DNA from: Aplysia californica | Taxonomy: Eukaryota | DNA length: 64,000 nt | Assembly (NCBI RefSeq): GCF_000002075.1 | Contig: NW_004797278.1 | Location: 2,094,009-2,158,008, forward strand | Direction of reading: 5' to 3' | Part shown: positions 1 through 64,000 of the stretch, piece by piece | Layout of the letters: each line of letters begins with the position of its first letter | How positions within the stretch are numbered: the first letter of the stretch is position 1 | Translations under genes and position numbers: made by a program | Notes under the pieces: generated by a model | Seen by the model: only the letters and a program-made list of their open reading frames with translations | Databases searched by the model: none | Told to the model about the DNA's origin: nothing

Positions 1-119
1 AGACTAACTAATTGCTATTGAATCTCCATATTCCTCAGTGGATAGTCTCAGGTCATTTGGTAGAGGTTCTGGTGCTTTTAAAGGTTTATTGATCTGAATT
101 TTTTCTCTTCAAATTTCAG

Positions 120-12160
<12,041 letters not shown>

Positions 12161-13167
12161 TCTGGGGAAGGTTGTTGACTTTGTAGCCAGCATTTTTGTC
12201 ATGATAAGTAATAAGAGTTGTGAGAGTGTTATGTTTGAATTTTTGTTGAGTGTCGTAAGGTTTAATTTGAATAAAAAGTTTTGACATATTTCTGTGGAAT
12301 TAGAAAAGCGATGAAAAGTGTTGGGATGTTTTAAGGTCAGGCAGAAACATTTCTGTGTGAAATAAAAATGCTGAAATCTCCATGGGCTTTAATGCAAGCA
12401 TGTTTCTTAACCACTTAACCTACAAAATGAATTGGTTCTCTTTATTTTTTGCCAAGCTAGTTATTTTGATTAAGAGAAAAATATTTTTCATGATAAAACC
12501 AGGAGTTAAAATGATATGTTTTTTTATTATATTTTCATGGAAACGATAAGAACAGCAATGCTTGTTCAAGAACAATCCTGAAGTTTTGCTTTGTCCATTT
12601 TTTTGTTCTGGCCATTTTTCAATCAGAATTTAGATCATATTTAATTTTGCTATCGTGCAATATGGTTGTTACTCATAAGTCGTGCTATTTCAATGAAGTT
12701 GACTCAGTAACGTGTTGAGTAGTTAATATTTCATATTGCCAGTTCTGTTAACTTTTTCAGACGGATGTAAAAGACACACATTTCAGTTAAGTATGGTTAT
12801 GTTGGTTTTGAGTCTACTAGGTGCTTTTTTGATTGCCTCAGTATTGTATTGGGGGCGTTTTCACTTGTTTCCATGAAGGACTCTTGAGAATTCTTGTACA
12901 ACTGTGATAACTGTAGAAATGTGGGTTTGTTTCGTTAGTGTAGGTCTTATGTGATAACTTTTTTTGTGGACTGGCCAGTGGATTTGTTTACTTTGGTACA
13001 GGTGCTGCTCAGTTGATTGCCAACAATGTGCACATAGCTGTACCCTTTTTCTCCTTAGATTCTTTTTATATCGTTGCCATGTGTAGCACATCTACAGTTT
13101 TAGACAGAAAAATATGTCTTCACTTTACAGCAGACTTTTGTTCTTTATCTATATGATTGGATTTATC

Positions 13168-13173
13168 AATAAA
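13168..13173 (+). promoter_or_regulatory. Candidate LAP3 polyadenylation signal (alternative AATAAA at 12270-12275)
   Basis: AATAAA followed about 20 nt later by a GT/T-rich tract. Confidence 0.45.
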
Positions 13174-15719
13174 TTCTAAGAGACTATGATGTTTGTTGCT
13201 TTCTAGTTAAATTTGTTGTACTATTTGTGTTTTTTCTTGTATTAATGCAAAGGGCACATGAAAGAGATATGGTATGCCTTTTTAAACCCTGCAAGTTGTG
13301 TGATTAATTGATTGAGGCAGGACCTGTGAATTTCACAACCATCTCTAAGTCTGAGAGAGGGTGAAGAGACTATATTTGTTGTGCCCTGATGTTTTCTGTA
13401 CACTTTTCTCTCATGTTTGGAAGGATCTCTTGTCCAGGGGCTCTGCCTGTATGATGTAATTTCATTTGTGTTCAGTGGGTGGTGGGAGGATACCTTGGGC
13501 AATTTACAATTTTTCTGTGCTATTGTTTATCTCTGTTTCTATTATATTCTACTTCTACAGACACAAATTATTACCTGAAAAAAATACTTCATTGAAATTT
13601 GTTTTTAATGGCTTGTATACATTCAAAGCATATGATTTATTTTATTATCACAAAATATAAACCAAACTAGAATCAATTCTTGTCCACAAGCACTATTGTA
13701 AGTCATCAGCGTTTCAATCGATTTTACAAATAGTGAGCATGTTTTATTCATGCAAGCATTCCAGTCACTGATATCTGTGATGCGATTAAGTGCTTCACTG
13801 TCACATGCAGGAGAACCAAGTTTGACTCACAAGAGGGGAGAACTTTTAAAGAGTACCTTGGTCTTTCTGTTGAGATGTTGTTTCAGTCTTGGCCCAGGTT
13901 AGCCCTGACAGGCAGGGTCGAAGCCCACCTCTTAAATTATGGTCTAATTTGTGTTGAAGGGTGCATAGAAACGCCTGCATTTTTAAAAAAATGTACGTCT
14001 CAGTGACCACCTAATTTAATGTTGTTATATTATAGCTTGACTTTGTTTGAATCTGCCTCCACTTGATCACTGTGACCCTGGAACTGTTAACACTGTTTAT
14101 GTGACTTTGATTTAGATTCTAGAACCACTATCATAAATCATGCACTTTCATTTTGTGAGAAATTACAAAGTGGCAGTATCTGAAACCTCTAAAACAACAA
14201 CATATATACACCTAATGTTTAGGTTAAAACCTTTCTTCAAGAAACATAGTAAATGGCAGTGAACTCACAGATGGTCATAAGAAACACATATATTTTAAAA
14301 AAAGAAAAGAAGCGCAGGGCTTGGGAAAAAGCCAGTGAATGGACTTGGGGAAAAAATTGAAATGTGGAGGGCAAGAAAGAGATTAGACAGCTGTAAGTGC
14401 TATGACTGACCTCTTCAGGAACCCTTTAGTTGCAGCTGCACAATAACAAGGAGTTGTGAGATAAAGACTTTAAAGAGATAAAGGAAAAGGAGGGGGGCGG
14501 GGGGTTGAAAGAGAGAGGGAGAGAGTTTAACATGTATTATGTCAATACATCAGGTAACCTGCCCAGCTCTCTGACCAGCTTGGGTTTCTCTGCAAGACTT
14601 CTTATCTCTGTACCAGTTTTCTGGCTGCTTTAAGGTAATCATGGGTAGTGCAATAATGTGGGGTTTTTTTGGTAAGACTAAGACTACATATATTTCATTG
14701 TGAGTGAGGTTAAGCTCATAATATACATGTTGCAAAAATAATTATGAAAACTTAAGCACTCCCCAAGGAAAGAATTCTTAAATGCTGCATGACCATGCAA
14801 AGATGAAACCTTAATAAATCTGTAGCTCTATTTTAGTACTTCTCTCCTATAATATACGATTCCCCAAGGCTCTTTAGCTCGTACATAATAATATATTTGT
14901 TTTTTAATGCATATATTATATATCGAGTTCAGATGTGAACTCAGCCAATCTTTCTGAATATTGTTGCCATAACGTATACAAACTGACAGCCCTTGCTCAA
15001 TCAGAGATCAGCTGGAGAATTTATTTTTATCCTATACTGATACCTAATAAATAGATATCCATCCTAACTTTGAAGATTTTTTTTCACCTAAATGATAATT
15101 TTCTGCACAAATTTATGAATAAAATTAGGAAACCCCTATCAATTTTGACACCACTCAGACTCCTTACAGATTTTTGTCAAAACGATGTTAAAAGTAAATG
15201 CTGGATGTGTACTTTTCAATACAGCAGAGAAAAAGATCAATTATAATTATAATGCTCATTTCTTTTTGAAAAAATGCACACACAGCCAAATTTAATGCAG
15301 TAGCACAGGATCTTTTAAGGCAATCTAAACAATTCTTTTTCTTGAACCTTGCTTGTAATGGTTGTATGACATACGTGACTATAAAATTAAGTGAACAGTA
15401 ATTCAATAATATGCCATAGATTAAAGACTCTTTCATGAATTTCCAGTATTAAAAATCAAACCAAATAACATGCAATCGAACTCTGCGCCGTGGGTATTAA
15501 TATTTTACACACTTAATTTTCATACACATTTATTAGCAGAGCGCCTGGTTTGATATCACAAACTATAGTAAAAGTATCGTGTAGTATTTTCTCTGTTCAG
15601 AAAAGCTTGTGGGACTTTGAGCTGATAGATTGAAATGAATGCAGAGCAAAAGATAGAAAATGCATTTCCAAGGGTAAAAACTAACTCCCTTCAACTGCAG
15701 TTGAAAACATCATGATAAA

Positions 15720-16684
15720 CAGTAGTCTCTGCCTAAACGCACGCTATTCAAAAGCACGCTCCGCTCAATTGCACGCTTTCGTCATATGACGGGTTTTTCA
15801 CTTTATAATCTAGATGTACAAACACACGGTCACTCCCTCTAAACGAACGATTTAATCCACGAAACGTGCCGACAGGTAAAGCTTGACAAAGTGAAATGTT
15901 TGCTACAAACTGCACAGCTTGCATAAGACAAGCCTAGAAAACAGGATATTTGGTGAGACTTCCCTTCACGCCGAACAAAGAGAGTGATGGACAACGTTTT
16001 CACACTTTCCACAGACAGTACATATAGGTCTAGGACAGGTCGGTGAAATGTTGGGGGGGTTGAAATGTTTTTTGATTGGTCACTGATTGAAAGTTTGAGA
16101 GAAGGTCTCTGACTGGTGTTTGGGCGACTGCATAATAATGTAGTGTTTAGTTAGACCTCGGCCTTTGAAGCGCAACACATGTGAATGCTGTAGAACACTA
16201 GATAGGCCTCTTCTTTAGGATTAAAGATTAGTCAAGTAAACCTAATCAGCTGCGCTCGAAAAACTTATAATGTACTTGTTCAATGAATCACAAGAGAAAT
16301 GTTTGTCTGAATGTAGAGATCTATCATTCATCATTCCAATGTTGTCCTTGAATTTACAGTCGGGGACTGGTCGCTTGGAAAGCCATGTGGCTGGGCCGTT
16401 GTCTTTATGACTATCACCAACAGTTTCCTATTAGGCTATCTGTTCCTTTGTATTCTTAACTGCAGTCAGGGAATCCTTCACAAAACAGTCACGTTTCGTC
16501 ACATTATCGGTCGGCCAAAGTGACTTAAATGAACCCCACCTCCAAGGGAGGTCACTTGAACATCAAGGAATTTCGATGACTGTGTCCCTTCCTCCTTTTG
16601 CACAGGTTCATGTAAACGCATGCTCCATATAAACCCACGCTAAGGAGCTTTCGCGGGCACCGTGCGTTTAGGTAGAGACTACTG
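15720..16684. mobile_element. Tc1/mariner (pogo/Tigger-like) non-autonomous element
   Basis: 24-bp TIR CAGTAGTCTCT(G/A)CCTAAACGCACG with one mismatch. TA follows the right end; the left flank reads AA. Confidence 0.85.
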
Positions 16685-18669
16685 TAATATAATTGTCATA
16701 CTGCATAGATTTCTTCTCAAAACCAGCCTACCAGTCACAACCTTGAACCTTGTCAAAAGTCAAGATGACAGAATAGAGAAAGCAAATCAAAAAGTGAATG
16801 TTAAAAATCAATCAAGTTCAATCCAAAGCAGTGTTTCTGTTAATGATCTGAAGTGCTCATCACATTAGGAGTGTACTGAAAAAAAGTTTCTGGTTAAAAT
16901 GGTTTCCAAGTAGTGACTATCTGGAACTACATGATAGTTATTTACATACATTGGAAGTAATTTTAAATATTATTTTTGTGTATCAACACAACAATCATCT
17001 AAATTTAAGTCTAAGATTTGAGTAAGGAGAATATCTAATCTCACTGTGGCTTGCAAAACAAAAGAGTCAATAATTTGCCTACATGTATTTTATTTGTGCT
17101 CATCATCATGAGTGTAAGGCATCACAGTGATTGAGAACATTTTATGGCATTGGTCGATCAGTCTAAATATTCAAAGCCGTGGAGAAAAGCAACAATTCAG
17201 ATGGGAACGAGGAAATAAATGGCCTGTTGGAATTACTGTCTAGGATTCACTTAAAACCAAATAATTAGCATTCTAAGTGTTGTGTAAGCATTTTAAGAAA
17301 ACATTCACTGGTCCAACTTTTCACAACAGTGTCTTTACGGTGGTCTTACTATACATTAACAAAATATAAGCACCGAATTTAAAAAGCATAAAACAAGCAA
17401 TTACCAATAGTATGACCCCAAACATCAATTACGGTATGTTGTTCACTCAGCTAAAAACTTCCCTTGATGAAAATATTACTCAACAAAAGCAGATTTAACC
17501 AAAGTACAATTACATTACATTTCTTTAGCATACGAAAGCATTACATAGGCACATACACCACAGCAAGCATATTATGAGTAAACTCCCCACTCTTGAACTA
17601 AATAGAAATAAAACAGGCATGTACCGATCATCACAATAAGTTTACTGGAATTCAGAGATGGCTGTTTGACAGCATGTCCTACAAAACTAAACAGTATGGC
17701 ACCAAAAAGAAATTTTAAAAAATCAAATAATAAACTAACAAATCTATACCACATTGCAGTAAATTCAAGATTTGCCAGATTAAAGACAAGAAAAAACAAA
17801 TGTGTCATTGCTGTGAGATGACAGGTTGAGTACATCATTTTTCTATTGCATGTCCCATTAAACTATTATATTATGGTAACCCAATGTCTGCCACTGTAAG
17901 TTTTATCATTGAAGAATAAATAGCAATATTCAAACAGCAAATAAAATTAGAGACTGAAAATGGTTTCTGGAATTAGGACCTTTAATATATAAAAATGGTT
18001 TGAATTTGCTAAAATATTTTTCATTCAATACATCATAAATACAAGTTGCAAGATACTATGGTGGGTATCTACTCATACATCAAGTAGTATAACTGAGTTA
18101 ACAAGTCAGAATCATAAATCAGTGACATCTCAAACAACTATATCATCCTCACCCTGACTGCTAAGAACATTTCTCGCTTTATTTTTCAACAATTTTTAGA
18201 AGGAAAAAAGTTAAGTTTGTGACAACAATGAGAATTGATTGTTTTATAAACTATAAACCATCGTAACAATGAAGTTGCACGAAAAATAAATGACAACAGC
18301 AGTTACAATTTAAAAGTAAGGAATTAATCCTTCTAAGAATGTATGAATGAAGACGAAACATTAACACAGTCCAGCACTGAGTAAACCTTATCAGAATGCC
18401 CACTTTCCAAGAGGCTTCTCTTTAATGACTCCATGAATAAATGAAGCACAAGACTAGAACAGCTTATTGCAGTTCACAATTCCCTACAAAAAAAATCATG
18501 AGATTGTAGATTTCCTATTGCCTATAATTGCATATATCCCTAATAAAGGCAATGTTGCCTGAATTATACACGTAGGAAAAACAAAATTAAGAGGAGCCTA
18601 CGTACATGGTCATTGCACAAGCAAATAGCCCTGTAAAGTTAAATAACTAACATGTCCGTATAAATCACA

Positions 18670-21600
18670 TTACAACAAAGACTTGAAAGTCTGACTGCAC
18701 TCATAGTGCTGTCCAGCAGGCAGAGTCACAGGCTCATCCACTTTGCCGGCCTCCACACAGATCATCTCTTTGTATCCCAAGTCATCAAAGTCACCCATCT
18801 CTTTCGCCTTTTCTTCCCATGGGTTCCACACAACTGTAGGTAGATGAAAAGTCTGTTAACACTTTGACCTTCACAAAATCTATTTCTTTTTTCAAATTAA
18901 ACCTATATTAAAAAATGTGAGTCTTAAAATTATATAATAATCTTTTTCGTATAAATATAGTCTTTTCACCTCACATCAAACATGATTTTTAATAATCTCA
19001 AATGTCATGGAACATATCTGATACCATCTTCAAATATCATCAAAATTTATAGTAGTTCATCAAGTCACCACTCCATTTCTTCTAATCATTTAATAGTCAT
19101 TCTATAATACCTCAATTGTATTGTCACATATTTGTCTCGCAAAATGAAAACAATTTTTCTCACAAAGCTCTCTACACAGGTTTATTTTGCAAATGGGGGC
19201 ATCGACCATTCCATGATGCCTCCTCCTCAATGACTTTTAATCTAAAAGTACTTCAACAACACTACATTCCAATCTAATACTCACTAATAGTCAAAGTAAC
19301 ATCACACAGCCAAATATAAAAATATAGCCAGTAACACTTTTACGATGCCCCATTACCTGCTTTTCGTGTCTGATTCAGACATCTAACTTATACTATATAC
19401 TATAATGTTGCGTAGTACTACAAAGATTTCTAGAATCCTTCTTTGTATTATCTTGAGAGGCTGACCACACTTTGAAATTTGAAAGATTTAATGTTCATTA
19501 AGAAGCTGAAATTGAAATCAAAATATATATCCCCTCAACTTAAGTCCTTTAACCCTCTGAGCCCTTGCCACGGTACACCGGTGGTGTGTATTACTGCCCG
19601 TATGCCTAGCCACCGGTACACCGGTGGTGTGTATAACTGCCCGTATGCCTAGCCACCAGTACAACGGGGAGAGAGACCCCATCCCTAACCCGGCCCGCCT
19701 GAGACAAAACGTGTATGGAAAACAGCGTTTACTACACAAGACGTTATTGATTATTTTGTAGATCTTTCTGAATTATATACTGGTAATGACAATGAATACC
19801 CTGGGTGGGATATATGGAATGTGATTCTGACGATCATGTGAATGTTAGTAATATATCACTCAGGAGCTCAGGCAGAGGGGCACGGTAGCCTTAGGAGGTC
19901 ACAGCTCAAAGGGTTAAGGGATAAAGATTAGGTATCATGATATATTATATATCGCATATGAACTTTGGTATGCCTTAAGCAACTCACCAATGTCTGGAAG
20001 GTTGAACGTAATAAGTTCAATTTTCCTGCTGGGGTTACCTCCACTCACAATCTGTATAGTCTTTGGTGCATTTTTGTACACCCTGTTTTAAATTTAAAGA
20101 AAGAAATATAATTTAAGCATTAAAAACTCTTACTACTTACACGATCAGTATATGAAAAAAATTGCATAAATAATTTTGTATTTCATTATTTTCCCTAGTG
20201 CTGTCACAACAACCAATTCCAGAGGATTCAAAGGACAAACATTTTAAGGAGTAATTTTGGAGATAAAGAAGTCCTCATACAATTCATAAGAATAAAACTA
20301 AGGAAAAAAATTATGACTCAACCTTGATAAACAGGTTGCTTTTACGTGCTTATAAGATACTGTTTGTGACACTGCAAGACAAGAGTTCTTCATTCATATC
20401 TATTGGGCCATAATGCAAAATAGGCCACCTTACAATCGCATTTTGTCTCCTTTCGCCATACTTTTTCCTCACATAAAATTCAATCCAGCTAGCTCAACAA
20501 GGTAGAAATGTGAATTCATGGGTGCTTTCTAAAGCTCCAGACACAGTAAACAACAAAAGAAAAGATTTAAGAATGACCCAACTCTAAAATATAAAACCTT
20601 CTACCGAAAACCTTCCATGCATAACTTTTGTGACAGCATTCTAAAACAGTAATACTGTTTACACCAAACTCACAGAAAATGCCAAGAGAAAGATCAAATG
20701 ATAGTTTCAGTTCAGACTTGATGTTGTAGAAATCACTCATAGCAAAAATGCGTTACATACCTGTCATAATTTCTATCAATTGTGACTTCATCACGAGTCT
20801 CCCTTTCCTGTTTTCCATCTTTCAGCTGTAATATAAATCAAGTAAATGAGAATTAGCATACAACACTATTATCAAAATTTATGGTTTTCAAAATTTATGC
20901 TTACACAAGTGCTCGAGCTAATATACCAAAGTACAACAAATTCAGAGCTTCAAAATGATAAATTAATAATATGATGTTCTTCGCTATAATAAAGTGTAAA
21001 GTTTCATATGAATTTACAAAAAAATCTGTCATCTACTTGTTAAAATTAATTGAGTCACCAACCCATGCATTGACATTTTGCTTATTTTATGCAAAGATTA
21101 TATGGGCAATTTCCTTTCCTTTTGAAGGAAAAGTATGCAAAGATTAGATCACTAAATTATTATGTATATTACTTTTATCATGTCATCAAATGAGCTTAGT
21201 TACAGTACAGCATTTGCACAGAAAAAGAAATGAAAACTTAAGAAATAAAAGAAATTCATTTCTTTCGATTTCACAATTCAATATTTTTACAGAACAAGTC
21301 TTCAAACCTGAAAAAAAGTACAAAATTGTTATTAGAACAAAAACTGATATTAGGAAAGTTGTTATTAACACACTTTCCTATAGATGTAAGTCAGTTCCGA
21401 GACAAACAAGATCCACATTGTGAATTTCAAATTCTTACCCCAGAATTTCAACTACGAAAATCAATTTGCAAATAAGAATATATGCTTAAAATTAACCAGT
21501 GCCACTGAAAATAGTGGATGCCCAGGTTCTACTATTAAGAATTCTTTCAAAACAAAACTAAATAAATTACCTTATCAGTAAATGCAAGTCCTTTGAGTCC

Positions 21601-24600
21601 TGAGACAGCCGTACTGGTGATATCTGCTACCCTAAAGTAGGTATGCATCAGGCAGGTAAAACCTAAACTCTTACTGTCTGTGGAATATAATTGAATTCAA
21701 ACATTAAAGAAAAACAGATGGAGGCGGAGTGAGACTTAAAGGACTACAATGGTATCTACAGGATCAATAAAAATAGCTACTTCAAGAAACTTAGGACAGC
21801 AAACTGGTAAATGAAAAGAAAATTCATTTACCAAAGAATTACTTTGCCCTATAAACAACTTACAGTAAGAAGAAATATTTAAATGAAATTTATCCATATT
21901 TCTGATGTACTTTATCGTCCAAAAAAAGGAAATATTTATCCTATCTGGCAACACAAACAAACTAAAACTGGACTAGAAGTTGCTCCTGGTCATTTTCTGA
22001 GGCGTTACACAAGTCTGGTTTTCAGGTTACATATTCACATTGAACGAAGACAAAGTATAACAAATTTGAAAAAGAAGCATTTTCTGCACCGTGCACACAA
22101 AGAGTAAACTTTCTGTTTAACACAGAGCTTCTTTTTTTGTTTCCCCCTCCTCAATGACAGCAACTAGACAGTCAGTCTGATGTCGCGCACAAACTGTGCA
22201 GTCTGCTTCAAATCTGAGAGACTGCAATAGAGCTTTCTCTCAAGGGAAGTCACATGCTGCCACGTCTGTGTACAAAGAGTAGCGAAGCGTGGGCAGTGCT
22301 GAAGGACATGGTTGGCATCCTCTTGGTCGTGTCCACTTTCACAGATCGTGGACTCTTCCACTTTTAATTTAGTGTGCATATGGTGTTTGAGTCTGTTGTG
22401 GCCACAACGTAGTCAAAAGATTGTGACCTGGTCTGCTCCATTTAGCCTGTAGTAGGGGTCACGTCTGTTGTGTTTAGGGTGGGATTTTTTCATCTGTTTC
22501 TTAAGGTAGATTTTATTAGCGTTTTTGACTCTGAGAGATCCATGCCATCTTCAATCTGGATCATTTTGGCTCCTTCTTTAGCTAAATCGTCTGCTTTTTC
22601 ATTTCCATGAATGCCACAGTGACCAGGTATCCACTGCAGAGTTGAGTGGGCTTGGGAGCTTAGATCACTTAAGAGTGAAAGGAGTCGTCGTACTTGAGCT
22701 GATTGTGGCTTTTGGAGAGCTTGTAAGACATATTTGGCATCTGTGAGGATGACGGTGTTGGCTTCAGATTTTTGGTGATTCAAGAGAAGGGTGGCTGCTG
22801 TTTCGAGTGCTGATGTTTCTGCTTTGTAATTGGAAGATAGAGATCCTGTAGGGATGGAATGGCTTTCTGTTGACCCATCTATCCACTCTACGTAAATACA
22901 TCCACCACCTTTTCTGACTGCATCAGTTGCTGATTCATCTGTGTAAACTCGATTCCACCGGTTGCTTGGAAAGTTTCTGTCCAGGTAGTCGAGTGTCAGT
23001 GACTTGAGTATCGGAGGAGGGACTTCAGATTTGGTGCCAAGCTCTTCTAGGTTCTCTCGAATTTGAGGGGGGTGGCTAGTCTGAAGAGGGTGGACTTGAC
23101 ACGGGTCTAGTGGGGTTGGAGATTCTTCAAGAGAGATTTCAATTCCAGAGCTGGAGTGTCTGGCCATATGGAGGAAGCTTGTTCTTTTTAAGCGTTTGCT
23201 CTGGCTTTTTGAAGATCTATCCTTCATTGGGTGGGTTGGCATTCTTTTGACCTTTTCCTGATGAACAATCGCTTTCAGATCGCGTCTGTCGTTTAGGGGT
23301 TCTAACCCATTTAGTGTCTCCATGGCATGAATGGGCGTAGATCTCATTGCTCTCGTGATGATCCGTAGATTTCGATTCTGGATTCTCGCTACTTTGTGGA
23401 AGTTGCTGTCTGATGCTGTTCCCCACGCTGCGATACCATATTCCAGGACTGGGCGGACATATCCAACATAGGCGCCACGTAAGACAGAGTGGTTTGCTCC
23501 CCAATCTGACCCTGCCAACTTTCTAAGCAGTGCTGTTCTTCTGTTACCTTTACTTTTGCACCTCTCTGTTTGGGCTTGCCACGTTAGTCTTGGATCAAAC
23601 GTCACGCCCAAATAAGTGGGATTTGACTCGTGTTGTAGAGTGTTTCCATCAAGATGCAAGTTTACCTTTCAGGGTTTTGGTGAGAGGCTGAATGTTATGT
23701 ACGTGGTCTTAAGACAGAAAGTTTAATTACCAGTGTTGTGGACTGAAAATGATGAAACAAGAGAGTCCTCCTTCAGCTCCAAGGTGTAAACCAGTTTGAA
23801 CCTGTCAAGCAAGAATGATGAAAGATACTGTAAACTTATTTACTGCAGGATGCTGCTGAGACTTTACTCAGCCTTTCATGTTTAAGTAATAAATACACAC
23901 ACACATACACATCTGTGCACGCACACTCACACGCATACATACACATACACAATCACACACACACACACACACACACAACCATAAACTAACATGTTATTCA
24001 CTATCTTCAGGACTCCTGTACTGCACATCTGTATTTATGCAGAGGAAAGGCTCCATGTGCGCTAAAATCATACATGGGAAAAAAGAAATAAGTCTCTCAC
24101 TCATGCCTGGCTTCAGTAAGCTGAGCTCAATGGATAACTTTTTTCTCCTCAAAACTCATCTTACCTTTCTTCTGCTGCATTAGAAATCTTTGCTTAGTTG
24201 GACCTGTTAGTAAGAGTTGTATTTCCTCAAAGTACCATTCCTTCACAGATCATATCTTCTAGTACTAGAGTGGAGTCAGGTAACTTCGCCACTCTCAGTT
24301 AGCTTGCAATGAAACAAGCCTACATCCCCTCTATGCTCAACATGCATGACCCCTGTTTTGTCTGCAACTTTTCGTAGCCAGTGAAAAAAAAGAGTCCACT
24401 GATTGGCTTGCTTGCTAGTTGTACTTCAGCTGCTTTGTTCTTTTTTTTTTTTTTTCCTAGTGGATGTGATGATGGGGAACTTCGAAAGTCTTTGAGGGGA
24501 AATTTGCCATACTGGGAGATCATCTTATTTCATGATATGTAGATTATTGTTGTCTGTCTCATTATCCAATCCACTGCTAATAAAAAGAGAAAAGGCGATA

Positions 24601-36374: not shown

Positions 36375-39300
36375 AATGGTCAATAAATGAATGCGCAACA
36401 ACTACGTACAGTGTTCCGGATTTCATGACAATTTAGAAAATGAATAAACAAAAACAACACCCCAAAAACATTAACTGTGTTAAATTCTGAGTTTCTCATC
36501 AAGCATCACACAGGTACAGTAAATTATCTTGTTGCTTTGAAATTCAACTACATCTGTGTTTGCCCTTTCACAAAACTCCACAAAACAGCAATTTAAAAAT
36601 GAAGTGCTTGCCATTTAATTGAAATTATGCCTTCCTGCAATCCTAAAAATATAAAACTTTTGTCAAGGTTCGAACACACTCAGATATTCTTTAAAAACCA
36701 ACACCAAACAAATCCAAACCAAACCAAAAAACTTACAAGAAAAAAAGACACCCCACACACCTTATATCTAGCCCTAAAGCAAACAGGTAAAGCAATACTA
36801 AACACACAATTCAATCCCCTTGTGGGTTAGTATTCTGCTGTTTTCATCTCATTTGTCAGTATCTCATGAAAGCAGATGGACAGTTCATAAATGAACAAGA
36901 AATTCATGTAGAATATATGTGTAACAAAAATATCACTTGCAAAATAATAAGTCTTAAACAATATATCATGTAACGAACAACAACTTGGAATCACTCAATC
37001 AATAATATACTTATTCTAACACCAACTTATCATGGCGTCATTCACTTTTCCATATGCTTTTCACAAACAGATAAAAAAAAACCCACAAAAAAAACAACAA
37101 CCCCCAAACAGATCTAGCCAGCATTGATTAAGCTCAGGAGAGAGCATTGGCAGTAAAATTTCTGGCTTGAAAGCCACAATATTTATTAACATTACTTCAA
37201 CTCCCTCCCTTTAGTGGACATTGGTGCCAAGAAAAAAACAACAAAACTCATTGATATAGTTTCTAAAAAAATCTCAGTACAAGATCAGACTTCAAAATTT
37301 TTATAATAAACATCCATGAATTTTATTTGAAATTTCTCCAAACGTTTCACTCAAATCTTAAATAAAATAAGATTGAAAAAAAATGGCTTGCACAAAATAA
37401 ACAAACGTGGTAGGCCTATTCTTAAGGATAAAATGACTTAGAAGCTGTCGGAATAAATTGTTGGACTATTCATTCACCCACAGGTTGAATCCCCAAAAAG
37501 GGAAATGATTAAAAAGGTTCTAGAGAAGAAAAAACTTTCGAGCAGGTCTTTAACAACTATGGCATAATAATATACAAGTTACTGATATATGATACAAACA
37601 CTTTCTAGATGAAAAAAATTCCCAAAACAGCATCAGATCATCACTTTACTATTCCTAACTGCAAATAGAAAATACTTCCTTCATCAGCTAAGACAGGTAC
37701 ATATTATAAAAATATTGTGATTCCGAAGAATGGCATGAAAAACTCATTTCGACGTATAGGAGTATGGTCATGATGTGCGTAATTATTCTTGGATAGTCTT
37801 AGCTTACACACAAAGACAGATTTGAGCCATTAATTTAGTACACAAAGAAGGGTACAAGTAGTAATAATGAGAGTGAAACAGTAAAACAGTAAAACAAAAC
37901 TCATTATGAACACAAATGTGGTATGCTTAGAACTTATAGTGACAAGCAGGTGTTAGTTGCTAAGTAATGTGTACAGCAGTGCGTGCCTCAAAAGTATTTG
38001 ATCTACTCTATGACAAAAGACAAAATTAAGACAGAAGAACTTTTTCCAAAGATGGCACCTTCAGCCAAGCTGTTATGCCACATAATAATTAAGAATTATG
38101 GCAAGGTACTGTGCTTAGAAGGTGATGCAATAACTTTTTTATTCCTTACATCTTTAAGAATAATCCATAATGGCAGGTTTAATTTTTCATCCATTATGAT
38201 ATTGTTCCAAGCTGAAAATTCAAACTGAAGAATAAAATCAAGGAATAGTAGGCCTACATATTTAACTCTATCATGTTTAACAAATTTGTTATCACCCTCT
38301 AAAGCAGAAAAAATAGGCTTGTGTAATTTTTTCCAAGTAGCTATGATTCTCACAGAACCAAAGTCCTGTTGGCTTTTGTGTTAGCAGAAAACTCAGGCCT
38401 GGTCTCATGAGAATAAGAAAGTTCTTGACCATTTTGAAATCATTATAAATTGAAAAATTATATCAAAGCACTACAAATGATGTCAGCAGTCTCACTAACA
38501 AAATGTTAGAAAGAAATTTATGAATTCTTAGCTCCTTGCATCATATTAAAAAACCACCACAAGCTGGTTGCTTGAGAGAGAGCTTGTTGATGATTCTTTA
38601 GACCAAACCTTTTCCTTCAAAGCCCGTGTGTCTAAAGTCGCTGTTCTAATCTTAGAACAGTCTGCCATCAAATAACATATTTTATAGTTTTTAGAACAAC
38701 TGACTGCAGAATACTATGAAAGCATAAAATGGCAGGTTGTAGGCCGATTTTTTTAAAACGACAGGAATGGCACAAGAACACGATTGAAAGTAAATGGAGG
38801 TTTGCAAATTGAAAATCTGCTGCTCAGGTTTTGTTTTCAAAGGGGATATGGGCTCTTGACAAAAAATTGACCCGCCTTTAAAAAAAAAAAAAAAACTCAA
38901 AAAAGCTTTTTCCAGACGACAAGCCCCGAGACACAGAAATCTATTTATGGAGCACACTCCACACAGGGCTCTCAAATAAAAACATATGATGGTCAAAGGT
39001 ACTGACCATGACAATTTACCAATTTTTCGGAGACTGAGAGCACCCTTGTAGAAACTTGGGAGCAAAAATAATATGAATTTTCACTCAAATAAAAGGTACC
39101 TGTAAATCAACAACTGCAATGTTAGAAAGTAAAAAAATTTTGAGAATTTTACAGATGCAGTATTTTCTGTTCCACTGTAATATTAACAAGTTGAATCATT
39201 TCCGTGTTGATCGGTCTAACACCTCCCCCCCTTCTCAATGCTTTGATCCAGCCTATCTGAGCTAATTTAGGCTATCAGTTGAAAATAGGAATACTCGATG

Positions 39301-42300
39301 AAATATTTTCCTTATTTGAGAACTGAACTCATGATGCCTTCTGCATTTACGAGAAAAAGCATAACCACTACATCACAATTACAAGGTACAAATATAACCC
39401 CAAAACTCCACATAGCGGAATCAGCATTCCAAATGGATCTTAAAAACATCGTAACAAAAAACAAAAAACATAAGATCCTCATTTCTTATAAAGAAGCGTT
39501 TTTTTGTAGTTATATTTCAATTCAAATAAGAGACATTATAACAAATGAACAAAATGGTTAAAAAAGAGATAAAAAACAATTAAAATGATAAATGACAGCT
39601 TATGCACCAACAATTTATGAACCAAATTACAACATGATACAATCCCATGAATCAATTATAATCACTAACATCCCCTGTGGACCTTGGTGTAAAATCAGTT
39701 TTTTAAAAGACAAGTATAAGTATAAATCACGCCACATTATTGAATCAGACTTTTGCACTTAGTCTTCTTTTCAACATTTAAGAACCCATTGGCAAAAAAC
39801 CCCCAAAACGAATGTACAATGAATCCGATCACTTACAACTCAGTTTCAAGCATTCCGCTGATCACTAAACCACTGTGCTCAGGCAGAACTAGGACGAAGT
39901 AAGTAATTCATTCTTTCTCTTTGTCTCTGTCTGTCTCTCACACAAGCACACACACACACACCCACATTCACACAAAACATTCTTCCTTAAACCACTCTCT
40001 TCTCTGTCTGATTTATAAGCACACATGCAAACACACAGCAACATCATAAAATGGGTCATCGTTGGAATTTCATCCCCATAAAATGTCCAATATCAAGAGA
40101 AAGGACTCTATTAGTCTTCCAAAGAAGCCTAACAACTTGTTTTGTTCAACTGTTTTGGTCACAAGTCTTCAGAGATAGAAAGGTGAGATATAGATTAAAA
40201 AGTATGATGGTATCAAGTCAATAACAGAAGAGAAACACTGAGTCAAATAATCAATATTTAACACAGATGTCAAACAAATCAAATTCTCGCATTTCGATAT
40301 CACAAACCGATGAAACGTGTCTTGAGGGATATGAATATACAGAAAAATGAACTCTGCCCCAGACATACGTGTTTGCTGAATATCCATACAATGACAAATG
40401 CAAAAAAACAGCTCTATTTGACCAGTTGCTAAGCCTTAACACAATGTATGAGGGACCACAAACCTACACAATACTTTTACGAAAAACATATGTTTTCACT
40501 GTTATGAGAGAAATTGTGTTTATAATTCATGAAAACACTGCTTATCACCACTGTTTTTCACAAGAAACTCAGTTTGACCCTGCTTTATAGGTCAAGTAAA
40601 AGCACTGGAGTCACTGATATGCTGTGTGACAGTAACTTTATATTGAACATTAGCCAACAGTGCTATGGCAAGCATGACACATAGGCTTACAAGAATGACA
40701 AATTCTTATTTGAAGGTTCTGAGAAAGAATTTTTAAAATCAATGCATCAAACTATACTGCATTTCACATTTCGGGATTCAAAAGGAATATACCCTAAAAC
40801 ACAACCACCATTTGAAGGCTTTGTTGAGATGCTGCCAGGGCAGTAAATGTGCCAAGATATCTTTACCAGCTTTTCAAACAATACTGAAAAACAATAAATT
40901 GTTAAGTAACGAATGCAGCTAAGTGCTATTTAGAATCATTATTAATCATGCTAATTTGCACATTTCATCAAGTTTGATAAACCAAAAGGAACAGAATTGT
41001 GAAGCATTGTGAAAACAAAAGAAAGACAAGATACAGACATGTGTGTAGAAAGAAAGTATTCAAGAGAGTGGGAGGGACTTGACCTATCAACTGAAATTAT
41101 TGAATGTACCATACTCTTAGAACAACCACTGGCACTAATGGATAGGAAAGCATAACTCTGACCACAACTTTTTATAATAGAATGATCTTTGCTTTGAACA
41201 CATAATACATGTACTTTCAGTACGTCGTCATAGTTCTCTTATCTTATGGCAATCAACTGATGCTCTTGAGTGACTGAATCACATATATGCAGAATTACAT
41301 AGCAAAACATGATAAGTAACATTTGAGAAACACATGAGACCACGAACGCCTCAAATGAAGGCCAACTGGTTTGAATGGACCTCCACACTGCGATACCTCT
41401 ACCACAATACTAAAAATAACTGAAAATTGCGACACCGTTGTTGTTGTAACTGTTCACATCATTAGTGTGTTTTATTTTCTATGTTCTTTGGAAGCACTGC
41501 ACATAATATTCTTTTAATAATAAATGCTGACAAAAAAGCCCATAAAAGCAAAAGATTTGACTTAACATCATTTACCTGAGAATCTGTGTGGGTTTGTCCG
41601 AAACTGATACAAAAGTCATCAATCTGGTTCTTTTTGCCTACCTATAAAGAAATTTAACTTAGACAAAGTGAAAACAATTCACATAAATTTGATACCTTTT
41701 ATCCCTCACACAGCAAACCATCTCAGATCATAAATCAGTCCACCAATTCCAGGAGCCTATTAGAACATACTGAGTCCTTTTTAGAGAAAAATTTTAAGAC
41801 ATTGCTGACAAATACACAACCAAACACTGAATGTCATTTTAAATTTGGAAAAAAGTCGTTACAGTAATAGCTTTTTGACATCCTCCCACAGATTCACAGG
41901 TGGGTTGTGAGTATCTCCTCACAGCTATACTACACAAGGGATAGATTGAACTGGGGTCTCTTTTGGGAGAGTATCTTCTATCTAAATGATTAAAGTTTTG
42001 AATACACTAAATAAATTTACTGTTTCACAGAGAGACTGTCAAGTATAGGAATCGAGAGAACAAGTCCTCAAATCTTTAGAAATCAGTTTTAAGGTGCAAT
42101 GGCTCCTTTTAAAACTGTGGCCAAATAACCTTTATATAACAGTACCAGCACATGAAGAGCAAGTTGAGGTTTGATTTCTAAAATTTCTTCTTAAAAGAAT
42201 ATCAAACTAACATTTTTTTCTGAAGATAAAAACCTACTAATCCCATGGTGGGGACAGAAGAACTTTTATGTACATGAAAAAGAGCAGAAACAATAAATGC

Positions 42301-42935
42301 TATGTCAGCAAAACACACCAGGCCCACTTGAAAATCAGTGTTTGCTTTTGTTTTTTGTAAGTCAAGGCAACAATTTCAAGAAAGACAGGTAAAACCACAA
42401 GTCGACAGTGTATCACACTCGAAAAAGTCACAGTCTGATCACAAGCATAAAACATTTATAACTCACCAAATGAGGGCACTACCCATTTGCTCCATAGGGT
42501 AGATTGAATCTTTGAACTTGGTTATTTCTTTACAGTATGAGAAGTTTAAGATTATACAGACTCATCATTGGAGTAATTGATTCGGTCAGCCACTGGTTAT
42601 TGAATGTGGAGGAACAATCCTCACACGAAGACATCACTAAAGAGTGGTGTAGGTTGGGGGTCAATGTGAATAAATCAGTCATCAAAGTTTTTCAACTGAA
42701 ACTTGTAAGCTTATCACAATAAGGTGCAGATCACAATCAGATCAAAACGGGGCCAAAATTTTTTTAAAAAATCAGTTTTGTTTCATGCAACATTCCAGCG
42801 ATTTTTTAACATTTAAAAAATACATATATATTCATTATACAGTCACCCCATTCGTCAGGACAGCACTAATACTAATAGCCAAATCCCAAAGTACTTTAAG
42901 TGTCACAGAGTAACTGTATGTGTATATATATACAG

Positions 42936-43489
42936 GTGTCATGACATGGTGGAATCAGGTGCTCGTCAATTTTTGGGCATAAGAAGTTATTGGTCATTGG
43001 TAATTGGTAGGAGAATTAGTATTATCACAGGCAGTACAATGCCAAAGGTGCTCCTCCCTCTTCTCCAGAATCCATGAAAGGGTTGGCTTGCTGATCATGC
43101 CCATCATCAGAGGGAGTTATAGGTATAATCTTAAAGCTTGTTCATTTGACTTGCTTTCGATTAAAAGAATCCCCATCTATCTTGAATAGAAATCGAGATA
43201 TTTCTAATTGAAGGAGGTGGAGGTCTCCTGGTATCATAGTTAAAATTAGAGAGAAAATGGCTGCCAAAGTTTGGTGACTTCCAAAGCTCGAATACCCCTG
43301 GACACTAGAAAGTTACAATTTTGGTACCTGTGATCAACATTTTTCAGTAAAATCCAACAAGATGGGCACAAAAGGTGCTGAGCAACACGTTAAAATTTTT
43401 TTTTTTAATTGCCAAATTGGTGGGAAAAATGCCAGTTTCTTCAATTTCATTACTTTGATGAGCGCCTGATTTCACCATCATGCCTCACA
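42936..43489. mobile_element. Non-autonomous TIR element, copy 2 of 2
   Basis: TIR ..GGTGGAATCAGGTGCTCGTCAA / TTGATGAGCGCCTGATTTCACC..; homologous to 29089-29523 with extra internal sequence. Confidence 0.8.
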
Positions 43490-46400
43490 TATATGTACCA
43501 CTGATGTCAATTACATAAAATAGGCAATCACTACAAAAAAAAATAGTTTGCATCAGATAAGACATGAAATTACGATAAAGAGAGTGGAGGAATATGGAGA
43601 GAGAGAAACATATAAAGACAGAGATAAACAGAGAGAGGAGAGCTCAAAAAAGCTATACTATAATTTGGTTTTAAAATATTCCACGACATGAAAATACATG
43701 TGACCTGCCAAGATCACAGATATACTGACTAAGGTATTCATAAAAATTATCAACAGTAACATATATAATAGGTTTTAAAAAATATGCGGCAAAAAATAAT
43801 ATTCATCACATGCAACAATATTTTTCCTGAATTTGTTGTTTCACTATGTTTAAATGAATACACAATCCAACACCATGTAGGCTAATATAATCAACAGCCT
43901 GTATATTCTTCATACTACTGAAAACAAACAAGGTTCACTAACATCAATAAAAGTATCTAATAAGAAATCACAACAGTCCATGATCTGTGTTTACATCCTC
44001 AAGATTATTTTACAAAAAGGAAATTTGGATTTGGTCACACAAAATGGTGGCTTCAATTTCGTCTTTGGATATTACTTAACATTGTGCTATCACAAAAATC
44101 ATTCAGAAATAAAATTTAAAAGTTCTAATGTGGTGTGGACCGTCCAGGACCAAATAATGTCACAGTTAAAAATACAATGCATAAGTGCAAACAAATAGTA
44201 TTATCAAGTACCAAGGAAGCTTGGAAGAAATAACAAAAAGTAAAACAAAATAATTTTGAAATTTGCTAGTGATTTAGATTTTTATTACATGGACTTTCAT
44301 CAAACCTGCTTCAAGAATGAGAAAGAAAAAAAAGTATTCCAGGAGATTTTAAGATTCTCTTTAATTAGGAGCCCAGTGGAGCTCTGTAATTCACATGATT
44401 TTAAATTACTTATTTGAACCCTTTTCAAAAGAGACTATGTTGCATAAGACAGAGACTAAAGTACAGTTGAACCAATCATCAAAAGCACTATTGTGAATGA
44501 TTGAGAAAACACTCATAGACAGTTGAAGGACTAACCAGATCAAACAGAAAACATCTCAACTGTCTCCCTAGAAACCATTCCCATCAAGTGGAAGCTGTTT
44601 TGCTTGAATGTCAACTGCACAAACCACTGAAAATTGATTATATTTTCATCCATCTCTCAGATCATTTTTTATCACACATTGCTTTCATCCTTTTAACTTT
44701 AAGACATATCCATTCCAGCCCTTTTTATCCTTGGTCTGAGTCTCGAGGTTCAACACAAACCAATTTATTAAAAGGATGCTGGCTGGGAGATTATTCCTCG
44801 AACGGATTCTTCCTGGGATGGTCAAGCAGTATAAAATTTATTTCTAAATTCCTCTGTTGTTTCTCTGTCCCAAATTAACATACTTGTTGGGATATAATTC
44901 TGCACCCTAGATTATTCTAAGAACTGTCTCTATTCATTAAAACAAAAAGGTTAGGGATAATGACTTTGTACATAATGCTAAACCATTTACACTTCAAACA
45001 CTGAGAATTCAAACCCTGTTGCAATACTGTCATCAAAAGTGATAGCAAATTGAAAAACATTCCATCACTTAAAATGTAATGACTGTTTTTCATCACAGGT
45101 CTGTCTTCAACATATACATGTTCACAGGTAAGTAAAATGCAGATCTTTCGAGAAAAAAAAAGGGGGGGGGGGGATGTAAGGGGATTTGGATACTGATGAA
45201 GGTGGCTCTCGGCTAATCTAAAGCATCTCAATCTCAGCCACAGATAAAAAATACAAATACATGTAAAACCAAAAGTTCACACACACAGAACATTATATTC
45301 TAACCATATGCAGACCTCGGTTTGGTTTCTAAATGGAGAAGCAGGCTTAAACAGGAAAATGGCATGAACAGGAAACAATGAAAAAAATAGTTCCTTTCTA
45401 CCAGCTAATGTAAGCTGGAAACACAAGTCTTGTTCTGTGTTGTCCTTGTCCCACCTTCAGATGTCAATCAACTATCCAGACACAAGAAAACTTACGTTTT
45501 ATTTAGATTCTAGAGTGAAGGAACACATACATATGTATAAAGTATATAGTTTGCGTGTAAAAGCATGCACTACAAGGACTTATGTGTTAATTACTACTGA
45601 GCAAAACTTCTGACAATACAAAGATTTGGTAGGTAATATGGAAGAGCAGATACAAAAAAGGCATATACATTCACTGTGAATAAATTGGTTATTGAAGTAG
45701 AAGACGTATGGCTATTCATACAAAGTGAAGAGAAGTTTTCACTTTGAAGGAAGCATGAGTTATCGTTTAGATCATTGTATTCAAAGAGACAGCAAAGTGC
45801 TGATACACACAATGTGAACAAAGTGAGAAATGTAGGTTTCATGACACACACCAAGAACAAAAATAGAAATCTAGGAAGTTGGCACACTGAATATCAAAAG
45901 AATATTTTTTGTCTGGCAATTCAGCTGAACTGCATTAAAAACTAGCCCAGGATGTCACAATAAAAGCAAATGTAATCTGATTTTTATTCTAAAAATCAAC
46001 AAGACTGTACAATGCAGCAAAACAAAAAAGCAAAAAGCCTGTTATAACCATGGCAACAAAATGAAAGATGTAAAATGCCACACGGATGCTAAAAGTAAAA
46101 GAAATGTTTTTGAAAGGTGACTAGGATGTCTGAGTATTATGACGACAAAACTGCATACAAAAAATGACAAAACCTGTTGTTGATTGTTTCTTGTGGCAAC
46201 AGAATTTTTGTTAGTCTTACTTCTAAAATAAGTGGGCATTCTGTCAGTGCTTCAGTACATGGACAGGAAAAAACACAGGATGAAGGGAGAAGAAAGTCCT
46301 CACACGCTCTTAAATAAGAAACTCTCTCTCATATAGCACTGTTCCACCATCTACAGATAATAATAAAGGTGATTGTCAAACATTAATTACTATGTTTCTT

Positions 46401-46949
46401 TTAGAATAAAAGGGGCCAGAGTCCTATTACATGAAGCTTTTTTTCCACATGGGCACATCTTGCCAGAGACTGCGCTTAAACTGACAGCCAAGAGGAGACT
46501 CCTCAAAGTCATGACAGATAACAAATAACAGACCGACATGGCTGCAGGAAATAGTATATGTTCATCAATGCTGCAGAATAGTTAACTACAAACAAAGTTG
46601 AAAACGAAATGAAAAGGACAGATGAAAAGCAAAAGAACATCACAAATAATGGGAGAATGACATACGGAGTGAAGAAGGAAAGAGTGGAGGAAAAAAACGT
46701 GACCATAAAGACAAATGGCAACAAATTCTACACATTATGACAATATCTCATCAATGCCTCTGGAATGACTTGAACAATGTTATAATCTTATTAAACAATC
46801 AGCACATATAGAGCCTTCTTGATTCACCTGAAACTGTTTCACACTGTTTTACAACATTTCTAAATTGCTTGGTAGGGAAATGAGTAAATTGTAACTTGAG
46901 TACAGCAGAATAAATGTATCCCCCTCCCAAAACATCTACACTTGTCATG

Positions 46950-49900
46950 CTATGGCTCGTAGAGCTGCAGATCTAATTTCACAACAACTTCACCAGTTTC
47001 AACTTCATGGAGAATGAGCCTTTTAGTTATTGGTCCACGCCTGTCTCCACTCTGGTCTAGAACATCCTTAATGCGAACCTCAGTGCGGCCTAAGAAATCT
47101 GAGAATGAAAATAACAATTAAAAACATGGAATTTTGGGTCTACTACGTTAATAAGCATGTATACAATCAAATTATTCTAATACCTATGAAAAAATTTATT
47201 ACGAAACTATGTTAATTTATTCCTAAATGAAAATGCTTGGTTATCAGCCTCAATAAAACAGAAAATCTGTCAAATTATATCTTTATACTGTATCGATAAG
47301 TCGCTCAAAGATACAGAAAAACATGTTCGGGCAAGTGAGTGAGTCACCAATGACTAGGACATACCGTTAGGAGAATACAGGTCCCGATCATACACCGTAA
47401 AGCAGAGGGTGTCCCTCTCTACATCCCGTAAAAGAAACTGCATTGATGCATTCCATCGAGGGTTTAAAGTTCCAGGAATAACTTTTGTGCGATGTTCTTG
47501 TGACCCCATGCTAACCTCACAGTATGGGTCACTTTTACCTGAGGAATAAATAAATATGAAGTTTTTCACAACCAAATGAGGTACTTCACTTTTCCATCTT
47601 TTAAATATGGCAGACAATTAAAAACAGCACTAACAATTTGAGAAGTCAAAAAACAATGATGCAAATTCTTAAATTCCTGAGGTGACATTTATCCTTTCCA
47701 AATACACAGACACAAGTTGATTATCACTGAAGAATAATTTGAGAAACAAATTCCTCTCAATTTTCATCTGTTTTGAAGCAAATAATTTTAGGCAGTTCTT
47801 GTAAAATCCATTATTGAAGAATTCTTTCTTCACACCACGTGTAAACATGAAGGCTGCCAAAAGCATTATTAATTTTAAAAACCACTTTAAGAATTCATGA
47901 AACTCCAGAAAATAGTTATTAAGTTAATGACAACAGAACAGCTATATATAAGATAGCCCAAAATAGATAAATGATTTTGATAAAGGAATCAGAACACTTA
48001 AATTCAGGTAGCATTATGAAAGTGTGCACGAACAATGCTCCATAAATTTTACATCTCTCGATATATGGCATATTCACAACAACATTAGACATAGGTACAA
48101 ACATTGTTTATGTTTGGCAACTGTCTTGGTTCAACAATGCATCTGTCCAATATTGAACATTTCCTGAAAATGGGGTTAGTTTCAAGACTCTTAAAGTAAA
48201 AAAAAACACAGAGAATGAGTACATTTTGTTTTCTTTGAATAAGTAAATACTACAGAGAAAAACACTAGCTCACATTTTAAAAAAAACCTTAACAGATGGT
48301 ATTTGTCTAAAATTGTAACTGCATCAAAAGATGTTATTTGTTTGACGATGAATTGGCCTCAAAAGACAGTACTTGCTATATCATTATGCTGCATTGGCAG
48401 ACCGTATAACAAAAGCGCATCTAATCTTCTCCAAAAATCACTGGACGGAAATCTAATCTTTAGCATAATTATGCAAGGCCAGCAAAATGATGAAAGTAAC
48501 TTTCTAACGTAAAAATGCACACACAAAGACACAATTTCTGTATTTCCTGCTCATGACTGTATAGAAGTATGTGGAGTAGATTGCTCATAGAGAGGTTGAT
48601 GCTGCATCACAAAATTCTATGTCAATAAATACACAGAAAGCTCATCAAAGTTAGATGACTACCATACTCCTGTAAATATGTAACACTCAAACAAACACCC
48701 AAAAATTCATTTCAAGGATAGAAAAATGGTAAGAGTAGAGGGAAGCCAAGAAAATGGAAATGGCTTGAAGGTCATATTTGAGTCCATTTGAGCTACTTCA
48801 TCATTACTAGTTTAAATGGTACACCCCTTGNNNNNNNNNNNNNNNNNNNNNNNNNNNNNNNNNNNNNNNNNNNNNNNNNNNNNNNNNNNNNNNNNNNNNN
48901 NNNNNNNNNNNNNNNNNNNNNNNNNNNNNNNNNNNNNNNNNNNNNNNNNNNNNNNNNNNNNNNNNATCCGACTACACACATAAAGTTCATTTCTAAGGCA
49001 GACCTCTGAGGTTTGGGATGGAGGTTTGTCTTTGGCAGGCCTAACTCTCATTTTACAGACACACTGGCAATGAGTTGACAGGATAGAAGACAAAGTAAAA
49101 GAGAAAAGATGACATCCTATGCCAGAGAGTTCACAGCAATGGAATGGCACCCCACCAATGTGCATCTGTAATCTGTATCACCCCCCCCCCCCTCCTTCCA
49201 CCCGCCAGTTTAGAGAGAAACCGATAGAATGACAGAATTAGAAAAATCAAATAAACCAATGATACATTTGCAACACTACAAACAAGCTCAGAAGATCTCC
49301 GAAAATAACTAACAGAGTTACAGGTAACAAAAGAAAATCGAGGATCTCTTTTATGCAAGTCAGAAATGCCAGCTACTAAATTCAGTCAAAGCAAAGTGTC
49401 CAAACTAAATACAAGTACATGTACTTGCCAAGGCAAATATTGCAGAAATCTAACCCAATTATTTTCTCTCTTCCATAAAACCTGACCTGAGTGGTCCCGC
49501 CTTTGTCTTCACGAGAACTATTACAACACCCACTGACATAAACTAACTCTGTTTGTTATTCCTGTTTTGTCTTCTTGCTTATCCTAACATTAAGAGGCCA
49601 TTATTGTATCAGATTGTATCAATGACTCTCTTCTTGAGTTCTCTCTTTTCTTACAAAAGTTACAAAAATACTAAACCATGAACCAGTCAAGAGGAAATAA
49701 GGCATGGATATAAAGTTTCTTTTTCCCTTTCTTCGGTCAATAACCTTGTCTAGGCAAACAAGCTAAATCATACTGACAAATTACTAACTGATAACCATCA
49801 GATTCCTTGTCCAGCAAAAATATTACATCCGTATGTTATCAAAAATGAAAGAGTAACTTTGTACATTTTCTTTCCTGTTTATTCATAACAGAATATTTCA

Positions 49901-52900
49901 GAAATACCATTAAGATGTTATGGTAAAGTACACATGAAACAATGATTAAATCTATGAATTCATACCAATGGCAAGTCGAAATAATATATTTATGATACAC
50001 TGATATTAAAATGAGTATTTTCCATTCAAAATCAATTTTATTCCACAAAGTTGTGAGTAAAAAATAGAACCTCACTCCTGATAAACAACGTGAATCAGTA
50101 TGACTAAGAGAAAAGCAAAATAACAGCTGTACACCTGAGAAACAGGTGCCAGATTCATAACTGTTATACAATCATAAACCTACACTACTGCCAGTAAGAT
50201 CTAACTTGTCAAATTCAAGAAAGAATTAACCAGACAAACATTACCCCTCTTTTGACTAAAGGTTCCATACATACATACCACTACTTCAAAATGCTTAATT
50301 AAAGAAAAATGGGTTAAATAGGAAAAGGTTTCTTACGTAACCAACATTCATGCAGTAGAATGCTTAAATGCACAACCTGATGTAAAACATCAACTTACCG
50401 GACTGATCAGAGGCTTTCAAGTGGCAAGCCTCTTGAATGACAACAAGGATTCTGCCAACACTAGGGCGCTTCACTAACAGAATAAAACAATAAACCAAGC
50501 GTTGCAGTGCATGCAGTTCAAACTCAAATGATGCTCAGCAGGAAACTAAGGTACAGCAAAACAAGAGACAACGAAAAGATTAAGAGCCCGAAGTGAGGGA
50601 CGTGCAGGTGGTGAAATCCCCAAGATGCAATGACAAGCACAAGTAACATAAAAACAACAGAACACACGGAACTGAGTACAATAATAAATAATCATCAGTG
50701 CAATAGATAATGAAAGGGTTAAGACTGACACTCACACAGCTTAAAAAAGATTCCCATANNNNNNNNNNNNNNNNNNNNNNNNNNNNNNNNNNNNNNNNNN
50801 NNNNNNNNNNNNNNNNNNNNNNNNNNNNNNNNNNNNNNNNNNNNNNNNNNNNNNNNNNNNNNNNNNNNNNNNNNNNNNNNNNNNNNNNNNNNNNNNNNNN
50901 NNNNNNNNNNNNNNNNAACAAAAATGAGAAAAAATGTGTAACTTAAAACACGACTGAAAAGGTGCGGTGGTAAAAAAAGAAGCATATTGTTTCCTCTTCT
51001 AAAGTCACAATTTTTCAATCACAATGATGGAAATGGAGATTTCCAGCTGGGAAATTATGAATACTATTACTATACAAAAAACACTTGGCCTACAGGAAAA
51101 GAACACCTCCTATATCCCAAGCAGCTTCAAATCAAGCCAACCAACAAAAAAAGTATGTCTTTATTTTTCTTCCCTCAGCCCTCTATTCTGACTCAAAACC
51201 TGTCGTAAGGACATACCCAGGGTTTGCCTTTTTGAGGTCTTTTAACAAATTTACTTTCCAGAAAACATATGATTGGAAAAGAAAAATGCCCATACTGTGG
51301 TCATATTTCTTATCGTTTTTCCATTTATGGAAAGGAGGGGGGGAGAGTGAAATCTAACAATTTAACATAACCAGACTGCGTCGAAGGACTCATGTATCAC
51401 CTGAAACCTTTATGCCTAGTAAGGCAGGAAAATAAAAAACCTCCGGAGCAGAACTGAAGAATGGCAGTGATTGGCATGCAGTACAACACCGGTACACAGA
51501 GGTTCTGGTGCACAAACTATCAACACAAGACTGAGGGTGGGTAGAGGCTGACAAGACTATGCACTCTTCAGAGTCATCTTCTGAACTCAAAGTGAGGTGT
51601 GAATGAGTTGCGTCTCTTCAAAAAACAAGAATTTAAGGACATTTCGCCTTGTTATGAAATTACATGACGGGTCAACATTTGTATTTCTCATTTGAAAGAA
51701 GGACGTTTAAAGTCCAACAAAGCATCTTCAAATAACAGAACAATTATTTTTGGTACTTGTTGCTGAACCCAAAAATCATTGCCTTTAGTATGAGATAACC
51801 AAATTATTGGGTACTCAAAATATTGTAATTCTTTTACCAAAGAAGTATTCACAATGGGTGTAAGTAAAAAGATTTACCAAGTACCACCGGTTTTGTTTGG
51901 AAATGAATCTAGTTCATGAATTTTACTGCACATAAATCAATACATAAGAAACTGATAAACTAATAACTTCCTTTACACAGCCTCACTTTGGCTCAGAGAG
52001 AACTCTGCCATAGACTTCTTCACCCCATGAGAAAGCCTCAAACCTACCGGCATCAAGAGGAGGCCTTAGGCCCACTCCTTCCTCCACCACCACCAGCGCT
52101 CTGCCAACTGGTTTTGCTCGCAAGGCTACAAGTGCCATTTACAACAGAGAAGAGAGTGTCAACATGTTTTACTTTCTTGTCACTTCAGACACTGACAGTT
52201 CCATTCAACACATTAAAGCCAGTACAATGTACACAAGACACCTTAGTATTTATTTGACTCACATTTGAAGGGAGAAGAAGGAAAAAGGTAAGTGCCTTAG
52301 CACTCTGCTGATAAGACTACATAACCTTTTCGGAGAAAGTTTGCATGGGGTCAAGGGTAAATACAAATTTTTTAAACCTTTACATAGAAAAAAATAAAGT
52401 AGATCAGTACTTTATACACAGAGAAAAAGATTGAAGAAAAAAACAGGACAAAAAGGTAGAATGAGGTAGAGGACAGAAAACAATGGAAATGAAAGATGGG
52501 TGAATTTCGGAATACAGGAGATGGTTAGAAAGACAGAAAAAGACAGGAAAAAAGTAATAAAGACTAAGTCACAGTAACTAAACTGATATTAAAATAACAG
52601 CACGATTTGAAATGCTTAAGGACTAGAACACTAAAAAAAAAATGTACCCAAAAATCAAGGTACAATACCAAGTTTCAAAAATAAAACTTGAAAAATGGCT
52701 TTTTAGGTCACCACTTTGAAAAGGACAAAGATCTGTATGCAGATCTGTTAAAACTGTCCAATTGTTAACATTTTTTAAATGTAATAATCATCATCATCAT
52801 GGCATAAGAAAAAAACTTTGAAACGTAATTCAACTGACTGTGCTGAAAGCACATTAAGACATTGTTTAAAAATGAAGCTTTTTTTTTACTGATTATGATG

Positions 52901-55900
52901 AAAGTGGTAAAATACACTAGACCTGTCAAACTCCAAAACAACATAATAAATACATGAATATTCAAGAGTAAACACCTTCAAACTAAGCTTACTGCCCCAA
53001 AATTCTTACTGATTAGTCAGACTAAGTGTAGGCTCTGTCAGAGTAAATAAACTCCAAAATATTCATAACACGAAACATCTCTAGACAATGTCATAAAAAG
53101 CAACTCCAAACACCCCCCTCCTCCCATAAACACAATTCATGTCATATTCTTGTTCAGGTGGATTTCAAACAATGATAGAATACACACTTTTCCTTCTTAC
53201 CTCCTATAGAGCCTTAAGGTAAACTGTTTAATAATTGTACCTATTTTAAAAAAGAAAGAGCTATATAAGCATTATAATATAAAAACAGAATTAATCTCAT
53301 TCGCTTTCACCTACCCGAGTGGGCTCTCTCCAGCTTTCTCTTTGCTTTGTCTTTGTACTGTTTGGAGGCTGCTTCTATTTCTCGGATCCAGGTATCCCTG
53401 TTTCGCATGAAGGTATATTTTAAAATGCTAAATAAACTGACCATTTCATAAAAACTACTTTGTAGGACATATTTTAAAAATATTTTTACATATGCCCTCT
53501 AGTACTGCAAAATCTTACATTCCTCACTCAATATCAACTTGCAGGCTAACGGCATGGTTGAAGAGAAAACAGCTATTATGCAGTTTTACTACTCTCGCAC
53601 ACCTACCATTCCACATGAGGAGTCCACGAGAAAAACGGGAATAGTCACAAACTGAAAATCAAGAGGGTATCAATTTTGAACGCTTGTTGACTCATAACTG
53701 TATTTCTGCTCAGCATTAGGTTGATTATTGTTGTTCGATTTCCAACAAACATATCACATAAACCACCAGTCAAACAAACATCCATGAGTCTACAAGGTTT
53801 GAAAATTGACACCCTCATTATTTCCAGTTTGCGACTATGCCCGTTTTTCCCGTGGACCCCTCATATGTGAAACTTGCCAAAGAGAAGATATCAAAGTACA
53901 CATTATATGATAACCAAAACAACTTCTTCTCAGGGATACTCAGAAGAGCACAAACTTTCTTTCACTCCTGAACTCATAGAGGCTGCAGGATTTTGAAGTC
54001 ATGAAACAGAAAAGTCTCTGACTGTAAATGTTTTAAGCCCCATCGAAACAATTTAGAGCATTATAATATTTCTGAGGCAGGGGTAATCTCTAAAAGATTC
54101 AGAAGACTGAAATTTGATGGAAGTGCTAAATGTTTCAACAGAGAGCAGCAAGTAATGTAACGTAAACCAGACCTCTCTACATGGGACACAGCTTTCAGGT
54201 TGATGATTCTGTCACTTGTGATGTGGAACAAAGTAGGATCTGTGTCATCAACAGGCTTCTTTACCGTTACTTCATTCAGGAAAATGGGCTGAAAAGAAAA
54301 CAATATTTGATTTGGTTGGAGTTCTAGTTTTGGCACCACTTTTACAGTTTCCTAAAGATATCAAACTGAGGTAGAGCATGGTGAATAATAATGATTGTGA
54401 ATAGACTCCAAACAACCCAAGATCCAAAACAACTTGAACCAAAGAAAACAGGAAATGCAGCAAGTAACACACTTAAGTTAAACAGACCCAAGTCACATTT
54501 ATATGTCAATGGTACGAGCTAGAATACACGCACATAGAATTTGATCTTTGTTATCTATGTCTCAATCTATTGTCATTTTCTCAGTTAGGCTATATAAAAT
54601 TATACATATGACAAGTAGTGTCTGAGAATTACAATAACACACAAACAAATGCCATGAAGAAGCAGAATCATATTGAAAATTGCACTAGGATTCCAAATCT
54701 GTAAGGAGACATACTTCTCTTTTCTTTTTCTTCAGAAATAACATTATTAACAAAATAAATAAAAGAGTAAGGAGTATCTATCTGCAAATGACACCCATTT
54801 CCATTATTCTGAACTCATCAATGGCTAGAACGGCGTGTTCCTATGGCAGTTACCAGTTTATTAGAGAGAATATCACGAATGGTATTTTCACTAGTATCCC
54901 TAGACAGCAGTTGTTTATTGACAAAGATATACTTACAACACGATACATTTTAAACTGTGTACTTGTATCAAAGAGGTGAACAGTGCTGAAGGTAGTGCCC
55001 AAAGGACGTGATGTGGTGGCAAGCATGAGGAAATCATTGAACAAAAATCCTATAAGCTCCTTGTTGCTTTTTGCCTGTCAGAAGGGGTGAGGAAAAGACA
55101 CACTTGAAATAATTGACATGTACAACCGAAAATAAAATAGGAACTCTTTGAATCACAAACAAAAACAAATAATGATGGAGTGACAGAGATCACACACTGA
55201 CTCAATTCTCCATTACCTTGGAGATTATTCGACGATAACAAAAGATGAAAAAACTGTGTTCCCTGTAAATGCACAAAGATAAGTCATGTAGAGTTCAAAT
55301 ACATTATCATTTTTTTTTACCGGACCAATCACACACAAATGAATAGAAGGATATACCATTTCAGAAATAACCCCCCCCCCCCATTCTCATATCTACTTCT
55401 TTTCATGAAAGAGAATAAGAGAATAAACATCTATAATATTTCAAAACTAGGAGAAATGTGTTCATCCTGTACAGATAAACTCTTCCAAAGTACATAAATG
55501 TCTGAGTAAACATAACATTATGTGTCCCAAGAGTTTCTCTGTTCTATCTGATGCCACTTACTAATTTCGTCTGAGCAGACCTTACAATAAGCAGCTTCTT
55601 TTCAAGATTACAGTCTTCATATAATGAACCTTCTCCTTAAACTAGTGGGTTTTTTTTTTTTTACAGCAGTCTCCTCCCAAAATGAAATGTGTGACTGCAA
55701 AAAGCTGAATTCTCTTTTAATAAAAGGAACAACATGTTTTACATTTAATTCATGAATTTCGATTTCACCGATTCCATTTTAAGGTTTTGACATTTATGAG
55801 TTTTGACATTTTATTTGACCAACTTTTAAAGAGCTACAACTGACATCAATCTCACCATAGAACATATCAATAGACTGAGCATTTCAAAGTTTCGATTTTT

Positions 55901-58900
55901 AGTCACAAACAAAGACCAGCAACCATGAAGATTCCCAAGGTATGATTTGATTGGACACATATTTTTGGGGTGATAGCAAAATAATCTTGGAATAGTTTTA
56001 GTAAGAGTTTTATAGGCACTTGCAACACATATATGTCATAAAAGTGCAGAAGATTAGAGGTGTTACCACAGAGTAACATAAAAAAGAAAAGATGGAGGAG
56101 AGATAAAGACAATAGATGTTTGATAGAAAAGAAGGGTCAAAATACAACAGAGCACCGTCCAACCACCCACAATCCTGGAAAAACCCTAGTCATACCTTGT
56201 ACAAAATGCCATGAAATATGAGTCTTCGTTGTCCTAAACAATTCGTAGTTGAATTAAAAACAATGTTCTGAAATATAAAAGAAAACAACAAATTATTATG
56301 AAGGAAGAAGTGGAAATAAAATGTAATCACAGTATCTATAGCGATGGTTGATATATATATATATAAATACGTAGGGAAATGTTATTACAACCTTTAACCT
56401 TTGTTTATAAACATCAACATTAGTGCTTGGCTGTGTCAGGCATGCTCATACTCGACCAGTGATGACAATGATTATCTAAATTACTAATTAAACATGAAAT
56501 TTTGATTATAAAAAAGTTTAAAAGGTTACTTAACTACAGTAACAGTCAGAACACAGAGACAAAAGGGAGTCACCATGGTGATGATCATTAGGCCTTCAGG
56601 GGGATAAAAAGCAAGATATAGAATAAGAATGCCAGGAGAACAGATAAGAAATAAGACTACCAAAAGCACTGCTCAACCATCAAAGGACAGGAAAGGAGAA
56701 TGATGAAAAGAAGTAGTTGTGTTTTTTAAGGGGTAAATAACAGCAAGCCAGCTGACAATGACAACATTTCATCAGGAACAGATTAGGACAAAAGTAACAT
56801 GGAAAAGAAGACAAAAGGGCAGATCATATCAAAACATCTACCTACCATAACCACAAAAAAATCAAAAACAAAGTCAGTCTTCATCACAAAACACAACCAA
56901 ACCACACAAAAAAGCCTCCCCTTCCCCCCTAGCCTCTGACCTCTGCCAGACCGTCACAATGGACATGCGACTGGATCCACTCCAGGCTGTCAGAGTTCTG
57001 CTTCTCCTTCACACACTGGTTGGCCTGGTTGCACAGCTCCTGAGCCAGGTTCAAGGCCTCCTCCACATTGTTCCTGTCAGCGTGCTCTGTCGGCGTGTTG
57101 CTCAGAATCTGCACACAGAGAGAGAGAGAGAGATAGAAATGAAACTCAACATTAAATTTCACACTCTGTTTCTCTATTGGCAGTGGGATACAGAACATAA
57201 AGCAAAGTGTAAACAAATCAGATTCTCTGCTTCATGTAAGTTGAAGAAATGTCACAAGAAGAAAACTTTTCTTTCTTTCCACTAATTAGCAACAACCTTA
57301 AGACATGAGACAGAGCCAGCCCCATCAACACTACAGGACAAGTTGAACAAGTCACCAAATGAGGAACTTAGCAGGATGGCCCAGTATGCAACAAATACTG
57401 GTCTTCAAGTGTGACGCAATTGAGAAGAAGACATATTGTTTGTTTTAGTAAGGTTTTACAGCGCTCACAACTGCATAAGGTCATATGAGCGCCAAGGGGT
57501 GGATGTCAACAGGGAAGTCAAAACAGGGAATCAGGCTTACTCTGCTCACCTCTCTAGCCTCAACAGCATAAAGTCTGCTTCGACTATCAAGGCACCCCGG
57601 AAATAGCAGTTCACAAGAGAGTGACAAACATACAAAAGGAAGTGAGGAAAAATGATGATAGTAAGGATGAGGAAAGAAAAAACAGTAGTTCCCCCTATAT
57701 TTTTTTCTGGCACAGTATGAACATGACATTGATAAATAAGCCCATTTACAATTCTACCGTGCATAAGAACATGTTGATATCCCCCCTTAGGAAATGGCCC
57801 AAAGACAACTTCAGGTCATTCCCAAAGAGGGGAAGAAGACATACACCAGAGAGATCCTTGACATATGAATAAAGTAAACGTTCAATTTGTGTAATTAGTA
57901 AAAGAATCACTCACCTTTTCAATAAGAAGAGGGTACCTTGTTATTCTTTGCATAGGTTTTAATAAATAGCCACTAAGATGTACTCCCTTGACTTTCGGGT
58001 TTTGCATGCACAACTGTGGAGAACAAAAAAAAGGCAGATAAAAAGACAACACTAAATAGAACAGTCATACATATTCCCATCACATGCAATGGACACCTTG
58101 AGAACATTAACTTCATTGCCCTAACATATAAGTCAAGATCATCTTACAGAGCAATCTCTTATTATCATCAGAAACCATCGCAAACATTTACATCCACACT
58201 TCTTGTTAAGCTCATATAATATACTTTTAATTACAGTAAACAATCTTAAATCAAGCTTGTTATCAATCTTCATGTGTGATCCAGAAAGCACTCTGCATAT
58301 ATGTAAAGAGATGAGACCTCTAGATTTATTGACAGTATTGTATACTTAGGGTACACCACATTGCTCAAATGAAAAACCTGAGTATTTGTTCGAAGTAAAA
58401 AGCAAACAAAAAACCCCCCCAAAAAACTCAAGCGGCTAAAACAAAGTTGGTGTGACCCTTTGTTACCTTATGAAACTCTTGAAATGCTGTGCTGTTTTCT
58501 GCTGCTCTCTGCAATGCAGCAGCAGCTGATAGCTGGCAGCTACAAAATCTCATGTAGGGATTCATATGAGGGAGCTAGGGACAAAACAATTTGAGAAAAT
58601 ACTTTAAATTATGATGACATTAGTATGAATGGAAGCATATTTGAGAGTGAGATGGGGTAGGAGAGTAGGGGGCTGAGACAACATGAGAAAACAAAATGTA
58701 GGTACATTAGATTTCTTTTTAACATTTCTAAAATGTAGGCCTACTTTCAAACATTCAATAATTAACTCTGCACATAGAGAACAAAATAAAAATTTCAAGA
58801 GCCAAGAGCAAGTGCACTATCCACATAATCTTTATCAAAATATTAAAAGTCCTTGCTGTGAAGGAGAACATAGCTGTAAAGACAGAGTTATCTTTTGAAA

Positions 58901-61900
58901 TTCAGGTGGAAGAAACATTAACTTGTTTATTATATTCCCTAGCAAACAGGTCATATGTGGATGGTACTTTATCCACAGGAATATTATATTACTATTAGAG
59001 ATGATAAAAACATTTGTTCCATATGAAACTCACACTTTCACATAAAATATCCCCAATGATGAAGATGACTCCATTCTTCCCACACATCTTTTTCCTGACT
59101 CGAAGGGCTCTGCAACATAGAGGAAAGACAAATTAGCCTCACATTTTAAAAGTAAAAAAAAAAAAGCCAGTACTATAAAATAACCACACTGTAAGAGTGT
59201 ATATGACCTTTGAGGTAAAATTCTCAAAAAGACACCCAAGAGCAACAAACTGAAAAACAAAACAGTTGTTACTGTTCAGGTAATTAAATGTAGCTTTTAC
59301 TCGATTAAAAAATTCTTATGGTTTCAATTTTGTTTGACATTCATCTAATTGCAACAGATTCCATTATGGCGATTCACACAATAAAAATAAAGAGGACTCC
59401 TTTTCCTTCTTCTTTTTCCTGTGTTCTTCAGCTTGACCTTACAGTAAAAAACAAGAAGCTTTGACTCGTTAACACCTGAAAGTTATGTATGCCAACTATT
59501 TATGCCTCTGAAGGAAAAGCGGCCATTTTTGATAATAAATCAACATTTCTTGCAATTTGAGTGTACAAAGGGCGCTGGGCTTTGGCTGTGAAAAATGGTC
59601 CTAGATACATTGCATTGTTTTAAAAGAGTACCGGTGGTCGAGTCGTTAGTGAATCGTAATTTACAACACAACAGAAAAACAACAAACAACCCATTAATTG
59701 AACTCACTGTAACAGCTTTTTATTACACACAATGAGCTCCTCCCAGTTGACAAATATCTGGTTCACTTGTTCCTTTGGCATGACGTTACCACTAATCAAT
59801 GGCTTCTTAAACACCTGCAGACATAAAAAGACGTTGAGAGATGTTAGGACAACAGTGAAAGTAAAAAGTTCAACTTGAGAACTAAATTTGAAAGACACTG
59901 AAATAAAAAGTAAGGACCATGGGAAAGAAAGAACAAACCACACCAGAGCACCAGCCAGCCAACCACCTACCGGAGAAATACAACAAGTGAACAGAAGCAA
60001 CAAGTGAAATACAAAAACCCTTTAGAGAAAAGAAACTTGACCAACATTTTTTGCCAATACTTTCTATTAAATACCCCCACCCCCCCACCCCCCCACCCCC
60101 AAACCCGCCCCAAAATTTCAGACCATTGCAAAAGGTTTTATGTTGTTGGGCTTTTTTGGTAAGTGTTTTAGAACGCTCGCAACAACATGAGGTCATTTGA
60201 GTGCATGGGACACATCAAACATTTTCAGTTTGGTAGAAAATAATTTTGAATTTCGCCCAGATGGCAGCCAAAGCCTACTCATATTGATTTTGGACCATCA
60301 AGGGATATTTAAAGGGCTCAACCTGAACACGGGACCTTCCAGATTTTTACGCCCTTATCCAAGAAGGCTAGGTGTTAGATCTTACCTACCCTAAGAACAG
60401 GGGTGTGGCTGAAAGACAGCAGTAAGAGGGATTCAAGGAGTAGCAGAAGAAAGGCTATAGAAAGAGTCAGGAGCCAAGAGGGTGCAAAAAGGGGGAGGGG
60501 GGGGGCAGATAGTGGAGACGAAAGCAGGTGTCAGAGTATGGTTAGAGAGTAGGAAAGGAGGTGAAAGGAGAAAATTTTAGAGAAGAAAATTTTTGGTTGC
60601 TGTCAAGTTTTGAACCTGGGACCTATTGAATGAGAGGTGAATACCGTAACCTCTAGACCATGAGAGCCCCCCCAAATCAAGTTTATACGACTCCAGATGA
60701 TTTCTCATATGAAAATGTGACACTTTCTTCTTTCCTTTACTAGTATACCTCTGCTTCCTCCTCATTGAACGGTGTTGTGAAAAAAGAAAAGCTAAATTAT
60801 GTTTAGCTTCAGTAAGAGACTTTTGTTACAAGAGTGTAATTTTTTTTTTTTTCTCCCTTGCCCATTTATATGAGATTGACGCCATCTGATTAGTAGAAAA
60901 AAGTGCATATGATTGTGTCCAATAGTGTATTACATGCATACTTAGTATATCAATTAACTGTAATAGCGGATAGAGATTCCAGGATTATATATGTAAGTCA
61001 TTGATCTGAGAGAGGTGATAATTTTAACATTAATAGTGGTGATGAGTGATGATGAGGGATTTCGTTTAAGTACTGTTAGCGTTAGTCCTATCTTCCTCTG
61101 CTCCAATGAGTCACGAGGGACGTGGGCACCCTCTATCCCGTTCCCTACTGGAACCATCTTTACGGTCACCATGAAGTTCCGAAATGGTGGGCTCAGTCTC
61201 TGCTAAGGTGACATTGTTAGTGTTAGCCTATTCTATCGGGCCAAGACAAGTGGAGAGAGGAGCTAAGTGGGAAGACAGTATAGTGGCAGGTATGTTGGGG
61301 GTATTTGTAAGCGGGTTGTAAATAGCAAGTTGGCAGATTATGATCTTTACAATGGCAGCATTCTACTCCCTGATCCTTTGCCCCTAGTAATCTTTTCGAG
61401 TCCGATTGAGCTTGGAGAGATTCTGGCGCAGGATCCTCGAGCCAAAATCGAGAGGGCACAATTTTACAAGAGTGTAATTAATTAACACAAAAAGAAGGAA
61501 GAGAGAGTTCAGAGACTAGGACTATTGATATTTGATAGGACATCAGAGCACGTAGGTAAAAAAAAAAGAAAAAAAAAAAAAAAAAAAAAGAACAATTTGT
61601 CGCCCACAAGGTACAGGTTCACTCTAGTATTAACCGAAGACTGTGGTCAAAGGGCCAAAGTACAAAAGGCATTTCCTTGTGAGGAATCTGGCAGATTAAA
61701 AGAAAGGAAATGAAGGCAGTAACCAGGGTAAAAAAAAAAAATCAGACAGGGGTTGAATATCTGAACAGAAAATCATTTTGGAAACAAAATTTAAGAGTAA
61801 TGTTAGGGGCAAATCTTTCAATTTCTTTTTTATTCAGCTTTTAAAATTTGTCAACATACTACTCACTCAGCAGCTTCTCATTGTTAAATCAGACAGTGTT

Positions 61901-62335
61901 AATGTTACCTAGTTGTTCTTGGGATGTGGTTTATGGCCTGCATAAAAATAGCTGCATTTTGTCAATCACTAAATAGGACAATAATTACACTGACAACAAG
62001 TAGAAGGAGCAGCACTTAACAGCACCCACCAACCACCAATAATTATGGTTATTGCAGACTTAATTAAAATCTGGGTCCTTGTTACATTGTTACTAATGAA
62101 AAACCAGTCTTGAGAAACAGGAGGTGTGAGAAGAACTTAAAAATCTCTTTGCAGACATTCACCTGCTGCAGATCTGGTAATGACGTAAATTTATAAAGTC
62201 GTATCTTTGACATTACCTCCAGGGCAATCAGCATATCAGAGTTGTAGGACTCCTCGGTGCTGATGAGTTCTTGAATGACACGCTGGCGCTTTCGCTCTAG
62301 TTTAGACAGCTCCTCCTGAACGTTGTCATTCATCC
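46950..62335 (-). CDS. ITSN1: Intersectin long form, DH (RhoGEF)-PH-C2 region, 5'-partial
   Basis: Exons on the minus strand: 62335-62217 ([18 protein letters not shown]), 59814-59708 (IFVNWEELI), 59109-59034 ([13 protein letters not shown]), 58574-58467 ([15 protein letters not shown]), 58013-57915 ([14 protein letters not shown]), 57108-56941 (LEWIQSHV), 56267-56196, 55074-54937 ([16 protein letters not shown]), 54288-54173 (PIFLNEV), 53397-53315, [52125-52048 or 50473-50399], 47538-47365 ([14 protein letters not shown]), 47098-46950 ([15 protein letters not shown]). Phases consistent. Probably co-orthologous to vertebrate ITSN1 and ITSN2. Confidence 0.96.
50399..50473 (-). CDS. ITSN1: Intersectin C2 beta-1 exon, variant B: (V)[24 protein letters not shown](G)
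   Basis: 75 nt, phase 1-1, acceptor TTTTATTCTGTTAG, donor GTAAGT, open frame. Confidence 0.9.
52048..52125 (-). CDS. ITSN1: Intersectin C2 beta-1 exon, variant A: (A)[25 protein letters not shown](G)
   Basis: 78 nt, phase 1-1, acceptor CACTTGTAG, donor GTAGGT, open frame; homologous to variant B. Confidence 0.82.
53617..53862. mobile_element. Palindromic MITE, Sola-like by GAG..CTC ends
   Basis: ~80-bp imperfect TIRs (GAGGAGTCCACGAGAAAAACGGG.. / ..CCCGTTTTTCCCGTGGACCCCTC); 4-bp flanks ACAT / ATAT. Confidence 0.8.
57440..57816 (-). mobile_element. Dispersed retro-repeat, copy 2 of 2
   Basis: Inverted homolog of 31680-32068. Confidence 0.8.
60300..60672 (-). mobile_element. tRNA-derived SINE
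   Basis: Minus-strand head GGGGCTCTCATGGTCTAGAGGTTA..GGTCCCAGGTTCAAAAC (A and B boxes). Body has an ACACGGGACC..TATCCAAGAAG segment (as read on the + strand) reminiscent of conserved invertebrate SINE central domains. Confidence 0.6.
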
Positions 62336-63508
62336 CTGAGAGGTACAGAAGAGGAGAAGACAATCCTATTAGTCGGCCAGTCAATCAGAACACTTTTCAA
62401 ATCCCTTCCATGCTGTGGATCAAGCCAATATCACCTCAACAGGACACCAGGCCTGCTATATTGTCCTGTAACTTTGCAGTTTGATAACAAATCAATTCAA
62501 TGCATTTATAGACACTTGAGAAAGACATACCAGGGAAGGAGATTTGAATCAATGCATCATTCTGTGAATGGCAGCACCACTTTCCAAACTCCCAACACGC
62601 ACCCTCAATCATATTGCTTTCTTTGTTCCCCAGACACATCTTTTGTTCGGAAGCCCACTATTAAACCGCCCGTTAGTATAAAGGGAGGCGACAAACTATC
62701 ACAAAAATGAAAACAACTCCTGGTCTTGGAGTTCCCAATCCACATTGATTCAAAACTGCTTTCCCAACTTGAGTGTTGTGACATTTTATCAGTTGAGCAA
62801 AGAGAGATATCTTCCCAGACTGGAATTTTCAAATTTAACGATGATAATGTTGGCCTATAGAGCTGATGATGATCATGACCGCAGAAGTAGATGGTGCTGC
62901 AGCTGCATGGCTCCCAGAGGTAGTTGAGGAAACAGATCCACGATTGCAGATTCCCTGGTTGGAGCAAAGGCAGATTTAAGTGTGTTTTTCTCTCCTTTTC
63001 TTCCAAAAATCTGCTGGATTTAGCTGCTCTTACAATCTTAATACTCTGAACAAGGCTGTTGTTTGCAATTCTTTCAAAGTTATTTTAGTCAGAGGACAAA
63101 GACAAGAAAATTGAAAGGCAGATGGACAAATTGTATTCCCCGATGCAGAAGAGGGTCTTGCCATCAAATCAATATGATTGAAACAACAACAAAAGTTTTT
63201 CATTGGGATGTGAACAGCGACTAGCTAGACACACCTCATCTTGTGCATGTAAAGTTGTGTACTGTGGGATTGCAAGATAACAATATGTTGCCAGTCAATG
63301 GATGACAACAAGAACAGAGAAAAACGAACAACCATACAGAACAACCACCTACCAACTGCTTTATTTTTTGGTTGTATCTGTCATCTGTACACTAACTAGC
63401 AGCTAAGTCCGAAGACTGATGCTGTTCTCTGGTTCTACAAACTAATGAATGATTTTTAAACAAATTTCCTTTTGCACTATGTTTAAAATGATTCTTTATC
63501 TTGTTTAA

Positions 63509-63746
63509 CCCTATCCGTACGTTGTGTTTTACTATCGTATCCATACGACGTGGGGAACTCTGTGCCACTTTCCAAAGAGGAAATTTACTCGTTAATCCGA
63601 TCCGAACGCTTTGCATAGCAGTCTGTCAAAATGATTTTTTGAGAAATACTGAAAGTTTCAAAGAGATCTTTGTACTAGAAGTATTCTAAAATGTGAAGAA
63701 ATGCAACCCCGGGGGTACAAAATGACCCCAGGGCGTACGGATAGGG
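63509..63746. mobile_element. piggyBac-type MITE
   Basis: Perfect 13-bp TIR CCCTATCCGTACG, with TTAA at 63505-63508 and 63747-63750. Confidence 0.9.
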
Positions 63747-64000
63747 TTAAGAAAAACAGCAAAAGTCAAGACTTGCTTCGAGGATTTCATGAATGAAAGG
63801 CTTTAAATTGCCCAGTTATCATATTGTTTTTCTTTATGCTGTGAAAATTTTATGAAGATTGGAAGAATAATGGTGGAGTTATTTTTAAAAAAAGTATATA
63901 GAAAAACCACGCTTCGAGAAAATGGACGATAAAGAAAAATAAAAGATATACTTTATGAGGAAATGGTGGTGACAAATATGCCCGGTATGGGAAGAAATAA

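What the first reader, a model, noticed from the sequence alone, without database searches (positions are those of the whole stretch)
47040..52125. Exon choice appears to toggle a full five-aspartate Ca2+ site in the C2 domain
Seen: with exon B the domain reads [13 protein letters not shown]...[14 protein letters not shown], placing Asp at all five canonical C2 Ca2+-ligand positions. With exon A loop 1 reads [13 protein letters not shown], with Leu at the first ligand position, the Asp shifted by one, and two prolines added. Known: these loop 1 and loop 3 aspartates coordinate Ca2+ in synaptotagmin/PKC-type C2 domains; as I recall, human ITSN1 is degenerate in loop 1. Inference: splicing yields Ca2+-sensitive and Ca2+-attenuated versions of a Cdc42 GEF/endocytic scaffold.
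Basis: partly seen in the sequence, partly recalled or inferred. Interest (0 to 1): 0.75.

Follow-up and report, generated by a model that had tools for sequence, protein, structure and literature searches.

The report
Alternative first-strand exons in intersectin C2
A sea-hare gene for the endocytic scaffold intersectin has two duplicated, interchangeable small exons for the start of its C2 domain, and only one of them carries the complete set of calcium-binding aspartates, a pattern that recurs in many other invertebrates.

Summary
On the minus strand, exon A (52048-52125, 78 nt) and exon B (50399-50473, 75 nt) are homologous. Both have GT-AG borders and enter and leave in phase 1. Each encodes strand 1 plus loop 1 of the intersectin C2 domain, ahead of shared exon 3 (47365-47538). 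Exon B puts Asp six residues before the SDPY Asp, the spacing of synaptotagmin-1 D172/D178; exon A has Leu there and Asp one position later. Both N gaps lie in introns.

Contigs in two runs from two studies join the PH exon to A to exon 3 and skip B. Exon B has no RNA support here. Its support is the RefSeq Aplysia californica model, near-identity across four heterobranch genera, and strong splice sites.

The pair is old. In molluscs the downstream type has Asp at -6 in 22 of 22 genera and the upstream type in 0 of 19. Fifteen species have separate single-exon isoforms of both kinds, amphioxus included. Many models carry both exons in tandem, so strict exclusivity is unproven. Calcium binding is untested.

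My searches found no paper describing it.

The parts
53315..53397 (-). Last PH-domain exon (..[28 protein letters not shown]), which ends in phase 1 with G|gtaggt.
   Evidence: One search gives the sequence and donor. The loose end of the run X12 contig behind 52126 matches 53316-53345. The upper border at 53397 is inferred from the acceptor cag|G only.
52048..52125 (-). Exon A (upstream type, 78 nt): PH-C2 linker, C2 strand 1 and loop 1 ([25 protein letters not shown]). It has Leu at -6 and Asp at -5 from the SDPY Asp.
   Evidence: Spliced contigs in runs X7 and X12 join it to exon 3. It is identical to that part of P0163.
50399..50473 (-). Exon B (downstream type, 75 nt): the same segment ([24 protein letters not shown]), with Asp at -6.
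   Evidence: It is identical to that part of RefSeq XP_035825622.1 (P0185). Depth is 0 in the two RNA-like runs laid. It is single copy in G000.
47365..47538 (-). Shared C2 exon 3 (G-KSDPYCEV...[10 protein letters not shown]), which carries the second loop-1 Asp and two loop-3 Asp.
   Evidence: Pfam C2 E 2.2e-15. Best PDB match is human intersectin 2, 3jzy, E 2.9e-18.
46950..47098 (-). Last coding exon ([13 protein letters not shown]...LQLYEP, stop TAG at 46950-46952). It carries the fifth Asp; the 3' UTR continues below.
   Evidence: The joint 47098/47365 is.
48831..48965 (.). Assembly gap inside the intron between exon B and exon 3.
   Evidence: It is spanned by the spliced contigs.
50759..50916 (.). 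Assembly gap inside the A-B intron, 285 nt upstream of exon B.
   Evidence: It is spanned by the spliced contigs.
51321..51360 (-). C-rich element in the A-B intron, a candidate docking site (low confidence).
   Evidence: It takes part in all of the six strongest duplexes of the RNAduplex scan of 47300-53400. Duplex energies are -44.0 and -51.8 kcal/mol.
53101..53140 (-). G-rich element in the PH-A intron. Pairing with the C-rich element would loop out exon A (candidate, low confidence).
49171..49210 (-). G-rich element in the intron between exon B and exon 3. Pairing with the C-rich element would loop out exon B (candidate, low confidence).
50349..50515 (-). Two sense-strand UGCAUG hexamers flanking exon B: 50510-50515 lies 37-42 nt upstream and 50349-50354 lies 45-50 nt downstream.
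   Evidence: Only 6 sense-strand copies occur in the 17-kb gene part, and the window-wide count is at chance level.

Best explanation
The window holds the 3' part of the single intersectin gene of a sea hare, on the minus strand. An ancient tandem duplication left two alternative exons, A and B, each encoding the PH-C2 linker, beta-strand 1 and Ca2+-binding loop 1 of the C-terminal C2 domain. The rest of the domain is shared. A transcript that takes B has Asp at both loop-1 ligand positions and, with the three loop-3 Asp, the full synaptotagmin/PKC-type pentad. A transcript that takes A has Leu at the first position, an Asp displaced by one residue and two prolines. The inference is that the cell makes two long intersectins with the same Cdc42-GEF module but C2 domains of different Ca2+ dependence of membrane binding.

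Shown: the exon anatomy, use of A in RNA, conservation of both exon types, and the Asp contrast.

Inferred: use of B in this species, the difference in Ca2+ or lipid binding, and how the choice is made.
For: Anatomy and phase.

Gene identity: Pfam C2; best solved relative human ITSN2 DH-PH-C2, 3jzy, E 1.6e-72 with the Lymnaea tail; P0185 carries EH, SH3, RhoGEF, PH and C2 Pfam families.

A is used: one spliced contig in each of the 2 runs that laid anything (X7, 1009 nt, depth 19.9; X12, 1202 nt, depth 5.8; two studies) runs exon A to exon 3 to the last exon. In X12 the contig also continues upstream into the PH exon.

B is a real exon:
- The RefSeq model XP_035825622.1 uses B and skips A. P0163 uses A. 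The two proteins otherwise differ only by a 483-aa insert.
- [17 protein letters not shown] is identical in Aplysia, Physella and Biomphalaria and has one change in Lymnaea.
- Its donor is a perfect gtaagt and its acceptor tract is T-rich.

Orthology of the two types across mollusc classes: position 6 of the strand-1 core is Ile in 14 of 14 non-heterobranch upstream exons and Val or Leu in 20 of 20 downstream exons.

Asp at -6: 22 of 22 mollusc genera for the downstream type and 0 of 19 for the upstream type (my count).

Separate single-exon isoforms of both kinds occur in 12 mollusc species, 2 nemerteans and Branchiostoma floridae. Intron-free Logan contigs of 5.3-5.9 kb show the downstream-only form in oysters.

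Both types fold as C2 with the alternative segment as strand 1 and loop 1 (AlphaFold2 of stand-ins P0284 and P0285).
Against: - No RNA evidence for exon B in this species. Depth is 0 over B in the two runs that laid (contigs drop rare forms). The two raw poly-A runs laid nothing anywhere. No transcript-derived protein fragment of this species turned up.
- The RefSeq model may rest on homology rather than reads.
- Both exons are multiples of 3. Many public models (Biomphalaria 5 of 5, several oysters, Octopus, Lingula, Tachypleus and others) carry both in tandem, so exclusivity is not enforced by frame.
- Gastropod upstream exons keep Asp or Glu at -5 in 8 of 8 genera, and bivalve ones keep Asp at -4. 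The A form may therefore still bind Ca2+.
- The alternative segment also includes the PH-C2 linker and strand 1, so the selected difference need not be Ca2+.
- No binding was measured, and AlphaFold2 does not model Ca2+.
Confidence: 0.6

Rival explanations
1. The selected difference is not Ca2+ ligation. The two exons would instead tune something else encoded by the same 25 residues: the PH-C2 linker length, strand 1 packing against the DH-PH module (GEF autoregulation), lipid head-group preference, or a protein contact.
For: - The exons differ along their whole length, not only in loop 1 (8 of 24 identical).
- Type-specific residues sit in strand 1 (Ile versus Val at core position 6).
- In Lingula and Tubulanus tandem models the first exon carries the Asp, and in horseshoe crab neither does. 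The Asp contrast is therefore not universal.
- Reviews only say that the vertebrate C2 'may bind Ca2+' (passages in PMC12559987, and PMC3753573).
Against: - Asp at -6 is invariant in 22 of 22 mollusc downstream exons and absent in 19 of 19 upstream exons.
- The same contrast is seen between the two amphioxus versions (QPSDIN versus QPCNSN).
- The shared exons keep the other four Asp.
Confidence: 0.2
2. The exons are not mutually exclusive. B is the working strand 1 whenever present, and A is an optional cassette that either extends the linker (A+B) or stands in for B (A only).
For: - Both exons are 3n (78 and 75 nt), and joining A to B reads through in frame with Val at the junction.
- Tandem models are common: C. 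gigas X1, X2, X3 and X6; 7 C. virginica isoforms; 6 Octopus sinensis isoforms; Biomphalaria 5 of 5 models.
Against: - In this species the RNA contigs join A directly to exon 3, and the RefSeq model joins the PH exon directly to B.
- No A-to-B joint was seen, though B was not covered at all.
- The tandem models may be artefacts of gene prediction. The intron-free Logan contigs I saw for oysters are downstream-only.
Confidence: 0.12
3. Exon B is silent in this species: a conserved-looking relic that annotation pipelines pick up by homology.
For: Depth is 0 over 50396-50579 in both runs that laid. No transcript-derived fragment carries B.
Against: - A and B share only 42% of bases, so the duplication is old.
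- B keeps an open frame, perfect splice signals and a 17-residue stretch identical to Physella and Biomphalaria. That is not expected of a neutral relic.
- Contigs show presence, not absence.
Confidence: 0.08

Closest known systems
Dysferlin C2A versus C2A variant 1 (alternative first exon; Fuson et al. 2014, Structure 22:104; PDB 4ihb and 4iqh)
   Same: One gene makes two versions of a C2 domain by alternative splicing. One is described as Ca2+-dependent and the other as Ca2+-independent in lipid binding. I saw a passage and the reference entry in PMC10002499. Both PDB entries appear among the fold matches.
   Different: In dysferlin an alternative first exon with its own promoter replaces a large part of the N-terminal C2A. 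Here two internal tandem-duplicated 75-78-nt exons swap only strand 1 and loop 1 of a C-terminal C2. I did not read the Fuson paper itself.
Vertebrate intersectin-1/2 long-form C2 domain (human ITSN2 C2, PDB 3jzy)
   Same: Orthologous domain and the same DH-PH-C2 order. Exon 3 aligns end to end (E 2.9e-18). The AlphaFold2 model of the Lymnaea type-II form superposes on 3jzy at rmsd 1.4 A, TM 0.95, 55% identity.
   Different: All vertebrate models listed show a single version, without either loop-1 Asp (LKPCRSH-GKSNPY or LKACKPN-GKSNPY). The loop resembles the Asp-less amphioxus version (QPCNSN) more than the Asp version.
Tandem-duplicated mutually exclusive exons controlled by competing RNA structures (human ATE1 exons 7a/7b)
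   Same: Two homologous adjacent exons. In ATE1 an element between them competes for pairing with elements on either side (abstract of PMC7797038 in the listing). Here a C-rich element between A and B can pair with G-rich elements in either flanking intron.
   Different: The ATE1 elements are conserved and were tested. The elements here are G/C-run motifs that are common in this window. They have no conservation check and no experiment.
Piccolo C2A splice variant (recalled, not from a call; only the PDB name 1rh8 appears)
   Same: Alternative splicing changes the Ca2+ response of a C2 domain.
   Different: As I recall, that case is a short insertion far from the ligands acting through a conformational switch, not an exchange of the ligand-bearing loop.

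Membership tests
Intersectin long form (ITSN-L) | C-terminal DH-PH-C2 module after the EH, coiled-coil and SH3 domains | tested here: met
   DH, PH and C2 exon ORFs lie on the minus strand between 46950 and 62400. P0185 and P0163, which contain the window's exons, carry EH, SH3, RhoGEF, PH and C2 Pfam families. The best PDB match is ITSN2 DH-PH-C2, 3jzy.
Ca2+-binding C2 domain of the synaptotagmin/PKC type | Five acidic ligands: two in loop 1, six residues apart, and three in loop 3 (D-x-D-x5-D) | tested here: met
   This holds for the B form only. It has D at -6 and 0 ([10 protein letters not shown]) and [11 protein letters not shown]. The spacing equals Syt1 D172/D178 and D230/D232/D238 (PMC7581758 passage). 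The equivalence rests on spacing and on HMMER and Pfam matches, not on a residue-level alignment to Syt1 that I saw.
Ca2+-binding C2 domain of the synaptotagmin/PKC type | The same five ligands in the A form | tested here: not met
   The A form has Leu at -6 and Asp at -5.
Ca2+-binding C2 domain of the synaptotagmin/PKC type | Measured Ca2+ binding or Ca2+-dependent phospholipid binding | not testable with these tools
   This needs recombinant protein.
Tandem-duplicated mutually exclusive exons | Adjacent homologous exons of like length and identical phase | tested here: met
   The exons are 78 and 75 nt, phase 1 in and out, 1574 nt apart. Each is the other's best match in the window.
Tandem-duplicated mutually exclusive exons | Mature transcripts carry exactly one of the two | tested here: inconclusive
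   A-only is shown in 2 runs. B-only rests on the RefSeq model alone. No test for A+B was possible here. Tandem models are frequent in other species.
Tandem-duplicated mutually exclusive exons | Both copies conserved in other species | tested here: met
   Both types occur in gastropods, bivalves, a chiton and Octopus. Alternative versions also occur in nemerteans and amphioxus.
Exon choice by competing RNA structures | One element able to pair with either of two others so that one exon is looped out, conserved or validated | tested here: inconclusive
   The geometry and duplex energies fit. However, G/C runs are common (28 runs of 6 or more in the window), and a similar G-C-G cluster sits inside one intron at 60080-60673. 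No other genome was at hand to check conservation.

The most novel reading that the evidence does not exclude
The pair is an ancient bilaterian splicing switch on intersectin's C2 domain. One exon version carries a canonical first Ca2+ ligand and one does not, and both were kept for over 500 million years in molluscs and present in amphioxus. Vertebrates kept only the Asp-less version and then also lost the SDPY Asp, which would explain their 'degenerate' C2. In the sea hare the choice would be made by a C-rich intronic element between the two exons. It would pair with a G-rich element either upstream of A or downstream of B, looping one exon out. Rbfox-type UGCAUG sites around B could add tissue control.
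Probability: 0.25. Interest if true: 0.75.

Novelty: new member of a known kind. Interest (0 to 1): 0.55.

Why it matters
Whether intersectin's C2 domain senses Ca2+ is still written as 'may' in the papers I saw (passages in PMC3753573 and PMC12559987). The vertebrate domain lacks two of the five ligands. Invertebrates offer a natural experiment: the same Cdc42-GEF scaffold with either a canonical or a non-canonical loop 1, chosen by splicing, in an animal (Aplysia) whose identified synapses allow direct tests. If the two forms differ in Ca2+-dependent membrane binding, intersectin would couple Ca2+ entry to actin and endocytic machinery in an isoform-specific way, and the vertebrate form would be the Ca2+-independent survivor.

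It also corrects a textbook-style statement. The review PMC3753573 describes invertebrate intersectin as having the short form's domain organisation, whereas long DH-PH-C2 forms are widespread in invertebrate annotations.

Tried and rejected
Raw poly-A RNA runs X21 and X22, labelled with the same species, laid 0 reads on the whole 5.5-kb stretch (about 14.8 million records each). They are no test of either exon.

Searches for transcript-derived protein fragments of this species gave nothing at 100% identity. These were the 220-aa tail of P0185 (30 hits) and exon 3 alone (24 hits). The short hits are single-exon ORFs from genomic contigs.

No third copy of the exon was found in the window outside the gaps. 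A copy hidden in a gap cannot be excluded.

The repeat finder inverted repeats (14 pairs of 14-26 nt) are at the level I expect by chance from rough arithmetic. I dropped them.

The G-rich / C-rich / G-rich arrangement is kept only as a low-confidence candidate. The six window copies of GGAGGGGGG (expected 0.06) share no flanks. G runs are frequent on the gene's sense strand (9 in 17 kb).

UGCAUG is not enriched in the window overall (45 copies against 40.3 expected). Only its placement on both sides of exon B is notable.

Exons A and B alone give no Pfam hit because they are too short.

The window's own A-form and B-form C2 domains were not folded or searched as joined models. P0163 and P0185 exceed the length limit of structure prediction, and a cut piece is not among the inputs that tool lists. 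The whole stored proteins P0284 (Lymnaea, downstream type, 87% identical to the sea-hare tail) and P0285 (unnamed, bivalve-like upstream type) served as stand-ins. P0285's loop differs from exon A's, so the fold says little about exon A itself.

I saw no residue-level alignment to synaptotagmin or PKC. The ligand equivalence rests on spacing.

Literature searches found no paper on alternative C2 exons of intersectin. The single 'intersectin' hit in PMC9013439 is the word 'intersecting'. Supplementary files were not consulted and might list such exon pairs in genome-wide catalogues. Subscription papers are not covered.

The M17-aminopeptidase reading of ORF 4813-5157 got no Pfam support.

Full report
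WHAT IS THERE

The finding lies in the 3' part of a gene on the minus strand. ORF pieces between 62400 and 46950 read as DH, PH and C2 segments. Exon 3 of the C2 region (47365-47538) matches Pfam C2 at E 2.2e-15. Its best solved relative is human intersectin 2 (3jzy, E 2.9e-18).

Two public proteins contain the window's exons letter for letter:
- P0185 is RefSeq XP_035825622.1, 'intersectin-1 [Aplysia californica]', 2178 aa.

They differ only by a 483-aa insert and by the segment discussed here.

EXON ANATOMY

- The last PH exon ends at 53315 with ..CAC TCG G|gtaggt, in phase 1.
- Exon A is 52048-52125 (78 nt): acceptor ttgtag|, donor G|gtaggt.
- Exon B is 50399-50473 (75 nt): acceptor tgttag| after a T-rich tract, donor G|gtaagt.
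- Exon 3 is 47365-47538.
- The last coding exon is 46950-47098.
- The introns are 1190, 1574, 2860 and 266 nt, with gap lengths estimated.
- A and B both enter and leave in phase 1, and both are multiples of three.

The split codons give ..[35 protein letters not shown] with exon A. With exon B they give ..[34 protein letters not shown]. These are exactly the readings of P0163 and P0185.

The two N gaps lie in the B-to-exon-3 and A-to-B introns. No coding frame crosses them. The 1793-nt piece between them, which carries exon B, is single copy in the assembly.

IS THE LIKENESS OF A AND B REAL?

Taken alone it is modest: 8 of 24 residues and 30 of 72 bases. In a tblastn of the exon A peptide against both strands of the window, exon B is the best non-self hit at E 0.017 (PAM30) or 0.094 (BLOSUM62).

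Position, phase, length and splice signals, and above all the comparison with other species described below, make the homology secure. No third copy was seen outside the gaps.

EXPRESSION

I laid four runs on 46900-52400.

The two raw poly-A runs of the same species label (X21, X22; about 14.8 million records each) laid nothing at all. They are no test.

The two contig-based runs come from different studies and carry different organism codes:
- X7: contig of 1009 nt, depth 19.9.
- X12: contig of 1202 nt, depth 5.8.

Each holds one spliced contig that runs from exon A (52045+3 to 52126) to exon 3 (47365 to 47535+3) to the last exon (to 47098). The skipped ends are CT..AC, which is GT..AG on the gene's strand. 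The part of the X12 contig beyond 52126 is the PH exon.

Exon A is therefore expressed, and the A-form message skips exon B. The bin that holds exon B has depth 0 in both runs. Contigs drop rare forms, so this shows nothing about absence.

Searches for transcript-derived protein fragments of this species found none for either form. In this species, exon B's use rests on the RefSeq model alone.

THE CA2+-LIGAND POSITIONS

A passage in PMC7581758 lists the synaptotagmin-1 C2A ligands as D172, D178, D230, D232 and D238. That is two loop-1 Asp six residues apart and a loop-3 D-x-D-x5-D.

Exon 3 and the last exon give SDPY and [11 protein letters not shown].
- Exon B supplies Asp at -6 from the SDPY Asp, completing the pentad.
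- Exon A has Leu at -6, Asp at -5 and two prolines.

The equivalence rests on spacing and on profile matches. I did not see a residue-level alignment to synaptotagmin.

Vertebrate ITSN1 orthologues read LKPCRSH-GKSNPY (or LKACRSN in rays and sharks). Human ITSN2 in 3jzy reads LKACKPN-GKSNPY.

OTHER SPECIES

A profile-free search with exon 3 (1723 proteins at E 0.001 or better, best 150 listed) was followed by a search with the C2 region of the abalone protein P0059 (1148 hits, best 120 listed). Together they returned intersectin long forms from many invertebrates. Three cluster look-ups added isoforms. Reading the residues before G-x-S-D-P-Y gives the following picture.

(a) Molluscs have two exon types.
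- The upstream type resembles A. Its strand core is GRLLVII.EGI.L, with Ile at core position 6 in 14 of 14 non-heterobranch sequences and Val in the 3 heterobranchs.
- The downstream type resembles B. Its core is GRLLVV..E...L, with Val or Leu in 20 of 20.
- Same-type sequences of different classes are more alike (0.70 identity, 240 pairs) than the two types within one species (0.615, 12 pairs).
- The duplication therefore predates the split of gastropods, bivalves, chitons and cephalopods.

(b) The downstream type has Asp at -6 in 22 of 22 mollusc genera. The upstream type has it in 0 of 19 (Leu, Ser, Thr, Lys, Asn or His instead). These are my counts, with tandem models read as if the first exon were joined to exon 3.

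(c) The upstream type is not simply 'dead'. Gastropods keep Asp or Glu at -5 in 8 of 8 genera. Bivalves keep Asp at -4 in 8 genera, with one unnamed sequence having Asn.

(d) Exon B is strongly conserved. [17 protein letters not shown] is identical in Aplysia, Physella and Biomphalaria and has one change in Lymnaea. Exon A is likewise conserved (GR[AV]LVVVEEG[VL]GLRP[PA]LD).

(e) Separate isoforms with only one or only the other exon are annotated in 12 mollusc species:
- Aplysia californica, Physella acuta, Haliotis asinina, Gigantopelta aegis and Babylonia areolata;
- Crassostrea gigas, C. virginica, Octopus sinensis and Dreissena polymorpha;
- three Mytilus species.

The same holds in the nemerteans Tubulanus and Lineus (three versions in Lineus). 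In Branchiostoma floridae, isoform X2 reads QPCNSN and eight other B. floridae isoforms read QPSDIN.

(f) Intron-free Logan contigs of 5.3-5.9 kb show the downstream-only form in oysters.

(g) Against strict exclusivity, many models carry both exons in tandem. These are Biomphalaria (5 of 5 models), four C. gigas isoforms, seven C. virginica isoforms, six Octopus isoforms, and also Liolophura, Pinctada, Ylistrum, Saccostrea, Lingula, Tubulanus, Paralvinella, Tachypleus, Nymphon and an ostracod. I cannot tell from proteins alone whether these are real messages or prediction artefacts.

(h) The Asp contrast is not universal. In Lingula the first exon has the Asp and the second does not. In Tubulanus both have it. 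In horseshoe crab neither does.

FOLD

Two stored proteins served as stand-ins.
- P0284 (Lymnaea, downstream type): mean pLDDT 88.1. The alternative segment forms strand 132-142 and a 12-residue loop 1, with block pLDDT of 92-95.
- P0285 (unnamed, bivalve-like upstream type): mean pLDDT 83.7. It forms strand 205-215 and an 11-residue loop 1, with block pLDDT of 81-88.

The P0284 model's best structural match is the human ITSN2 C2 (3jzy; rmsd 1.4 A, TM 0.95). Ca2+-bound C2 domains of CAR4, E-Syt and Munc13-1 follow. Both types therefore fit a C2 fold. The models say nothing about ion binding.

HOW THE CHOICE MIGHT BE MADE

None of the classical enforcers applies:
- The A-B intron is long, so steric hindrance is excluded.
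- All sites are GT-AG.
- Both exons are 3n, so including both or neither stays in frame.

An RNAduplex scan of the sense strand of 47300-53400 put one trio on top. A C-rich element in the A-B intron (51321-51360) can pair with a G-rich element in the PH-A intron (53101-53140; -44.0 kcal/mol), which loops out A. It can also pair with a G-rich element in the B-to-exon-3 intron (49171-49210; -51.8 kcal/mol), which loops out B. This is the geometry described for human ATE1 (abstract of PMC7797038, seen in the listing).

Several observations weaken it:
- The core GGAGGGGGG occurs 6 times in the window against 0.06 expected.
- There are 28 G or C runs of six or more in the window, and G runs are common on the gene's sense strand.
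- A similar G-C-G cluster lies inside a single intron at 60080-60673.
- The flanks of the copies are unrelated.
- I had no second genome for a conservation test.

I keep it as a candidate at roughly one in five.

Exon B is also flanked by UGCAUG 37-42 nt upstream and 45-50 nt downstream, two of only six sense-strand copies in the 17-kb gene part. This hints at Rbfox-type tissue control and is likewise untested.

WHAT IS KNOWN

The closest described case is dysferlin, whose alternative C2A versions are reported as Ca2+-dependent and Ca2+-independent (passage and reference in PMC10002499; PDB 4ihb and 4iqh).

Tandem-duplicated exon substitutions are a recognised, mostly ancient class (abstract of PMC9741552, listing).

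For intersectin I found no paper on alternative C2 exons. The one apparent hit was the word 'intersecting'. Supplementary files and subscription journals were not searched.

The review PMC3753573 describes invertebrate intersectin as having the short form's domain organisation (passage), which the annotations above contradict. Both it and PMC12559987 treat Ca2+ binding by the C2 domain as a possibility, not a result.

The isoforms themselves are already in RefSeq for many species. The novelty is in recognising the pattern, not in the sequences.

VERDICT

I file it as a new member of a known kind, of moderate to good interest. It turns the open question of whether intersectin's C2 domain senses Ca2+ into a direct comparison of two natural isoforms.

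Noticed in passing
window 50349-50354 and 50510-50515 (minus strand): UGCAUG hexamers sit 45-50 nt downstream and 37-42 nt upstream of exon B. They are two of six sense-strand copies in the 17-kb gene part, and the window-wide count is at chance level.
   Followed up: partly
window 49171-49210, 51321-51360, 53101-53140: A G-rich, a C-rich and a G-rich element sit one in each of the three introns around exons A and B. They form the strongest predicted duplexes of the region. A comparable G-C-G cluster lies at 60080-60673 within one intron.
   Followed up: partly
window 22490-27178 (minus strand): ORFs of a retroelement, LINE-like, lie downstream of the intersectin gene. They give an RNase H Pfam hit (E 1e-12) and an endonuclease/exonuclease/phosphatase hit (E 1.5e-7).
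   Followed up: partly
P0163 versus P0185 (public proteins of this gene): Besides exon A versus B, the two models differ by one 483-aa insert after residue 1028 of P0163.
   Followed up: no
P0432, P0433, P0436 and others (Dreissena polymorpha isoforms): An extra 8-residue segment (VPSLKGKG) sits between the alternative exon and exon 3 in some isoforms. It would lengthen loop 1 and move the Asp away from -6.
   Followed up: no
P0393-P0403 (Lineus longissimus isoforms): Three different versions of the strand-1/loop-1 segment occur in one annotation: IPSDDN in 10 isoforms, MPCQRNAS in 1 and IVANNK in 1. This suggests a three-exon cluster.
   Followed up: no
P0282 (Physella acuta isoform X3): This isoform ends right after the PH exon (..KLERAHSN) and so lacks the C2 domain altogether.
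   Followed up: no
window 51981-52010 and 51571-51600 (minus strand): A 10-bp perfect stem (CAAAGUGAGG / CCUCACUUUG; -33 kcal/mol for the 30-nt windows) starts 38 nt downstream of exon A's donor and closes about 400 nt further into the A-B intron.
   Followed up: no
window 48171-48562, 49681-49864, 51155-51380: Run X7 holds short unspliced contigs (151-226 nt, depth 4.7-7.8) inside the introns. They may be pre-mRNA or DNA carry-over, and none covers exon B.
   Followed up: no

What the first reader, a model, noticed from the sequence alone, without database searches (positions are those of the whole stretch)
50399..52125. Tandem-duplicated, probably mutually exclusive exons for the first strand of the intersectin C2 domain
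Seen: between the PH-end exon (53315) and the GKSDPY exon (47538) are two phase 1-1 exons of 78 and 75 nt, [27 protein letters not shown] and [26 protein letters not shown]. Both have good splice sites and open frames, share GTTGGCAGA (VGR), and match the single G-R-hydrophobic-E-x3-L strand of intersectin C2. They are too diverged to be collapsed haplotypes, yet neither has decayed. Including both would duplicate a core strand and skipping both would delete it, so mutually exclusive use is inferred. I know of no description of this for intersectin. Gaps at 50759-50916 and 48831-48965 could hide more variants.
Basis: partly seen in the sequence, partly recalled or inferred. Interest (0 to 1): 0.85.

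Follow-up and report, generated by a model that had tools for sequence, protein, structure and literature searches.

The report
Calcium-site switch exons in intersectin
In the sea slug Aplysia and other molluscs, the endocytosis scaffold intersectin has two duplicated exons that are used alternately, and only one carries the first of the five aspartates of a calcium-binding site, so splicing probably decides how this Cdc42 activator responds to calcium.

Summary
Real and conserved. Exons A (52125-52048) and B (50473-50399) of Aplysia intersectin-L are both spliced in singly: one run shows PH-A-C2 joints, another study shows PH-B-C2; neither shows A-B, skip-both or a third variant (contigs only). 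These joints bridge both assembly gaps. Both exons are under purifying selection, and the A-then-B pair is orthologous across gastropods, bivalves, octopus and chiton. Pairs or triplets also occur in nemerteans, a brachiopod, an annelid, chelicerates and amphioxus; their common origin is unresolved. B carries the aspartate equivalent to synaptotagmin-1 D172 (20/20 mollusc B, 0/16 A), completing a five-Asp Ca2+ site; 18 of 22 species have exactly one such exon. A GCAUG (Rbfox-type) lies just upstream of B in 5 of 6 protostome loci. Ca2+ binding and tissue pattern are untested. No paper found. New member of a known kind.

The parts
53315..53397 (-). PH-end exon of intersectin-L (C-terminal helix of the PH domain); its donor is the common 5' partner of A and B
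   Evidence: joints at 53315; Pfam PH_13 weak match
52048..52125 (-). Alternative exon A, 78 nt, phase 1-1: C2 strand 1 plus first half of Ca2+ loop 1; Leu at the first Ca2+-ligand position, an Asp one residue later; weak acceptor
   Evidence: (joints depth 158.6 and 147.1 in run X8)
50399..50473 (-). Alternative exon B, 75 nt, phase 1-1: same element, carrying the first Ca2+-ligand Asp
   Evidence: (joints depth 20.1 in run X19)
50406..50408 (-). Codon of Asp1 in exon B (aligns without gaps to synaptotagmin-1 C2A D172)
   Evidence: sequence; alignment to 2r83; 20/20 mollusc B exons
50510..50515 (-). TGCATG 41 nt upstream of the B acceptor, candidate Rbfox-type silencer; GCATG in the same 90 nt in Physella, Biomphalaria, Lottia and a tick
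   Evidence: function inferred
50349..50354 (-). Second TGCATG 46 nt downstream of B; not conserved in the other gastropods; would favour B, against the simple silencer model
50759..50916 (.). Assembly gap inside the A-B intron; bridged by spliced joints, left unfilled
48831..48965 (.). Assembly gap inside the intron after B; bridged by spliced joints, left unfilled
47365..47538 (-). Constitutive C2 exon; holds Asp2 (47530-47528), Asp3 (47389-47387), Asp4 (47383-47381) and the first base of Asp5
46950..47098 (-). Last coding exon of the C2 domain (rest of Asp5 codon to the stop; end approximate)

Best explanation
A and B are ancient tandem duplicates of the exon for strand 1 and the first half of Ca2+-binding loop 1 of the intersectin-L C2 domain. 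Cells normally include one of them, chosen by sample or tissue (shown for single inclusion; tissue unknown). B completes the canonical five-aspartate Ca2+ site; A lacks the first ligand at its canonical place. So the B form is inferred to be a Ca2+/phospholipid-sensing C2 attached to the Cdc42 GEF, and the A form Ca2+-insensitive or of changed affinity. Choice is inferred to rest on trans-acting factors, most likely Rbfox-type repression of B through GCAUG near its branch point, with the weak A acceptor skipped when B is free. No hard steric, frame or U12 barrier exists, so some A+B leak is likely, and A+B would behave as B with a longer linker.
For: Shown: PH-A-C2 joints in run X8 and PH-B-C2 joints in run X19 of another study, no A-B joint. 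Aplysia proteins with A (P0172) and with B (P0185) both exist in databases. dN/dS Aplysia-Physella 0.04/1.12 for A, 0.29/1.42 for B. Position-concordant orthology in 28/28 gastropod, 24/24 gastropod-bivalve and 16/16 gastropod-octopus/chiton comparisons; Aplysia A+B as one clade rejected, p-AU 0.014. Gapless alignment of B loop 1 and loop 3 to the five Asp of synaptotagmin-1 C2A. Asp1 in 20/20 mollusc B and 0/16 mollusc A; exactly one Asp1 exon in 18 of 22 species with several copies, including amphioxus, Paralvinella, Lingula and Lineus. A forms strand 1 at pLDDT about 93; model matches ITSN2 C2, 3jzy, rmsd 1.4. GCATG within 90 nt upstream of B in 5 of 6 protostome loci, before A in 0 of 7, against about 6% of other acceptors; position rule from PMC2777236. 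All nine spliced invertebrate proteins I read from short Logan/ENA/JGI contigs carry one exon.
Against: RNA evidence is contigs from two runs; contigs drop minor forms, and the raw-read runs gave 1 and 0 reads. Many annotation models join A and B. A keeps an Asp one residue later in 11/16 molluscs, which might still bind Ca2+. Horseshoe crab, scorpion and sea spider keep two exons with no Asp1 in either, and Tubulanus has it in both. Aplysia has a second TGCATG downstream of B; Lineus and amphioxus lack the upstream motif. The motif was found after looking. No Ca2+-binding data exist here. A single Asp change is not always decisive (Drosophila SYT4, PMC8164606).
Confidence: 0.62

Rival explanations
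1. Alternative exons that retune rather than switch the domain: both forms bind Ca2+, A through its shifted Asp, or the difference lies in membrane or partner contacts of strand 1, loop 1 and the PH-C2 linker.
For: Asp one residue later in 11/16 mollusc A exons and Glu in 2 more; A is more conserved than B among heterobranch snails (23/25 vs 17/23); three chelicerates keep two exons without Asp1.
Against: Invariance of Asp1 in B with the other four Asp intact, and the repeated one-with, one-without pattern in other phyla; chiton, octopus and limpet A have no acidic residue there.
Confidence: 0.22
2. Two independent cassette exons: A-only, B-only and A+B are all regular products, and the real switch is only whether B is in.
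For: RefSeq lists A+B next to single forms in Octopus sinensis, oysters, chiton, Tubulanus and Tachypleus; A+B folds; both exons are multiples of 3, the A-B intron is 0.3-2.2 kb, AG-free zones are short, no U12 donors.
Against: No A-B joint in either Aplysia run; only single forms among listed RefSeq isoforms of Physella, Haliotis asinina, Gigantopelta, Babylonia, Littorina, Mytilus, Lineus, Centruroides, Branchiostoma; none of nine contig-derived proteins is A+B. Gene predictors tend to join in-frame duplicates (own knowledge).
Confidence: 0.13
3. Exclusivity is enforced by competing long-range RNA pairings (docking site and selectors).
For: A C-rich tract near 51345 can pair with G-rich tracts near 53115 and near 49195 in Aplysia, above dinucleotide shuffles.
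Against: These are simple G/C runs; natural control segments reach the same scores in 22% and 7% of draws; nothing above shuffles in Physella, Biomphalaria or Lottia; no conserved intron blocks.
Confidence: 0.06
4. One copy is a dead duplicate or an assembly artefact.
For: Gaps lie nearby; the A acceptor is weak.
Against: Both exons are spliced in RNA, under purifying selection and present in the same order in gap-free snail loci.
Confidence: 0.01

Closest known systems
Tandem duplicated exon substitution events (Martinez Gomez et al., PMC9741552)
   Same: Homologous neighbouring exons used alternately, old, often convergent between phyla, enriched in Ca2+ and muscle genes.
   Different: Intersectin is not named in the main text of that paper (0 hits; supplements not checked); vertebrate and echinoderm intersectin models show one exon.
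OGDH exons 4a/4b (PMC7969005)
   Same: Mutually exclusive duplicated exons give Ca2+-sensitive and Ca2+-insensitive forms.
   Different: A metabolic enzyme; exclusivity there is enforced by distant branch points near the 5' splice site, which the short AG-free zones here (28-124 nt in introns of 0.3-2.2 kb) exclude.
Dysferlin C2A / C2Av1 (Fuson et al. 2014, cited in 10.1101/2022.01.18.476802; PDB 4ihb, 4iqh)
   Same: Alternative splicing of a C2 domain gives Ca2+-dependent and Ca2+-independent forms (title and passage; fold match).
   Different: From memory, alternative first exons rather than internal duplicates; Ca2+ binding is blocked by basic residues that salt-bridge the ligands, not by loss of Asp1. 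The paper itself was not held.
Vertebrate ITSN1-L / ITSN2-L
   Same: Same DH-PH-C2 tail, same exon borders around strand 1, same fold.
   Different: One exon; Arg at the Asp1 place and Asn at Asp2 in shark, ray and bichir. Reviewed splice variants affect EH, SH3 and DH regions, not C2 (PMC3645719).
Rbfox-controlled mutually exclusive exons: FGFR2 IIIc, egl-15 5B, alpha-actinin NM (PMC2777236)
   Same: (U)GCAUG in the upstream flank represses one exon of a pair.
   Different: Here only the motif and its conservation are shown; no binding or genetic test.

Membership tests
Intersectin long form (DH-PH-C2) | DH, PH and C2 exons in order, best matches intersectins | tested here: met
   P0185 is RefSeq intersectin-1 of Aplysia californica and matches the window's exons
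Tandem-duplicated mutually exclusive exons | Neighbouring homologous exons of like length and the same phase | tested here: met
   78 and 75 nt, phase 1-1, 8/24 identical, same motif
Tandem-duplicated mutually exclusive exons | Each exon is spliced to both flanking exons on its own | tested here: met
   all four single-inclusion joints seen
Tandem-duplicated mutually exclusive exons | Double inclusion and double skipping are absent or rare | tested here: inconclusive
   not seen in two contig sets, which drop rare forms; A+B models in other species
Tandem-duplicated mutually exclusive exons | Both copies under purifying selection | tested here: met
   dN/dS about 0.04-0.25 between gastropods where dS is not saturated
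Ca2+-binding C2 domain (synaptotagmin/PKC type) | Five acidic ligands at D172, D178, D230, D232, D238 positions - B form | tested here: met
   gapless alignment to 2r83
Ca2+-binding C2 domain (synaptotagmin/PKC type) | Five acidic ligands - A form | tested here: not met
   Leu at the D172 place; Asp one residue later
Ca2+-binding C2 domain (synaptotagmin/PKC type) | Measured Ca2+ and Ca2+-dependent lipid binding | not testable with these tools
   needs purified domains
Rbfox-repressed exon | Conserved (U)GCAUG in the upstream flank | tested here: met
   5 of 6 protostome loci vs about 6% background
Rbfox-repressed exon | Rbfox present, binds, and its loss changes the choice | not testable with these tools
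   Pfam Fox-1_C search of the genome was blank and uninformative
Docking-site/selector clusters (Dscam type) | Conserved competing intronic pairings | tested here: not met
Sterically, U12- or NMD-enforced exclusive exons | Very short intron or distant branch point, mixed spliceosome sites, or frameshift on double inclusion | tested here: not met

The most novel reading that the evidence does not exclude
Ancestral animal intersectin-L was a Ca2+-sensing Cdc42 GEF, and several phyla (molluscs, nemerteans and brachiopods, annelids, ticks, amphioxus) kept or independently evolved a splice switch that turns this Ca2+ site on or off by tissue, while vertebrates fixed the site in the off state.
Probability: 0.35. 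Interest if true: 0.78.

Novelty: new member of a known kind. Interest (0 to 1): 0.6.

Why it matters
The role of the intersectin-L C2 domain is little understood (own knowledge), and the vertebrate sequences read here lack two of the five Ca2+ ligands. Molluscs carry a complete site in one splice form and an altered one in the other, conserved across all four classes sampled. This gives a natural pair of proteins differing in about 17 residues for testing whether Ca2+ controls an endocytic Cdc42 GEF, in Aplysia, a standard model for synaptic plasticity. It also flags an annotation problem: many mollusc and chelicerate models join both exons, and the Aplysia RefSeq record found here holds only the B form.

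Tried and rejected
Dead duplicate or haplotype artefact: rejected. Third copy in the gaps: no support; not fully excluded, as the gaps were left unread. Docking-selector pairing: the only candidate is a G/C-run match reached by 7-22% of control segments and not conserved; a first duplex scan timed out. Steric, distant-branch-point, U12 and NMD enforcement: not met. Deep origin: all 23 protostome first-type exons form one side of a branch at 76/79 only, and AU tests rejected none of four rival histories (p 0.12-0.37), so one origin versus several is open. Raw-read runs X23 and X24 held almost no reads. Three contig look-ups for short isoforms and one for Nymphon were blank. Paper searches found no description of this splice event. 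The reads tool printed a loose end at the edge of the gap 48831-48965; I did not use or record it, and I laid none of the runs that look like DNA. Five unnamed vertebrate-type proteins (P0356, P0365, P0369, P0371, P0375) were left out unexamined in case they are human.

Full report
Observation. The window holds the 3' end of the single intersectin-L gene on the - strand (DH, PH and C2 exons from 62335 to about 46950). The RefSeq protein of Aplysia californica (P0185) matches these exons, which identifies the genome. Between the PH-end exon (53397-53315) and the next C2 exon (47538-47365) lie exon A (52125-52048, 78 nt) and exon B (50473-50399, 75 nt). Both have AG..GT borders, phase 1-1 and open frames, and each is single-copy. 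They share 8 of 24 residues. The acceptor of A is weak in three of four gastropods (5th-14th percentile; 36th in Biomphalaria); that of B in Aplysia is average.

Gap test and expression. I laid four runs on 47421-53410. Run X8 has the joints 53315^52125 (depth 158.6) and 52048^47538 (147.1); B appears there only inside an unspliced contig at intron-level depth (16). Run X19, from another study, has 53315^50473 and 50399^47538 (20.1) and no contig over A. No A-B joint, no skip-both joint and no loose end at 53315 or 47538 were seen. The joints cross both N gaps, so the flanks are one transcription unit in the assembled order; the gaps are intronic and were left unfilled. Limits: these are contigs, which drop rare forms; sample names are coded, so tissues are unknown; the two raw-read runs held 1 and 0 reads.

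Conservation. Database proteins show two variants at this position in Haliotis, Gigantopelta, Babylonia, Littorina, Physella, oysters, mussels, scallops, octopus, chiton, nemerteans, Lingula, Paralvinella, scorpion, horseshoe crabs, sea spider, tick and amphioxus. Genomic loci confirm tandem exons: two, A then B, in Biomphalaria, Physella (both gap-free there) and Lottia; two in a tick and in Branchiostoma; three in Lineus; one in a crinoid. dN/dS between Aplysia and Physella is 0.04/1.12 for A and 0.29/1.42 for B. A resembles A and B resembles B in all 28 gastropod, 24 gastropod-bivalve and 16 gastropod-octopus/chiton comparisons, and a tree rejects Aplysia A+B as sisters (p-AU 0.014). So the pair predates the split of mollusc classes. 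Beyond molluscs the 27 columns do not decide: protostome first-type exons group at 76/79, the amphioxus pair (19/27 identical) groups at 81/85, and none of four rival histories was rejected.

What the exons change. The B form aligns without gaps to synaptotagmin-1 C2A across loop 1 and across loop 3, placing aspartates at all five ligand positions (residue numbers D172, D178, D230, D232, D238 from my own knowledge). The first lies in exon B (50408-50406); the other four lie in the constitutive exons. It is present in 20/20 mollusc B exons and 0/16 A exons. Of 22 species with several copies, 18 have it in exactly one exon, one in both and three in neither. In Lingula and Lineus the Asp-bearing exon comes before the B-type exon, the reverse of molluscs; in amphioxus and Paralvinella the partner exon has Asn. 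Shark, ray and bichir have Arg at this place and Asn at the second ligand. AlphaFold places exon A in strand 1 at high confidence, and the model matches the ITSN2 C2 structure. Caveat: 11/16 mollusc A exons keep an Asp one residue later, so A may retune rather than abolish binding. Ca2+ binding is inferred, not shown.

Is exclusivity strict? Probably not by force. Both exons are multiples of three, the A-B intron is 294-2185 nt, AG-free zones are short and there are no U12 donors. A predicted A+B protein (Biomphalaria model) folds with B as strand 1 (pLDDT 87) and A without structure (about 50), so double inclusion would give a B-type domain on a longer linker. RefSeq lists A+B beside single forms in octopus, oysters, chiton, Tubulanus and Tachypleus, but only single forms among the listed isoforms of nine other genera. 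All nine spliced invertebrate proteins read from short Logan, ENA or JGI contigs carry one exon. Whether A+B models are leak products or predictor artefacts I could not test.

Regulation. GCATG lies within 90 nt upstream of B in Aplysia (-41), Physella, Biomphalaria, Lottia and the tick, never upstream of A in seven loci, and before about 6% of other intersectin acceptors, although the introns do not otherwise align. (U)GCAUG in this position is the Rbfox repression signal, also in known exclusive pairs (PMC2777236). The inferred model: Rbfox blocks B in cells that express it, so A is used; elsewhere B wins over the weak A acceptor. Against it: a second TGCATG downstream of Aplysia B, no motif in Lineus or amphioxus, and the pattern was found after looking. 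I give this step about even odds. A candidate competing RNA pairing in Aplysia is made of G/C runs, is common in controls and is not conserved.

Comparison and verdict. The kind is known: tandem duplicated exons (PMC9741552), Ca2+-site switching by exclusive exons in OGDH (PMC7969005), and Ca2+-dependent versus independent C2 forms in dysferlin. Five searches found no description for intersectin, and a review lists no C2 variant (PMC3645719); subscription papers are mostly not searched. Both forms already sit in databases as automatic predictions. Verdict: a real, old, expressed alternative-exon pair (about 97%), mainly single inclusion (about 85%), most likely a Ca2+-site switch (about 62%). 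New member of a known kind; interest 0.6.

Noticed in passing
L007:35689-39871 (Lineus longissimus): Three copies of the exon; an extra one lies upstream of A, and RefSeq uses each alone (isoforms X1, X2, X3).
   Followed up: partly
P0299 (Physella X3), P0330 (Tubulanus X9), P0421 (Centruroides X6), P0435 (Ostrea X7): Annotated isoforms end right after the PH-end exon and lack the whole C2 domain; could be a third outcome or intron-retention models.
   Followed up: no
P0172 versus P0185: The Aplysia B-form record is 482 aa longer than the A-form record; long and short forms also differ by about 250-330 aa in Haliotis, Physella and Babylonia, apparently independent of the A/B choice. The extra segment lies upstream and was not located.
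   Followed up: no
window:32230-33021 (-) and 30106-30771 (+): Broken LINE-like reverse transcriptase fragments downstream of the gene (weak RVT_1 match for 32698-33021).
   Followed up: partly
window:57439-57814 and 31680-32061; 43115-43489 and 29139-29523; 53612-53867: Dispersed repeat copies (82% and 73% identical) and a 256-nt imperfect palindrome in the intron before the PH-end exon, MITE-like.
   Followed up: no
window:45988, 45503, 44842, 44769, 44286 (-): Several AATAAA signals after the stop codon; the 3' UTR runs at least to about 46000 judging by the share of words held by RNA-like runs.
   Followed up: no
P0372 / L006 (tick): Exon B has Asp1 but loop 3 has Asn and Glu in place of Asp3 and Asp4, so the Ca2+ site is altered in both tick forms.
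   Followed up: no
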